This document shows positions 1 to 64,000 of a DNA stretch of 64,000 nucleotides, one piece after another. Position numbers and translations under genes: made by a program. The stretch lies in IMG/VR virus record IMGVR_UViG_3300034375_010899, positions 6,310 to 70,309 of that record. The stretch is one strand, 5' to 3'. Each line of letters starts with the position of its first letter. The stretch's first letter is position 1. The notes below the pieces were generated by a model that was not told the DNA's origin, did not search any database, and was given only the letters and a program-made list of their open reading frames with translations. This stretch comes from a virus.

Positions 1-231
1 GAAGAATTTAAACGCAACATCATTGCTATTTGGATTCGCAATCATTATAAATTTGTTTACAACGATGGTGCTAGTGCGCGAAGTATTTGGGGATTCTTCA
101 ACACCAAAACCGAATCCTATCACGCCCCTATTAACTCCTCCAAGTGCGGAGATTCGGTAGAGTTTGGGGATACAACTCCATACTCTGCAATGCAACTCAA
201 ACTATCAATTTTAGAACAATGTTTTCACTGA
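1..231 (+). CDS. hypothetical protein, 5' partial
   Basis: Frame 1 is open from base 1 (EEFKRNIIAIWIRNHY...WGFFNTK...TTPYSAMQL) to TGA at 229-231; not in the ORF track. Confidence 0.7.
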   Translation, partial: EEFKRNIIAIWIRNHYKFVYNDGASARSIWGFFNTKTESYHAPINSSKCGDSVEFGDTTPYSAMQLKLSILEQCFH

Positions 232-242
232 GCAACGATCGA

Positions 243-410
243 ATGAAAGAAAAGCAAATTATCAATCTGGAGGCATATTGGAGTGAGCGAATGTGTGAAC
301 TTGTCACTGCCGATCGAATTGATGATTCTGATGCATTGTATCAGGAGTTTGTAGTTGATGGTGAGGAACCAAGTGAGTGGGTATTTCTGGAGGATATGAG
401 TGATATTTGA
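243..410 (+). CDS. small acidic hypothetical protein
   Basis: ATG at 243 within track ORF 144..410; avoids overlap with the upstream gene. Confidence 0.65.
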   Translation: MKEKQIINLEAYWSERMCELVTADRIDDSDALYQEFVVDGEEPSEWVFLEDMSDI

Positions 411-576
411 ACAGGGAATGATGGTTCTCTATGAGAATCAGGTTGGATTCATTAATTTTGTTTCAGAGTATTATTGCACTGTGACAGTTTATTATGGAGA
501 GCATCGTTCTCAGGATGTAAATATTGTAGTTGTTCCTGATAAGTATGAAAAAATCAAAATCTTTAAAGAAGGATGA
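400..576 (+). CDS. small hypothetical protein (58 aa)
   Basis: GTG at 400, upstream GGAGG; MIFEQGMMVLYENQVGFINFVSEYY...; TGA 574-576; fills the gap between genes. Confidence 0.6.
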   Translation: MIFEQGMMVLYENQVGFINFVSEYYCTVTVYYGEHRSQDVNIVVVPDKYEKIKIFKEG

Positions 577-775
577 TTTAATTGTTGTTAAACCATTTCA
601 CAAAACATTTCCTTATGGATTAAGTTGGACAACACAATTCGGAAAGAAAACTTTAGAACACTTTGCTTACTTCCCTTATGACGACTACCGAACCAAATAC
701 ATCCAACAATACAAAAGAGATGGCGGAAAACGATTCAAAAAGTTCAAAACAAAACCAAGAGATACAGTGGATTGA
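545..775 (+). CDS. basic hypothetical protein
   Basis: ATG at 545 in track ORF 530..775; fits operon packing. Confidence 0.55.
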   Translation: MKKSKSLKKDDLIVVKPFHKTFPYGLSWTTQFGKKTLEHFAYFPYDDYRTKYIQQYKRDGGKRFKKFKTKPRDTVD

Positions 776-971
776 TGATGCCTTTCAGGTGTATAAGACA
801 CGATTTGGTTTATGGCATAGTGAAGCAAAGAATGGTGAGAAATTGATTAGTTCCTTAAGTGAGGAGCAATGTGTAAAAGCAACGCGCTTTTATCTGAAAG
901 GAAGGCAAGAAGGATGGGATGGAAGTAATAGCAATGTGATGAATGATGGCATTGTTGGTGGTAAACTGTAA
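720..971 (+). CDS. hypothetical protein
   Basis: Track ORF 663..971, likely start ATG 720; WIDDAF...RFGLW...TRFYLK resembles cyanomyovirus small ORFs. Confidence 0.65.
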   Translation: MAENDSKSSKQNQEIQWIDDAFQVYKTRFGLWHSEAKNGEKLISSLSEEQCVKATRFYLKGRQEGWDGSNSNVMNDGIVGGKL

Positions 972-994
972 TTAAAAAAAAGGAGAACAAAGTT

Positions 995-1126
995 ATGGCA
1001 ATTCGAACTTATGAAAGCACCAAAGGTGAGATTTGGGAATGGGAAGAGACACCAGAAAGTGTCAAAGCACTTGAGATCTATTGGCACAATGTAGAGTTAA
1101 ATCGAAAACAAAATGAAGAGGTATAG
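995..1126 (+). CDS. small hypothetical protein (43 aa)
   Basis: AGGAG RBS, ATG 995, MAIRTYESTKGEIWEWEETPES..., TAG 1124-1126. Confidence 0.6.
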   Translation: MAIRTYESTKGEIWEWEETPESVKALEIYWHNVELNRKQNEEV

Positions 1127-1268
1127 AGTTGGATTTCGATGGGTAGATGGTAGAGAAGAATATATAGAGTTTGAAAGTTCTCTTTCTTCGACTGAACTTG
1201 CAGAAGAACTGAAGAGATCTGATCACACTGGTCAATTAGAAACTGTTTACGTTAAATCACTGTCATGA
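1113..1268 (+). CDS. small hypothetical protein (51 aa)
   Basis: MKRYRVGFRWVDGREEYIEF...; its stop overlaps the next start (ATGA). Confidence 0.55.
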   Translation: MKRYRVGFRWVDGREEYIEFESSLSSTELAEELKRSDHTGQLETVYVKSLS

Positions 1269-1669
1269 AATTTCTAGCACTTGCATTTGCTGCTGCCACT
1301 CTTATGCCTACTGCTGCACTTGCCGAACACCGCCGCTCTGCATATACTCATCGAACTGAATACTGTCAAAGGTTTCAGGTGAGAGAGGAGTATATTCCTG
1401 GAAGGTATGATGCTCACGGTAGGTATCAAAAAGGGTATGTACAAATCTTCCGCGACGAAGCACCTTGTTGGAAGAATCGCTATACTGATGAAAGAAGGAA
1501 TGAACATCGTCAAGAAAGGTATGAACATTCTTCCTGTCGCACAACTCCTACAGTTCTAGGTGGATTGTTAGGTGGTGGTATTGCTGCTGGAGTCTCAAAA
1601 CCAGATGCTTATGTTTGGTCAGTTCCCGTAGGTGCTGCTGTTGGTGGTGCACTGATTGGATGCACATAA
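1265..1669 (+). CDS. secreted/membrane protein with C-terminal glycine zipper
   Basis: Signal peptide MKFLALAFAAATL..ALA; GGLLGGGIAAG / GAAVGGALIG glycine-zipper helices. Confidence 0.75.
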   Translation: MKFLALAFAAATLMPTAALAEHRRSAYTHRTEYCQRFQVREEYIPGRYDAHGRYQKGYVQIFRDEAPCWKNRYTDERRNEHRQERYEHSSCRTTPTVLGGLLGGGIAAGVSKPDAYVWSVPVGAAVGGALIGCT

Positions 1670-2397
1670 AACCAATAACACCCACACCAACTGTACTTAT
1701 GTGGATGCTTCAATGATTTGTGACATCCACTCTGACAACCTTCTAATGTTTCACAAGCTTCCCTGATACTGTTAAATGTAAATCGTATCCTATTGGTGCG
1801 CTTATCTAATCCATATATTTGTTTTGATATAGGACGATCATCTAATTTAATGATACGGTGACCTTTAACTTTCCATCCATTATTCATTGAACGTGAAAGG
1901 TTAGAAGGAATCACACCTAATGCTTCTGCACATTCAACTAAACTCTCATACACATTCTCTTCAAGTGTATCGACGTTTATTGTCTTAATTGCTCTTTTAT
2001 GATGTATTCCACAATGCTTATATGTTCTATTACCAAAAGGTGATTTCTTTTTCTTAGGTTTGACTTCAACTATAGGTTCTGATATAATAGGAGAAGGATC
2101 AATGATAGGAGAAGGTATATCCTTAGGTTTAATGTTATATCCTTTATTGTAAGCATCATACTGTTCTATCCAATAAGATAGTTTCTCATTCAATAAGGAT
2201 TCATGACATTCTTCTAAGACCTTTAAAGTAAAACTACCAGCACCATATTTCCTTATTGCTTTATATAAGTGTTTAGAAGACATTCTGTTTGCTTTATCTA
2301 AATGTTCCTTCCATTCCTTATTCAATGGTTTGGTAGTTGATCCAATGTAGTGCTTATCTGTGTCTCTAGAGTAGATAGAGTATATTAATCCTTGCAT
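1609..2397 (-). CDS. free-standing GIY-YIG homing endonuclease with NUMOD1-like repeats
   Basis: GLIYSI...HYIGST motif, LYKAIRKYG..F, conserved E and GYN; C-terminal YESLVECAEALG and FNSIREACETL HTH-like repeats. Confidence 0.85.
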   Translation of the reverse strand: MQGLIYSIYSRDTDKHYIGSTTKPLNKEWKEHLDKANRMSSKHLYKAIRKYGAGSFTLKVLEECHESLLNEKLSYWIEQYDAYNKGYNIKPKDIPSPIIDPSPIISEPIVEVKPKKKKSPFGNRTYKHCGIHHKRAIKTINVDTLEENVYESLVECAEALGVIPSNLSRSMNNGWKVKGHRIIKLDDRPISKQIYGLDKRTNRIRFTFNSIREACETLEGCQSGCHKSLKHPHKYSWCGCYWFYVHPISAPPTAAPTGTDQT

Positions 2398-2495
2398 AGA
2401 CTGATAGGGTAATTCTACTATACTGATACTCTATTTAATATACTGATAGGATACTAATACTTGGGTGTATTCTGGTATACTTATTCTCCGGATCG

Positions 2496-2503
2496 TATAA
2501 ATA
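2496..2503 (+). promoter_or_regulatory. T4-type late promoter consensus pointing into the non-coding repeat array
   Basis: Exact TATAAATA with no ORF downstream. Confidence 0.45.
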
Positions 2504-2540
2504 ACTTCTTGTCTTTTATATGGTTCTTAATATCTTTTTA

Positions 2541-2802
2541 ATACCTTATTAATCCTTCTTAATCCCTTCTAATACCCTTAGGAAACCTTCAGATAATCCC
2601 TTCTAATACCCTTAGAAATCCTTCAGAAACCTTCAGATAATCCCTTTAGAAACCTTCAGATAATCCCTTTAGAAACCTTCAGAAACCTTCAGATAATCCC
2701 TTTAGAAACCTTCAGATAATCCCTTCTAATACCCTTAGAAATCCTTCAGAAACCTTCAGATAATCCCTTCTAATACCCTTAGAAATCCTTCAGAAACCTT
2801 CA
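2541..2802. repeat. tandem array of 10-13 bp CCTT-core units
   Basis: GAAACCTTCA x8, interleaved with GATAATCCCTT(C/TA), TAATACCCTTA and GAAATCCTTCA; a 44-bp higher-order unit at 2582, 2705 and 2749. Confidence 0.95.
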
Positions 2803-2824
2803 GATTCTTGTGATTTTAGACCGC

Positions 2825-2853
2825 ATTCTAACACGAGGGCACGAAAAAGTCAA
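2825..2853 (-). promoter_or_regulatory. sigma70-type promoter firing leftwards across the repeat array
   Basis: Reverse complement TTGACT-17bp-TAGAAT. Confidence 0.7.
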
Positions 2854-2903
2854 GGGGGCGCGAAATAAAAATTCACAGGGGACTTCGTTATACTCTAAGG
2901 CAC

Positions 2904-3122
2904 TACGAGATCATGTACGAGATGTGCACTACGAGATCATGTGCGAGATATACACATAATAACAATATACAATATACACATATAAGATCACATACGAGAT
3001 ATAACATGATACGAGATCCTGTGTGCCTTATACAATAACAAATATACAATATAAGCACCTTATACAATGCTTACGAGACTGTGTGTGTGCTTGTGCGAGA
3101 TATGTGCATATGAACACGAGAT
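2904..3122. repeat. dispersed (T/C)(A/G)CGAGA(T/C) repeats in A/C-rich low-complexity DNA
   Basis: About nine copies, all on the same strand, among ATATAC/ACAC runs. Confidence 0.8.
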
Positions 3123-3206
3123 ATGCACACAATTACACATAACATAATATATACAAATAAGAGACCCACACAGATATGTGCCAGTTCTAGAAGTGGTTTC
3201 TAGACA

Positions 3207-3235
3207 TTGACTTCCTGATGCCCATCCAGTATACT
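3207..3235 (+). promoter_or_regulatory. sigma70-type early promoter
   Basis: TTGACT-17bp-TATACT, preceded by the TGTGCCA-N10-TG element at 3177. Confidence 0.8.
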
Positions 3236-3262
3236 TAACAAAGTTAAGGAGCACTAGACCCA

Positions 3263-3436
3263 ATGCCCAGCATCCACTCAACAAGTTCTAAGGTAAAGTA
3301 TCGCATTACTCTAGAACTTGATGTTTTCCAAGATATGAACCCACATCAGATTCAATGGGGAAAGGTTCTAGATCTTGAACCTGCTGAAAAGGTTAAGGCA
3401 TATGTGGAGGATTTGTCAACCCCTGATAGATGGTAA
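3263..3436 (+). CDS. small hypothetical protein (57 aa)
   Basis: AAGGAG RBS; MPSIHSTSSKVKYRITLELDVFQDMNPHQIQW...VEDLSTPDRW. Confidence 0.7.
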   Translation: MPSIHSTSSKVKYRITLELDVFQDMNPHQIQWGKVLDLEPAEKVKAYVEDLSTPDRW

Positions 3437-3451
3437 GTTTCATTAAGTGAC

Positions 3452-3480
3452 TTGCAAAATGGATCAAAATCCATTATAAT
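3452..3480 (+). promoter_or_regulatory. sigma70-type promoter
   Basis: TTGCAA-17bp-TATAAT. Confidence 0.7.
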
Positions 3481-3515
3481 TTCATTATTCCTTAAGATTT
3501 GAGGAGATTTCTAAA

Positions 3516-3692
3516 ATGAATCAAGAACGCCATTATCACACAGAATCTGAGCGTAGGCAACTCGATGGTGTGATTGTAGATAGTGACCTTAATGGTTGGA
3601 GGATTTCTAAACGAAACCGTATCACCTCTCGAACTAATAATCTTCCTGATAATTCTCTGGTAGATACACACGATTACCCAGATGTTGCCTGA
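3516..3692 (+). CDS. small hypothetical protein (58 aa)
   Basis: GAGGAG RBS; MNQERHYHTESERRQLDG... Confidence 0.6.
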   Translation: MNQERHYHTESERRQLDGVIVDSDLNGWRISKRNRITSRTNNLPDNSLVDTHDYPDVA

Positions 3693-3792
3693 ATTCGTGA
3701 CACCTTGTGCCAATATCTAAAGTGCACACTATAATCCCCAAAGATGCCTTCGGCGTGGTAGTGTATACACATCCTCGAAAAAGGCATCTTTT

Positions 3793-3951
3793 TTGTTCTA
3801 TTCTGCTCTGAAATCTTTGCCCCAGTTCGTTATACAAACTCAGGCAGATTGGTGTATGGTTTATGACTTTATGGAATCTCAATGTGGCGAACTTCGTGAT
3901 GAGCATTGGGAGGAAGTTGCCCGAGTGTATAGAGAACTCTCTCGGGACTAA
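3793..3951 (+). CDS. small hypothetical protein, start uncertain
   Basis: TTG start; ...ALKSLPQFVIQTQADWCMVYDFMESQCGEL...; no clear RBS. Confidence 0.4.
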   Translation: MFYSALKSLPQFVIQTQADWCMVYDFMESQCGELRDEHWEEVARVYRELSRD

Positions 3952-4042
3952 ATTATACCTTGTGCCAAAAGTATTAGTGGCACAATAAAAGAGCACAGCG
4001 CCCAAAATCGTGTATTGTAGTTAAATGTTCAGGAATTCACCA

Positions 4043-4231
4043 ATGCCTACTGCCTCCGAAGTTCATCAGTTCGATCTTGAAATTGCACCTGCACTTCGTG
4101 AATTTATGTGCAACTATCACACCGATCTGAATGATTGCGTCGATTGGGTTTGTGACGTGTTTAACATTGATGCCACCGATTTTATCATCGATCGTGTTGC
4201 TGATGAGTTTGAAGAATTCTTCGGTTCGTGA
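4043..4231 (+). CDS. small acidic hypothetical protein
   Basis: ATG 4043 downstream of the -10 box TATTGT (4013); D/E-rich. Confidence 0.7.
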   Translation: MPTASEVHQFDLEIAPALREFMCNYHTDLNDCVDWVCDVFNIDATDFIIDRVADEFEEFFGS

Positions 4232-4236
4232 CACCT

Positions 4237-4265
4237 AAGGGGGATTAATCCTTCCCCCTTTTTTT
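4237..4265 (+). terminator. rho-independent terminator
   Basis: AAGGGGGA/TCCCCCTT stem followed by a T run. Confidence 0.75.
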
Positions 4266-4285
4266 GTACCTTTCGTTTAAAACCA

Positions 4286-4414
4286 ATGGGTAAATTTCTT
4301 TTCGGAATCGTAACTGGAATTGTGATTGCAACCGTTGGGTTCAATGGTATTGCAGCAATTGGCAATCGTGCCGTGCAAGGTATACAGGACTTTGCAGAAA
4401 ACGCATCTAATTAA
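4286..4414 (+). CDS. small single-TM membrane protein (42 aa)
   Basis: MGKFLFGIVTGIVIATVGFNGIAAIG... Confidence 0.65.
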   Translation: MGKFLFGIVTGIVIATVGFNGIAAIGNRAVQGIQDFAENASN

Positions 4415-4548
4415 TATTTTTCTTGTGCCAGTCCACAAGGTGGCACAAACCCCCCTTGTGGATCCCCCCAAAATGTTCTAGGTTGGATTCGTGGTTGAGA
4501 AACGCATTCTCCCACAATCAAATTCGTTCCTTTCTCTACACTCGAACA

Positions 4549-4914
4549 ATGAACATTTCTTCTATCGCTCCTGCCATTGAGGCAATCGAAACTGTTGCTA
4601 CTTACGGAACCAAAGTTTACATGTTTGCATCTGAAATCTTCACCATTTCTGCACTCCTGTGGTGCCTGAATGCCCTTGCTACGGGTATTGAAAAGGTATA
4701 CAATGCTGGTTACATTGTGGGCACATTCTACCGCCACCATCTACATGCTACGGTGAAAGAATGGACCATTAAGTTCATTGCTGCCGTGATCTTCGTGAGC
4801 ATTCTGTTCTGGGAAGGTTGCGTGGTTCTTTATACCCGCCGCAATCAAATCCTGGCAACTCTGAATGATTATCGTAACAAGATTGGTGGTGCATTTGTGT
4901 ATGCCTATGCGTGA
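4549..4914 (+). CDS. hypothetical membrane protein
   Basis: ATG 4549 within track ORF 4423..4914; two hydrophobic segments. Confidence 0.65.
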   Translation: MNISSIAPAIEAIETVATYGTKVYMFASEIFTISALLWCLNALATGIEKVYNAGYIVGTFYRHHLHATVKEWTIKFIAAVIFVSILFWEGCVVLYTRRNQILATLNDYRNKIGGAFVYAYA

Positions 4915-4929
4915 GTTCTAGACAACAAC

Positions 4930-4956
4930 GGGAGGTGAAATATCCTCCCATTCTTT
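4930..4956 (+). terminator. terminator hairpin
   Basis: GGGAGG/CCTCCC stem followed by ATTCTTT. Confidence 0.6.
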
Positions 4957-5058
4957 ATACCCAGGTCGGCTGCCCGTGTGCCAGTTGGCAGACTGTCCAC
5001 TCCTGCCCCGAAACCGCCCTACCCCGTGCCTATAATGACTGAAGTTCAAACGAAACCA

Positions 5059-5220
5059 ATGACCGAATGGTTCAGTGATGCCTACTGGCACTGGCGTAAT
5101 GTATTTTACTTCAGGTTCAGTGAATACAATGACAACATTGATCGTTGTGCATTCTTTGAAGAATTGAACTATGGTTGGCATCAAATGTATGCTGATGATG
5201 AATTTTGGGGACGCCAATGA
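5059..5220 (+). CDS. small aromatic/acidic hypothetical protein
   Basis: ATG 5059 downstream of TATAAT at 5031. Confidence 0.65.
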   Translation: MTEWFSDAYWHWRNVFYFRFSEYNDNIDRCAFFEELNYGWHQMYADDEFWGRQ

Positions 5221-5229
5221 CTGACCTTA

Positions 5230-5312
5230 GTGCCAATCGGGGGAGTGCCCACCATTCCCCCCAAAGGGCACCTCGACCGACTATTGTTACAAAGTAACGG
5301 ACAAACGGAACC
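5230..5312 (+). repeat. 83-bp promoter cassette, copy 1 (copy 2 at 6742-6824)
   Basis: First 43 bp identical to 6742-6784; the remainder nearly identical. Confidence 0.95.
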
Positions 5313-5313
5313 G

Positions 5314-5553
5314 ATGACTGCAACTTCCACTAGATTTAATGGTTGGGCAAACTACGAAACATGGAATGTTTCATTATGGATCCAGAACGATTATGAAACC
5401 TATCGTAAGTGTCTGGGTGAAACTTCCTATGATTCGTGCATTCCCCGCCTTGAACTTTTGTGGGGTCAGATGACTCCTGATGGTGTACGTTGGATGGATG
5501 GACTCATCAATACTCAAGAACTTGATGAGATGCTGACTGAAATGAAGGGGTAA
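5314..5553 (+). CDS. conserved phage protein (NGWxNYETW motif)
   Basis: FNGWANYETWNVSLWIQND...TPDGVRW; start ATG 5314. Confidence 0.75.
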   Translation: MTATSTRFNGWANYETWNVSLWIQNDYETYRKCLGETSYDSCIPRLELLWGQMTPDGVRWMDGLINTQELDEMLTEMKG

Positions 5554-5596
5554 ATCCCCTTCGTTAATTAACTCAAACCCCTTTTCCTATTCTACA

Positions 5597-5914
5597 ATGT
5601 TTGATGAACTTTGGCAAGAGATTCAAGACATGCCTGGTGAAATCTTTGACATTCCCGAACGAAAATTGAGTATGCAATTTCAAATCACCAACATTGAGTT
5701 CGATTGTAGTCTTGATGAAGACATCTTTAATGAAGGTGCAAACCCTGAAGATTACTGGTCTGAGAGTGATAGAATCTGCACCGAAGAAAAACTTGCTCAA
5801 GAATACATTGGGCAAATCTTGGAGGTAGACAATGAAGAAGATTTAGTTGATGGGATTAGTGATGCTACAGGTTGGTGCATCAAATCTATTGACTACCGTA
5901 CCATTCTCAAATGA
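5597..5914 (+). CDS. highly acidic hypothetical protein
   Basis: Track ORF; D/E-rich; ends ...ISDATGWCIKSIDY. Confidence 0.7.
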   Translation: MFDELWQEIQDMPGEIFDIPERKLSMQFQITNIEFDCSLDEDIFNEGANPEDYWSESDRICTEEKLAQEYIGQILEVDNEEDLVDGISDATGWCIKSIDYRTILK

Positions 5915-6102
5915 CAATGAACCGCAAAGACCTCCAAGATCAAATGGTCCAGCAAATAATTGATGACATGGACCTTAAGACAATGACCTGCCTTTGTTAT
6001 GACTACCTGATGGAAGGTTATGATAAGTATTCGGATGATGAATTGACTGAAGAAGTTAATGAATACTACCCACACATTTTGGAGGAAAGTAACACTAACT
6101 GA
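5911..6102 (+). CDS. small acidic hypothetical protein
   Basis: ATGA-coupled to the upstream gene. Confidence 0.7.
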   Translation: MTMNRKDLQDQMVQQIIDDMDLKTMTCLCYDYLMEGYDKYSDDELTEEVNEYYPHILEESNTN

Positions 6103-6175
6103 GTCGGATGCCCGAACAGTTGGCAAGGTGTCCACTATTTCAACACAGGGCACCTAAATCGTGTATTGTATAGAA

Positions 6176-6290
6176 GTTGAGAGGGGCACAGGACACCCGA
6201 TCACCACTCCTAGTGAGTCAGTTGGCAACTCTACTGCTGGTGATAAACTCTCAACACTCTACATCAGGGGAGGATTAACTCCCCTTTCTT
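6176..6290 (+). ncRNA. putative structured small RNA
   Basis: -10 box at 6164; nested stems GTTGAGAG/CTCTCAAC and ATCACCA/TGGTGAT; terminator 6266-6290; no credible ORF. Confidence 0.5.
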
Positions 6291-6375
6291 TATACTCAGG
6301 TCAGCCGCCGCAACCAGTTGGCAGAGTGGCACAAGAGCGGTTGAAATTGGCGGCGATCTGTGCAATTATAGGATC

Positions 6376-6693
6376 ATGGAAAACAACGCAACTCAAATGT
6401 CACTTTTCTCCCAAGGTTGGAAGGCAGAGCAACACTTTGGCAGTGAGTTGACTGCTCATCACCTGAACACTCGTTCAGTGTATCGTTTCAAGGAGAATAG
6501 CGCCATTGCTATCACTCACTCTGCAAAGTACGTTGACAACGGAACTGTGGATGTGTTCGCAGTTTCTTATCGTAAAGAGGTGAATTCTCGCCACTCTGTT
6601 ACTGAAACTGTTGAATTTTTCTCTAACTGGTTGGATGCATACTATTGCGGTGTTCAGTGTGTGAATAACCTGAACATGGAGTTGGTTTGCTGA
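6376..6693 (+). CDS. hypothetical protein
   Basis: Track ORF downstream of the cassette element at 6310. Confidence 0.7.
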   Translation: MENNATQMSLFSQGWKAEQHFGSELTAHHLNTRSVYRFKENSAIAITHSAKYVDNGTVDVFAVSYRKEVNSRHSVTETVEFFSNWLDAYYCGVQCVNNLNMELVC

Positions 6694-6741
6694 CACTAAC
6701 CGTGCCCCTGAGTTCTTTATACTCAGGTCGGCCGACCCCCT

Positions 6742-6824
6742 GTGCCAATCGGGGGAGTGCCCACCATTCCCCCCAAAGGGCACCGTGATCGACTATTGTT
6801 ACGAAGTAACGAACAAAGGGAACC
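6742..6824 (+). repeat. 83-bp promoter cassette, copy 2
   Basis: Direct repeat of 5230-5312. Confidence 0.95.
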
Positions 6825-6838
6825 TCACTGACACTCAA

Positions 6839-7738
6839 ATGCAAAATCTCCACCTCGAACACCCTGAAGATACGGTTCTCTCGGGTGACCTTAAAGCACT
6901 TGATTGTCTGCTCCATGAGGGTCACCTCTCCGTCAAACTTGACGGAGCACCTGCAATCGTTTGGGGGATTAACCCCGCCAATGGTCTTCGTTTCGTAGGA
7001 ACTAAGGCAGTTTTTAACAAGGTTAAAATCCGAATTGCACACTCTCATGAAGAAATTGACCAGTTCTATTCGGGTGAGGTTGCGGTTATTCTGCATTGCT
7101 GCTTTGATTGTCTTCCTCACACCGATTCTATCATCCAAGGTGATTTTATTGGGTTTGGCGATAGCGATGAGTTTACTCCCAACACGATCACTTACAAGTT
7201 TGGTGAGGTAATCGATCAGCAAATCATTATTGCTCCCCATACCGAATACTTCGCAGAAAATGACCTTCGTGACGCTGTATGTTACCCTTTGGTTGATAAC
7301 CTTTCTTCCACTGAAACGTGTTACTTTCTGAAACCAGAGTGCTACGTTCAGCACAGTGATTCCAACCAGTTTCATGACCTTAAGGAAGTTATTGGTTTCG
7401 CTAAGCAAATGGCACAACTTGTGAATTTTGCAACTCCTAAGGAAGCAATCAAGATCACAAGGCAACTCAACAAGTGCATTCGTGAGGGTCAGGAAATCGA
7501 TGCAAAAGACTTCGATTGTGATCACCTTCTGATTGAATTCTGGAAACTCGTTAAGTCCATCAAAGAAGATGCTCTATTCCTCTGCCGTAACTTGGGTCCT
7601 GCTGCTTACATTGGTTATGATCGAATTGATGCCGAAGGTTACGTCTTTTCTAATGCCTTGGGGTCAATTAAGTTGGTAAATCGTGAAGTGTTCAGTATGG
7701 CAAACTTCAACAACTCTAAGTTCTCTGTTTCTAGTTAA
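6839..7738 (+). CDS. ligase-fold nucleotidyltransferase-like protein (DUF6267-like)
   Basis: HLEHPED N-terminus; SVKLDG (KxDG motif I), IIQGDFI (III), EGYV (IV), IKLV (V); start ATG 6839. Confidence 0.7.
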   Translation: MQNLHLEHPEDTVLSGDLKALDCLLHEGHLSVKLDGAPAIVWGINPANGLRFVGTKAVFNKVKIRIAHSHEEIDQFYSGEVAVILHCCFDCLPHTDSIIQGDFIGFGDSDEFTPNTITYKFGEVIDQQIIIAPHTEYFAENDLRDAVCYPLVDNLSSTETCYFLKPECYVQHSDSNQFHDLKEVIGFAKQMAQLVNFATPKEAIKITRQLNKCIREGQEIDAKDFDCDHLLIEFWKLVKSIKEDALFLCRNLGPAAYIGYDRIDAEGYVFSNALGSIKLVNREVFSMANFNNSKFSVSS

Positions 7739-7798
7739 CTTAGAGTCTTGATTGTCATCATTGGTGACAAGGCACATTATACATCAAAAGGAGACCCT

Positions 7799-7954
7799 AT
7801 GTCAAGTCTGAATCAGAAATCTTGGATGAGTGACTCTACTCTAGACCTGTTCATTAAGCATCATGAAGAGTCCGAAGAATTCTGGACTCAAGTTAACAAG
7901 ATGGCAGAAGAGTATGAGTTGCCGACAGACTACATTCTGATGGAATTCGTGTGA
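7799..7954 (+). CDS. small hypothetical protein
   Basis: AAGGAG RBS, ATG 7799; ends ...YELPTDYILMEFV. Confidence 0.65.
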   Translation: MSSLNQKSWMSDSTLDLFIKHHEESEEFWTQVNKMAEEYELPTDYILMEFV

Positions 7955-8080
7955 AGACACCCTGAGAATGTTTCAGGGGCATTGTAGCGCCTTCTAGAGG
8001 CATCTCTGGGCGTTTCTTTATACTTAAGTCAGCCGCCCGTGTGCCAATTCCCGAACTGGACCCAAATGCCCTGAAACCCC

Positions 8081-8109
8081 TTGACCTGCCCCCCCAAAAA
8101 TCCTATATT
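8081..8109 (+). promoter_or_regulatory. sigma70-type early promoter
   Basis: TTGACC-17bp-TATATT upstream of the ArdA-like gene. Confidence 0.7.
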
Positions 8110-8169
8110 GGTTTCAACGGGGGGAGGGAAACGAACCCCGCCTCACTGCTCACCTCTTAACTAACTCAA

Positions 8170-8607
8170 ATGACCGTGACTCTGACTGCAAACTATCGTG
8201 AAATGCTTGCCGCTAACACTGTGAGCAAGATCGACGAATTGCTGGATGAGAACTATGAACTGGCAGCAATGCTAGAGTTCATTGATGAGCAAAATGAGTC
8301 CGATTTCGTGACTTATTATGAAGAATATGTGCGCTGTGGTGAAGCAATCGGTTATGAAGCGGTTGACGCTTTGATCGAAGAAATGGGGTGCATCTCCTAC
8401 ATTCAGGACTGCGACGATCGCTACCGTGGACATTATCAATCTGAGGCAGATTTTGCCGAAGAATATACCGTTGAAGTTTACGGTGACGTTCCTTCCTATG
8501 TTGTTGTCGATTGGCAAGCAACTTGGGACACCAATCTTCGCTATGATTTCACTGCCTGCAATGACGGTGATACCTATTGCCCCATCCACATTTTCTCCGA
8601 TAACTGA
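8170..8607 (+). CDS. ardA: ArdA-like antirestriction (DNA mimic) protein
   Basis: Very acidic; C-terminal YRGHYQSEADFAEEY...VPSYVVVDWQATWD matches the ArdA pattern Y.G.y.s..dfA.e....p...yiDye. Confidence 0.7.
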   Translation: MTVTLTANYREMLAANTVSKIDELLDENYELAAMLEFIDEQNESDFVTYYEEYVRCGEAIGYEAVDALIEEMGCISYIQDCDDRYRGHYQSEADFAEEYTVEVYGDVPSYVVVDWQATWDTNLRYDFTACNDGDTYCPIHIFSDN

Positions 8608-8651
8608 TCACTAAGGGTTGCAGAGTTCCCTACATCAACTCTGCCTTTCTT

Positions 8652-8703
8652 CTCTGCTCTGGTGACACTTAACGGTGTGAGAGTTCGATTCTCTCAGCAG
8701 GGC
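8652..8703 (+). ncRNA. tRNA-like mini-RNA (acceptor stem and T arm, truncated D/anticodon region)
   Basis: CTCTGCT/AGCAGGG 7-bp stem abutting the GAGAG-TTCGATT-CTCTC T arm. Confidence 0.5.
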
Positions 8704-8736
8704 AAATCCCCAAAACGTTGTTTCTTTCTTTCTCAA

Positions 8737-8907
8737 ATGTTCGATCGTTCGACCTCTATCGGTATGCTTCGCCAAGGTGCTAACGGAACTCAAATTCTTG
8801 AAATTCTTGACACTTTGGTTGATGCAATCGTAGAAGAGAACATTAACGATTGCGCTGCACATTATGCGGCAATTTCGTCTCCTACTCTTGAGCAGATTGC
8901 ATTCTGA
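8737..8907 (+). CDS. small hypothetical protein
   Basis: ATG 8737; MFDRSTSIGMLRQGANGTQILEILDTLV. Confidence 0.65.
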   Translation: MFDRSTSIGMLRQGANGTQILEILDTLVDAIVEENINDCAAHYAAISSPTLEQIAF

Positions 8908-8935
8908 TTTCTCTGTAACTTTTACCTGAATTCCT

Positions 8936-9112
8936 ATGGCACTCTGGTCGCAAGCAACTGACATCAAAACCCGCCAAACTATCTGGGTGGGGACTAATGT
9001 TTCAAAGGGCAAATCTCAAGCGAATTCCCATACCCGTGGTTGGAAAATCGATGGTTACCCTACTGCTGAACTTGCAGGGTTGCATACAGACTACGTTGGG
9101 AAGCAAGGTTAA
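8936..9112 (+). CDS. small hypothetical protein (58 aa)
   Basis: MALWSQATDIKTRQTIWVGTNV...AELAGLHTDYVGKQG; not in the track. Confidence 0.6.
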   Translation: MALWSQATDIKTRQTIWVGTNVSKGKSQANSHTRGWKIDGYPTAELAGLHTDYVGKQG

Positions 9113-9149
9113 CTCTTTCCCATACATCTCCCATTCGTTGACACTTAAG

Positions 9150-9329
9150 ATGATTTCAACTCCTATCTCTCTCAGCAACATTTTCTACGTTGCGCTAGAT
9201 CGCACCGCACGCACAGGTGACGAATTCTTCGCCATTTCTGTGGGGCGCTGTTACTTTGGAATCTATCCTGCTGTCAACGGAGTGGACATTTGTTGGGGCA
9301 TTCTAGACGATAAGGGATGCCTAGATTGA
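9150..9329 (+). CDS. small hypothetical protein
   Basis: ATG 9150 inside track ORF 8997..9329. Confidence 0.55.
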   Translation: MISTPISLSNIFYVALDRTARTGDEFFAISVGRCYFGIYPAVNGVDICWGILDDKGCLD

Positions 9330-9374
9330 TCGGGTTCCTTTATACTCTCATTCATTCCTAAACGACACTCACTG

Positions 9375-9611
9375 ATGACCGACATTTCGACACTTGCTGC
9401 TGCATCCTCCACTGACCTTCTCATCGCTGAGATTCAAGGGAAGGTGAAGGTTACTCGTTTGCCGCAACGTAAACCCCGCCGCAGTGAATTGGTGATGAGT
9501 CGTGTAGGCGGTGCTGGCACCCGTTGGAATAACTCTACGGGTGGCAATGGTAGACTCAAAGCAGGGCAACTCCGCCCTGAAGAGATTGCACTTAAGTCTG
9601 CCCTTCGTTGA
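9375..9611 (+). CDS. small basic hypothetical protein
   Basis: Track ORF; GKVKVTRLPQRKPRR. Confidence 0.65.
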   Translation: MTDISTLAAASSTDLLIAEIQGKVKVTRLPQRKPRRSELVMSRVGGAGTRWNNSTGGNGRLKAGQLRPEEIALKSALR

Positions 9612-9625
9612 CACTTAGCGATGCA

Positions 9626-9656
9626 CGAACGAATGGGGATATTCCTTATTCGTTCG
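9626..9656. terminator. strong hairpin closing the early island
   Basis: CGAACGAAT...ATTCGTTCG inverted repeat. Confidence 0.5.
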
Positions 9657-9857
9657 GAGCATTCGTGATAGGCAGTTAGAAAAAAGTTTGCCCCTTAAGT
9701 ATAAGGCGGCCCTCGTATATTATTTTCTTAAGGTACCCCTAAGCTATAAAAGTATGCCCCTAAGAGATCTATATCACTCTAAGACTTTTTTCAAAAGACC
9801 TCGAAGGGTATCAAATAAAATAAAAAAAATCCCGGAAAAATTTTTTGGTATGTAGAG

Positions 9858-10013
9858 ATGAGTAAACGTAAACCGTATTGGAGTTTTTGGAAAGTTATTT
9901 TTGCGGGGTGGATCATAAGATATCCTGAAAGATTTTTTGATGTATTCCGATTTCCGCTGATGGTCTTATTTGGGGCAGTTGTAGTGATGATATATAATGC
10001 ATTGAAACAATAA
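9858..10013 (+). CDS. small membrane protein (51 aa)
   Basis: MSKRKPYWSFWKVIFAGWIIRYP... followed by a TM helix. Confidence 0.65.
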   Translation: MSKRKPYWSFWKVIFAGWIIRYPERFFDVFRFPLMVLFGAVVVMIYNALKQ

Positions 10014-10022
10014 GAATTCAAT

Positions 10023-10217
10023 ATGTTAGAAAAGGTATATCACATATACGCAAAGGAGAAATGTTTGTATCACTCACTCAAGGAAGAGGAGTTTTACAAG
10101 ACTTGGAACACTCTACTTACACTTGTAGATTTGACTTCAAGCGAGTATCAGAAAGAGGATTTAAATTACGAAGAATTAATCGTAAATAAAAAATCAGTAT
10201 CTGAGTCTTCGTTTTGA
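10023..10217 (+). CDS. hypothetical protein
   Basis: Track ORF; YHIYAK.KCLYHSL.EEEF. Confidence 0.7.
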   Translation: MLEKVYHIYAKEKCLYHSLKEEEFYKTWNTLLTLVDLTSSEYQKEDLNYEELIVNKKSVSESSF

Positions 10218-10274
10218 AGGGGTTTACAAAAGATAAATAACACGATAAAATTGATCTGAAGGATTTTATTACTC

Positions 10275-11075
10275 ATGGCAAAAGGATTTACAGTTAAAGC
10301 AAAACCTCCCACAGCACAGGAATCTGGGGATTGGGATATTGATGCAATCAAGGCAAGAATGCGAGGTAAGAGCATTGTGTTCTGTCTACCAGGACGTGGA
10401 TGTTCTTTTACATTCTTGAAGGCATTTGTTCAACTCTGTTTTGATCTTGTACAAAATGGATGTGGAATTCAAATTTCTCAAGATTATTCATCAATGGTAA
10501 ACTTCGCACGTTGTAAGTGTCTTGGTGCAAATGTTCTGAGGGGTCCGAAACAGATTCCCTGGGATGGTAAGTTGCAATATGATTATCAACTATGGATTGA
10601 TAGTGATATTGTTTTCAACACTGAGAAGTTTTGGCAACTTTGTGATTTGGCATTCCCTGCTGAAGCAATTGATGAAGAGGGAGTTGTTGATGAATCGAAG
10701 AAGCGTGGTATTGTTGCTGGATGGTATGCTACAGAGGATGGGCGCACGACTTCTGTTGCTCATTGGTTGGAGGAAGATGATTTCCGTAACAATGGTGGTG
10801 TGATGAATCATGAAACCGTTGATAGTATGGGTAAGCGTAAGAAACCATTTACTGTTGATTACACAGGATTTGGTTGGGTATTGATTCAGAAGGGAGTCTT
10901 TGAGAATCTTGAATATCCTTGGTTTGCTCCGAAGATGCAAGTTTTTGAATCTGGTGCAGTACAAGATATGTGTGGAGAGGATGTTTCCTTCTGTCTCGAT
11001 GCAAAAGATCAGGGATATGAGATTTGGTGTGATCCTCGCATTCGCGTTGGGCACGAAAAGACTCGTGTTATCTGA
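10275..11075 (+). CDS. GT-A-fold glycosyltransferase-like protein
   Basis: NFARC, LWIDSDIVF (DxD), TGFGWVLI, GED..FC, VGHEK motifs. Confidence 0.75.
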   Translation: MAKGFTVKAKPPTAQESGDWDIDAIKARMRGKSIVFCLPGRGCSFTFLKAFVQLCFDLVQNGCGIQISQDYSSMVNFARCKCLGANVLRGPKQIPWDGKLQYDYQLWIDSDIVFNTEKFWQLCDLAFPAEAIDEEGVVDESKKRGIVAGWYATEDGRTTSVAHWLEEDDFRNNGGVMNHETVDSMGKRKKPFTVDYTGFGWVLIQKGVFENLEYPWFAPKMQVFESGAVQDMCGEDVSFCLDAKDQGYEIWCDPRIRVGHEKTRVI

Positions 11076-11077
11076 TA

Positions 11078-11230
11078 ATGTTTAATATTCTCTACAAGGG
11101 AGAAATAATGTACACAGGGCTTTCGTATGAAGAATGTGCGGAAGTCCTTTCAGAACTCTCATATGAATTTTATGAGGGTAGTGAAATTGATCCGAATGAA
11201 CTTAAATTGGAGGAAATTGTAAATGGCTAG
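11078..11230 (+). CDS. small acidic hypothetical protein
   Basis: MFNILYKGEIMYTGLSYEECAEVLSELS... Confidence 0.6.
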   Translation: MFNILYKGEIMYTGLSYEECAEVLSELSYEFYEGSEIDPNELKLEEIVNG

Positions 11231-11369
11231 GCGACCTTCTTTTAGCGGTGGAGATCTTATTGAATCAAAACCCAAGAAAACACGGCAGGGTTCTGGTAAA
11301 CACACCAAGTATGCCGCAACGTCTCGTAATAAAGCACGTAAGCGTAGTAGAGGGCAAGGGCAGGGTTAA
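11223..11369 (+). CDS. small basic protein
   Basis: ...PKKTRQGSGKHTKYAATSRNKARKRSRGQG; GGAGG RBS. Confidence 0.7.
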   Translation: MARRPSFSGGDLIESKPKKTRQGSGKHTKYAATSRNKARKRSRGQGQG

Positions 11370-11430
11370 TCCTTATATCCGGTCATCCAAAGTCTCTCAT
11401 ATGAGGCAAAAGTAGAAGGGAAAATCCAAA

Positions 11431-11886
11431 ATGAAGGAAATTGAAGAACATATCCAGAATTGGATCCTCAAAATATCAAAATTAAGACCCGAATTGGGTA
11501 ATTTTGCGATTTGCCCCTTCTCTTCAACTGCTTCTTATAAGATTGTACTATCAAATATTGACGATATTATGCCTTTAAAGGGGTATGATGTCGTCATTTT
11601 TGTTGTTGAGGACTATCTAGATGCCTCTGCAATCCAATTGTGGTGTGAAATCTACAATAACATCTACAAAGACTACATATTTTTAGAGGATTGTGGTCGT
11701 TATAAAACCTTTATACAAGGTATTCAAACAAATAATGGCAAATATAATTTAATTTTATGCCAATCTAGAGAAAAATTAGAAAAATCGAGAGAAAATCTAT
11801 CAAAAACTGAATATTACGAACATTGGGACAAGGAAATGCTTGAGGAAATTTTGGGTAAGGACCATAAAATACCTCAAAAGGGATAG
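11431..11886 (+). CDS. hypothetical protein (weakly DUF1415-like)
   Basis: LGNFAICPF motif; C-terminal YYEHW. Confidence 0.65.
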   Translation: MKEIEEHIQNWILKISKLRPELGNFAICPFSSTASYKIVLSNIDDIMPLKGYDVVIFVVEDYLDASAIQLWCEIYNNIYKDYIFLEDCGRYKTFIQGIQTNNGKYNLILCQSREKLEKSRENLSKTEYYEHWDKEMLEEILGKDHKIPQKG

Positions 11887-11933
11887 AAACCCCTTAAAAA
11901 GTTCTGTTTTACCCTCAAAAAAGGAACAAACAG

Positions 11934-12194
11934 ATGGCAATTCAACCAAATCCAGATAGGGACGTAAATTATATGAAAGAAGTTTGGGGAACAACGAGTC
12001 TAATTACTGATTATTGGAGCAAAACTCCTGGAGACTCGAAAAAACAGATGCTCAGGGAGATTAATAACGATGATATTACTCCAAAAAAGCATGATTTTTC
12101 TCTTCAGAATGAAATTCATGAGAAAATTCGCAATGACAATGATTATGATGATTGGTCTTATGGAACTGAACCATTTTATGGTCAAAATCCTTAA
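11934..12194 (+). CDS. hypothetical protein
   Basis: Track ORF with AAGGA RBS. Confidence 0.7.
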   Translation: MAIQPNPDRDVNYMKEVWGTTSLITDYWSKTPGDSKKQMLREINNDDITPKKHDFSLQNEIHEKIRNDNDYDDWSYGTEPFYGQNP

Positions 12195-12200
12195 TAAATA
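12193..12200 (+). promoter_or_regulatory. late promoter
   Basis: AATAAATA upstream of g25. Confidence 0.6.
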
Positions 12201-12224
12201 ACTTGAGACTATATCTTTTCATAA

Positions 12225-12626
12225 ATGCCTGTAGAGAGAATTAGTAAATCATTTAAGGATATTAGTTTATCTCTTCAGGTCAATCCATTGACTTATGATA
12301 TTTTAGCGATTAAAAATGAAACCGCGATTGCAAGATCGGTTCGTAATCTGGTTTTAACTTTGCCAGGTGAAAGGTTTTTTAATCCAGATGTTGGATCTGA
12401 TATTGGTAGATCTTTATTTGAAAATATTGATTCAATTTCTGCAGATGGTATTAAATCCCAAATTGAAAATACAATTAGAAATTATGAACCAAGAGTTTCA
12501 TTAATTGATGTTATTGTAAATCCAATTTATGATAATAATGAATTTAACGTTACTATAAAATATAATATTATAGGTATAGATGTTCCACCACAAAAGTTAG
12601 TTTTTGTATTACAGCCAACCCGATAA
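12225..12626 (+). CDS. g25: baseplate wedge subunit gp25
   Basis: AIARSVRNLVLT.PGERFFNP..GS, I..YEPRV. Confidence 0.92.
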   Translation: MPVERISKSFKDISLSLQVNPLTYDILAIKNETAIARSVRNLVLTLPGERFFNPDVGSDIGRSLFENIDSISADGIKSQIENTIRNYEPRVSLIDVIVNPIYDNNEFNVTIKYNIIGIDVPPQKLVFVLQPTR

Positions 12627-14540
12627 ATGGCAATAGTAAATTTTACAGACTTAGATTTTGATCAATTAAGGCAATCTATTAAGGATTACCTAGGATCAAG
12701 TTCAGATTTCACGGATTATGATTTTGAAGGATCGAATTTGTCGGTCTTGATAGATATTCTTGCATATAATACGTATATTTCCTCGTATAACGCTAATATG
12801 ATTAGCGGTGAGGTTTTTATTGATAGTGCAACACTAAGAGAAAATATTGTTTCCCTTGCAAGGAATATTGGATATGTTCCAAGATCAAGAACTGCAGCAA
12901 GAGCAAATATATCCTTTTTTGTTGATGTTTCAAATTACGCATCAATTCCAAGAGTTATAACCTTAAATAGGGGTATAGTTTGTACTACGGAATCTGAGTT
13001 TAGTGGAGAAAGTTATACATTTGTTACTACAGAAGATATTTCAGTTCCTGTGGTAAATGGAGTTGCATTTTTTGAAAATATTGAAGTTTATGAAGGAACT
13101 TTAGTAAGTTCAGAGTTTTTCGTAAATTCTCAGATACCAAACCCACCACAAAGATATATTATTGATAATGTAAATGTTGACATTAGCACTTTATCAGTTC
13201 GTGTATATACTAGTCCTTTATCCAGTCTTTCTACAAAATATTCTTTAGCACAGGATATTATTGATGTTGGATCGGATTCCAAGATTTTCTTTATTCAAGA
13301 AATACAAAATCAGTACTATGAAATAATCTTTGGTGATGGTATTTTTGGTGATAAATTACAAGAATCTAATTTGATTAATGCATCGTATGTGGTTTCGAAT
13401 GGATCATTGGGAAATAATCTTTCACAATTTGCATTTGCTGGTAAGTTAGACTCTAATATTGGAATTATTACTCGCGGAATCTCAAATATTGTAACAAACA
13501 CCAATTCATTTGGTGGATCTGAGATTGAATCTGTACAATCAATTAGAAATTACGCACCAAAATACTACTCTTCTCAAAATAGAGCAGTAACCGCGAATGA
13601 TTTTAAGGCAATTATCCCAAGAATATATCCAGAACTGGAGTCTGTTAATGTTTTTGGTGGTGAAGACTTAAATCCACCAAGATATGGAAAGGTTTTTGTT
13701 GCAGTTAAACCACAGAGTGGTACTTTTATATCTTCAAGTGCTGCTCAAAATTTGAAAAATCTTCTAAGAAAATATACAGTTGCTGGTATTGTAGTTGAAG
13801 TTATTGATTTGAAAAACTTATTCATTGAACTGGATACTACAATTTATTATAATGAAAATTTAACTAATAATGATCAAGTACCAAAAAATAAAGTAATATC
13901 CAATTTAGAAAAGTACTCAAAATCTCTTGAATCTGATAGTAGTGATATTAGATTTAAGTATAGTAAAGTTTTAAATATTATTGACGAAAGCGATGCTTCT
14001 ATTACTTCAAACATTACTAAAGTCTCTTTGAGAAGAGATTTTAGGGCATCTATTAATCAATTTGCAGAATATGAAATTTGCTTTGGTAACGAACTTTTTG
14101 TAAGAAATAGAGATGGGTTTAATATAAAAACATCTGGATTTAGTGTTGCTGGAATTAGTGGAACGGTTTACATTTCTGATAAACCAAATGCAAATTTAAA
14201 AACGGGAAGTTTATTCTTATTCAAAATATCAACAGAATCTGATGAACCTGTCCAGGTTAGACAATCTATTGGAACTGTAGATTATGTGAAAGGGGAAATT
14301 ATATTGAATCCAATTAACATTGTTTCTACGATTATAGATAGTGGAGAATCTATTGTGGAAATTTCTGCCACACCAAAATCAAATGATGTTATTGGTTTAC
14401 AGGATCTTTATTTACAGCTTGATACCAATAAAATAACCGTTACTGCAGTTCGTGACAATATTTCTTCTGGAAATGATATTTCTGGAAGTAATTATATTAC
14501 AACCTCAAGTTATACGAATGGAAAATTAATTAGAGATTAA
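12627..14540 (+). CDS. g6: baseplate wedge subunit gp6
   Basis: LDFDQLR, DYDFEGS, DSATLRE, QNRAVTANDF motifs; synteny. Confidence 0.93.
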   Translation: MAIVNFTDLDFDQLRQSIKDYLGSSSDFTDYDFEGSNLSVLIDILAYNTYISSYNANMISGEVFIDSATLRENIVSLARNIGYVPRSRTAARANISFFVDVSNYASIPRVITLNRGIVCTTESEFSGESYTFVTTEDISVPVVNGVAFFENIEVYEGTLVSSEFFVNSQIPNPPQRYIIDNVNVDISTLSVRVYTSPLSSLSTKYSLAQDIIDVGSDSKIFFIQEIQNQYYEIIFGDGIFGDKLQESNLINASYVVSNGSLGNNLSQFAFAGKLDSNIGIITRGISNIVTNTNSFGGSEIESVQSIRNYAPKYYSSQNRAVTANDFKAIIPRIYPELESVNVFGGEDLNPPRYGKVFVAVKPQSGTFISSSAAQNLKNLLRKYTVAGIVVEVIDLKNLFIELDTTIYYNENLTNNDQVPKNKVISNLEKYSKSLESDSSDIRFKYSKVLNIIDESDASITSNITKVSLRRDFRASINQFAEYEICFGNELFVRNRDGFNIKTSGFSVAGISGTVYISDKPNANLKTGSLFLFKISTESDEPVQVRQSIGTVDYVKGEIILNPINIVSTIIDSGESIVEISATPKSNDVIGLQDLYLQLDTNKITVTAVRDNISSGNDISGSNYITTSSYTNGKLIRD

Positions 14541-14545
14541 TAGAA

Positions 14546-17500
14546 ATGCAAAGCACAAGAGTTAAAATTAGTAATGTTGTAAAGAATCAACTCCCAAATT
14601 TTGTTAGGGAGACTTACCCTTTAGTTGAAAAACTATTCCAAGAATATTACGCTGGATTAGAATATCAGGGTGGTGTACTGGACATACTTCAAAATATTGA
14701 TAAGTATGTAAAACTTGACAATATTGCATCTCTAATTGAATATACGGAATTAACTCAAGATATTTCTTTTGCTGATGATAGTATTCGCGTATCTAGTACT
14801 AGAGGATTTCCTGATAGTTATGGATTGATTCAAATCGATTCTGAGGTTATTTTATACAAGTCAAAAACATATAATACATTTAATGATTGTGTTAGAGGTT
14901 TTAGTGCGATTACCTCATATGAAGATGGTCTAGATTTTCAAAAAACTAATGCAAGCGATCATTTAAATTCTGCATCTGTCAAAAATTTAAATATTTTATT
15001 CTTAAATGAGTTCTTTAAGAAAATAAAAACTCAATTTGCACCAGGATTTGAGAATAGAAAGTTTTTTTCTAGCGATACTCTAAGCGTAAATAAAAATCTT
15101 TTGATCAAACAGTTAAAAGATTTTTATACTTCTAAAGGAACTGATGCTTCCTATAAAATTTTATTTAAAGCATTATTTGGGGATGATGTTAAAGTCATCA
15201 AACCAAGAGATTATTTGATTAGACCTTCAGATGCTCAATATAGAATTAATCAGGAATTAGTTATTGAAGCAATTGAAGGAGATCCAAAAGACTTAGTTAA
15301 TACTACAATTTTCCAAAATACTCTATCAATTGATGGTGAAGAATTTATATCCTCTGCATATGGAACTGTAAATAAAGTTGAAACAATTACAAGAAAGGAT
15401 AAAACTTACTATACCATAGGTCTTGACTTTGATTTCAATAAAGATATTAATCTTAGAGGATCGGTCTATGGTGAATTTGTTATCGGTCCAAAAACTATTA
15501 TTTTGGAAAGAATTGACATCGGATCTTCGTCAATTACCGTAGATTCTACATATGGATTTCCAGAAACTAATGGAAAGTTGGTTGTATATTATGAAGATGG
15601 TACAACTCAACAAATCGATTATCAAAGAAAAAATTTGAATCAGTTTTTGGGTTGCTCTGGAATCAATAGAAATATTGATTCTAAAACGGAAATTTACTTG
15701 GATTATGTTTGTGAAGGTGGATTAACGGTTGGTAATGATGAAAATCCAATTAAGTTTAGAATTACTGGAGTTTTATCAGATCCTGTAGTTGATAAAAATT
15801 CTCGTTATATTGTTCCTGGAAATAGAATAAATTTAAGAACTTTAGGAAAAGATATTAAAGATCCTCAATTTAACTGTTGGAGATTGAATATATCACCATC
15901 TTATAAAATAAAAAATTTATCATTAATCAATACACTAAACAATATTTTTAGAGTTCAATTAAGTGACAAACATCTTTTCAATTTGGGAGATGGTGCAAGA
16001 TTAATATCAACTTCCGGATTGCTTAATGAGTATAAAGCTGTAGTTGAATCCATTGTCGATGATTTTTCTATAAATGTTTCATTGCCATTTAATTTTGATT
16101 CTACGCAAGAATATAATATTGAAAGAGAAATTTCTAAATTCACTTACAATTATAATTCTGAAGTATTTGATAATAATGATATCTACATTACTGACACTCA
16201 AAATACTTATAGAGATTCTGGTGGAAGTTTATATCTTGCATCACAATCTTTACCAAAATATGGAAAGGAATCATTAATTATTACTGATGATACTGTTGTT
16301 TTGGGTGAAGATTTCTTTATTAGTGAAGAACAAAACCCAAGCAATCCTCAAATTTTAGATAAGGTTTTAAATATTGGAAAAAATGCCTTTGTTACTGGGG
16401 ATGCTTTGTATTATCAAAGTGGAGAAGGAGTCAATTCTTTAAATATTGCAAATGGAGTTTACTATGTCAAAGCATTGGGTACATTTAGTAATTCCACAAA
16501 AATAAAACTTTCAAGTAGTAGAAGTAATCTTGATAATAATATTTTTATTGATGTTTCAGTAAATTCTCCAACTTCTAAACTTACTGGAAATCAGAATAAA
16601 ATATTTAAGTCTACCAATGAATTAATATTTTTCCAAAATCAAAGTGAAAATTCTAATCAGAATTTTTCTAGAAAAATTTCTCCAAAAAATATTTTCAAAA
16701 AAGTATCTTCTCCAGAAATACCTAAAGAAAAAACTTTAACACCTTCGGGAACTATTGGCGTTTTGGCAAATGGAGTTGAGATTGCTAATTATAAGTCAAA
16801 TGATTTTATATATTATGGATCTATACAAAAAATTGATGTAAAGTCTTTGGGTTCTGGATATGATGTAATAAATCCACCAATTTTAAATATTTCTGACAAA
16901 TCAGGAACTGGAGCTTCTGTAATATCTCATGTTCAAGGATTTTTGGAAAAAATTGACGTTTTAGGGGGTGGTTTTGATTGGGATGGAATTCCTGAAATAA
17001 AAATATCAGGAGGAAATGGATTTGGTGCAATAGCAATTCCTGAAATGACAGTTTTTGATCATTTTGTAGAATTTGTTGCAAATACTAATCAAATAGATGT
17101 TACGACTGCAACTCCAACATCAGGAAATATAACTTTTAGTATAAAACATAAATTTTATGAGGGTGAAAGAATTTTATATGATTACACCGACGCTCCTCTT
17201 GAAGGATTGGAAAGAGAAATTGATTATTTTGTTTCTCCGGAAACAGATTTTACTCTAAAGGTATATAAAAACTTTACAGATTCTATTAATAGAGAAAATG
17301 CAATTGAGTTTGAATTAGATTCTCTTGCTTCAGGAAAGCACTTTTTGAAAAGTGCTAACAAAAAATCAACTATAGGTTCTATAAAAATTACAAGAACCGG
17401 AGAAAATTATACCAATAAAAAGATCGTATTTTCAAATTCGAATGTAGATTTATATAAAAATTCTATAAAAATTGAAGATCATGGATATAAAACGGGAGAG

Positions 17501-20500
17501 GTTATAGTATATAATTCTAGTGGATCTCCCATATCTGGATTATCAACAAATACAGAATATTATGTAAATGTAATAAATTCTAACGAATTTAATTTGTGTG
17601 GAATTAATACAGTTCCAGGAAATCCGCCAGATTTCAACTTAAAAAGAAGTATTTTTGTAAACTTTGAAAATTTTGGTTCTGGTTCTTATGAAATAAACTA
17701 TAGACCAATAAGAGTTGATATTGTTGGTAATTTTAAGAATAAGTCTTTACCTCTTGATGATATTAAACCAAATATTATTCCCGCATTTAGGGGTTCTATT
17801 GTATCGACTTGCATCGAAAATTCTGGTTTAAATTATGGTTCTTCTGATATATTAAATTATAACAGACAGCCAAATATTGAGGTTAGAAATGGTTCGGGCG
17901 CTGAGTTGAAAGCAATTATTTCAAATGGACAAATAAAGAGAGTATTGATTGTTAATGGTGGTTCATTTTACAATTCAACTCCTACTATAGAAATACAAGG
18001 TGAGGGGAGTGGGGCAAAACTAGTACCAATTATTTCCAATGGAAGAATTGTTGAAGTAAATGTAATTTCTGAAGGTATAAACTATAAAACCAATGGAACA
18101 CTTTTAAATGTTATTTCTTCAGGTTCTGGCGCTTCTTTTGATGCGGTAATTCAAAAGTGGAATGTCAATTCTGTTGAAAGAGCAATTCTGAAAAAGCAAA
18201 TATTGAATAATGATGTATTTTTACTTGATACTAAAAATGAATATGGCGAAAGAATTACTCAAATAACTCATTCATATGCTCCAAGAAGACTAAGAGAAGA
18301 CTTACTTGTTTCTAAAAGAATTGGTGGTAATGATTTTTATAAAAAAGATCTTGAGATTGTTGATGGAAGAGAATCTATAACATCAGAATATCACTCTCCT
18401 ATTATTGGGTGGGCATATGACGGAAATCCAATTTATGGTCCATTTGGATTTGCAAATCCTTCTGGTGGAGGTTCAATTAAAAAATTAAGTACAGGTTATC
18501 GAACAATATCTGGTACAAATAGACCAAGTTTGAATGATTTTCCTTTAGGATTTTTTGTTGAGGACTATGTTTTTGTTGGAGATGGTGATCTTGATGATTA
18601 TAATGGAAGATTTTGTGTAACACCAGAGTTTCCAAATGGAATATATGCATATTTTTCATCTTTGGGTGGATATGATGCTCAATTCAGCACAACTTACCTT
18701 AGACCTAGTTTCCCATATTTTATTGGAAATTATTTTAAGTCGAAAGTAATAGACTTTAATTTTGATATAAGTGCAAATCAAAATATAATTTCATTTGAAG
18801 AAAATCAACTTATAAGAAATACAAACCAATACAATTTACTTAGCGATACTTCTACTTATAATTACATTTTTAATCCAATTGAATATGAAAATCAACTGAA
18901 TAGTGTTTCTAGAACTCAAAGAGGTATAATTGAAACAGTTGATGTCATATCTGGTGGAGAAAATTATAAGGTAGGAGATATTATAGAATTTGGTGAAGAT
19001 GAAAATGGGAATAAATCTTTTGCCGAGGTTTCTGAAGTAAAGGGTAAGGACGTTACTTCGATTATATTGGATTCATTTGGAATAGAGAATGTTGAATTTG
19101 GGACATCAAATAATAAAAACACTATTATTGGAATATCCTCTTCACCACATGGTTTAAACGATAATGATGTTGTAAATATTATTGGTCTGAATGAACTCCT
19201 TACAAATAAAGAAAAAAACGTAACGTCTATTGTTGATGTTACCTCAAATAGACTTGTATTAAATCAAGAACTTGGAGTGTCTACTCCAAATGAATCTGAA
19301 AAAATAACAGTTGTTGGCAATTTAAAGCCAACAGCAATTAGATCTAATGATGTATATAAGATATTTAATGGAAATGATGTAGAATTTTTCAAAATCTTAA
19401 ATGTAGACCCAATAAATTCTCAAATTAGAGTTTTGAGAAGTGGTGTTACAACATCATATCCTTCGGGAACCAGTCTTATTGAAGACCCTAGAGTTATTAG
19501 TGTTTCATCTGTTGATAATAACTCAACAATTACATATTCTGGAGAAAAGGATTATCCCGTAAATAAAGAATTATATTTTAATCCAGAAATTTCTGTTGGT
19601 GTTGGAACTACTACAACAAATGCATTTATTGAAAAAAATTCATCAAACTACCAATGCGGAATTTCTTCTGATAGTTTAGTTGCAAATGATCCAAATTTTA
19701 AAGTTGGTTTGGTGTTTAACAATTTAACAAATGTATCTGCATTTAGAGTTGGAGATTATGTTTCTCTGACAGGATCTACAGATACTACTTTCAATTCAAT
19801 AATTGATAAGATAAAAGTTCTTAATGTTGGTATAAATTCAATTGTTTTAGATTATAATGTATCTTCCCTTACTACTGATCAAATAATTTCAATTGCGGGT
19901 TCTGGTGTTACTTCTTATGTAGATAAATGGATTACTAGAAGCATTCCTTCAAGAAGTATATACTTAAAGGACCACAGAATTAAGACTGGGGATAGGTTAT
20001 TATACAAAAATAATGGTGGATCATCAATTTTAGTAAGTGGTCCCGTTGCTTTAGATGATTTTGATAATCTTTATGCATATGCATTTGATGAAAATCATAT
20101 TGGAATTTCTACACAATATGTTGGTTTGAGTACAACAGGAGAATATTTAAATCCAGAAACTAATGAGTCGTTATTATATTTTGTATCTTCGGGAACTAGA
20201 GATTATCATAGCTTTAGAACTGATTTGGAAGTTCAAAAAGGTATTTTGACTAGAAATATTGCTAGAGTAAATACTTCATCAGATCCATCACTATTTTACA
20301 ATGAAAATATTTTTGTCAATCTTAAATCGAATGAACAAATAAGTGTAAAAGTAAAATATAATGATGCAAATAGAAGACTAGTATTTAATCCCAAATCTTA
20401 TAATAATACCAACCTCGATAAAAATACATTAATTATTAATAATCATGGTTACTTTACAGGACAAAAGATTATTCATAATACATTATCTCCAACAGACCTT

Positions 20501-23500
20501 GAGAATGATAAAATTTATTATGTTGTTGTGGAAAATGAAAATGAATTTAAATTATCACTTACATATGAGGAGTCTATTAGAAGGAATCCAGTAGTTATTG
20601 ATCTTACAACTCCATTATTTGGGGAAATATCCGAAGTTAATCCAAACATAAACCTTTATAGAAATGATACTGTCAATTTTGATTTGACCGATTCTTCACT
20701 TTCTTTCATAAGCAATCAATCAAGTGTTCCTGCATTTGACTTTGACATTTATGAAGATGAAAATTTCTTGCAAAAGTTTTTAAAGACTAAAGATGATTCA
20801 TCTTTTGAAGTAACTAAAACTGGTGTTATAGGAGTTACAAATAATGCAAAAGTAACTTTATCAATAAATGACACCACACCTAAAAAATTATATTATAAGC
20901 TTACACTAGTTAATACTTCATTAAGCGTTCCAATTTCAAAAACTGAATATAGAATTGATGATGATAATATTAAAGAAAATAGCACAATAACTATTTTGGA
21001 TAGTGTATATTCTGGTCATAATAAAGTTTCTTTTACAGGAACTTCATTTTTTGATTATTTCTTAAAAAAGAAACCTGAAAAATCTTTTTATTCTGGAACA
21101 AATGCATCTATTTTATATACTACAGACTCTTATTCAACTCTTGGGGAAATAACAAAAGCTTCTGTTCTTTCTAGAGATAGAAAGTACAGAGTTTTGCCAG
21201 GAATTACTTCTATTACCTCTAAAACAGGTACAGGTGCATTATTATTCCCATCCAGTAATAAGATTGGATCTGTGGCAAAAGTAGATCTTAAGAATATCGG
21301 ATTTGATTATAGTGTTGACTATAGTTTACGTCCCACTGGAAATCTTCCTCAATTGATTAATGTTGAGCCTTTAAGTATTTTTGAAAGTATTAAGGTTGTT
21401 TCTACTGGTAAGGATTATACTCTTACTCCAAATCTAGTCGTTATTGATGGGTTGTCTGGAAAGGTCGATACTCAATCTGAGTTAAAATTTGTTCCTGAAG
21501 AAGTTAAGGTTGAAATAATTCAAAATAGTTCTGGATTGTTTAATAAAACTCCTATAATTATTCCAATTAACAATTCCAATGGAATTACTGTAAGTTCTGT
21601 AAGTTACGTTCCTGAAGATAAGATTTTAACATTTACTTTAAATCAAGGGTTTAGTTCAACTGCAGATTTTCCTTTCGATGATGGAGATAGAGTTCTATTA
21701 GAAAACTTCAAAGTAAATGATGTCAATGTAGATCCAATAACAAATGAAGTAACCTTTAATGAAAATGTTAAGGGAATTAATTCTTCAAATTATAATTATG
21801 CATTATTCACAGTCAGTAATGTTGCTAAGGGTATTGGTGGAAATGTTTCTAGATTTTCTATTGATATGTCAGAATATCTTGAAGGAGATGAAATTCCTGG
21901 AGAATATAGACCTGTAAATACGTTTGGATATTTTGTTCCAGAAAAATATTTCCCAACTTTTAATATAACTCTTCAGAAAAATAACTTTATTCTTGGAGAA
22001 GAGGTATTTACTTCTAGTGGATTTACTGGAATAGTAGAATATTGGGATAGAGACAATGAATTTGTAAGCGTTCTTTCTGGGGATAAATTTATAACTGGTG
22101 ACAGAATTACGGGAAGAACATCAAATTTGAGTGGAATAGTTGGAAAAGTTCAGTTCTATGATGCAGAATATAAGGTTGGGTCTTCTTCCGTGGTATCTAG
22201 AGGATGGGATACCAGAGTTGGATTCTTGAATGATAATACTCAAAGAATACAAGATAGTTTTTACTATCAATATTTCTCATATGACCTGAAATCAAAAACT
22301 CAGTTTTCTGAATGGCAAGATGCTGTATCAAGTTTAAATCATGCTTCCGGATTTAAAAAGTTTTCAACTTTTGAAGTTGAATCTACACCAGATGAAGTAA
22401 ACAGAACTTCAATTTCATATTCCGAATTGAACTCAGTTTCTGATATATTCTCAATTGTTGATATCAATTCATATGTTGATTTTGATATGGTTTCAGAAAA
22501 TACATACCTTCTTGATGGTAGAACTGTATCTGACCAAGTGGTATTTAATACAATACCTGTTCAAGACTATGCAGAATCTATTAATAATAGAGTTTTGGTG
22601 ATTGAGGATATTAGTAGTCAATTTAATAATGTACCAAGAGATGAGAGATTTGTTGTTGTTGACAAATTCCCAATATTCCAGACTAGATATAGAAAATACT
22701 TTGCATATGTTAAAGATAAACTATTCTTTAATGAAAGGCAATTTGGTTTAATTTCTTTAATTCATGATGATTTGGAAGGTTATATTGGACAATATGGTCA
22801 AGTAGAAACTTTTGGGGAGTTGGGGACATTTGAATTTAGAATTAGAGGATTCTTTGGAGAAATTACATTCAATCCATTTGACTTTGAATTTAATGATTTT
22901 GATATTGAACTTGTATCTTATAGTTTATTTGATACATTTGTTGGATTGGGGTCAACTTCTCAAGAAACTTATTCTTTAGGTACAGTTGTTACTTTTACAA
23001 ACCAAACTGCATCAATTTCCGCCGGAACCACATCTGCAATTGAAATTGCTAGAGTTGGAACTGAATACAAAGCAAATAAATTGCTGACAACATTAAATGA
23101 TGAAAATGGTGATTATAGAGAATCTGTGGAACTTAATATTGTTAGTGATGGTAATGATGTTTATATAACAGAATATGGAAAATTATTTACAAAAGCATTA
23201 AATCCTCCAATTGGATATGCGGCATATTCTGCAAGAATTTCTGGAGACGATATTATCGTAGAAGCAACTCCTTCAGTATCTTATGGTGCCACACTAGAAG
23301 TTAATACGGTATCAACCTCCATTGATACTGACTTTGATGCTATTGATACAGATCTTCTAGTTCTTTCAAATACTAGACTTGAAAGTGGAATTGTAAATAT
23401 TGGAATAACAACAAATACTGCTGAAGTTCATCGTCATAATAGAGTTTATGGTGGAGCATATTATTATGCTGTTGTCACTTCAAATTTTGGAGGATTTAAT

Positions 23501-26500
23501 TCAAAACTCCAAGCTCTTGAAATTGTAACTGTTAATAATGATTCTGATGCATATATTACTGTTTATGGTAGTGTTTTAAATGATCCAACCGTAAATACAC
23601 TTGGAGATTTTAGTGTTTCCGTTTCCGGTAAAAATTGCATATTATCATTTACACCTGCAGTTGCTGGTGAAAATATTGCTATTAAGTTTTTCTATCAAGG
23701 CGTTAAGACTATTACGGAAAATCCAGAAAATCCTGATGAATTGATTTTAGATTTAAATGAATCACAAATTAATTCATATACCACGGATTATATTGGAACT
23801 CAGAATGAAATTAAAAGAAAGTTTGATTTATTCTATGATGGATATCCTATTTTAAGAAGAACTTTTAATGCATCAAGTTTTACATCAGTTGATCTTAATA
23901 ATGATAAGTTGATTATTCCAAATCATTACTTCAGTACTGGTGAAGAAGTTACTTATGATACTAATGGTGATGATCCAATTGGAATTGCTTTAACTTCAGT
24001 TCCTGGAATAGGATTGACTGATATACTACCTACAAAACTTTACATTATTAAAGATAATAATTTAAGTGTTAGAGTCGCAGCTTCTGCATCTCAAGCACTA
24101 AAATCTGTTCCAGATTATCTTGATTTGATTTCATATGGAACAGGAACAACTCATACTTTAACTGGAAAAAGAGGGAATGAAAGATCATTAATTACTATTG
24201 ACAATATGATCCAATCTCCTATAGTTTCAACTTCATTTGAAACTACTTTGGCAGAACCTTTGGGTCTAAAAGATGTTAGGGTAAAAGTTACAAATCCAGA
24301 TGTTTTTGTTGGTGGTGACGTATTTAGAGTTGATGATGAAATACTCCGCGTTAAAGTTGTTGGATTTGGTGCAACTAATACATTATTGGTAAATAGATTC
24401 TGGTTGGGAACATTGCCATCCACTCATGATATTGGTGCTGGATGTACAAAATATTCTGGAGATTATAATATTGTTGATAATACAATTCATTTTTATGATG
24501 CTCCATATGGTAAAGTTCCCATCACACCAAAAGATCCTAAACCAGATGAGGTTGATTTTGTAGGAATTTCGACAAGTTCATCTTTCTCTGGAAGGATATT
24601 TAATAAATCAGGTCAAATTAATGGATTGAGTCCAACATATTCCGATAATGTTTTAGTTGATGATATTTCCGAGCAGTTTACTGGTATTAGAAGTGAGTTT
24701 ACACTAACATCAACCGATCCAGCTCTCAGCGGAGTTTCTACTTCGAATTTATTTGTTCTCATTAAAAATATTCTACAGATACCTTTTGATGAACAGAGAA
24801 ATATAGATGGAGCATTTACTTTAGGTCAAACTCCTGGTGGAGATCCAACAATAATATTCAAACAATCTCAAGAAGTTTCTAATCTTGAAGATATAAATTC
24901 AACAAATTTACCTTCTGGTGGAATAATAGTCAGTACTGGATCAACATTTGGGCATGGATATCAGACATTGAGGACTCCAGGAGCATCAGTTACTATTGAT
25001 AACACTGGATCAATTTCGAATATAACAATCGGATCAACTGGAAGTGGTTATAGATTGGTTGATGGGAAGGAAATTTTTGTTACTACTTCAACAATTTCTT
25101 CTTCCGGTTCAAATATATTAACTATAAACGAAGAAAGAAGTTTGTTTGATAAACTTCCATATTCATCAAGACCTTTATGCAGTACTGGAATAGGAACTAT
25201 TTGCAATGATTTGGAAATCTCATCATACGATCCTATTACTTCTACTATTACACTATCTGATAATTTGGATGAAGATATTCCTTCAGGTTCTATAGTTTCT
25301 ATAAAATTAACTGAATTGACTTCTGAAATTGTAGATATTGGAATTAGAACTGAAAGTACTGTAGATTATGATGTAAACTATATTGGATTTACCACGGTAA
25401 TTTCCGGTTCAATTTCAACAAATATAAATTTTGTCAATCCTGGAATATCATTTACTAGTTTTTATGATGTATTTGAAACTTTATCTTCAGAACCATCATC
25501 TATTGGTTCTACTGTAGTTTATGTAAACACTGTAAGAAATATAAACAATATAAACAATTATATTTCAATAAACAATGATAAAAATGTAAAAATTGTGGGA
25601 ATTGGAAATACTTTTATAACTATAGATACTCCATTAACTTCCAATATTTTATCTAATGAAAAGGTAACTATAAGAAGATTTTCTCCTCCAGAAATTGTAT
25701 TTGATTCTCCAATAGGATATTATGAAATTCCGTTAATTTATAGTTCAACTTCACCTTCTATTGGAATAGGAACTGGAGCAAAAATTAATTTGGTTGTTGG
25801 AGAGGAAGGCAGAGTTATTGACTTTAAATTTACAAATAATGGATATGGATATAGACCATTTGAGGTATTGACTGTACCAACTGGAGGACTAACTGGAATA
25901 CCTCTTGATCAGTCAACTGCATTTGAAGAATTCAAATTGTTTATCGATGATGTATATGATACAAAATTCTCTGCTTGGTCTATAGGAGATTTGCAAGTTA
26001 TTGATAATTTTGATGATTTATTTGATAATTCTAGAAGAGTTTTCCCAATCAAAATTAATGGTGAGCAAAAATCAATTAGAGCTAAAAAAGGTTCTAACAT
26101 TGATATTCAAGCAGTATTATTAGTTTTATATAATGACATTTTACAAGTTCCAGGAAAGGGATATACTTTTACTGGTGGAAGTATTATTACTTTCCCCGAA
26201 GCTCCCAAATTTGGAGACACTGTTTCCATAATATTCTATAGAGGAAATGGTGACACTGATGTTGTAGATGTTGATGTATTAGAGTCGGTAAAAATTGGAG
26301 ATTCTATATTCATTACTAGTGACGATAAGAAACTCATTCAAAATGAAAGAATTGTTTCAGATGTTGTATCTTCTGATTTTGTAAACACATTAATTTATAA
26401 TGATAGGGGAATAAGTAATGACTTTGAATTACTTAGACCAATAACTATCGCAAAACAAACTGAAGATTTTGTTATTGATAATCAATTTATTGGTAAAGAT

Positions 26501-28096
26501 AGAGTATATTATGAACCAAGTATTTTACCCTCAGCAAATCTTATTAGTGATATTGAATTAAATAGCACTAAATTCTATGTTGATACACTAAAACCATTTT
26601 TTGACAATGCAGCTGAACAAATAGATGAAAATGAAAGAAATGTTATTAAAATTATAGATTCTAGAGAAAAGACTCCAGCAATAGCAGGAACATGTCAAGT
26701 TTCTAATGGTGAAATTATAAGTATTCCCGTTATTGATGGTGGAAGTGGATATGAGAGTGTTCCAAATGTTACTATTCAATATCCATTCTTATCAAATCCA
26801 TTACCAAGAACAATTGAATTGGTAAATATTGCAAATATTACAGGAACTATATCTACTGTTGGAGTTTCAACTGCTATTATAGGGGAACAAATTTTAGGAA
26901 GTATTAGTGGAGCATCTGGAATTCTTGCGGGAATAACTACAGATAATGTTATTGAAGTTCTTCCCACTAATTTACATTCATTTGTTATTGGAGAGGAAGT
27001 AAGTTTATTTGAGTCGGGATTTAGTGCGGAAGTTTCTTCGACAGATTCTTTAGAATATGCCACAGCAACTGCAAATATCAGCGCAGGGCAAGTTGATAGC
27101 ATTACAGTCACAAATTCTGGAGTTGGGTATACTTATGGTCCAATAAAGAAACTGAGAGTTGTGAAGAATGGTACTGGATATCCTCCGGTAATAAATGAGG
27201 GTAATGGAACTTTTAGTGGCGCAAGACTTAATAGTCAAACTGGAATTGGTTTAAATGCCTCAATTGATGTTAATTTAATTGTTGATCCAATCACTGAAAA
27301 TTTAATTATTGACTCTGCAAATATTGATATAGTAAATGCAGGATTTAGATATTCTGTTGGCGATATTGTTTACGTAGATACTTTTGATAATCCTGGAATT
27401 GGACAAACATTTAGAAACTATCGTTTGAAAACTCCAATAATATATGAGGTCATTGAAATTAATGAACCAAAAGTGTCAATTGATCCACCAACTTCAATTA
27501 CTGAAGTCATAAGAGATGTTCAATTTGCAGGTGATTATGGAGTTGTTGTTGGAATATCTACAGTCGATAGGGTTACAATACCTGGAGAACCACCCGGAAT
27601 TTCATTGGATTTATATATTCCAGAAGATTCGATTCTGAGAGATGAAGTTTATATTGGAGATACTGTTGTTGGTTCTGCAATAACAATAAGTCAACTACAA
27701 GCAGGAGACTATTTGCGTTTATACAATTCAAGAGTTGGAAATTCTCCAAACTCTTCTTTCAAGAATACTGGATCTATACTATCAAATTCTTCCAATTTAG
27801 ATAATGTCTATCAAGTCATAGACTCGCAAATTATTACAGTTAATTCCAATTTTTATGGATCTCTATTATTTGTCAATAGAATTCTTTGTGCAGTTGCTAA
27901 TTTGGATTCCGTACCAACTTTACCTGCGAATGATATTTCGATAGATGGTAATATTGCTGAATTTAGTTGGGGAAAAATTGATAATTTGGATAAGAGAGTA
28001 TTTCCAAAAGAGTTTAATATTGACCAAACGATAAATCAAAACAATCCAGTTGTTCAAAGATTTAATGCTCTAAAATTTTCAAATTATGATTATTGA
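14546..28096 (+). CDS. g7: giant baseplate wedge initiator (gp7-like), 4516 aa
   Basis: Lies between g6 and g8; FYTSKGT..SYKILFK, QDSFYYQ.FSY, LNHASG motifs; internal HSPIIGWAYDGNPIYGPFG (YHYH-like) segment. Confidence 0.85.
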   Translation: MQSTRVKISNVVKNQLPNFVRETYPLVEKLFQEYYAGLEYQGGVLDILQNIDKYVKLDNIASLIEYTELTQDISFADDSIRVSSTRGFPDSYGLIQIDSEVILYKSKTYNTFNDCVRGFSAITSYEDGLDFQKTNASDHLNSASVKNLNILFLNEFFKKIKTQFAPGFENRKFFSSDTLSVNKNLLIKQLKDFYTSKGTDASYKILFKALFGDDVKVIKPRDYLIRPSDAQYRINQELVIEAIEGDPKDLVNTTIFQNTLSIDGEEFISSAYGTVNKVETITRKDKTYYTIGLDFDFNKDINLRGSVYGEFVIGPKTIILERIDIGSSSITVDSTYGFPETNGKLVVYYEDGTTQQIDYQRKNLNQFLGCSGINRNIDSKTEIYLDYVCEGGLTVGNDENPIKFRITGVLSDPVVDKNSRYIVPGNRINLRTLGKDIKDPQFNCWRLNISPSYKIKNLSLINTLNNIFRVQLSDKHLFNLGDGARLISTSGLLNEYKAVVESIVDDFSINVSLPFNFDSTQEYNIEREISKFTYNYNSEVFDNNDIYITDTQNTYRDSGGSLYLASQSLPKYGKESLIITDDTVVLGEDFFISEEQNPSNPQILDKVLNIGKNAFVTGDALYYQSGEGVNSLNIANGVYYVKALGTFSNSTKIKLSSSRSNLDNNIFIDVSVNSPTSKLTGNQNKIFKSTNELIFFQNQSENSNQNFSRKISPKNIFKKVSSPEIPKEKTLTPSGTIGVLANGVEIANYKSNDFIYYGSIQKIDVKSLGSGYDVINPPILNISDKSGTGASVISHVQGFLEKIDVLGGGFDWDGIPEIKISGGNGFGAIAIPEMTVFDHFVEFVANTNQIDVTTATPTSGNITFSIKHKFYEGERILYDYTDAPLEGLEREIDYFVSPETDFTLKVYKNFTDSINRENAIEFELDSLASGKHFLKSANKKSTIGSIKITRTGENYTNKKIVFSNSNVDLYKNSIKIEDHGYKTGEVIVYNSSGSPISGLSTNTEYYVNVINSNEFNLCGINTVPGNPPDFNLKRSIFVNFENFGSGSYEINYRPIRVDIVGNFKNKSLPLDDIKPNIIPAFRGSIVSTCIENSGLNYGSSDILNYNRQPNIEVRNGSGAELKAIISNGQIKRVLIVNGGSFYNSTPTIEIQGEGSGAKLVPIISNGRIVEVNVISEGINYKTNGTLLNVISSGSGASFDAVIQKWNVNSVERAILKKQILNNDVFLLDTKNEYGERITQITHSYAPRRLREDLLVSKRIGGNDFYKKDLEIVDGRESITSEYHSPIIGWAYDGNPIYGPFGFANPSGGGSIKKLSTGYRTISGTNRPSLNDFPLGFFVEDYVFVGDGDLDDYNGRFCVTPEFPNGIYAYFSSLGGYDAQFSTTYLRPSFPYFIGNYFKSKVIDFNFDISANQNIISFEENQLIRNTNQYNLLSDTSTYNYIFNPIEYENQLNSVSRTQRGIIETVDVISGGENYKVGDIIEFGEDENGNKSFAEVSEVKGKDVTSIILDSFGIENVEFGTSNNKNTIIGISSSPHGLNDNDVVNIIGLNELLTNKEKNVTSIVDVTSNRLVLNQELGVSTPNESEKITVVGNLKPTAIRSNDVYKIFNGNDVEFFKILNVDPINSQIRVLRSGVTTSYPSGTSLIEDPRVISVSSVDNNSTITYSGEKDYPVNKELYFNPEISVGVGTTTTNAFIEKNSSNYQCGISSDSLVANDPNFKVGLVFNNLTNVSAFRVGDYVSLTGSTDTTFNSIIDKIKVLNVGINSIVLDYNVSSLTTDQIISIAGSGVTSYVDKWITRSIPSRSIYLKDHRIKTGDRLLYKNNGGSSILVSGPVALDDFDNLYAYAFDENHIGISTQYVGLSTTGEYLNPETNESLLYFVSSGTRDYHSFRTDLEVQKGILTRNIARVNTSSDPSLFYNENIFVNLKSNEQISVKVKYNDANRRLVFNPKSYNNTNLDKNTLIINNHGYFTGQKIIHNTLSPTDLENDKIYYVVVENENEFKLSLTYEESIRRNPVVIDLTTPLFGEISEVNPNINLYRNDTVNFDLTDSSLSFISNQSSVPAFDFDIYEDENFLQKFLKTKDDSSFEVTKTGVIGVTNNAKVTLSINDTTPKKLYYKLTLVNTSLSVPISKTEYRIDDDNIKENSTITILDSVYSGHNKVSFTGTSFFDYFLKKKPEKSFYSGTNASILYTTDSYSTLGEITKASVLSRDRKYRVLPGITSITSKTGTGALLFPSSNKIGSVAKVDLKNIGFDYSVDYSLRPTGNLPQLINVEPLSIFESIKVVSTGKDYTLTPNLVVIDGLSGKVDTQSELKFVPEEVKVEIIQNSSGLFNKTPIIIPINNSNGITVSSVSYVPEDKILTFTLNQGFSSTADFPFDDGDRVLLENFKVNDVNVDPITNEVTFNENVKGINSSNYNYALFTVSNVAKGIGGNVSRFSIDMSEYLEGDEIPGEYRPVNTFGYFVPEKYFPTFNITLQKNNFILGEEVFTSSGFTGIVEYWDRDNEFVSVLSGDKFITGDRITGRTSNLSGIVGKVQFYDAEYKVGSSSVVSRGWDTRVGFLNDNTQRIQDSFYYQYFSYDLKSKTQFSEWQDAVSSLNHASGFKKFSTFEVESTPDEVNRTSISYSELNSVSDIFSIVDINSYVDFDMVSENTYLLDGRTVSDQVVFNTIPVQDYAESINNRVLVIEDISSQFNNVPRDERFVVVDKFPIFQTRYRKYFAYVKDKLFFNERQFGLISLIHDDLEGYIGQYGQVETFGELGTFEFRIRGFFGEITFNPFDFEFNDFDIELVSYSLFDTFVGLGSTSQETYSLGTVVTFTNQTASISAGTTSAIEIARVGTEYKANKLLTTLNDENGDYRESVELNIVSDGNDVYITEYGKLFTKALNPPIGYAAYSARISGDDIIVEATPSVSYGATLEVNTVSTSIDTDFDAIDTDLLVLSNTRLESGIVNIGITTNTAEVHRHNRVYGGAYYYAVVTSNFGGFNSKLQALEIVTVNNDSDAYITVYGSVLNDPTVNTLGDFSVSVSGKNCILSFTPAVAGENIAIKFFYQGVKTITENPENPDELILDLNESQINSYTTDYIGTQNEIKRKFDLFYDGYPILRRTFNASSFTSVDLNNDKLIIPNHYFSTGEEVTYDTNGDDPIGIALTSVPGIGLTDILPTKLYIIKDNNLSVRVAASASQALKSVPDYLDLISYGTGTTHTLTGKRGNERSLITIDNMIQSPIVSTSFETTLAEPLGLKDVRVKVTNPDVFVGGDVFRVDDEILRVKVVGFGATNTLLVNRFWLGTLPSTHDIGAGCTKYSGDYNIVDNTIHFYDAPYGKVPITPKDPKPDEVDFVGISTSSSFSGRIFNKSGQINGLSPTYSDNVLVDDISEQFTGIRSEFTLTSTDPALSGVSTSNLFVLIKNILQIPFDEQRNIDGAFTLGQTPGGDPTIIFKQSQEVSNLEDINSTNLPSGGIIVSTGSTFGHGYQTLRTPGASVTIDNTGSISNITIGSTGSGYRLVDGKEIFVTTSTISSSGSNILTINEERSLFDKLPYSSRPLCSTGIGTICNDLEISSYDPITSTITLSDNLDEDIPSGSIVSIKLTELTSEIVDIGIRTESTVDYDVNYIGFTTVISGSISTNINFVNPGISFTSFYDVFETLSSEPSSIGSTVVYVNTVRNINNINNYISINNDKNVKIVGIGNTFITIDTPLTSNILSNEKVTIRRFSPPEIVFDSPIGYYEIPLIYSSTSPSIGIGTGAKINLVVGEEGRVIDFKFTNNGYGYRPFEVLTVPTGGLTGIPLDQSTAFEEFKLFIDDVYDTKFSAWSIGDLQVIDNFDDLFDNSRRVFPIKINGEQKSIRAKKGSNIDIQAVLLVLYNDILQVPGKGYTFTGGSIITFPEAPKFGDTVSIIFYRGNGDTDVVDVDVLESVKIGDSIFITSDDKKLIQNERIVSDVVSSDFVNTLIYNDRGISNDFELLRPITIAKQTEDFVIDNQFIGKDRVYYEPSILPSANLISDIELNSTKFYVDTLKPFFDNAAEQIDENERNVIKIIDSREKTPAIAGTCQVSNGEIISIPVIDGGSGYESVPNVTIQYPFLSNPLPRTIELVNIANITGTISTVGVSTAIIGEQILGSISGASGILAGITTDNVIEVLPTNLHSFVIGEEVSLFESGFSAEVSSTDSLEYATATANISAGQVDSITVTNSGVGYTYGPIKKLRVVKNGTGYPPVINEGNGTFSGARLNSQTGIGLNASIDVNLIVDPITENLIIDSANIDIVNAGFRYSVGDIVYVDTFDNPGIGQTFRNYRLKTPIIYEVIEINEPKVSIDPPTSITEVIRDVQFAGDYGVVVGISTVDRVTIPGEPPGISLDLYIPEDSILRDEVYIGDTVVGSAITISQLQAGDYLRLYNSRVGNSPNSSFKNTGSILSNSSNLDNVYQVIDSQIITVNSNFYGSLLFVNRILCAVANLDSVPTLPANDISIDGNIAEFSWGKIDNLDKRVFPKEFNIDQTINQNNPVVQRFNALKFSNYDY

Positions 28097-28116
28097 TTTT
28101 TATCCACAAATCGCTT

Positions 28117-28124
28117 TATAAATA
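28117..28124 (+). promoter_or_regulatory. late promoter
   Basis: TATAAATA upstream of g8. Confidence 0.8.
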
Positions 28125-28142
28125 ATCAAAAAATGTTAAAAA

Positions 28143-29660
28143 ATGTCGGCAATTATAACTGACCAACTTAGAATATCTAATGCTTTGGGATTTATTGATA
28201 AAGTAAATTCTGTGGACAATGCATATTATGTTTTTCTAGGTCTTTCAAATTCAACTGAATATTCCAGCACCTGGGAAATTAACCCACCTTTCCCAAGAGA
28301 TAATTTTAATGAAGAAAACAAAATTTGGGATACTATGTTTTCTTTGAAAAAAATTTCACCAGGTGATGTTTCTCCCGTTATTAGAAGAGTTAACTGGGAA
28401 TCCGGAAGAACCTATGATATGTATCGCCATGATATTAGTATTGATAAGCGTGCAAATCAAACAGATTCCACTACTCTATATTCTTCGGATTATTATGTAA
28501 TAACCCAAGATTATAGAGTATACATATGCTTACAAAATGGAACTACTCCAGAATCTCCTAGAGGAAATCCATCTTTAGACGAACCAACATTTACTGATTT
28601 GGAACCAAGAGCTGCTGGAACTAGCGGTGATGGATATATATGGAAATATCTTTACACTATAAGACCAAGTGAAATTATAAAATTCGATAGCACAAATTTT
28701 ATTCCTGTTCCTAGGGATTGGACTACAAACGGAGATTATTCTTCAATAATACAGAATGCTTCAACTAGCGGACAATTAAAAATAGTAAATGTTTTAGATA
28801 GAGGTACTAACTTAGGAGCACCTGGATTATATCAAAATATTCCAATTAGGGGTGATGGAGATGGAGCTACCGTTACAATCATTATTGGGACTGATAGAAC
28901 TGTAGATAGTGTATTTGTTTCTAATGGTGGTAGTGGTTACACATATGGAACAGTTGATTTATCAAATTCTGGATTATTTTTAACAGATGCTCCAGCATTT
29001 GATGTAATTATTCCCCCAAAGGGTGGTCATGGATTTGATATTTATAGAGAACTTGGTTCCACCAACGTCCTTTTATATTCTAGAATTGAAAATGATATTG
29101 GAAATCCAGATTTTATCGTTGGCAATAAAGTTGCTAGAGTTGGAATTGTAAAAAATCCAGAGGCATTTGATTCAACTTCAATTTTAAATATTGAAAAGGC
29201 AAGTTCTGTTTATGCTTTAAAATTGGAACCAAATACTCAAACTATTTCATCAAATGAGACTTTCGTTCAAACAATTGTTGGAGTTGGAACTGCAGTTGGA
29301 AGAGTGGTTTCTTATGATGTGGAAACCAGAGTTCTAAAATATTGGCAAGATAGAACATTTTATGGATATACAACATCCGGAATAACAACAAATGCACCAA
29401 ATGGATATGAGCAAATTGAGTTTTCAACAGATAATAATATACAAATTAACTCCGTGACTATTCCAGTGGATAATAATTTTAGTGGTATATCTACTGTAAT
29501 AAATAATGGTACTGTATACCTTGGTCAAAATTTTGAAAATGGATTTGCTAATCCGGAGGTAAAAAAATATACAGGTGACATTATCTACGTTGATAATAGA
29601 CCTTCAATTAGTAGATCTTCAAACCAGAAAGAAGATATTAAAGTCGTTTTACAATTCTAA
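28143..29660 (+). CDS. g8: baseplate wedge subunit gp8
   Basis: MSAIITDQLRI, YRVYICLQN, DGYIWKYLYTI, QKEDIKVVLQF. Confidence 0.92.
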   Translation: MSAIITDQLRISNALGFIDKVNSVDNAYYVFLGLSNSTEYSSTWEINPPFPRDNFNEENKIWDTMFSLKKISPGDVSPVIRRVNWESGRTYDMYRHDISIDKRANQTDSTTLYSSDYYVITQDYRVYICLQNGTTPESPRGNPSLDEPTFTDLEPRAAGTSGDGYIWKYLYTIRPSEIIKFDSTNFIPVPRDWTTNGDYSSIIQNASTSGQLKIVNVLDRGTNLGAPGLYQNIPIRGDGDGATVTIIIGTDRTVDSVFVSNGGSGYTYGTVDLSNSGLFLTDAPAFDVIIPPKGGHGFDIYRELGSTNVLLYSRIENDIGNPDFIVGNKVARVGIVKNPEAFDSTSILNIEKASSVYALKLEPNTQTISSNETFVQTIVGVGTAVGRVVSYDVETRVLKYWQDRTFYGYTTSGITTNAPNGYEQIEFSTDNNIQINSVTIPVDNNFSGISTVINNGTVYLGQNFENGFANPEVKKYTGDIIYVDNRPSISRSSNQKEDIKVVLQF

Positions 29661-29666
29661 TCAATC

Positions 29667-32600
29667 ATGCCACAAGAAACTAATTTGAATGTAACCCCAT
29701 ATTTTGATGATTTTGACGACAGGAAAAATTTTTACAAAGTTCTTTTTAAACCAGGGTATCCTATTCAATCAAGGGAATTGACAACACTTCAGTCAATTCT
29801 TCAAAATCAAATTGAAAAATTTGGATCTCATATTTTTAAAGAGGGTTCTCCCGTTCTTGGTGGCAATGTTGTTTATAATAATTACTATGAAGGAATTCAA
29901 GTAGAATCAAATTATCTTGGAATTTCTGTAGATTCTTATTTGGAAAATTTTGTCGGAAAATATCTTATTGGACAAGATTCTCAAGTAAAGGCTAGAGTAG
30001 AATTTATTTTACCTGCAGATGAGTCTCCAACTGCAAATACAATAATTTATGTCTCTTATAGAGATTCTAGTTTAACTGAGAATACTAGAGAGTTTAGTCC
30101 CGGAGAAGTTTTACTTTCCGAAGAAGATGTTCCATTCATATCTGGTGGAGTCACCAGTATTCAATCTGGTCAAGGAGTTTCTAGAGTAACTCCCCAAGAT
30201 TCTTCTATTATTGGATCTTCAGTAACTATTGCTTCTGGAGTTTATTTTATTAGAGGTTATTTTATAAATGTTAATGAAGAAACTATATTATTAGATCCAA
30301 TATCAAATAATGTAACTTATAGTGTTGGATTAAAAGTTACCGAAGATATTGTTACTTCAGATGATGATGAATCTTTAGTAGATAATTCTCAAGGATTTAC
30401 AAATTTTGCAGCACCTGGTGCAGATAGACTTTCAATTTCAGTCTCTTTGGCAAAATATTCAATTACAGAAACCCAAGATGAAGGATATATTGAGTTATTT
30501 AAGGTAGTTGATGGATCACCAGATAAAGTTCAAAGAGATGCTGAATATAACCTATTAGCAAATGAATTTGCTAGAAGAACTTATGATGAATCTGGAGATT
30601 ATTATGTAACTCCATTTAAAGTTGATGTTAAAGAGTCTTTAGATAACCTTAAAGGTAATAAAGGTGTATTTAAGCAGGGACAAATAACATATGGAAATAA
30701 TACTGCAGATGAATCTTTGGGGATTTATAAAGTATCTCCAGGAAAGGCATATATTAGAGGATTTGAGGTAGAAATTCCAAATCCAACATTTATTGATTTT
30801 GCAAAACCAAGAATCACAAAAACTTTACAAAATCAAAGTATTGTATATGAAACTGGAGCAACTTTCACATTAAACAGAGTTAATGGAACCCCTTCTTTGG
30901 GAATTTCGACTGATTATACAGTAACTTTAAGATCTGAAAGATTGGGTTCAGATATAAATGCAGAACCTGGAAAAGAAATTGGTCTTGCTAGAGTTTATGA
31001 TTTTGCTTTAGAGTCTGGTTCTTACAATTCAGTATTTCCATTTTCAAATGAGTGGGATATTACTTTATTTGATGTGCAACCTTACATTGAATTAAATTTA
31101 AATAATCCAATTACTTTAGATGTTCCTACCTTTATTAAAGGTAGTTCTAGTGGTGCTTCGGCATTTTTAAAAGAGTCTGTAGTAAATTCTGGAATTATTA
31201 CTGCGTACAATGTTGAAGGAAAGTTTTTGAGAGGTGAAAAATTAAGTTTTGATGGAATTCAAAATAATAGAATTATCAAATCATTTACAGAATATGATAT
31301 TAATGATTTCAAATCAATTTATGCATCTCCAGTTGGATCTGGAGTAACTTTTAGTGCAGATTTAGTACAAAGACCAAAATCATTTGCCGGTTCTGTGTCT
31401 ATTTCTGATGGATCATCAGGAATTAGCACTGTAACAAGTTCTGATTTTGTATTTTTTGGTAATGTAAAAGAAAATGACATTGTAGCATATTCAACACCAG
31501 GAGATATTGTACCTACTTATGCAAAGGTAAATTCAGTTTCTGAAAAGTCTTTGGTAATCGAATCTGTTACACCAGTTGATGGAGTTTGCGTATCTTCTCT
31601 CCCAACTTCAAATCTAAATGTTTCTGATTTTAGAATTTTAAAATCAGGACTGCAAGATTCTTCGGATAATACATTATATACTGTATTTCCAAAAGATAAA
31701 ATTTCTTCTGTTGATTTAGAAGATTCTGAAATTATTATTAGAAAGCAAAGGATAATAAACATTTCAAACAATTCTTCAGGTACTATTATTCTTCCTGCAA
31801 ATGAAAGATTCTTGCCATATGATGAAGAAAGATATTCTGTTGTGTACACTGGAGACGGGGCTACAGATCCTCTTACAGAAGATAAGTTTCTATTTACTCT
31901 CGGATCTCAAAGTTTACAAATTAATGGGTTAGAAGTTTCAAGTGGAACTGCAATTTTAACTTATACCATTAAAAAATTAAAAGTAAGTTCTAAGGTTAAG
32001 AAAAGAAATAGAGTAAATTCAATTATAGTTGACAAATCCAAGTATGATTATTCTGGAGTTGGACAAACTACAATTAATGATGGTTTAGAATTTGGTAATT
32101 ATCCTTATGGAACAAGAGTGCAAGATGAGGATATTTGTCTAAACTTCCCAGATGTTACAAAATTATTGGGAGTATTTGAAACATCAAGTGCTACAGATGC
32201 TCCAACTCTTAAATCAATTACTTTAGATTTGGGAGCACTTTCAACTGCAAATCTAATATTGGGAGAAGAAATTGTTGGTCAAACTAGTAATTGTGTAGCA
32301 ATTCTGGTAGAAAGAATTAATTCAAATACTGTAAGTTATATTAGTTTAAATTCTTCAGAATTTACTTCTGGTGAAGGAGTATCTTTCTCAGATTCAAATG
32401 TAATTTCAACAATTAGTTCTTTGAATAGAGGTAATTGTAAAGATATTACCGACAATTTTACATTTAATAATGGTCAGAAAAGTACTTTCTATGATTATGG
32501 AAGAATTATCAGAAAAGAAAGATCTAGAGAACCTATCAAAAAATTAAAAATTGTTTTTGAATCAACTTCTATAGATCCAGCAGATGAAGGAAGTTTCTTT

Positions 32601-35600
32601 ACTACAAATTCTTATGAACAATTTAATTACTGCAACATTCCGGCATATGATGGTTTAAGAAACTATAATATTTTAGATTTAAGACCAAGAGTAACTCCTT
32701 ATACAGTCACTGCTGGAGCAAGGTCTCCATTTGAATCACTATCAAATAATTTTATTAATGTTGACAACCAAAATACTCCAATTTTGGCATCCGATGAAGA
32801 TATTATATTAGATTTCTCATATTATCTACCAAGAATTGATAAAATTATTTTATCAAAAGAGGGTCAATTTGAATTAATGATTGGAGATCCTGCAGAAAAT
32901 CCCCAGGCTCCATTAAATCTTTCAGAGTCTCTTGATATTGCTACAATAACTCTTCCTGCTTATTTCTGTACTAATGATGAGGTTAGAATTGATCTTGCTA
33001 AGCACAAGAGATATAGAATGGTCGACATTAAAAAATTGGAAGATAGAATAAAAAATCTTGAGTATTATACAACTCTTTCACTTTTAGAAAAAGAGACTGC
33101 TAGTTTTACTATAAAAGATTCCAATGGTCTCGATAGATTTAAATCTGGATTCTTTGTAGACAATTTTACAACTTTAATTTCACAAAAATCTTCATCTGTT
33201 GCAAAAAATTCAATTGACGTAGAAAATTCTCAATTGAGACCTTCTGTTTATACGACATCAATAGATTTAATTCTTGGACATACAAATTCCAATGGTTCAA
33301 TTAATTTCAATGATGAAGATTTTGATTATAAGTCAAATCAATCTATTGTCGGAGAAAATGTTAGAAAATCTGTCGGTTCTGTTGGAAAGGGAATTTTAAC
33401 ATTAGATTATTCCGAAACTGAAGAAATAGTTCAACCATATGCAACTAGAGTTGAAAATGTAACTCCATATTTGGTCACTTTCTATGGTGGAGTTGCTTCT
33501 TTAAATCCATCTTCCGATATTTGGTTGGATCCTATTGTTTTAGATCCAATTGATTTAGGTGTTCAACAAGGAGAAACTCAAATTGTTGAAGTTGAATTGG
33601 ATGAAATTCCAGATCCAAACTCCGGATGGGCTCCAGTTATATTTGGTGCTTGGGAAACTTCATGGACAACAATATCTGCCCCAAGAGAAGTTTCTAGAGG
33701 TCCAAAATATGAAAAGAATGGAAAGTGGTATCAAGATGTTGTTTACGCTAGAGATAAAGAAGGTTTTAAAACTAGAATTGGTGATACCAACAGAATTACA
33801 TTCTCAGATACTTCAGTATCATATGGAGAAAATATAGTAAGTATTGATATTGCAACATACTGCAGATCTAGAAATATTGAGTTGGTTTCTAAGAAATTGA
33901 AACCTTATACTCAAATGTATACTTTCTTTGATGGTCAAAGAGTTGATGAATTTGTAGTTCCAAAACTTTTGGAAGTTGAAATGATATCTGGTATTTTCCA
34001 AATCGGAGAGACTGTTAGAACTCTCAAAGCACAAGATGCAACTGGAAATGCAAATATTAGATTCCGTCTTTGCCAACCAGATCATAGAGGTGGTAGATAT
34101 GATTCTCCAACAGAAGTATATTCTTTTAATCCATATACAAGAACTGCAGATGTTCCAACAAGTTATTCTGAGTCATCAACATTTTTAAATATTGATACAT
34201 TTTTATTGGCTGAAGAGGCAATTGGAGAATCTTTTGGATATGTTTCTTCTGGAATGCTTTTAATTGGTAACACTAGTAATGCTATTGCTAGAGTTCAACC
34301 TGTAAGATTGGTCACGGATAATGTTGGAACAGTAATTGCATCTTTATATATTCCAGATCCATCTGTTCCAAAGAATCCAAAATTCACTACTGGTGCAAAG
34401 ATTGTAAGACTTTCAAGTTCTCAGAGCATTTCCACTGTTCCAGGACTTCTAAACAGTTTGGCTGAAGCAGCATTCTTTTCAAAAGGTACTATTAAGACAA
34501 CTCAAGATTCCTTTGCAACCATTAGAGATACTATAAAAGAAGTTGGAACATTATCGCAAACAATTCCAATTTCAACAACAGATTTTTCACAACCTGTTTC
34601 GGTTGAGGTTCCTGCTCCCCCACCAAAACCACAACCACAACCATATCCAACACCAAAACCAGAACCATCACCATCACCAGAACCAAAACCTGGTCCAAAA
34701 CCATCTCCTGGTCCAAAACCTGGTCCAAAACCATCCCCTGGTCCAAAACCATCTCCTGGTCCAAAACCATCCCCTGGTCCGAAACCATCTCCTGGTCCAA
34801 AACCAGCATCAAAGAAAATTGAACAATTTAAATTATATACAGTTCCAGGAACATATACATTTACTGTTCCAAAGGGCGTAACTTCTATTGAAGCTTCTGG
34901 AGTTGGTGCCGGTGGTGGCGGTGGATATGGTAAAGGAAACAAGCCTGGTGGCGGTGGTGGAGGTGGTGGAGTTTGCTCCAAGAAAATTTCGGTAAATCCT
35001 GGAGAAGTTTTAACGATTCAAGTTGGATCTGGAGGAAGAGGTGCATCTTCAGATAATAAGGCAACTAATGGAGAATCAAGTTTTGTCTTAGGTAAAAATA
35101 TAGTTGCTAGAGGTGGTGTTGGTGGATCTAGCACTTCTAAAGGTAAAGGTGGAAGTAATAGTGGTGGTGGTGGAAAAGGTGAAGATGGTAGATATGATAG
35201 AGATGATGATGATAGAAAAGGTGGATATGGTGGAGGTGCAGGTCGTAGAGGTGGCGGAAACTGCGGTCACCCCAAAGATAAAGATTGTTCTTCGGCAACT
35301 GGCGGAGTTGGTGGAAATGGTATAGAATTTGCAGGATCTGGTGGAACTAATGGTGAAGTTCCCGATTGTGGAGATAGAGATGGTGGAAGAGGTGGAACTT
35401 TTGGTGGTGGCGGCGGCGGTGGCGTCAAAAACGGAGCAGGTGCAGATGGTTCTCCTGGCGCATTCTTATTGAAGTGGAAAGAATCTAAAGATACTGCATC
35501 ATCATCACTAATTCCACCTGTAGGATTAGATCCATTAGCACAATCATTTACTATTAGTGCCAAAGAGGGAAGATTCGTAACTGCAATTGATTTATTCTTC

Positions 35601-38030
35601 CAATCTAAAGATGATACTTTACCAATTATTGTAGAGTTGAGACCAATGTCTCTTGGATTACCAACTGGAGAAATTTATCCATTCTCACAAATTGTTGTAT
35701 TCCCCGATGATATTGAAATTTCCGAAGATGCTTCAATTCCAACAAGAGTTCAATTTGATGCTCCAGTTTATCTAAAGGGAGAAACTGAACATGCAGTTGT
35801 TATCAAATCTGATTCTACAAATTACTATGCTTGGATTTCTAGACTAGGTGAAGTTGATATTACTACAGCTTCTTTACCAGAATCTGGAAGAACTATAGTT
35901 GCAAGTCAACCAGATATTAGCACAATTGGATCTCTATTCAAGTCACAAAATGCTTCAACTTGGACTCCAAGTCAATTTGAGGACCTGAAGTTTACATTAT
36001 ATTCTGCAGTATTTGAGACTGAAGGAAATGCAAGTTTCTTCAATCCAAATCTCACTAAAAAGAATAAACAGTTCTCAAGATTAAGTAATAATCCTTTAGA
36101 AATTTACTCCAGAAAAATAAAAGTTGATATTTCTGAAACTTTAAATGATGTTGGATTCACTTTTGGCAACACTGTTGTTCAAACAGGAACCAATGCAACT
36201 GGAAATTATGTAGGTGCTACTGGATCTATCGTAAGTATTTCTATTACTAATAGTGGAATTGGTTATACTCCTGCAAATGGAACATCTTTCACATATTTTA
36301 ATGTTCCTTTGGCAAATTCATCATCAGAAGGGAAATTGGCAACAGCGGATATTACTATTGGAAGAGAAGTTTTACCTGATGGATCTTTTAATGATGGAGT
36401 TGCTATTGCTGCAACAATTACATCAACTGGAGTTGGATATCAGAAAGGTGATGTTTTATCCGTTGATCAGTTAGGAAATCAACAATTGGGTAGGAACTTA
36501 CTACTAACTGTTGATGATGTTACTGACTTTAATCAAATTATTATTGACAATGTTCAAGGTAATTTCCAAACGGGAATTGGATTTACTTTAACTTATACAA
36601 ATCCATCGGGAATTAATGTCAATATTAATAATGGCACAACTCCTCCAGTCAATATCACCGAAATAACTGAAATTACAGATGGATTGCATATCAAAGTAAA
36701 TCATCAAAATCATGGAATGCATTCGGAAGTAAATCTTGTTGAATTGTCAAATATTAAACCTGATATTGACCCAGTTTCTTTATCGGAAAATATCCCATCA
36801 AGTGACACTACTTTATCAGCAATTACTGTTTCATCAACCTCGATATTCACAACTTTTGAAAATGAGTTAGTAAGTTCAACAAATCCGGGTTATGTGTTAA
36901 TTGATAGAGAGATTATTAAGTATACTGGTGTTTCTGGCAACCAATTGACTGGTATTGAACGTAAAATTGATTCTCCAGATGGTTCAATTTTAAGAATATC
37001 TTCACCACACTTTGTAGGAGATGATGTATATAAGTATGAGTTGAATGGAGTTTCTTTACTTAGAATTAACAAAACTCATACTTTACAAGATACTGTAGTT
37101 TTGGATCCAATTGGACTAGACTATTATACATTGTACATTGATACTGTGAGACCTGATCCTACATTAAAACCATTATATTTTGCAGAAACTAAGTCAACTG
37201 GAGGATCTACTGTTCTAGCATCAAGCAACATTCAATTTGAAATTATCAAACCAAACGTTGAGACATTTATTCTCCCAAGAACAGGAATATCTGCAGACTT
37301 GAGAACAGTTTCTGCAACAAGCATTGGTGGTGTTGAACCTTCCTTTGTTGATCAAGGGTATCAGAGAGTTGATTTGAATGTAAACAATAATATGAACACA
37401 AGTAGATTAATTTGCTCACTAATCAATGAGCAGACCTATTTGCAAGACCAACCTGCAAATAAATCTCTTGAACTAAGAACTTTCTTGACTACAGAAAATG
37501 ATAGAATCAGTCCTGTTATTGATTTGGATAGAGTTGGTGCAATTTTAGTTTCCAATAGAGTCAATAGACCTATTGAAGATTATATAAATGATTCTAGAAT
37601 TTCTACATTGCAAAAAGATCCTATAGCATTTTATTATGCAACAAAACCAATTTCTCTAGAAGTTCCAGCGACTTCGATAAGAACTTATATTGCTGCATAT
37701 ATTAATAGAAATGCTGATATTAGAGCATTTTATGCTTTAATGAAGGATCCAACTGAAACTCCAATTTATTATCCATTCCCAGGATATTCAAACAAATTAG
37801 TATCTGGAGAAATTATTGATATTACCGACAGTGATGGAACTCCAGATAAATTCGTTCCAAATAATGAGTTATTTGGAAATGGAGATACTGAAAATTATTT
37901 CAAAGATTATGAATTTAGTGTGGATAATTTGGCAGAATTTAGATATTTTAGTATTAAATTGACAGTATCATCCAACATTCAAGTATATCCACCAAAACTA
38001 AGAGATCTTAGAGTAATTGCATTGGCATAA
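29667..38030 (+). CDS. large virion structural protein (DUF4815/VrlC-like)
   Basis: NLNVTPYFDDF, FKPGYPIQSRELTTLQS, APGADRL, RFKSGFFVDNF, DPLAQSF. Confidence 0.85.
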   Translation: MPQETNLNVTPYFDDFDDRKNFYKVLFKPGYPIQSRELTTLQSILQNQIEKFGSHIFKEGSPVLGGNVVYNNYYEGIQVESNYLGISVDSYLENFVGKYLIGQDSQVKARVEFILPADESPTANTIIYVSYRDSSLTENTREFSPGEVLLSEEDVPFISGGVTSIQSGQGVSRVTPQDSSIIGSSVTIASGVYFIRGYFINVNEETILLDPISNNVTYSVGLKVTEDIVTSDDDESLVDNSQGFTNFAAPGADRLSISVSLAKYSITETQDEGYIELFKVVDGSPDKVQRDAEYNLLANEFARRTYDESGDYYVTPFKVDVKESLDNLKGNKGVFKQGQITYGNNTADESLGIYKVSPGKAYIRGFEVEIPNPTFIDFAKPRITKTLQNQSIVYETGATFTLNRVNGTPSLGISTDYTVTLRSERLGSDINAEPGKEIGLARVYDFALESGSYNSVFPFSNEWDITLFDVQPYIELNLNNPITLDVPTFIKGSSSGASAFLKESVVNSGIITAYNVEGKFLRGEKLSFDGIQNNRIIKSFTEYDINDFKSIYASPVGSGVTFSADLVQRPKSFAGSVSISDGSSGISTVTSSDFVFFGNVKENDIVAYSTPGDIVPTYAKVNSVSEKSLVIESVTPVDGVCVSSLPTSNLNVSDFRILKSGLQDSSDNTLYTVFPKDKISSVDLEDSEIIIRKQRIINISNNSSGTIILPANERFLPYDEERYSVVYTGDGATDPLTEDKFLFTLGSQSLQINGLEVSSGTAILTYTIKKLKVSSKVKKRNRVNSIIVDKSKYDYSGVGQTTINDGLEFGNYPYGTRVQDEDICLNFPDVTKLLGVFETSSATDAPTLKSITLDLGALSTANLILGEEIVGQTSNCVAILVERINSNTVSYISLNSSEFTSGEGVSFSDSNVISTISSLNRGNCKDITDNFTFNNGQKSTFYDYGRIIRKERSREPIKKLKIVFESTSIDPADEGSFFTTNSYEQFNYCNIPAYDGLRNYNILDLRPRVTPYTVTAGARSPFESLSNNFINVDNQNTPILASDEDIILDFSYYLPRIDKIILSKEGQFELMIGDPAENPQAPLNLSESLDIATITLPAYFCTNDEVRIDLAKHKRYRMVDIKKLEDRIKNLEYYTTLSLLEKETASFTIKDSNGLDRFKSGFFVDNFTTLISQKSSSVAKNSIDVENSQLRPSVYTTSIDLILGHTNSNGSINFNDEDFDYKSNQSIVGENVRKSVGSVGKGILTLDYSETEEIVQPYATRVENVTPYLVTFYGGVASLNPSSDIWLDPIVLDPIDLGVQQGETQIVEVELDEIPDPNSGWAPVIFGAWETSWTTISAPREVSRGPKYEKNGKWYQDVVYARDKEGFKTRIGDTNRITFSDTSVSYGENIVSIDIATYCRSRNIELVSKKLKPYTQMYTFFDGQRVDEFVVPKLLEVEMISGIFQIGETVRTLKAQDATGNANIRFRLCQPDHRGGRYDSPTEVYSFNPYTRTADVPTSYSESSTFLNIDTFLLAEEAIGESFGYVSSGMLLIGNTSNAIARVQPVRLVTDNVGTVIASLYIPDPSVPKNPKFTTGAKIVRLSSSQSISTVPGLLNSLAEAAFFSKGTIKTTQDSFATIRDTIKEVGTLSQTIPISTTDFSQPVSVEVPAPPPKPQPQPYPTPKPEPSPSPEPKPGPKPSPGPKPGPKPSPGPKPSPGPKPSPGPKPSPGPKPASKKIEQFKLYTVPGTYTFTVPKGVTSIEASGVGAGGGGGYGKGNKPGGGGGGGGVCSKKISVNPGEVLTIQVGSGGRGASSDNKATNGESSFVLGKNIVARGGVGGSSTSKGKGGSNSGGGGKGEDGRYDRDDDDRKGGYGGGAGRRGGGNCGHPKDKDCSSATGGVGGNGIEFAGSGGTNGEVPDCGDRDGGRGGTFGGGGGGGVKNGAGADGSPGAFLLKWKESKDTASSSLIPPVGLDPLAQSFTISAKEGRFVTAIDLFFQSKDDTLPIIVELRPMSLGLPTGEIYPFSQIVVFPDDIEISEDASIPTRVQFDAPVYLKGETEHAVVIKSDSTNYYAWISRLGEVDITTASLPESGRTIVASQPDISTIGSLFKSQNASTWTPSQFEDLKFTLYSAVFETEGNASFFNPNLTKKNKQFSRLSNNPLEIYSRKIKVDISETLNDVGFTFGNTVVQTGTNATGNYVGATGSIVSISITNSGIGYTPANGTSFTYFNVPLANSSSEGKLATADITIGREVLPDGSFNDGVAIAATITSTGVGYQKGDVLSVDQLGNQQLGRNLLLTVDDVTDFNQIIIDNVQGNFQTGIGFTLTYTNPSGINVNINNGTTPPVNITEITEITDGLHIKVNHQNHGMHSEVNLVELSNIKPDIDPVSLSENIPSSDTTLSAITVSSTSIFTTFENELVSSTNPGYVLIDREIIKYTGVSGNQLTGIERKIDSPDGSILRISSPHFVGDDVYKYELNGVSLLRINKTHTLQDTVVLDPIGLDYYTLYIDTVRPDPTLKPLYFAETKSTGGSTVLASSNIQFEIIKPNVETFILPRTGISADLRTVSATSIGGVEPSFVDQGYQRVDLNVNNNMNTSRLICSLINEQTYLQDQPANKSLELRTFLTTENDRISPVIDLDRVGAILVSNRVNRPIEDYINDSRISTLQKDPIAFYYATKPISLEVPATSIRTYIAAYINRNADIRAFYALMKDPTETPIYYPFPGYSNKLVSGEIIDITDSDGTPDKFVPNNELFGNGDTENYFKDYEFSVDNLAEFRYFSIKLTVSSNIQVYPPKLRDLRVIALA
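34611..34806 (+). repeat. Pro-rich coding repeat (PKPSPG)n
   Basis: Tandem CCAAAACCATC(T/C)CCTGGT 18-mers. Confidence 0.9.
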
Positions 38031-38248
38031 TGAAATACAGTAAAATAAAGGGTCACGAGAATCTAATTCGTGACGAAAAAACCAAATCAATCATTAATAC
38101 TAATATTAATGAATATGAAAATTATATTAAAATGAGAAATATAAAACAAACTGAGGTGAAAAGAATTGAAAACATTGAAAATGATTTAAATTCCTTAAAA
38201 AATGATATTAATGAAATTAAAAATCTATTAAGGAGTGCTCTAAAATGA
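38030..38248 (+). CDS. hypothetical coiled-coil protein
   Basis: KIKGHENLIRD..TKSIIN; heptad C-terminus. Confidence 0.75.
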   Translation: MKYSKIKGHENLIRDEKTKSIINTNINEYENYIKMRNIKQTEVKRIENIENDLNSLKNDINEIKNLLRSALK

Positions 38249-38415
38249 TTGATTTGGATTTAGTTGAACTTGAAAATTTCAGTAAAATGTTTGAGTATGA
38301 GAAACTTGCTAGAGATATAGATAGTATAGAAAATATTGAGCAAGCAAAGCATATTGCAAAAGCATTTGTCAAATTATATTTCAAGCAACAAGAAATCGTA
38401 TCTAAATTTACCTAG
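38245..38415 (+). CDS. small helical protein, possibly NblA-like (56 aa)
   Basis: AGGAG RBS, ATGA coupling; ELENFSKMFEYEKLARDIDSIENIEQAKHIAKAFVKLYFKQQE; not in the track. Confidence 0.6.
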   Translation: MIDLDLVELENFSKMFEYEKLARDIDSIENIEQAKHIAKAFVKLYFKQQEIVSKFT

Positions 38416-38421
38416 ATTCTA

Positions 38422-39255
38422 ATGGCAAAACCATCCACAAGACAACAATTAATTGATTATTGTCTACGAAAATTGGGTTATCCAGTTTTGGAAATTAACA
38501 TTGCAGATGAACAGATTGATGATCTTGTGGATGATGCCCTTCAGTTTTTCTACGAAAGGCATTTTGATGGAGTCATTCAGAATTATTTGAAGTATCAAGT
38601 AACTCAAGAAGATATTGATAGGGGAAAGGGAAAGGTTGGTATAACTACAACTTCAGTCAATAACACCATTAATGCTGTAACTACTCAGTTTGACTATAAA
38701 GAAAATAGCAATTATCTACCAATACCCACAAACGTAATTGGAGTTAATAAAATTTTCAAATATGAGGGTGAAAATACTATTTCTGGAAATCTTTTTGGTG
38801 TAAAATATCAATTATTTTTAAATGATTTTTATCAGTGGGGATCTTTAGAACTTCTCACATATTCGATGATAAAAACAAAACTTCAAGACATTGAGTTTTT
38901 ATTGAATACTGATAAGCAAATTAGATTTAATAAGAGACAAGATAGATTGTATCTTGATATTGATTGGAATTCTATCAATGTTGGTGATTACCTTGTTATT
39001 GATTGTTATCAAATAATGGATCCAACTAGTTATAGTGAAGTTTGGAATGATTCTTTCCTAAAACCATATTTAACTGCACTTATGAAGAGGCAGTGGGGAT
39101 ATAATATTTCTAATAAATTCAGAGGTCTCAAACTTCCAGGGGGAGTTGAGTTAGATGGCAGAACTCTTGTTGAAGATGCTCAGAGAGAAATTGATTCTTT
39201 AATGGACAAGATGTCTTCAACTTATGAACTTCCACCTTTAGATATGATAGGATAA
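38422..39255 (+). CDS. g13: neck protein gp13
   Basis: LIDYCLRKLG.PVLEINI, KRQWG, LPGGVELDG. Confidence 0.93.
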   Translation: MAKPSTRQQLIDYCLRKLGYPVLEINIADEQIDDLVDDALQFFYERHFDGVIQNYLKYQVTQEDIDRGKGKVGITTTSVNNTINAVTTQFDYKENSNYLPIPTNVIGVNKIFKYEGENTISGNLFGVKYQLFLNDFYQWGSLELLTYSMIKTKLQDIEFLLNTDKQIRFNKRQDRLYLDIDWNSINVGDYLVIDCYQIMDPTSYSEVWNDSFLKPYLTALMKRQWGYNISNKFRGLKLPGGVELDGRTLVEDAQREIDSLMDKMSSTYELPPLDMIG

Positions 39256-39259
39256 ACTT

Positions 39260-40672
39260 ATGCTTAATCCATTTCTACTAAACGGTTCTAAAAGTGAGCA
39301 GGGAATGCTCCAAGACTTAATCAATGAGTCTCTTAGAATGTATGGTATTGATGTTTACTATTTGCCAAGGCAATTTGTAAATGAGAAATCAATAATAAAA
39401 GAAGTTGTTGAGTCTGAATTTAATACAGCATTTCCAATTGAAGCATATGTAGAATCATATGATGGTTATTCTGGACAAGGAACAATTCTTTCAAAATTTG
39501 GAATCCAAGAGTTGGATGATTTAACTCTTACAATTTCAAAAGAAAGATATGAAAATTATATTCAAAATTTGATACATAAAATTCCAAATTCAAAATTAAC
39601 ATCTAGACCAAAGGAAGGAGATTTGATTTATTTTCCTCTTGGTGATAGATTGTTTGAGATTAAATATGTAGAGCATGAAAAACCATTTTATCAACTTCAG
39701 AAAAATTACGTTTATCAATTGACTTGCGAACTCTTCAGATATGAAGATGAGGTCATTGATACTGATATTGATATTATTGATGATAATGTTCAGGATTATG
39801 GTTACATTCAAACTTTAAATATGATTGGTGCTGGCGTGACTGCCACTGCAACTACAACAGTAGTTAATGGTGGAGTAAGGTCTGTAACAATAACCAATAG
39901 AGGATCTGGATATACAAGTGCTCCTATAGTTAAGTTTTCTTCTCCACCATCGGGAGGAATAAGAGCAACAGGTATTGCTGAAATGATTAGTGGAATAGTT
40001 GATTTTTGTGAGTCTAATCCAAATTTACTAAGAGTTCAAAAGATTTTAATTACAAATCCAGGATCTGGATATGTAAGTGCTCCACAAATTAGTTTTGTTG
40101 GTGGAGAAGGATCTGGTGTTGAAGCAACTGCAGTTATCGGTGATGGAATTATTGGTCCAATAACAGTTACAGAACCAGGATCTGGATACCTAACTCAACC
40201 AACAATTACTTTTACAGGAATATCTACAGTTTCTGCTGCAGCAACAGCAGTATTGTCCAATGGAACAGTAAGTAGTATTCAAATTACCAATGCTGGACTT
40301 GGTTATAATTCTGCACCAGATATTGAAATCAGTGCTCCAAATACTTCAAGTGGAACAGGTACATTTAAATTTAATGAAATAGTTACTGGAAGCGTTTCTG
40401 GAACAACTGGAAGAGTTAAGTATTGGAATATAACATCAAATATTTTAGAAGTTTCAAATATTACAGGAGACTTTAAAGTTGGTGAAACAATTACTGGTTC
40501 AGAATCTAGTGCATCTTATGTTTTAAGAAAAATAAATACAGACAATCTTCCAGATTCTGAGTCTCTAAATAATTCAAATACTGGCGATAAATTTGCAGAT
40601 AATCTTGAAATTGAAACTGAGGCAGATTTAATTTTAGATTTTAGCGAAAAAAATCCATTTGGAACTCCATAA
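39260..40672 (+). CDS. g14: neck protein gp14
   Basis: MYGIDVYYLPR, RPKEGDLIYFP, FYQL, FSEKNPFG. Confidence 0.92.
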   Translation: MLNPFLLNGSKSEQGMLQDLINESLRMYGIDVYYLPRQFVNEKSIIKEVVESEFNTAFPIEAYVESYDGYSGQGTILSKFGIQELDDLTLTISKERYENYIQNLIHKIPNSKLTSRPKEGDLIYFPLGDRLFEIKYVEHEKPFYQLQKNYVYQLTCELFRYEDEVIDTDIDIIDDNVQDYGYIQTLNMIGAGVTATATTTVVNGGVRSVTITNRGSGYTSAPIVKFSSPPSGGIRATGIAEMISGIVDFCESNPNLLRVQKILITNPGSGYVSAPQISFVGGEGSGVEATAVIGDGIIGPITVTEPGSGYLTQPTITFTGISTVSAAATAVLSNGTVSSIQITNAGLGYNSAPDIEISAPNTSSGTGTFKFNEIVTGSVSGTTGRVKYWNITSNILEVSNITGDFKVGETITGSESSASYVLRKINTDNLPDSESLNNSNTGDKFADNLEIETEADLILDFSEKNPFGTP

Positions 40673-40686
40673 TTTAAGAGGTTAAT

Positions 40687-41706
40687 ATGTTTGAATATTA
40701 CTATAATGAAATATTTCGAAAAACAATTATTGGATTCGGAACTCTTTTTAATGCAATAAACATCAAGCATTTTGATGATTCCGGTAATGTTGATTCTGTT
40801 ATTAAAGTCCCTCTTGCATATGGACCGATTCAAAAGTTTCTTGCAAGAATTGAGCAGCAACCAGATTTGAATACTCCAGTTCAAATGACTTTGCCTAGAA
40901 TGTCATTTGAATTTGTTGGTCTTTCTTATGACCCAACAAGAAAACTTACAACAACACAGACATTTATATCAAAATCTTCAACAGACTCTACCGATTTGAA
41001 GAAGACATATATGCCTGTTCCTTATACTATGCAATTTGAACTTAGTATTATGACTAAGTTGAACGATGATATGCTTCAAATAATTGAGCAAATTTTACCA
41101 TATTTTCAACCCTCTTATAATTTAACTATAGACTTGGTAAAATCAATTGGAGAAAAAAGAGATATTTCTGTAGTTTTGGATTCCATTAATATGGAAGATA
41201 ATTATGAGGGAGACTATACAACAAGAAGAGCACTCGTTTATACACTAAGATTTAGTGCAAAGACTTATCTATTTGGTCCCACTTCTTCCGCAAACAAAGA
41301 TATTATCAAAAAAGCAACTGTCAATCTTGTTTCTGGACATTCAAACTCACTATCAAGAGATCTTACATATACAGTTACACCAGTTGCAACTAAGAGTTAC
41401 AGTGATTTAGTAATCACAACATTAAATTCTGATATGACAGAATCATCTACAGAAATCACTGTGCAGCAAGCTTCAAATGTTCCAGTAGATGCATATATTA
41501 CAATTGATAATGAGACTATGAAAGTCGTTAATAAGATTGATAGAACAGATGTTGTTGGACAAGATACTTTAGTTGTTTCTAGAGGACAATATGGGACAAC
41601 TATCACATCACACGTAAGTGGAACTCCAATTGAATTAATTACTCAAGCAGATAATGCATTAATTCAACCTGGAGATGATTTTGGATTTGATGGAAATCTA
41701 TTCTAA
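40687..41706 (+). CDS. g15: tail sheath stabilizer/terminator gp15
   Basis: FGTLFN, VPLAYGP, LPRMSFE, EQILPYFQP. Confidence 0.93.
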   Translation: MFEYYYNEIFRKTIIGFGTLFNAINIKHFDDSGNVDSVIKVPLAYGPIQKFLARIEQQPDLNTPVQMTLPRMSFEFVGLSYDPTRKLTTTQTFISKSSTDSTDLKKTYMPVPYTMQFELSIMTKLNDDMLQIIEQILPYFQPSYNLTIDLVKSIGEKRDISVVLDSINMEDNYEGDYTTRRALVYTLRFSAKTYLFGPTSSANKDIIKKATVNLVSGHSNSLSRDLTYTVTPVATKSYSDLVITTLNSDMTESSTEITVQQASNVPVDAYITIDNETMKVVNKIDRTDVVGQDTLVVSRGQYGTTITSHVSGTPIELITQADNALIQPGDDFGFDGNLF

Positions 41707-41714
41707 GTAAAGAT

Positions 41715-42164
41715 ATGAAAGATTATGATAAGTTGGATGATGTTTTCAATGTTTCTGGGGACATAGTACCTAAAGAGGTTGATATTGAAATTGAAAAATC
41801 TGAAATTGAACCAACTCCAATAGTAGAGAATAAAAGATCTACAGATATTCAAAGAGATTATGAATATGCAAGAGGTACAATATACTCCCTTTTAGAAAAG
41901 GGGCAAGAGGCAATAAATGGTGCTTTAGAACTTGCTCAAGAGACCGAATCTGCTAGGGCATATGAAGTTGCTGGACAGATAATCAAAAGTGTTTCAGATA
42001 CAGCAGATAAACTAATGAATCTGCATAAAGACATTAAAGAAGTTGAAACTGATAAGGCGAAAGGTCCAACCAATGTAACAAATAATGCACTGTTCATTGG
42101 ATCAACTGCAGAGTTGTCAAAATTATTAAAACAACAATCAAAAGATGCTGAGCAAGATAAATAG
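41715..42164 (+). CDS. g16: terminase small subunit gp16
   Basis: DYEYAR, ARAYEV, NNALFIGSTAEL. Confidence 0.9.
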   Translation: MKDYDKLDDVFNVSGDIVPKEVDIEIEKSEIEPTPIVENKRSTDIQRDYEYARGTIYSLLEKGQEAINGALELAQETESARAYEVAGQIIKSVSDTADKLMNLHKDIKEVETDKAKGPTNVTNNALFIGSTAELSKLLKQQSKDAEQDK

Positions 42165-42180
42165 TTAAAAAAGTAAGAAA

Positions 42181-42534
42181 ATGTCTGTTGCTCAAATTAA
42201 TACGATAACTATTGAAAGAGGAACTGATTTTGAGGTTACTTTTGATATTTTTGGCGCAGATTTGTCACCAAACAGTTTTACTAATGGATATACCGGAATT
42301 TTTTCACTGAAAAAATATCCAGGGTCATCTGCAGGGTTTGAAAAGCCAGTAGTTTTTGAACCTGGAACAAATGATATCAAAGTTTCTTTGGCAAAAACTG
42401 AAACCGCAACATTAAAACCTGGTAGAAATTATTTTCAAGTAAGTATAGTTTCTTCTCCATCAGCAGGTTCTCTTACCAATAGAGTTGTAGAAGGTACACT
42501 CATAGTTTCTGAGGAAATTACGAACCATGGCTAG
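42181..42534 (+). CDS. putative structural beta-sandwich protein
   Basis: ITIERGTDF...RVVEGTLIVS; preceded by GATAAATA (42156). Confidence 0.7.
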   Translation: MSVAQINTITIERGTDFEVTFDIFGADLSPNSFTNGYTGIFSLKKYPGSSAGFEKPVVFEPGTNDIKVSLAKTETATLKPGRNYFQVSIVSSPSAGSLTNRVVEGTLIVSEEITNHG

Positions 42535-42862
42535 TTTTAATGTCAAACTAAAGTCGGCAAGTAAATTTAAAGTAGTTTCAAATATTGGAGGTGTTCAAGT
42601 GCCTGCTAGTTTTTCGGATTTGATAGATTTTGATGATGGAAATAGTGGTAATGGAGTTATTGATCAATATGTTCTGATGTATGATGCTAGCAGTCAAAAA
42701 TGGATTGCAAAAAATCCAGATGAAGTTCTCCAATCAGCAGCATTAGAACCTGTACAACCAGGTCTAGTAAATCCAAACCAATTTGGTCCATCTTATGCTG
42801 ATGAGTTTGTTGATGAAATTCAGAGAGAATTGGATCCAAATATTGACGGTGGAACTTTTTAA
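42527..42862 (+). CDS. hypothetical fibre-associated protein
   Basis: VLMYDASSQKW motif; ends DGGTF. Confidence 0.7.
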   Translation: MASFNVKLKSASKFKVVSNIGGVQVPASFSDLIDFDDGNSGNGVIDQYVLMYDASSQKWIAKNPDEVLQSAALEPVQPGLVNPNQFGPSYADEFVDEIQRELDPNIDGGTF

Positions 42863-42909
42863 TTGAGATACATTTTACTAAATAATAGTAGTAAAATTGT
42901 ATAAAAGAA

Positions 42910-45084
42910 ATGGCATCACCCAAGATTCAATTTAAAAGGGGTGCGGCTGGAATTGCAGGAACAGTTCCAGCGTTACACCCAGGTGAACCAGCGTTTTCGA
43001 CAAACAATTTTGATTTTTTTATTGGATTTGATACTTCTGTAACTGGAAACAAGTTTTTCGGATCGCATAGATATTGGACTAGAGAGAATGGAACCAGGTC
43101 AGCTGGTCTTAATTTAGTTGATAACGCAGGAACAAATTATATTCAACTAAAGTCGCCAGATTCTGTTTCTGGTATTGGAACATATATTCTTCCAGATACT
43201 AGCAGCATTACAGATGGATATTTTCTCAAGGTTGCTGCGGATGGAACTCTTTCTTGGGATACTGCTGGCGGAACAAATGGAACATTTACAAATCCCACCC
43301 TACAAGGGATTACAACAATAACTTCCAATGGAGGAGATGCTTTCCTTGATGTAAATGTTCTTGCAGATTTTAGTGCAGGTGCAAATTTCACTAATGCTGG
43401 CGTTACTACAATCGCAACTGCCGATATAAATGGTGGTAACATTGATGGAACTATAATCGGTGCGGCTACAAGTGCTGCAGGCACATTTACAAATCTAATA
43501 GGTGGTGCTACAACACTTACATCTTTGACATTAGATGGTGGCACTGCAATTACATCAGTAGATACAGATTTAAGTTCCGTATCAAGTTCAGATGATACTC
43601 TTGCTTCTGCTAAGGCAATCAAAACATATGTCGATGAACAGATAACAGCACAAGATCTTGACTTCGCTGGTGACAGCGGAAATGGTGCTGTTGATCTTGA
43701 CTCTCAATCACTGACAATTTCTGGTACTGCCAACGAAATAGAAACAACTGGTGCTGGAACCACACTCACAATTGGTCTTCCAAACGCTGTTTCAGTTACA
43801 ACATCATTAACTGTTGGCGCTGCCGTCACAATTAGTTCTTCTGGTGTTAATGCTGGAGTTAATAGTATTACAGCACAAGATCTTTATGGACATCTTGATG
43901 CTGGTTATTTAGATATTGTTAATTCGGGATTAAGTACTTTAACTGCACTTGCAGATCAAGATGATTTTGTAGTATTTGATCTTGATGGAACAGTTAATAA
44001 ACTAATTTCTGCAGAATATATTCGTAAATATGTTTACGATAATCTTAGCGGAGACATTAGTGTTGATGGATTAACTGGTATAACTACTATTGCAAATGAC
44101 GCAGTTGGACTTGGAACTCAAACAACTGGTCAGTATGCCAAAACCGTTGTTGGTGGTGAGGGTCTGACTGCCACTACAGCAAACTCTGATGATGCTACTA
44201 ACTATACAATTGACGTTAATGTTGGAACTGGTATCACCATTACATCTGATGCAGTTACATTAAAAGGTGCTGCTTCTTTAACAGATAATACTGTTCCATT
44301 TTGGGATGATACGAACGGTCAATTGTCTGATAGCATTATAAGTACAGCGACTGTTGGAGGAGCTACAACAATTACAATTGGTGGTCACCTCAACGTAACT
44401 GGAGATTTTAATGGTGTTATTACTGCAGCGTCTCGTGCTGATAGGGTAGATACCACTGGAGATACTACTGATGCAACTTATTACATGCTCTTTGCAGATA
44501 CTTCTGCAGGAGAAGTGGGCGAGACTGTAAGAGTTAGTGCTGCTGCATCACTCAATCCAAGTGGAACTGGCACATTTAGTGTTGGAACAATTCAAGCAGG
44601 ATCTATTAAGTCAACGACTGGATCTAATGCAATTACAATCAATACTTCCGGATCTGTTGAAACTGCAGGAGATTTAACTGTTGCTGGAAACTTGATTGTT
44701 AATGGATCAACAACTCAAGTAAATACATCAGAAATTACAGTTGAAGATCGCACCATTGAACTTGGTGTTGTTAATGGAGCACTTCCAACAGATACCACTT
44801 GGGATCTTGGAATTCTGATGAATTATGGTGATGCTGGAGTTGGAAAAACTTCTGCTGTTATTTGGGAAGCAACTTCTGGAAGATTTAAACTTGCCGCTGA
44901 TTTGGATGAGACTGTTGGAATTACTACAAACGCTCCACAGATTAATGTTTCAACATATGCACCAATTGAGATTTCAGAACTTTGGATTAATAATTCCTGC
45001 ACGGGTGGGTCATCGCAAGTAATTGCTTGTTCTGGTTCCGAATTGGTTCTTCAAAACATTACAGTTGACGGTGGATCATTCTGA
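42910..45084 (+). CDS. tail fibre-like protein
   Basis: IQFKRG..P.L.PGEP N-terminus; SAKAIKTYVD and GNLIVNGSTTQVN repeats. Confidence 0.75.
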   Translation: MASPKIQFKRGAAGIAGTVPALHPGEPAFSTNNFDFFIGFDTSVTGNKFFGSHRYWTRENGTRSAGLNLVDNAGTNYIQLKSPDSVSGIGTYILPDTSSITDGYFLKVAADGTLSWDTAGGTNGTFTNPTLQGITTITSNGGDAFLDVNVLADFSAGANFTNAGVTTIATADINGGNIDGTIIGAATSAAGTFTNLIGGATTLTSLTLDGGTAITSVDTDLSSVSSSDDTLASAKAIKTYVDEQITAQDLDFAGDSGNGAVDLDSQSLTISGTANEIETTGAGTTLTIGLPNAVSVTTSLTVGAAVTISSSGVNAGVNSITAQDLYGHLDAGYLDIVNSGLSTLTALADQDDFVVFDLDGTVNKLISAEYIRKYVYDNLSGDISVDGLTGITTIANDAVGLGTQTTGQYAKTVVGGEGLTATTANSDDATNYTIDVNVGTGITITSDAVTLKGAASLTDNTVPFWDDTNGQLSDSIISTATVGGATTITIGGHLNVTGDFNGVITAASRADRVDTTGDTTDATYYMLFADTSAGEVGETVRVSAAASLNPSGTGTFSVGTIQAGSIKSTTGSNAITINTSGSVETAGDLTVAGNLIVNGSTTQVNTSEITVEDRTIELGVVNGALPTDTTWDLGILMNYGDAGVGKTSAVIWEATSGRFKLAADLDETVGITTNAPQINVSTYAPIEISELWINNSCTGGSSQVIACSGSELVLQNITVDGGSF

Positions 45085-45139
45085 TAATTTAATTAAATAA
45101 TTTCAATAAATACACTCAGTTTACTGGGTGTATTTTTTT

Positions 45140-45331
45140 ATGTCTGAAGAAGATTTAAAAGCAATAGTAGCAAAATATCAACAAAAAGCATTTGACCTTT
45201 TTAATAAGACAATAGTGTTAGAAACTCAGGTAGAGACTCTGACACAGGCAAATACATCTCTACAAAATGAGTTGGAAAAATTAAAAAAAACGAAAAGAAC
45301 AACTAAAACAGGATCTGAAGATTTTCAATAA
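45140..45331 (+). CDS. small coiled-coil protein
   Basis: ATG 45140; heptad pattern. Confidence 0.7.
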   Translation: MSEEDLKAIVAKYQQKAFDLFNKTIVLETQVETLTQANTSLQNELEKLKKTKRTTKTGSEDFQ

Positions 45332-45349
45332 TCTGAATTAGTTTGACAC

Positions 45350-45357
45350 TATAAATA
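45350..45357 (+). promoter_or_regulatory. late promoter
   Basis: TATAAATA. Confidence 0.75.
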
Positions 45358-45411
45358 ATAGAGATTCTTATATAAGAATCTATACGGTTTCTACCAACTA
45401 TGAGAGGTTGA

Positions 45412-47277
45412 ATGGCAGATCCAAATATTAGAATTAAAAGGTCTTCTGTACCTGGAAAAATACCAACGTTGGGGCAACTACCTCTAGGTGAGCTAGCCCT
45501 CAACACATATGACGCCGACCTCTTAGTTAGAAGAGAAAGAACCGGAATAGGCACTGACATTGTAAGAGTCGGTGCTGGGGCAACAGTATCTAATGTTTAT
45601 TATGTCACAAAAGACGGAAGCGATACAAATACAGGAAAAAAACTCGGAGACGCAAAAGGAACCCTCAAAGGAGCCCTTGCAATCGCAGAAGAAGGATCCA
45701 TTATTAGAATTACTGCTGGATCTTATATAGAAGATAATCCTTTAACTATACCAAAAAAAGTTTCTATAATTGGAGATAGTTTAAGAGAAGTAACTATTAC
45801 TCCACAGAATTCCAATCAAGATCTTTTTTATGTAAGAGAAGGTGCTTATGTTTCGGACATGTCTTTTAAAGGATCTGTAGATTCTGGAAAGGCTTGTGTT
45901 AGATTCGACCCTACAGTTGTTGGATTTACTTCACAATCTCCATACATTAGAAATTGTACAAACTTCATTTCCAATAGTATTGGAATGTTAATTGATGGTT
46001 CTGATTGTATCGGCAAATTGAAGAGTATGGTTGTAGACTCTTTTACACAATACAATCAAGGTGGCATTGGAGTCTCGATTACAAATGAAGGTTATGCTCA
46101 ATTAGTTTCATTATTTACCATTTGTAATGATATTTCTGTTTACTGCGGTTCTGGTGGTGCTTGTGATTTAACAAACTCCAACTCATCATTTGGAAATTAT
46201 GCTCTTATTGCTGATGGAGTAGGTCCTAAAAAATATACTGGGATTATTACCAGTGCTGCTTCAGCAAATTCCGATACATTTGTTTTGGATTTAAATGTTC
46301 CAACATTTAATGTTACGAATGCACTATACGATAATACAACTGGTCTTACAACGATAACGGTCAATTCCAATCACAACTTTAATGTTGGTATGGGACTGAC
46401 CATTTCTGGTCTTGGATTTACTTGCACATCTGATGGTGGAGTAACTACAGTAACATATCCATCAGGAAACAGTGGATATATTTTTGAAGTGGTTTCTATT
46501 CCAAGTTCCACATCGTTTGAAGTTTATGTTGGAGCATCAACTCTTCCCCACACATACACATCTGGAGGAACAGTTGCAATAAATGCAGTAAGACCATTTG
46601 ATGGGCAAGTGATTTATATTGAAGATTTATACTATACTGTCGATGATATCATTATTACTAATGGTGGTAGTGGATATACTGAAAACGTTTCAATTAGTAT
46701 TGATGGACCTTTAACTTCTTGGGGAGTTCCTGCAACAGCAGTTGCTGAAGTTAAAAATGGTCAAGTTGTTGATGTTGAAATTGTTTCTAATGGTAGAGGA
46801 TACACCCATACTCCATCAATTACTATTGCAGATCCTCAAGGAGCAGGAACAACTGCCATTGGAACTGCGGTTTTAATTCCAACATATTATTCTATTAAAG
46901 AATCTACACCAGTTGTTTCTGGCATTTGCACTATTACAGTAACTGAAAACGTTCCATATTCTGTTGGAGTTGGATCTACTGCGGTTTTCTTCAAACAAAG
47001 TAGAGTTCTTGCATCAGGTCATTCAATGGAATATATAGGTACAGGAACTGATATTGATACCGCATTTCCCCAAGCTGGAGGAATTCCAATTCAAGAGCAG
47101 GAAACTGATTCAAGAAATGGAGGACTTGTTGTATATACTTCAACAGATCAAGCAGGTAATTTTAGAATTGGTGATGGTGTTGTAGTTGACCAACAAACCG
47201 GAACTATTTCTGGGAGATTTTATTCTAAGAGTTTGTTTTCTACATTAACCCCATTCATTCTAGCATTAGGAGAATAA
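45412..47277 (+). CDS. fibre/spike protein with predicted beta-helix region
   Basis: IRIKRSSVPGKIP..L..GELALNT N-terminus; YYVTKDGSDTNTG, IIGDSLR, QSPYIRNCT. Confidence 0.7.
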   Translation: MADPNIRIKRSSVPGKIPTLGQLPLGELALNTYDADLLVRRERTGIGTDIVRVGAGATVSNVYYVTKDGSDTNTGKKLGDAKGTLKGALAIAEEGSIIRITAGSYIEDNPLTIPKKVSIIGDSLREVTITPQNSNQDLFYVREGAYVSDMSFKGSVDSGKACVRFDPTVVGFTSQSPYIRNCTNFISNSIGMLIDGSDCIGKLKSMVVDSFTQYNQGGIGVSITNEGYAQLVSLFTICNDISVYCGSGGACDLTNSNSSFGNYALIADGVGPKKYTGIITSAASANSDTFVLDLNVPTFNVTNALYDNTTGLTTITVNSNHNFNVGMGLTISGLGFTCTSDGGVTTVTYPSGNSGYIFEVVSIPSSTSFEVYVGASTLPHTYTSGGTVAINAVRPFDGQVIYIEDLYYTVDDIIITNGGSGYTENVSISIDGPLTSWGVPATAVAEVKNGQVVDVEIVSNGRGYTHTPSITIADPQGAGTTAIGTAVLIPTYYSIKESTPVVSGICTITVTENVPYSVGVGSTAVFFKQSRVLASGHSMEYIGTGTDIDTAFPQAGGIPIQEQETDSRNGGLVVYTSTDQAGNFRIGDGVVVDQQTGTISGRFYSKSLFSTLTPFILALGE

Positions 47278-47278
47278 T

Positions 47279-47608
47279 ATGGCATTAGCACTAAATGTAT
47301 TCCAAACAGTAACTGCTGTAGTTTCTTTAACGGAAACTGAGGTATATTCAGCACCAACTGGATATACTGGTGTTGTTCTTTTGGCACAAATTGCAAATAT
47401 TGGATCAACATCTGAAGATATTACATTAGTACATAGAAGAAGCACAACTGATACGGAATTATTGAAGGATTTTCCAATTTCCGGAAATGATACTGCAAAT
47501 TTATTAACTGGAAAATTGGTCCTTGAAAGTGGAGATAAATTAGTATTATCTGGCAGTAATGCTTCAAATTTAAAATTTGTTACAAGTATTTTAGAATCAT
47601 TAAATTAA
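47279..47608 (+). CDS. hypothetical structural protein
   Basis: VYSAPTGYTGVVL...KLVLESGD. Confidence 0.7.
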   Translation: MALALNVFQTVTAVVSLTETEVYSAPTGYTGVVLLAQIANIGSTSEDITLVHRRSTTDTELLKDFPISGNDTANLLTGKLVLESGDKLVLSGSNASNLKFVTSILESLN

Positions 47609-47631
47609 TCAATACATTTTTTTAACTCAAA

Positions 47632-50600
47632 ATGTCAAAGTATCTTAGCAATCGTCAAAAGAATTTAAAAGTCGGCATAAGTTCTTATTCCGAGAACAAA
47701 ACAACTGTTGAAGTTGTCGGTAAGGTTGGTATTGGGACTGCAGCAGCAACTGCTGACTTGGACATTAATGGCGATCTAAGATTGCGCGGAAGTTTATATG
47801 ATAGAGATAATCAAGTAGGTTCTCAGGGTCAAGTTTTAGTTTCTACTGGAGCAGGTGCAACTTGGACAAATATTGATGGAATAGAAACTATTGAAAATAT
47901 TATAAATACTACATTAACTGGTGTTGAAATTGAGGAAGAAGGTGTAGGTATTGGTACTGGTTACCATACCATAAATTTTGTTGGAGCAGGAGTTACTGCA
48001 ACTGGTGCTGGAACAACAGCAACTATCACCTTTACTCAGCAAGTAGGAATTCAAGGTACTCAAGGTGTTCAAGGCACTCAAGGTATCCAAGGTACTCAAG
48101 GTATCCAAGGTACTCAAGGAACACAAGGCACTCAGGGTGTTGATGGAATACAAGGTACTCAAGGCGTTCAAGGAACACAAGGTACTCAAGGTCTCCAAGG
48201 TACTCAGGGTGTTGATGGAATACAAGGTACTCAGGGCACTCAGGGGGTTCAGGGCACTCAAGGTGTTCAAGGAACACAGGGTACTCAGGGGGTTCAGGGC
48301 ACTCAAGGTACTCAAGGTATTCAAGGGACTCAAGGTATTCAAGGGACTCAAGGTACTCAAGGTATTCAAGGGACTCAAGGAACACAGGGAACTCAAGGTA
48401 CTCAAGGTACTCAAGGGACTCAAGGTATTCAAGGTATTCAAGGGACTCAAGGAACACAGGGAACTCAAGGTACTCAAGGTCTCCAAGGTACTCAGGGTCT
48501 TGATGGAATACAAGGTACTCAGGGTGTTCAAGGGACTCAAGGAACACAGGGAACTCAAGGTGTTCAAGGAACACAGGGAACTCAGGGGGTTCAGGGCACT
48601 CAGGGAGTTCAGGGCACTCAAGGTACTCAGGGCATTCAAGGGACTCAAGGAACACAGGGAACTCAAGGTGTTCAAGGAACACAGGGTACTCAGGGGGTTC
48701 AGGGCACTCAAGGAACTCAAGGTACTCAAGGTGTTCAGGGAACGACTGGTCCTGTAGCTGGATCTGCGGAACAAGTTGTATATAAAGATGGTTCGAATAA
48801 TCCAGCAGGATCGGATAATTTAACCTTTAATGGCAATGATTTATTTGTCGGTAGAGATGTTACTATAGGTAGAGATTTATATGTTGATGGAAGTGTAACA
48901 ATTGGTGGTACTTCTGCAACATTATTCACAGAAACTCTCAGAATCAGTGATGCGGACATTATTCTTGGATATAGAACTGATTCAAATGGAAATGATGCAT
49001 CAACTGATACAACAGCAAATCATGGTGGTGTTGCACTTGCATCAACAGAAGGTACTCCATTAGTCAGTCTTAATGTAGCAGGAATTGAAACTCTTCCTCC
49101 CACATATAAGAAGATTATGTGGTTCAAAGAAGGAACCTTCTCTGGTCTTGGAACTGATGCCTGGTTGACTAACTATGCTCTTGGAATTGGTCTGACTGAT
49201 ATGCTTTCCGGAACTGCTTTGGCAGTTGGTGGTGATATTGATATTCATGGTGCACTATATGATACAAACCACCTTAAGGGAGATTCTGGAGATATTCTAG
49301 TTTCGACTGGAACAGGTATATCTTGGACAGACCCATACGCAGCAGGAATACAGGGAACTCAAGGTGTTCAGGGTACTCAAGGTACTCAAGGTACTCAAGG
49401 TGTTCAGGGAACACAAGGAACTCAGGGTACACAAGGAACTCAGGGTACACAAGGTGCCCAAGGAACTCAAGGTACTCAAGGTGTTCAGGGAACACAAGGT
49501 ATTCAAGGCACTCAAGGTATTCAAGGTACTCAGGGAACTCAAGGTGTTCAGGGAACTCAAGGTGTTCAGGGAACACAAGGTACTCAAGGTACTACAGGTG
49601 TCCAAGGCACTCAAGGTGTCCAAGGCACTCAAGGTGTCCAAGGAACTCAGGGTGTTCAAGGAACACAAGGTACTCAAGGCACTCAGGGCATTCAAGGAAC
49701 TCAAGGTGTCCAAGGAACTCAAGGTGTTCAGGGAACACAAGGTACTCAAGGCACTCAGGGCATTCAAGGAACTCAAGGTGTCCAAGGAACTCAAGGTGTT
49801 CAGGGAACACAAGGTACTCAGGGCATTCAAGGAACTCAAGGTACTCAAGGTACTCAAGGCACTCAGGGTACACAAGGCATCCAAGGCATCCAAGGCACTC
49901 AAGGTACTCAAGGAACTCAAGGTACTCAGGGTACACAAGGTACTCAGGGCATTCAAGGTACTCAAGGTACTCAAGGTACTCAGGGTACACAAGGCATCCA
50001 AGGTATCCAAGGTATCCAAGGAACTCAAGGAACTCAGGGCATTCAAGGAACGCAAGGAACTCAAGGAACTCAAGGAACTCAAGGAACTCAAGGAACTCAG
50101 GGCATTCAAGGAACTCAAGGTACTCAAGGTACTCAAGGTACTCAAGGCATCCAAGGTATCCAAGGTACTCAAGGTACTCAAGGTACTCAAGGCATCCAAG
50201 GTATCCAAGGTACCCAAGGAACTCAAGGTGTCCAAGGAACTCAAGGTACTCAAGGAACTCAAGGTACTCAGGGTACACAAGGCATCCAAGGCATCCAAGG
50301 CACTCAAGGTACTCAAGGAACTCAAGGTACTCAGGGTACACAAGGCATCCAAGGCATCCAAGGCACTCAAGGTGTTCAAGGAAGACAAGGAACTCAGGGT
50401 ATTCAAGGTACTCAGGGAACTCAAGGTACTCAAGGCACTCAGGGTACAACGGGACCAGTAGCTGGATCAGCAAATCAAGTTGTTTACAAAAATAGTTCTA
50501 ATATTGCAACAGGTTCTACAAATTTAACTTTTGATGGAACTTCTCTATATGCAAATCAGATTAATGGACCAGCAACCTTTGTAATTGATCCAACAACAAT

Positions 50601-53600
50601 CGGTGACAACTCAGGAACTGTTGTTATAAAAGGTGACCTTCAAGTTGATGGACAAACAACAACAATAAATTCAACAGAACTTATTGTAGATGACTTAAAT
50701 ATCACTCTAGCTTCTGGTGCAGCAGATTCTTCCGCAGCAGATGGAGGTGGTATTACTCTTGATGGTGCAAATGCAAGTTTAACGTATGCATCCACTGGAG
50801 ATAAGTGGGTATTCAATAAAGCACCTTATTACAATGCTGCTAGGTTACTTACAACTTCCGATGAAGGAAGTGGAAATGGTTTAGATGCAGACACTGTAGA
50901 TGGTCTTGAGGCATCATCATTCTTCAGAGCAGATACTTCAAACTCTGTGGATGTAAGATTGTCAATTGGAAATGGTAGAGGTGTTAGATTCTTTGACAGT
51001 GATAACTATAAAATTTGGATGTCATCAAGTAATGATAGTACTTGGGGAGGAAGACTAGATTCGACTTCCGATTTTAATATGTACTTCAGGATGACTGGAG
51101 GTACAAACAGAGGATTCGTATTCCAAAATGGAACTTCTGAGTTGTTCCAGATTGAATCGGACGGTCAAGTAAGAGTTGCTTCTAATAACATTTATGCAGG
51201 TAATGCTAATACGGTATGGCACGCTGGTAATGATGGAGCATCATCAGGTTTAGATGCAGACTTGCTTGATGGACAAGAAGGTTCTTACTACATCAATACA
51301 TCGGCAAATTCTCAAACTAAAACTGGAGATTTGACCTTAAGTGGTAATTTAACCCTTTCAGGATCATTTATTGATTCGACAGTAAGTTCTGGAACTACAG
51401 GATACGTTTTACAGTCAACTTTAAGTGGAACTGAGTGGGTTGATCCCACGACTGTTGCTGGACTTCAAGGCATCCAAGGCACTCAAGGTATTCAAGGAAC
51501 TCAGGGAACTCAAGGTACTCAGGGAACTCAAGGTACTCAGGGAACTCAAGGTACTACAGGTGTCCAAGGAACACAAGGTACTCAAGGTCTTCAAGGAACA
51601 CAAGGTACTACAGGTGTCCAAGGAACTCAAGGTGTTCAGGGAACTCAAGGTACTCAAGGTCTTCAAGGAACTCAAGGAACTCAAGGCACTCAGGGCATTC
51701 AAGGAACTCAAGGTGTCCAAGGAACTCAAGGTGTTCAGGGAACACAAGGTACTCAAGGCACTCAGGGTACACAAGGCATCCAAGGCATCCAAGGCATCCA
51801 AGGTACCCAAGGAACTCAAGGTGTCCAAGGAACTCAAGGTACTACAGGTGTCCAAGGTACTCAAGGTACTCAAGGCACTCAGGGCATTCAAGGAACACAA
51901 GGTACTACAGGTGTCCAAGGAACTCAAGGTACTCAGGGAACTCAGGGTGTTCAAGGAACACAAGGTACTACAGGTGTCCAAGGTACTCAAGGTACTCAAG
52001 GCACTCAGGGAACTCAGGGTGTTCAAGGAACACAAGGTACTACAGGTGTCCAAGGTACTCAAGGTACTCAAGGCACTCAGGGCATTCAAGGAACTCAAGG
52101 AACTCAGGGAACTCAAGGTGTTCAAGGCAGACAAGGTACTACTGGACCAGTAGCAGGTTCTGCAAATCAGGTTGTATATAAGGATGCATCAAATAACCCA
52201 GCAGGTTCAGCAAACCTTACTTTTGATGGTGGAACACTTACTGCAAGCAATTTAACAGTTACTGGTGCTTCTACATTCCAAGGTAATGTAGATCTTGGTG
52301 ATAATGATAGATTGAGATTTGGTGATAGTCAAGACTTACAGATTTATCATAATGGATCTAATAGTGTTATTCAGGATACCGGAACTGGTTCTTTAATACT
52401 GGGCGGTTCAAATTCTGTAGAAATTAGAAATGGTGCAGTAAATGAAACTGCAGCAAAATTCATTACAGATGGAGCAGTAGAACTCTACTACGACAACTCC
52501 AAGAAATTTGAAACCACTGCTGATGGTATTTTAGTTAATCCAAATGTAGGTCTCGGAACAACAGCAGGAAATGCTGATGCAACTCAAGACCTTGCAGTAT
52601 TCAAAACTACAAATAGCAATTCATCACTACTCAAAATTACCGAAACAAGAGATGTAGATGGAACTAATTGGATTTCTGCTTATACCAGAATTCAGAAGAC
52701 CACTGATGTAACCGACCAGGCATATATCCAGTTCAATGGTGATGGTAATACCTATGGAATGGAATTTGGGACAATAGATGATGAAAAGTTTGCAGTATTC
52801 AGACGAGATGCAGAAGTAGAACTCTACTATGATAACTCTCTGAAATTTGAAACCACTGACTATGGAATCTATGTAACGGGTGCTGGGAATACATCAACAA
52901 TTGCAGGTGCAGCAAACCTTGTTCTTGATCCAACTGCTGTAGGTGATAATACAGGAACAGTTATCATCAAAGGCGATCTTCAAGTTGATGGAGATACCAC
53001 AACAATCAACTCTACAACTTTAACAGTAGACGATAAGAATATTACTCTTGCTTCTGGAGCAGTTAATGCTGCATCTGCAGATGGTGCAGGAATTACAGTC
53101 GATGGTTCCAATGCAACATTGACTTATGCATCCACTGGAGATAAGTGGGTATTCAATAAAGCACCTTATTACAATGCTGCAAGATTACTGACAACTTCAG
53201 ATGAAGGAAGTGGAAACGGACTTGATGCAGATACTGTAGATGGTCTTGAGGCATCATCATTCTTTAGAGCAGATGCTGGAAATACTGTAGATGCAAGAAT
53301 TGCCGCTGCTAATGGTAGAGGAATTAGATTCTATGATAATGATGGATATAAGATCTATATGTCATCATCGGCAGATGCAACTTGGGGAGGAAGATTAGAT
53401 ACAACTTCAGACTTTAATATGTACTTCAGAATGACTGGAGGTACAAACAGAGGATTCGTATTCCAAAATGGAACTTCTGAGTTGTTCCAAATTGAATCAA
53501 CAGGTCAATTAAGAGTTGCATCAAATAACATTTATGCAGGTAATGCTAATATCGTATGGCACGCAGGCAATGATGGGGCAAGTAGTGGATTAGATGCAGA

Positions 53601-56600
53601 CTTGCTTGATGGTCAGCAAGGTTCTTATTATATTAATACATCGGCAAATTCTCAAACTAAAACTGGAGATTTGACCTTAAGTGGCAATTTAACTCTATCT
53701 GGATCATTTACCGATTCTGCAGCAAGTTCTGGAACTTCAGGTTATGTTTTAAAATCAACCTCTACAGGAACTGAATGGGTTGATCCAACAACTGTTGCTG
53801 GACTTCAAGGCATCCAAGGCACTCAAGGTATTCAAGGAACTCAAGGAACTCAAGGAACACAAGGTACTCAAGGTCTTCAAGGAACACAAGGTACTACAGG
53901 TGTCCAAGGAACTCAAGGAACACAAGGTACTCAAGGTCTTCAAGGAACACAAGGTACTACAGGTGTCCAAGGAACTCAAGGAACTCAGGGAACTCAAGGC
54001 ATTCAAGGCACTCAGGGTACACAGGGCATCCAAGGAACACAGGGTACTCAGGGAACACAAGGTGTTCAAGGAACACAAGGTACTACAGGTGTCCAAGGTA
54101 CTCAAGGTACTCAAGGCACTCAGGGAATTCAAGGTACTCAGGGTATTCAAGGTACTCAGGGCATTCAAGGAACACAAGGAACACAAGGAACTACAGGTAC
54201 TACAGGTGTCCAAGGAACTCAAGGAACACAAGGTACTCAAGGTCTTCAAGGAACACAAGGTACTACAGGTGTCCAAGGAACTCAAGGAACACAAGGTACT
54301 CAAGGTCTTCAAGGAACACAAGGTACTACAGGTGTCCAAGGAACTCAAGGAACTCAGGGAACTCAAGGTCTTCAAGGAATACAAGGTACTACAGGTGTCC
54401 AAGGAACACAAGGTACTCAAGGTACTCAAGGTAGACAAGGTACTACAGGTACTACAGGTACTACAGGTGTCCAAGGTACTCAGGGAACTCAGGGAACTCA
54501 AGGAACTCAAGGTATTCAAGGAAGACAAGGAACTCAAGGTGTCCAAGGAACTCAAGGTACTCAGGGAACTCAGGGAACTCAAGGTACTACAGGACCAGTA
54601 GCTGGATCAGCAAATCAAGTTGTTTACAAAAATAGTTCCAATATTGCAACAGGTTCTGCAAATCTGACCTTTGATGGAACTTCTTTATATGCAAATCAGA
54701 TTAATGGACCAGCAACCTTTGTAATTGATCCAACAACAATCGGTGACAACTCAGGAACTGTTGTAGTTAAAGGTAATTTGCAGATTGATGGTACAACAAC
54801 AACTGTAAATTCAACCACAGTAACTATTGATGATAAGAATATTACTCTTGCTTCTGGTGCTGCCAATGCTGCAGCTTCTGATGGTGGTGGTATTACGCTT
54901 GATGGTTCTAGTGCTTCTATTACATATGCATCCACTGGAGATAAGTGGGTATTCAATAAAGCACCTTATTACAATGCTGCTAGGTTACTTACAACTTCCG
55001 ATGAAGGTTCTGGAAATGGTATCGATGCGGACACTGTAGATGGTCTTCAGGCATCATCATTCTTCAGAGCAGATGCTGGAAACAGTGTAGACGCAAGAAT
55101 TGCTGCCGCAGACGGACGGGGAATTAGATTCTATGATAATGATGCATATAAGGTCTATATGTCTGCTTCAGGAAATACAACCTGGGGTGGTAGATTAGAT
55201 ACAACTTCAGACTTTAATATGTACTTCAGAATGACTGGAGGTACAAACAGAGGATTCGTATTCCAAAATGGAACTTCGGAACTGTTCCAGATTGAATCTA
55301 CTGGACAACTAAGAGTTGCATCAAATAACATTTATGCAGGTAATGCTAATATCGTATGGCACGCTGGTAATGATGGATCGGGAAGCGGATTGGATGCGGA
55401 TTTACTAGATGGGCAGCAAGGTTCTTATTATATTAATACATCAGGAACTGCGCAGACAAAGACTGGTAATTTGACAATTAGTGGAGAAATTATTGCAAAT
55501 ACAGGAAACTTTATTTCGACGGTAGGTATTGGAACAATCATAGATATTATTCCTTATGATACTTTAAATTCTGGAACACTTTCCTTTGAAGCTTCTGCGG
55601 GACAGTTGTTCTCCATTACAAATAATCTCACATCAGGATCTATTTTCTCAGTTAATGATGTTTCTGGACTACCAAGCATTGATGTTAATGCTGATGGAAC
55701 AGTACAATTAGCACCTTTTGGATCTAATGAATATGTTGGAGTTGGAGTAACAAATCCAACACAAAAACTTCATGTAAATGGAAACCTAAGAGTTACTGGA
55801 GCATATTATGATTCCAATAATGATGCGGGAACATCGGGATACGTTCTCAAGTCAACTGCTACAGGAACTGACTGGGTAGATCCAACAACGGTTGCTGGAT
55901 TGCAGGGTATTCAAGGTACTCAGGGTATTCAAGGAACTCAGGGAACTCAGGGCACTCAGGGAACTCAAGGTAGACAAGGTACTACAGGTATTCAGGGCAC
56001 TCAGGGCACTCAGGGAACTCAAGGTAGACAAGGTACTACAGGTACTACAGGTACTCAGGGAACTCAAGGCACTCAAGGTATTCAAGGCACTCAGGGAACT
56101 CAAGGTAGACAAGGTACTACAGGTACTACAGGTACTCAGGGAACTCAAGGCACTCAAGGTATTCAAGGCACTCAGGGAACTCAAGGTAGACAAGGTACTA
56201 CAGGTACTACAGGTACTCAGGGAACTCAAGGTATTCAAGGTAGACAAGGTACTACAGGTACTACAGGTACTCAGGGAACTCAGGGAACTCAGGGCACTCA
56301 AGGTAGACAAGGTACTACGGGTACTACAGGTACTCAGGGCACTCAGGGCACTCAGGGAACTCAAGGTAGACAAGGTACTACAGGACCAGTAGCAGGTTCA
56401 GCAAATCAAGTTGTTTATAAAAATTCATCAAATGTTCCAACAGGTTCTTCCAATTTTACATTTGATGGTGATACTTTAACGGTAAATGGTGACGTTTCAA
56501 TTGCATCTACGGTTAGCATTGGTACAAGCATTGATATTATTCCAGATAATAGTACAGGAACACTTTCATTTGAAGGTTCTGCTGGACAATTATTCTCCAT

Positions 56601-59600
56601 TACAAATAATCTGACTACAGGTTCTATCTTTGCTGTTGGTGATGTTACGGGCATTCCAAGCATTGATGTTGATGCTGATGGAACAATTCAATTAGCACCT
56701 TACGGTTCAACTGAGTATGTTGGTGTTGGTGAAACAAATCCAACACAAAAACTTCATGTAAATGGAAACCTAAGAGTTACTGGAGCATATTATGATTCTA
56801 ATAATGATGCAGGAACATCTGGATATGTTCTTAAATCAACTGCTACAGGAACTGACTGGGTAGATCCAACAACGGTTGCTGGATTGCAGGGCACTCAGGG
56901 CACTCAGGGAACTCAAGGTAGACAAGGTACTACAGGTACTACAGGTACTACAGGTACTCAGGGAACTCAAGGTATTCAAGGTAGACAAGGTACTACAGGT
57001 ACTACAGGTACTCAGGGAACTCAAGGTATTCAAGGTAGACAAGGTACTACAGGTACTACAGGTACTCAGGGAACTCAAGGTATCCAAGGTCCTGGAGGAT
57101 TGACAACAACAAATGCAGATACTTTAGATAATTTAGATTCTACAGCATTCTTTAGAGCAAATACTGGAAATACTGTAGATGCTAGATTTGCTTCAGCAGA
57201 TGGAAGAGGTGTTAGATTCTATGATAATGATGCATATAAGGTCTATATGTCTACTTCAGGAAATACAACCTGGGGAGGAAGACTAGATTCGACTTCCGAT
57301 TTTAATATGTACTTCAGGATGACTGGAGGTACAAACAGAGGATTCGTATTCCAAAATGGAACTTCGGAACTGTTCCAAATTGAATCAACAGGTCAATTAA
57401 GAGTTGCATCAAATAATATCTACGCAGGCAATGCTAATACGGTATGGCACGCTGGTAATGATGGATCAGGTTCAGGACTTGATGCAGACTTACTTGATGG
57501 TTATTCAGCAAGTACTACAAGAAATGCCGCAAATACAATTCCAGTTAGAGACGGCAATGGTTATCTTCAGTTAGGGTGGATAAACACTACTAGCGGCGCA
57601 ACAACTTCAACTATAAACAAAATTTATGCTTCAAATGATGATTATATAAGGTATGTTACACCTGCCACTCTTATCAGTCAGTTGGGTATTTGGACCTCAG
57701 GTAACGATGGATCAGGTTCTGGTTTAGATGCTGATTTACTTGATGGCGAAAACTTGGTGGATAATGCTGCAACTGCAAATACTGTTGCGGGAAGAAATGC
57801 ATCCGGTGACATCTATGCAAGATTAATTCGCCAGACATTCGCGGATCAAAGTACAATTAACGGTGGAATAGTATTCCGTACTAATAGTAGCAGTGATAAC
57901 TATCTAAGAGTTTGTAATAGTACTTCTGCTATTCGCGCCTACTTGAATGTTCCAACAAGAACTGGTGGTGATGCTAGTGGAACTTGGGGAATTAATATTA
58001 CTGGTAGTGCTGGAACTTTAGACGGTATTGATAGTTCCCAGTTCTTGAGGTCTGATGCTGATGATACCACTACAGGCAATTTAGTAATAAGTGATAAGTA
58101 TCTGCGAGTAGGTAGACCTGTAAGCGATACTGCTTCTATGGTCAGAACAAATACTGCTCTTGAAGTATCTTCATTAGGAGTTGATCAAACAGCGTCTCAA
58201 ACTAATGTAATGCGTTTACTTAGAGATGGTACAAGTGGTGTAGTTTATGCTGGCGCTGCAGACTTTGATCTTTACAGACATACTGCAAGTGGTGTTGCAC
58301 CAAATGTTGGATTGGAAATAAAATTATCTACTTCTGATACATCAACTTATTATAGTGCATTAAAACTTCAAAGTAATGGAGTTATCCAAACTGGAGGAAA
58401 CACAATATGGCACGCAGGTAATGATGGTGCTGGATCTGGTTTAGATGCTGACTTACTTGATGGATTACAACCTTCAGTATCAGCATCAAATAACACAATA
58501 GTTCAAAGACATAGTTCTGGATACATTTACGCAAATTATTTCAACACCACTCCAAATGATGTTACATCTGGAGTAACAAAGGTTTGTGTTGAAACTGGAA
58601 ATGATGGTTTTATTAGACATGGTACTGCTGCTGCTATTAGAACATTTATTGGAGCAGGTTCTGGTGGTGGTCTTGATGCTGACTTACTTGATGGTCAACA
58701 AGGTTCCTATTATCTTAACTACAATAACTTATCTAACAAACCAACAATTCCAACTAATAACAACCAACTGACTAATGGTGCTGGTTATATAACCTCTAGT
58801 GGAAGTATTACTGGTAGTGCTGGAACTTTAGACGGTATTGATAGTTCCCAGTTCTTAAGATCTGATGCTAATGATACTTTCACTGGAAACCTGACTACTG
58901 GTGCAGATAATCACATTACTTTTGGTCCAAATAGTAGTTGGTCATCATATTTACGTGTTGGTGGTAACGGAAGAACTGCAACTGGTACAGAGATGGCAAG
59001 CGTTGTCACTACTGACGGAAACTTACATTTAGACGCTGCTGCTTCTACTAACGCTACATATTTAAATTATTACGCAGGTACTCAAGGTGTTGCATTCGGT
59101 AGTGGTAATTCGGCTACTGTTGCTTGGATGGGTCCAGATGGGGATCTTTGGAAAGGTAGTTCGGACAATAGTGGTAGTAAGTATTGGCACGCAGGCAATG
59201 ATGGAGCAGGTTCTGGTCTTGATGCAGACTTACTCGATGGACTGAGTAGTGGAAGCTTCTTTAGAGCAGATGCTGGAAACAGTGTAGACGCAAGAATTGC
59301 TGCTGCTGACGGTAGAGGCATCAGATTCTGGGATAGTGATAACTATAAAATTTGGATGTCCGCATCAGGAAATACGACTTGGGGTGGTAGATTAGATACC
59401 ACTTCCGATTATAATATGTACTTCAGGATGACTGGAGGTACAAACAGAGGATTCGTATTCCAAAATGGAACTTCCGAGTTGTTCCAAATTGAATCGACAG
59501 GTCAATTAAGAGTTGCTTCAAATAATATCTACGCAGGCAATGCTAATATTGTATGGCACGCAGGTAATGATGGATCAGGTTCTGGTCTCGATGCTGACTT

Positions 59601-60663
59601 ACTCGATGGATATAGCACTGCAACTGGAGGAAATGCAAATACTATTGCACTGAGAGATGGCAGTGGTCACTTGTATATGAACTATGGTTTCGCGGCATAC
59701 TTTAATATGAGCCATGGAACTGGTACTCGTACTGCCGATACTATTTTCTATTCCTCAACAGACAACTATATCAGAAAAAATAATGCAACTGGAATGAGAT
59801 CATCTCTCAATGTTCCAACAAGAACTGGTGGTGATGCTAGTGGAACTTGGGGAATTAATATTACAGGTAATGCTGCTACTGCTACTAGTGCTACTAGTGC
59901 TACTAGTTCCGATTACTTAACAGGTAATGCTTTTGCGACTACAGGATCGCCATCAAATGCTCTGGAGTATCAGCAATCTGCTAGTATTTCAGATACAAGA
60001 TTAGCACCCACTACAGATTGGTATAACACAATCAGAATGGGTCATGGAAATCCTTATAATTATTATAGCAATACTATTGCTATGCAAATGACCGGTACTG
60101 GTGCTGGTCAAATAAGGACTCAATTAATTTCAAATAATAGTCCACAAGGATGGAGAACTGTCTGGGATTCGTCGAACGATGGATCAGGTTCTGGATTAGA
60201 TGCAGATTTACTTGATGGTCTCAATGCTGCAACAACAGGTGCGAATACAATTGTAAGAACTGATGGTTCTGGAAATATTGCAGCATCTGGTAATGTCACA
60301 GCATACTCTTCTGATAGAAGACTGAAAGAAAACTTCAACCATATTGAATCTCCAGTTGAGAAAGTACAAAAACTTAATGGTTATACATTTGATTGGAATG
60401 AGAAATCAAAAGAACTTGGATTTACTCCAAAGTATGAAAAGAATGATATTGGTTTAATCGCACAAGAAGTTGAAGATATTCTTCCACAGGCAGTTGCACC
60501 AGCACCATTTGATACAAAATCAAATGGAGAATCTAAATCTGGAGAGAACTACTTAACAATTCAATATGAGAGACTTGTTCCATTGCTGGTTGAAGCAATT
60601 AAAGAACAACAAAATCAAATAAATAAATTGACTCAAGAAATTAATGAGTTGAAATCAAATTAA
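47632..60663 (+). CDS. giant collagen-like tail fibre with C-terminal intramolecular chaperone (peptidase S74), 4343 aa
   Basis: Six Gly-X-Gln/Thr triplet blocks; many GLDADLLDG / WHAGNDG repeats; terminal YSSDRRLKEN...GLIAQEV...LVPLLVEAIKE. Confidence 0.88.
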   Translation: MSKYLSNRQKNLKVGISSYSENKTTVEVVGKVGIGTAAATADLDINGDLRLRGSLYDRDNQVGSQGQVLVSTGAGATWTNIDGIETIENIINTTLTGVEIEEEGVGIGTGYHTINFVGAGVTATGAGTTATITFTQQVGIQGTQGVQGTQGIQGTQGIQGTQGTQGTQGVDGIQGTQGVQGTQGTQGLQGTQGVDGIQGTQGTQGVQGTQGVQGTQGTQGVQGTQGTQGIQGTQGIQGTQGTQGIQGTQGTQGTQGTQGTQGTQGIQGIQGTQGTQGTQGTQGLQGTQGLDGIQGTQGVQGTQGTQGTQGVQGTQGTQGVQGTQGVQGTQGTQGIQGTQGTQGTQGVQGTQGTQGVQGTQGTQGTQGVQGTTGPVAGSAEQVVYKDGSNNPAGSDNLTFNGNDLFVGRDVTIGRDLYVDGSVTIGGTSATLFTETLRISDADIILGYRTDSNGNDASTDTTANHGGVALASTEGTPLVSLNVAGIETLPPTYKKIMWFKEGTFSGLGTDAWLTNYALGIGLTDMLSGTALAVGGDIDIHGALYDTNHLKGDSGDILVSTGTGISWTDPYAAGIQGTQGVQGTQGTQGTQGVQGTQGTQGTQGTQGTQGAQGTQGTQGVQGTQGIQGTQGIQGTQGTQGVQGTQGVQGTQGTQGTTGVQGTQGVQGTQGVQGTQGVQGTQGTQGTQGIQGTQGVQGTQGVQGTQGTQGTQGIQGTQGVQGTQGVQGTQGTQGIQGTQGTQGTQGTQGTQGIQGIQGTQGTQGTQGTQGTQGTQGIQGTQGTQGTQGTQGIQGIQGIQGTQGTQGIQGTQGTQGTQGTQGTQGTQGIQGTQGTQGTQGTQGIQGIQGTQGTQGTQGIQGIQGTQGTQGVQGTQGTQGTQGTQGTQGIQGIQGTQGTQGTQGTQGTQGIQGIQGTQGVQGRQGTQGIQGTQGTQGTQGTQGTTGPVAGSANQVVYKNSSNIATGSTNLTFDGTSLYANQINGPATFVIDPTTIGDNSGTVVIKGDLQVDGQTTTINSTELIVDDLNITLASGAADSSAADGGGITLDGANASLTYASTGDKWVFNKAPYYNAARLLTTSDEGSGNGLDADTVDGLEASSFFRADTSNSVDVRLSIGNGRGVRFFDSDNYKIWMSSSNDSTWGGRLDSTSDFNMYFRMTGGTNRGFVFQNGTSELFQIESDGQVRVASNNIYAGNANTVWHAGNDGASSGLDADLLDGQEGSYYINTSANSQTKTGDLTLSGNLTLSGSFIDSTVSSGTTGYVLQSTLSGTEWVDPTTVAGLQGIQGTQGIQGTQGTQGTQGTQGTQGTQGTTGVQGTQGTQGLQGTQGTTGVQGTQGVQGTQGTQGLQGTQGTQGTQGIQGTQGVQGTQGVQGTQGTQGTQGTQGIQGIQGIQGTQGTQGVQGTQGTTGVQGTQGTQGTQGIQGTQGTTGVQGTQGTQGTQGVQGTQGTTGVQGTQGTQGTQGTQGVQGTQGTTGVQGTQGTQGTQGIQGTQGTQGTQGVQGRQGTTGPVAGSANQVVYKDASNNPAGSANLTFDGGTLTASNLTVTGASTFQGNVDLGDNDRLRFGDSQDLQIYHNGSNSVIQDTGTGSLILGGSNSVEIRNGAVNETAAKFITDGAVELYYDNSKKFETTADGILVNPNVGLGTTAGNADATQDLAVFKTTNSNSSLLKITETRDVDGTNWISAYTRIQKTTDVTDQAYIQFNGDGNTYGMEFGTIDDEKFAVFRRDAEVELYYDNSLKFETTDYGIYVTGAGNTSTIAGAANLVLDPTAVGDNTGTVIIKGDLQVDGDTTTINSTTLTVDDKNITLASGAVNAASADGAGITVDGSNATLTYASTGDKWVFNKAPYYNAARLLTTSDEGSGNGLDADTVDGLEASSFFRADAGNTVDARIAAANGRGIRFYDNDGYKIYMSSSADATWGGRLDTTSDFNMYFRMTGGTNRGFVFQNGTSELFQIESTGQLRVASNNIYAGNANIVWHAGNDGASSGLDADLLDGQQGSYYINTSANSQTKTGDLTLSGNLTLSGSFTDSAASSGTSGYVLKSTSTGTEWVDPTTVAGLQGIQGTQGIQGTQGTQGTQGTQGLQGTQGTTGVQGTQGTQGTQGLQGTQGTTGVQGTQGTQGTQGIQGTQGTQGIQGTQGTQGTQGVQGTQGTTGVQGTQGTQGTQGIQGTQGIQGTQGIQGTQGTQGTTGTTGVQGTQGTQGTQGLQGTQGTTGVQGTQGTQGTQGLQGTQGTTGVQGTQGTQGTQGLQGIQGTTGVQGTQGTQGTQGRQGTTGTTGTTGVQGTQGTQGTQGTQGIQGRQGTQGVQGTQGTQGTQGTQGTTGPVAGSANQVVYKNSSNIATGSANLTFDGTSLYANQINGPATFVIDPTTIGDNSGTVVVKGNLQIDGTTTTVNSTTVTIDDKNITLASGAANAAASDGGGITLDGSSASITYASTGDKWVFNKAPYYNAARLLTTSDEGSGNGIDADTVDGLQASSFFRADAGNSVDARIAAADGRGIRFYDNDAYKVYMSASGNTTWGGRLDTTSDFNMYFRMTGGTNRGFVFQNGTSELFQIESTGQLRVASNNIYAGNANIVWHAGNDGSGSGLDADLLDGQQGSYYINTSGTAQTKTGNLTISGEIIANTGNFISTVGIGTIIDIIPYDTLNSGTLSFEASAGQLFSITNNLTSGSIFSVNDVSGLPSIDVNADGTVQLAPFGSNEYVGVGVTNPTQKLHVNGNLRVTGAYYDSNNDAGTSGYVLKSTATGTDWVDPTTVAGLQGIQGTQGIQGTQGTQGTQGTQGRQGTTGIQGTQGTQGTQGRQGTTGTTGTQGTQGTQGIQGTQGTQGRQGTTGTTGTQGTQGTQGIQGTQGTQGRQGTTGTTGTQGTQGIQGRQGTTGTTGTQGTQGTQGTQGRQGTTGTTGTQGTQGTQGTQGRQGTTGPVAGSANQVVYKNSSNVPTGSSNFTFDGDTLTVNGDVSIASTVSIGTSIDIIPDNSTGTLSFEGSAGQLFSITNNLTTGSIFAVGDVTGIPSIDVDADGTIQLAPYGSTEYVGVGETNPTQKLHVNGNLRVTGAYYDSNNDAGTSGYVLKSTATGTDWVDPTTVAGLQGTQGTQGTQGRQGTTGTTGTTGTQGTQGIQGRQGTTGTTGTQGTQGIQGRQGTTGTTGTQGTQGIQGPGGLTTTNADTLDNLDSTAFFRANTGNTVDARFASADGRGVRFYDNDAYKVYMSTSGNTTWGGRLDSTSDFNMYFRMTGGTNRGFVFQNGTSELFQIESTGQLRVASNNIYAGNANTVWHAGNDGSGSGLDADLLDGYSASTTRNAANTIPVRDGNGYLQLGWINTTSGATTSTINKIYASNDDYIRYVTPATLISQLGIWTSGNDGSGSGLDADLLDGENLVDNAATANTVAGRNASGDIYARLIRQTFADQSTINGGIVFRTNSSSDNYLRVCNSTSAIRAYLNVPTRTGGDASGTWGINITGSAGTLDGIDSSQFLRSDADDTTTGNLVISDKYLRVGRPVSDTASMVRTNTALEVSSLGVDQTASQTNVMRLLRDGTSGVVYAGAADFDLYRHTASGVAPNVGLEIKLSTSDTSTYYSALKLQSNGVIQTGGNTIWHAGNDGAGSGLDADLLDGLQPSVSASNNTIVQRHSSGYIYANYFNTTPNDVTSGVTKVCVETGNDGFIRHGTAAAIRTFIGAGSGGGLDADLLDGQQGSYYLNYNNLSNKPTIPTNNNQLTNGAGYITSSGSITGSAGTLDGIDSSQFLRSDANDTFTGNLTTGADNHITFGPNSSWSSYLRVGGNGRTATGTEMASVVTTDGNLHLDAAASTNATYLNYYAGTQGVAFGSGNSATVAWMGPDGDLWKGSSDNSGSKYWHAGNDGAGSGLDADLLDGLSSGSFFRADAGNSVDARIAAADGRGIRFWDSDNYKIWMSASGNTTWGGRLDTTSDYNMYFRMTGGTNRGFVFQNGTSELFQIESTGQLRVASNNIYAGNANIVWHAGNDGSGSGLDADLLDGYSTATGGNANTIALRDGSGHLYMNYGFAAYFNMSHGTGTRTADTIFYSSTDNYIRKNNATGMRSSLNVPTRTGGDASGTWGINITGNAATATSATSATSSDYLTGNAFATTGSPSNALEYQQSASISDTRLAPTTDWYNTIRMGHGNPYNYYSNTIAMQMTGTGAGQIRTQLISNNSPQGWRTVWDSSNDGSGSGLDADLLDGLNAATTGANTIVRTDGSGNIAASGNVTAYSSDRRLKENFNHIESPVEKVQKLNGYTFDWNEKSKELGFTPKYEKNDIGLIAQEVEDILPQAVAPAPFDTKSNGESKSGENYLTIQYERLVPLLVEAIKEQQNQINKLTQEINELKSN
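48046..57093 (+). repeat. 9-bp GGN-ACT-CAR tandem arrays (collagen blocks)
   Basis: Blocks at about 48046-48753, 49345-50457, 51460-52149, 53800-54597, 55897-56388 and 56881-57093. Confidence 0.95.
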
Positions 60664-60676
60664 TTTCCTGATTTGT

Positions 60677-60684
60677 TATAAATA
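60677..60684 (+). promoter_or_regulatory. late promoter
   Basis: TATAAATA. Confidence 0.75.
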
Positions 60685-60706
60685 GTAAAAATAATTATTC
60701 AAAAAA

Positions 60707-60940
60707 ATGTCTGAAGAACAACAAAATTTGACAACTGCATTTGAAAGGCAAAGACAACTGGTTAATGAGATTAACCAGTTGAATACTGAAATTAACATCA
60801 GAAAAGAAAGTGCTTTGAAACTTCAAGGTATTATTGAATACCTTCAATCAAAGGGAGCTAAACTTCCAGAACCAGAAGTTATTCAAACATCAGAAGAAAC
60901 ATCAGAAGAAACATCAGAAAAAGGAACTGAAAATCAATGA
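60707..60940 (+). CDS. small coiled-coil protein
   Basis: Track ORF; KLQGIIEYL; TSEE x3 tail. Confidence 0.7.
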   Translation: MSEEQQNLTTAFERQRQLVNEINQLNTEINIRKESALKLQGIIEYLQSKGAKLPEPEVIQTSEETSEETSEKGTENQ

Positions 60941-61182
60941 GCATTACATATACAGTAGCAGACTATTCACCTAGTGATTCAACAGTCGAAGTTACTTACA
61001 CTAACGCGGAAGGTTATACTCATACAAGGACTATCAACATTCCACATTTGGAAGATGGTTCTATAGACGCAGATTATCTTCAAGAGATTTTTGAAGGTCA
61101 ACTCAGAGGAGTTGAGAATAAGGTTGCTGTTGGAGCAATTACTTTTGTTGATCCAAATGTTGGAATTGGAACAACTGCCTGA
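60937..61182 (+). CDS. hypothetical protein, possibly fibre assembly
   Basis: ATGA-coupled; lies between the fibre and adhesin-like genes. Confidence 0.7.
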   Translation: MSITYTVADYSPSDSTVEVTYTNAEGYTHTRTINIPHLEDGSIDADYLQEIFEGQLRGVENKVAVGAITFVDPNVGIGTTA

Positions 61183-61198
61183 AGGTAAATAAAAACTT

Positions 61199-63442
61199 AT
61201 GACACTACAAGGTTCTGGAGCAATATCTTTATCACAAATAGCAGGCGAGTTCGGTGGAAAGAATCCACTAGAGCTTGGTGAGTATCGTGGTCAAGATAAT
61301 GCTCCAACGACTGGTGCCATAAGTTTTTCCAATTTTTATGGGACCGATGGTATTCCTACAAGTGGTCTCCAATATCATTATGATGGTCAGATTTCTGAAC
61401 ATAATGATCCTTCAGCAGGAAATGTTCAAGATTTAGGTTCAAGTAACTATACTGGAACCTTGACCAATGGTGCTGCGTATAACACTGGAAACTTTGGTAA
61501 AGTAGTATTTGATGGCGTTGATGACTATGTAAATCTGTCTGGATATAATGGAGTTACTGGCACAACAGCAAGAACTTCCATTGTATTTTTTAAACTTGAT
61601 GCATCACCACCATCTGCAGTTCAAAGACTTTTAACTTGGGGAGACCCTACCACTAATGGTCAAAAGTGGGCAATGGAAATTACAACAGCAAGACAGATTA
61701 GATTAGCTATTGGAGGTGCTTCTAGATTAGCAACAAAACAATTGACCACAACTAATTGGAATATGATTGCTGCCACCTGTTCTGGTGGTTCTGGTGCGAG
61801 TGCACCATCTCCTATTTTTGACTTTCTTATAGCAGGAGACACTGTAGTTAGTGGAACTGGAGTTCCTGGTGGTACAACAGTTACTGCATTTAATAGTAGT
61901 GCAGGTACTATTACATTATCCAATAATCTTACGACTACATTATCCAATACTACTTTAACGTTCACCAACACTTATTTGCAAGCAAGTGGTGGTGGAGGTG
62001 GACAAAATCGTGGATCTGGTGGAAATGGTGGTACTGCTAGTGGTGCGGCAAGAGCAGCTGCATCACAAGGATCTGGCGGCCAAGGCGGCACCGGTTCTAA
62101 TAGGCAGAGTCCATTTTATTCTGGAGGCGGCGGCGGTGCTGGTGGATATACCGGCAATGGTGGTAGAGGTTGTGACCAAGACGGTAGCCCATCAGGAGCA
62201 GCAGGAACTGGTGGTGGTGGCGGCGGTGGCGGCCGAAGCGATGGTGGTGGTGGTGTAGAAGTATCCAATGGTCAAGGTACTTCGGGAAGTGGTGGAGGAA
62301 CAACCAATCCTGGTGGTGGAGGTTCTGGTGGTTCTGCAGGATCTGCTGGATCCGGTACTGGAGCTTCTGGTGGTAATTATGGTGGAGGAGGCGGTGGTGC
62401 CTATGGATCCGATAACAATGGTGGATCTGGTAGACCTGGTAGGGCAAGATTTGTTTGGGGTAGCTATTCATATCCCTCAAATGCTTCTTCATCTGCGTCA
62501 ACACAACAAACATTTGCCGGAAGTGGAACATTCACAGTTCCTAGTGGAGTAACATCAGTTTCTGCTGCAATTGTTGGTGGTGGCGGCGGTGGTGGTGGTT
62601 CGGAAGAAAGTGATGAAACCGGCGGCGGCGGTGGCGGCGGTGCTCTTTCATATGGAAGTTGGACTGTTTCTCCTGGCCAGCAATTCACAGTAACTATTGG
62701 TAGTGGCGGCAGCGGTGCCGGTGCTGGTAATGATGGAGGTTCTGGAGGAACTTCAAGTATTACCGGAACTGATACAGAAGCAGTATCAGGAACATCAGGA
62801 ACTAATACACTTACTGCTGCATCCGGTGCTGCTAATGATATTCCCAACATAACCTTATACCATAACGCACAAAAACTTACAAATTATAGTGATGTTGCTG
62901 GAGCTATTGACACATCAACGGGAACAAATGTTGCTATCGGTCGTGCCAATGCTGGAGCAGCAGGAAATGTTGATGGAGAGGTTGCCAAAGCATTAATTTA
63001 TAATAGAGAATTAACTCACGCAGAAGTTGCTCAGATATACAATGCAAAATGCGTGGCACTTGGACTATCTCAAGAAACAGCATCGACTGAAACTACATCA
63101 TCTCCTCCAACATATTCCATTACACAGACAGCAACAACAATTTATGAAACATCTGGTGCAGGATCTCCACAATCTACAACATTTACAATAACTACAACTA
63201 ATGTTGCAAATGGAACAACTCTATATTGGACTTGTGGTGGTGGTAATGTTTCATCTGCAGACTTTACTCAAAATACAACTTCCGGATCTTTCACTATTAA
63301 CAACAATACTGGTTCTGTAACTTTAACTGCCAGAAATGATGGAGTTGCCGACGATAAGGAAACATTCACATTAGAAGTTAGAACTGGAAGTACTTCGGGA
63401 ACAGTTGTAGCAACCAGTTCAACAATTACAATTAATGAATAA
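61199..63442 (+). CDS. glycine-rich, LamG-containing adhesin-like protein
   Basis: SGAISLSQIAGEFGG N-terminus; FDGVDDYV...IYNRELT..EV.QIYN LamG-like motifs; Gly-rich block; C-terminal Ig/Calx-beta-like domain. Confidence 0.78.
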   Translation: MTLQGSGAISLSQIAGEFGGKNPLELGEYRGQDNAPTTGAISFSNFYGTDGIPTSGLQYHYDGQISEHNDPSAGNVQDLGSSNYTGTLTNGAAYNTGNFGKVVFDGVDDYVNLSGYNGVTGTTARTSIVFFKLDASPPSAVQRLLTWGDPTTNGQKWAMEITTARQIRLAIGGASRLATKQLTTTNWNMIAATCSGGSGASAPSPIFDFLIAGDTVVSGTGVPGGTTVTAFNSSAGTITLSNNLTTTLSNTTLTFTNTYLQASGGGGGQNRGSGGNGGTASGAARAAASQGSGGQGGTGSNRQSPFYSGGGGGAGGYTGNGGRGCDQDGSPSGAAGTGGGGGGGGRSDGGGGVEVSNGQGTSGSGGGTTNPGGGGSGGSAGSAGSGTGASGGNYGGGGGGAYGSDNNGGSGRPGRARFVWGSYSYPSNASSSASTQQTFAGSGTFTVPSGVTSVSAAIVGGGGGGGGSEESDETGGGGGGGALSYGSWTVSPGQQFTVTIGSGGSGAGAGNDGGSGGTSSITGTDTEAVSGTSGTNTLTAASGAANDIPNITLYHNAQKLTNYSDVAGAIDTSTGTNVAIGRANAGAAGNVDGEVAKALIYNRELTHAEVAQIYNAKCVALGLSQETASTETTSSPPTYSITQTATTIYETSGAGSPQSTTFTITTTNVANGTTLYWTCGGGNVSSADFTQNTTSGSFTINNNTGSVTLTARNDGVADDKETFTLEVRTGSTSGTVVATSSTITINE

Positions 63443-63444
63443 TA

Positions 63445-64000
63445 ATGGAAAGAACTGTTGGAAGATTATTATATCCCCGTGGTCCTGGAAAGGACTATTT
63501 TAGTTATGAGGAAAATAAAAGAAGGCAAAATATATCAGATAGAACAGCACTCAAAAGAGCAGGTTATAAAAGACACCCAAAAAGTTTATCCCAAATAAAA
63601 TTTAAAAAAGGACACCATACATTTTCGGATTATCATTATACTAGAGTTATAATATATTCAGATTTATCTGATTATGTGACAAGAATTTTAAAAGTAAAAA
63701 CTCCAATACAGGGTGGAGTTACTCCTACTTGGAAAAGATCTCTTCACGCAAAACGAGTAAAAAGAAAAGTTGGTGGAGATAGAACTGAAAGAAAGGTATA
63801 TAATTTAACAGTGAGGTCAAAACAAGATATAACTGCTGTTGGTGTTTCTTTAATGGCACTTGGCAGAAGTTTCCATAGAGAAATTTTCATTGGTTGTCCA
63901 GAAACAATGAAAATATACGATGTAAAACCAGGATATTTATTAACATCAAGACCAACTTCACACTCAAGACTAAAACAATTTACAAAGTGTGGAGAAAATT
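63445..64000 (+). CDS. basic hypothetical protein, 3' partial
   Basis: ATG 63445, open to the window end (MERTVGRLLYPRGPGKDY...); K/R-rich. Confidence 0.65.
   Translation, partial: MERTVGRLLYPRGPGKDYFSYEENKRRQNISDRTALKRAGYKRHPKSLSQIKFKKGHHTFSDYHYTRVIIYSDLSDYVTRILKVKTPIQGGVTPTWKRSLHAKRVKRKVGGDRTERKVYNLTVRSKQDITAVGVSLMALGRSFHREIFIGCPETMKIYDVKPGYLLTSRPTSHSRLKQFTKCGEN

What the first reader, a model, noticed from the sequence alone, without database searches (positions are those of the whole stretch)
8652..8703. 52-nt tRNA-like mini-RNA immediately downstream of the ArdA-like gene
Seen: a 7-bp acceptor-type stem CTCTGCT(8652-58)/AGCAGGG(8696-8702) with one G-U, stacked directly on a canonical T arm GAGAG-TTCGATT-CTCTC. 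Between them there is only CTGGTG (a D-loop-like GG, no D stem) and a short ACACT-TAAC-GGTGT hairpin. No CCA is encoded. A GCAGAGTT/AACTCTGC hairpin (8620-8644) precedes it. The architecture resembles tRNA-mimic domains (tmRNA TLD, mascRNA) rather than a decoding tRNA. Inference: an RNase P/Z processing signal for the early transcript, or a decoy for tRNA-targeting defences.
Basis: partly seen in the sequence, partly recalled or inferred. Interest (0 to 1): 0.7.

Follow-up and report, generated by a model that had tools for sequence, protein, structure and literature searches.

The report
Cut-down leucine tRNA in a cyanophage
A 52-base tRNA-shaped element behind an anti-restriction-like gene of a cyanobacterial virus is what remains of a leucine tRNA gene that lost its D and anticodon arms; it cannot decode, and at most it may still serve as a cutting signal for tRNA-processing enzymes.

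Summary
At 8652-8703 (+) a 7-bp helix (one G-U) stacks directly on a canonical T arm, with a 5-bp/4-nt hairpin and no D or anticodon arm. ARAGORN and Rfam find nothing.

It is not a new RNA class. It derives from a class II tRNA-Leu gene:
- The 22-mer covering the hairpin's 3' strand plus the T arm matched 118 metagenome sites. ARAGORN called 98 of them, 97 as tRNA-Leu.
- The 21 nt 5' of the T stem align to cyanophage tRNA-Leu(UAA); 0 of 1000 shuffles reach the observed score.
- 4 of 80 related loci carry a full tRNA-Leu(UAA) just downstream of the same gene.

Loss of about 33 nt (tRNA positions ~8-40) explains the shape.

One point is unexplained. The closing helix and the C discriminator match none of the 98 metagenomic or 109 viral leucine tRNAs compared, and the T arm joined to this 3' strand matched no other record in the virus or genome collections scanned.

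Only one other contig, nearly identical here, carries the element, so covariation cannot be tested. In three RNA libraries, contigs run across the predicted 3' end.

Most likely it is a deletion remnant that RNase P could still cut. A selected processing role is possible, and a decoy role has no support. Interest is modest.

The parts
8170..8607 (+). ArdA-like gene (145 aa) immediately upstream
   Evidence: ORF. Pfam PF07275 ArdA, E 6.1e-05, 24.1 bits, below the 27-bit cut-off. The S-PM2 homologue is annotated as an anti-restriction protein in RefSeq.
8620..8644 (+). Upstream hairpin GCAGAGTT-(9 nt)-AACTCTGC followed by CTTTCTT; its 3' strand repeats the CTCTGC of the mini's 5' strand
   Evidence: Sequence. 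Fold -8.9 kcal/mol. Present in the MFE of 8608-8740. Not called as a terminator by the scan, whose loop limit is 8.
8652..8658 (+). 5' strand of the acceptor-type closing helix (CTCTGCT)
   Evidence: Pairs with 8696-8702. Unlike the 5' acceptor strands of the cyanophage tRNA-Leu(UAA) genes printed.
8659..8664 (+). CTGGTG linker, homologous to the 3' strand of the anticodon stem plus positions 44-45 of tRNA-Leu; it also equals the TGGTG of tRNA positions 8-12
   Evidence: Covariance-model alignment to the L030 tRNA-Leu. Alignments. Upstream strings of metagenomic tRNA-Leu genes.
8665..8678 (+). Hairpin ACACT-TAAC-GGTGT, the variable arm of a class II tRNA-Leu
   Evidence: Pair probabilities 0.78-0.99. 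Anchored alignment to 73 viral tRNA-Leu(UAA) segments: 0 of 1000 shuffles reach the observed score.
8679..8695 (+). T arm GAGAG-TTCGATT-CTCTC
   Evidence: Sequence. Together with GGTGT it forms a 22-mer whose ARAGORN-called metagenome matches are tRNA-Leu in 97 of 98 cases.
8696..8703 (+). 3' strand of the closing helix (AGCAGGG) plus discriminator-position C; no CCA
   Evidence: Sequence. Absent from the 118 metagenome sites with the tRNA-Leu 22-mer. The T arm joined to this strand matched nothing in genome contigs and only L082 in viral contigs.
8737..8907 (+). Downstream small ORF (56 aa), same strand
   Evidence: ORF, read from the internal ATG. Homologues at 47-58% identity in 10 viral loci, none of them with the mini. 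No Pfam family.

Best explanation
The element is an internally deleted tRNA-Leu gene.

What was lost and kept. A class II leucine tRNA of the kind that T4-like cyanophages carry lost about 33 nt (tRNA positions ~8-40): the D arm, the 5' strand of the anticodon stem and the anticodon loop. The deletion probably ran between the short TGGTG repeats that many of the tRNA-Leu genes compared have at positions 8-12 and 42-46. What remains is a 7-bp acceptor-type helix, the 3' strand of the anticodon stem as a linker, the variable-arm hairpin and an intact T arm.

What it can still do. It cannot decode, and with C rather than A at the discriminator it should not be leucylated. It lies on the coding strand between the ArdA-like gene and a small ORF. 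No promoter is predicted between them, so it would be co-transcribed with both. By structure, the 12-bp acceptor/T-arm stack is the part of a tRNA that RNase P recognises. If anything still happens to it, the expected event is an RNase P cut between U8651 and C8652. That cut would be a passive by-product of its origin and not a selected function.

Shown: the anatomy, the tRNA-Leu origin and the restricted distribution.
Inferred: the deletion mechanism, co-transcription and RNase P cleavage.
For: 1. The tRNA-Leu signature. GGTGTGAGAGTTCGANNCTCTC (the window's 8674-8695 with two T-loop positions left free) matched 118 metagenome sites. ARAGORN of them: 97 tRNA-Leu and 1 tRNA-Ser. Of the 20 uncalled sites, 11 are cut by contig ends and 9 look like 3' fragments.

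2. Homology beyond the T arm. Model R1's best non-self hit is the tRNA-Leu(UAA) of L030/L031, at 20.5 bits over model positions 8-44. The best viral tRNA-Leu(UAA), in L334, is identical at 31 of 38 aligned columns. An anchored global alignment of the 21 nt 5' of the T stem against 73 distinct family segments scored 11; 0 of 1000 shuffles reached that, and their maximum was 8.

3. Position. 4 of 80 ArdA-like loci (L022, L030, L031, L071) have a full tRNA-Leu(UAA) about 100-110 nt after the ArdA-like gene and no other tRNA. The other 76 have none.

4. TGGTG stands at both tRNA positions 8-12 and 42-46 in several of the tRNA-Leu genes printed; L030 has TGGTG and TGTTG.

5. Restricted distribution. 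The element occurs in the window and in one contig (L047 = L082) only, among 80 ArdA loci and 10 small-ORF loci and in four exact-pattern scans of viral contigs.

6. RNA-library contigs of three runs (X15, X16, X18) bridge 8703/8704 without a break.
Against: - The closing helix CTCTGCT/AGCAGGG and the discriminator C do not look like a leucine tRNA. Of the 118 metagenome sites, 113 have A at the discriminator position; the other 5 are mostly uncalled fragments. All the viral family members listed start with G-rich acceptors such as GGGAG or GCGAG.
- Against the syntenic L030 gene, 5 of the 7 pairs differ on both sides yet still pair.
- The T arm joined to this 3' strand matched nothing in 185,579 species genomes and only L082 in IMG/VR.
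- Neutral decay would not leave the T arm and variable arm intact while replacing both acceptor strands compensatorily. So either the parent was an unusual tRNA or the helix was remodelled under selection.
- Given a T arm, a stacked 7-bp helix arises by chance in about 2% of cases (0.02 motifs against 1.06 T arms per shuffle).
- The intergenic stretch 8603-8728 is identical in L082, while the sequence downstream differs by about 2.5%. This is a weak hint of constraint.
Confidence: 0.55

Rival explanations
1. Selected tRNA-like processing or stability element. After the deletion the minihelix was kept, and its closing helix remodelled, because RNase P (5' side) and possibly RNase Z plus the CCA-adding enzyme (3' side) cut the early polycistronic transcript here. 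That would separate the ArdA-like mRNA from the downstream message, or release a small stable RNA. The closest analogues are plant mitochondrial t-elements and mascRNA.
For: - A perfectly paired 7-bp helix stacks on an intact T arm even though neither strand resembles a tRNA-Leu acceptor.
- U stands at -1 (8651) and no CCA is encoded, as in the full phage tRNA-Leu genes.
- 126 nt around the element are invariant between the two carriers.
- Earlier scan notes e1-6096607 and e1-6096598 report conserved RNAs in other freshwater cyanophages that end in a tRNA stub where relatives carry tRNA-Leu. These are unchecked leads; I could not compare sequences.
Against: - Only two near-identical carriers exist, so there is no covariation to test.
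- The element is absent from the other 79 ArdA loci and the 10 other small-ORF loci.
- RNA-library contigs of three runs run across the predicted 3' cut.
- The tRNA-like register is not the MFE.
- C at +1 is a poorer RNase P context than G (recalled knowledge).
Confidence: 0.28
2. Decoy or sponge. The processed mini-RNA (acceptor helix, long variable arm, T arm) mimics the parts of class II tRNAs that proteins read without the anticodon. It would titrate a tRNA-targeting defence nuclease or another tRNA-binding factor, and so act together with the neighbouring anti-restriction-like gene.
For:
- It retains exactly the acceptor, variable arm and T arm.
- Phage tRNAs are known to counter tRNA-targeting defences (search listing and abstract of PMC10264068).
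Against: - No call supports it.
- The anticodon loop, the target of most known tRNA-directed defences, is missing.
- The bacterial Schlafen studied in PMC13056530 cleaves the anticodon arm of several class I tRNAs and not specifically class II ones (passages read).
- The element is confined to one lineage.
- There is no evidence for a discrete small RNA.
Confidence: 0.07
3. One half of a split or permuted tRNA. The 5' part (acceptor 5' strand, D arm, anticodon stem-loop) would be encoded elsewhere and joined or annealed in trans.
For: Homology to tRNA-Leu starts close to the anticodon loop/stem border. The genome record is only about 33% complete.
Against: - The 3' strand already has a partner in cis.
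- There is no D-arm or anticodon-loop motif next to a CYCTGCT in the 70,309-nt record. The one D-arm-like match near an AGCAGGG (9543-9566) lies inside an ORF.
- ARAGORN finds no tRNA piece in the window or in the 6.4 kb upstream.
Confidence: 0.03
4. Chance resemblance in an intergenic spacer.
For: The z-score of the fold is only -1.75. The bare motif appears in 6 of 300 shuffles, which is not negligible over very many windows.
Against: The 22-mer is diagnostic of tRNA-Leu and is collinear with further homology in the correct register. A tRNA-Leu also occupies the same spot in relatives.
Confidence: 0.02

Closest known systems
tRNA-Leu(UAA) genes of T4-like cyanophages (e.g. L030 2040-2124, L071 2027-2112, L334)
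   Same: - Anticodon-stem 3' strand, variable arm with a TTAA-type loop, GT junction and T arm: 31 of 38 columns identical to L334.
- The T stem GAGAG/CTCTC is identical to L071's.
- No encoded CCA.
- Position just downstream of the ArdA-like gene in 4 of 80 loci.

   Different: - No D arm, and no anticodon stem 5' strand or loop.
- 52 nt instead of 85-86 nt.
- The closing helix is unrelated to the family's acceptors.
- C instead of A at the discriminator position.

Truncated or decayed tRNA genes and tRNA gene fragments in phage and prokaryote genomes
   Same: It is a non-decoding piece of a tRNA gene in a mosaic, fast-changing region. The Sullivan et al. 2010 table notes a tRNA pseudogene in a T4-like phage, and the text links tRNA genes with non-syntenic regions (PMC3037559, passages read).
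   Different: - att-type 3' fragments keep the native 3' acceptor strand. The 9 uncalled full-context fragments mostly look like that.
- Here both acceptor strands are present, are complementary, and are not those of a tRNA-Leu.
tRNA-like processing signals: plant mitochondrial t-elements, mascRNA/MALAT1 3' element, minihelix model substrates of RNase P (recalled; not read here)
   Same: An acceptor helix stacked on a T arm inside or at the end of an mRNA-type transcript, with no decoding function and no encoded CCA.
   Different: - No sequence relationship: Rfam gave no match at E<=10.
- Cleavage has not been shown.
- These elements are eukaryotic or organellar.
- Ours keeps a class II variable arm.
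tmRNA tRNA-like domain
   Same: An acceptor helix plus a T arm, with a D-loop remnant and no D stem.
   Different: - No G3-U70 pair (C3-G70 here).
- No tag reading frame or pseudoknots.
- ARAGORN's tmRNA search is negative, and there is no Rfam tmRNA hit.
Armless mitochondrial tRNAs (nematodes, mites, spiders)
   Same: Size of about 50 nt and loss of canonical arms (search listings only).
   Different: - Those tRNAs keep the anticodon arm and decode. This element lacks it; its only internal hairpin has a 4-nt loop.
- ARAGORN in mitochondrial mode makes a call only by misreading the T loop as an anticodon loop.

Membership tests
Canonical tRNA (Rfam RF00005 / ARAGORN) | Cloverleaf with a D arm and an anticodon arm carrying a 7-nt loop | tested here: not met
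   ARAGORN: 0 genes in the window, also at the relaxed -ps80 setting. Rfam: no tRNA hit at E<=10 in 8500-8850. The sequence shows only a 4-nt-loop hairpin between the acceptor helix and the T arm.
Canonical tRNA (Rfam RF00005 / ARAGORN) | 7-bp acceptor helix coaxial with a 5-bp T stem and a TTCRANY loop | tested here: met
   the only such motif in the window, found in 6 of 300 shuffles.
tRNA-Leu (class II) gene or derivative | Long variable arm followed by a leucine-type T arm | tested here: met
   Of the 98 ARAGORN-called sites carrying the 22-mer, 97 are tRNA-Leu. Anchored alignment: 0 of 1000 shuffles reach the observed score.
tRNA-Leu (class II) gene or derivative | A73 discriminator and a leucine-type acceptor stem | tested here: not met
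   C at 8703. AGCAGGG occurs at none of the 118 metagenome sites and in none of the viral family members listed. That A73 is a LeuRS identity element is recalled knowledge.
tRNA-Leu (class II) gene or derivative | D arm (GGAATYGGTAGAC) and a UAA/UAG/CAA anticodon loop | tested here: not met
   Absent from 8652-8703. No credible copy elsewhere in the 70,309-nt record.
tmRNA tRNA-like domain | G3-U70 alanine identity pair, tag ORF and pseudoknots | tested here: not met
   C3-G70. ARAGORN's tmRNA search is negative. No Rfam hit.
RNase P/Z-processed tRNA-like elements (t-elements, mascRNA) | Cleavage by RNase P at the 5' end and RNase Z at the 3' end, with CCA addition | not testable with these tools
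   Only Logan contigs of RNA libraries were available. They cannot show ends, and three of them bridge 8703/8704.
att-site tRNA 3' fragment | Native 3' acceptor strand and discriminator of the target tRNA retained | tested here: not met
   The 3' strand differs from all tRNA-Leu genes compared. Whether an integrase is present was not examined.

The most novel reading that the evidence does not exclude
The cut-down tRNA-Leu is not junk. It would be a phage small RNA of about 55 nt that RNase P and RNase Z release from the early ArdA-like transcript and that receives a CCA end. Its closing helix would have been rebuilt so that LeuRS no longer reads it. It would act as a mimic of class II tRNAs without an anticodon, either as a processing or stability module or as a sponge for a host tRNA-directed factor. 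It would also be one instance of a recurrent shrinking of tRNA-Leu into minihelix RNAs in freshwater cyanophages.
Probability: 0.1. Interest if true: 0.75.

Novelty: new variant of a known kind. Interest (0 to 1): 0.33.

Why it matters
If it is a remnant, it is a clean example of how phage tRNA genes die. A short-repeat deletion removes the decoding half and leaves the acceptor/T-arm half that processing enzymes still recognise. It also warns annotators that tRNA finders will miss such pieces.

If the remodelled closing helix reflects selection, it would be a bacterial-virus counterpart of organellar t-elements or mascRNA, sitting beside an anti-restriction-like gene. Together with the unchecked earlier notes on tRNA stubs in other freshwater cyanophages, that would point to repeated re-use of tRNA-Leu as a structural RNA module.

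Tried and rejected
**Gene finders.**
- ARAGORN and Rfam give nothing.
- The only ARAGORN call appears in metazoan-mitochondrial mode: 'mtRNA-Ser(cga)' at window 8656-8717. It reads the T loop as an anticodon loop and has no meaning for a phage.

**Search for a full-length parent with the same closing helix.**
- Exact or degenerate patterns in viral contigs returned only L082. The same in genome contigs returned nothing.
- A gapped pattern requiring the same acceptor and T loop gave two hits. One is a tRNA-Tyr in a phage tRNA array (L084), the other a coding stretch (L085). Both were selected by construction and have unrelated variable arms, so neither is a parent.

**Weak model R1 hits.**
- L055 (S-PM2), 13.1 bits, lies inside an ORF.
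- L118, L120 and L121 (10.8 bits, E 0.66) and L004/L015 were not examined further and are treated as chance.

**Local, unanchored alignment.** The non-T part against the viral family was not significant: 154 of 500 shuffles reached the observed score. Only the register-anchored test was significant.

**Split-tRNA idea.** No 5' half was found.

**Own promoter.**
- The scan predicts no + strand promoter between 8109 and the element.
- A weak candidate that I read by eye (8577-8605, 8 of 12 matches) is not conserved in L082.

**RNA data.**
- No contig from the four RNA runs covers 8625-8663.
- Contigs start at 8668 (X15, X16) and 8664 (X18).
- One X17 contig ends at 8624 and runs into adapter sequence.
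- Depth is low, no DNA run was laid beside them, and a filter removes some records. So the hole and these ends cannot be read as termination, processing or graph branching.

**Synteny from the tRNA side.** Only 2 of 101 viral tRNA-Leu(UAA) sites with at least 700 nt upstream have an ArdA-like gene there. The association recurs but is not general.

**Literature.** Searches for a described cyanophage mini-tRNA or minihelix found none. This covers the open-access library only, and supplements were not seen.

Full report
**Observation.**
- CTCTGCT pairs with AGCAGGG: 7 bp with one U-G.
- This helix abuts the T arm GAGAG-TTCGATT-CTCTC with no spacer.
- Between the 5' strand and the T arm lie CTGGTG and a 5-bp hairpin with a 4-nt loop (ACACT-TAAC-GGTGT).
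- Position 8703 is C and no CCA follows.
- A separate 8-bp hairpin lies at 8620-8644.

ARAGORN finds no tRNA or tmRNA in the window or in the 6.4 kb of the record upstream of it. Rfam has no match at gathering score in the window and no tRNA-type match at E<=10 around the site.

A motif scan of my own looked for a T stem-loop with TTCRANY plus a directly stacked 7-bp helix. It finds this one site in the window, and at least one site in 6 of 300 dinucleotide-preserving shuffles.

Energetically the tRNA-like register (-17.1 kcal/mol) is about equal to a register shifted by 3-4 nt (-17.6). The shift is possible because CTCTG is tandemly repeated at 8652-8661. The fold z-score is only -1.75.

**Context.** The window is part of a 70,309-nt IMG/VR record, about 33% complete. 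It belongs to a T4-like cyanomyovirus: all 75 phage records with DNA matches to 7500-10500 are Synechococcus or Prochlorococcus phages or marine viruses, at no more than 80% identity.

The element lies on the coding strand.
- It starts 44 nt after the stop of a 145-aa ArdA-like gene. The Pfam ArdA match has E 6e-05 and is below the family cut-off. The S-PM2 homologue is annotated as an anti-restriction protein.
- It ends 33 nt before a 56-aa ORF of no known family.
- No promoter or terminator is predicted between these genes.

**Distribution.** I fetched 80 viral loci that encode an ArdA-like relative and 10 further loci that encode a relative of the small ORF. Covariance model R1, built from the element, finds it only in the window and in L047.

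Four exact-pattern scans of viral contigs return only that same contig, L082 = L047.

L082 is 92.8% identical to the window over 5 kb. A mosaic breakpoint lies at the ArdA stop: the ArdA 3' half is heavily diverged, while everything from 8603 onward is about 97.5% identical. The 52/52 identity therefore says little. Other mismatch-free runs of 279 and 264 nt occur in the same alignment. There is no material for a covariation test.

**Origin.** Three independent lines show that the core is a leucine tRNA.

1. The 22-mer GGTGT-GAGAG-TTCGANN-CTCTC was scanned over the metagenome collection. ARAGORN of these sites: 97 are tRNA-Leu (80 UAG, 9 CAA, 5 UAA, 2 CAG, 1 GAG) and 1 is tRNA-Ser. Of the 20 uncalled sites, 11 are cut by contig ends and 9 are partial genes.

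2. Homology extends 5' of the T arm in the correct register. R1 aligns model positions 8-44 to the tRNA-Leu(UAA) of L030/L031 at 20.5 bits. In the tRNA arrays searched, from S-PM2 and other phage contigs, tRNAs match only at the T arm. The one exception is a tRNA-Tyr that was itself selected by pattern for this acceptor helix. All of these score 17.7 bits or less.
   - A scan anchored on the D arm and anticodon loop fetched 109 distinct viral tRNA-Leu(UAA) sequences, so it was blind to the 3' half. Among them the best, L334, is identical at 31 of 38 columns to 8658-8695.
   - An anchored global alignment of the 21 nt before the T stem scores 11. No shuffle out of 1000 exceeds 8.
   - A plain local alignment of that part alone was not significant (154 of 500 shuffles).

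3. Four of the 80 ArdA loci (L022, L030, L031, L071; L030 and L031 are identical here) carry a full tRNA-Leu(UAA) about 100-110 nt after the ArdA-like gene. No other tRNA was called in the 80 loci. Seen from the tRNA side the association is uncommon: 2 of 101 sites.

**How the shape arose (inference).** In the full genes the order is acceptor, TGGTG (positions 8-12), D loop, anticodon arm, TG(G/T)TG (positions 42-46), variable arm, T arm, acceptor. Loss of the roughly 33 nt between or including these short repeats gives exactly the element's order and its length of 52 instead of 85 nt.

**What does not fit a simple relic.** The closing helix and the discriminator are not those of any leucine tRNA that I compared.
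- Of the 118 metagenome sites, 113 have A at the discriminator position; the other 5 are mostly uncalled fragments. None has AGCAGGG.
- The viral family members listed begin with GGGAG, GCGAG or similar.
- Against the syntenic L030 gene, 5 of 7 pairs are changed on both sides yet still pair.
- The T arm joined to this 3' strand matched nothing in the species-genome collection and only L082 in the viral collection.

So either the parent was an odd tRNA that has not been sampled, or the helix was rebuilt after the deletion. The data cannot tell which.

**Expression.**
- Twenty public runs hold the stretch or a part of it, six of them RNA libraries.
- I laid contigs from four RNA runs. In three of them a contig covers the 3' two-thirds of the element and continues into the downstream genes without differences inside the element. 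These contigs therefore bridge the predicted 3' processing site.
- Contigs cannot show ends, strand or level, and RNA libraries can contain DNA.
- The uncovered part (8625-8663) and the contig ends are recorded under Tried and rejected.

**Function.** The element cannot decode. With C at the discriminator it should not be a LeuRS substrate (recalled identity rule).

Its acceptor/T-arm stack is the RNase P recognition module, U stands at -1, and no CCA is encoded, as in the full phage genes. If transcribed with its neighbours it is a plausible RNase P substrate. I rate the readings as follows:
- Remnant whose processing, if any, is incidental: 0.55.
- Selected processing or stability element, or small RNA: 0.28.
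- Decoy: 0.07.
- Split tRNA half: 0.03.
- Chance: 0.02.

Earlier scan notes describe conserved RNAs in other freshwater cyanophages that end in a tRNA stub where relatives have tRNA-Leu. They keep the selected-element reading alive, but they are unchecked and I could not compare sequences.

A scan of all 2.31 Mb of fetched loci found short-gap versions of the motif nine times. Seven lie inside full tRNAs called by ARAGORN. The two free-standing ones are this element (L047) and one site in a metagenome contig (L127).

**Verdict.** It is a new variant of a known kind, a truncated tRNA gene or tRNA-like minihelix, and of modest interest.

Noticed in passing
window 8361-8607 versus 8603-13220 (aligned to L082): A sharp mosaic breakpoint lies at the stop codon of the ArdA-like gene. 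Its 3' half is heavily diverged between the window and L082, while everything downstream is about 97.5% identical.
   Followed up: partly
L022 1940-2030, L030 1935-2035, L071 1915-2025, L073/L075/L080 downstream of the ArdA-like gene: Several copies of a palindromic motif of the type ATCTCGTCGAGAT fill the spacer between the ArdA-like gene and the tRNA-Leu(UAA), or stand there without a tRNA, in related phage contigs. The window has none.
   Followed up: no
window 6785-7738 (+): A 317-aa protein of Pfam DUF6267 (E 2e-71) contains a KLDG motif near its N-terminus. This is reminiscent of nucleotidyl-transferase (ligase) motif I; the motif reading is recalled and was not tested.
   Followed up: no
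L127 minus strand 4192-4243 (metagenome contig): A second free-standing motif of about 52 nt, with a 7-bp helix stacked on a T arm and only 21 nt between them, and no ARAGORN call. The contig also carries a tRNA-Leu(UAG).
   Followed up: no
window 9690-9775: An ORF-poor AT-rich spacer contains three copies of CCCCT(T)AAG-type words spaced about 35-40 nt apart.
   Followed up: no
window 8170 and 8624: RNA-library contigs run into Illumina adapter sequence exactly at the ATG of the ArdA-like gene (X16) and at the 5' foot of the 8620-8644 hairpin (X17) (table 7). These may mark RNA fragment ends; each rests on a single contig.
   Followed up: no
L084 1-2000 (viral contig): A phage tRNA array of 17 genes includes a tRNA-Tyr(GUA) with a C1-G72 acceptor, CCCTGCT/AGCAGGG. 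This is the same helix as in the element, but the contig was found by a pattern that required that helix.
   Followed up: partly
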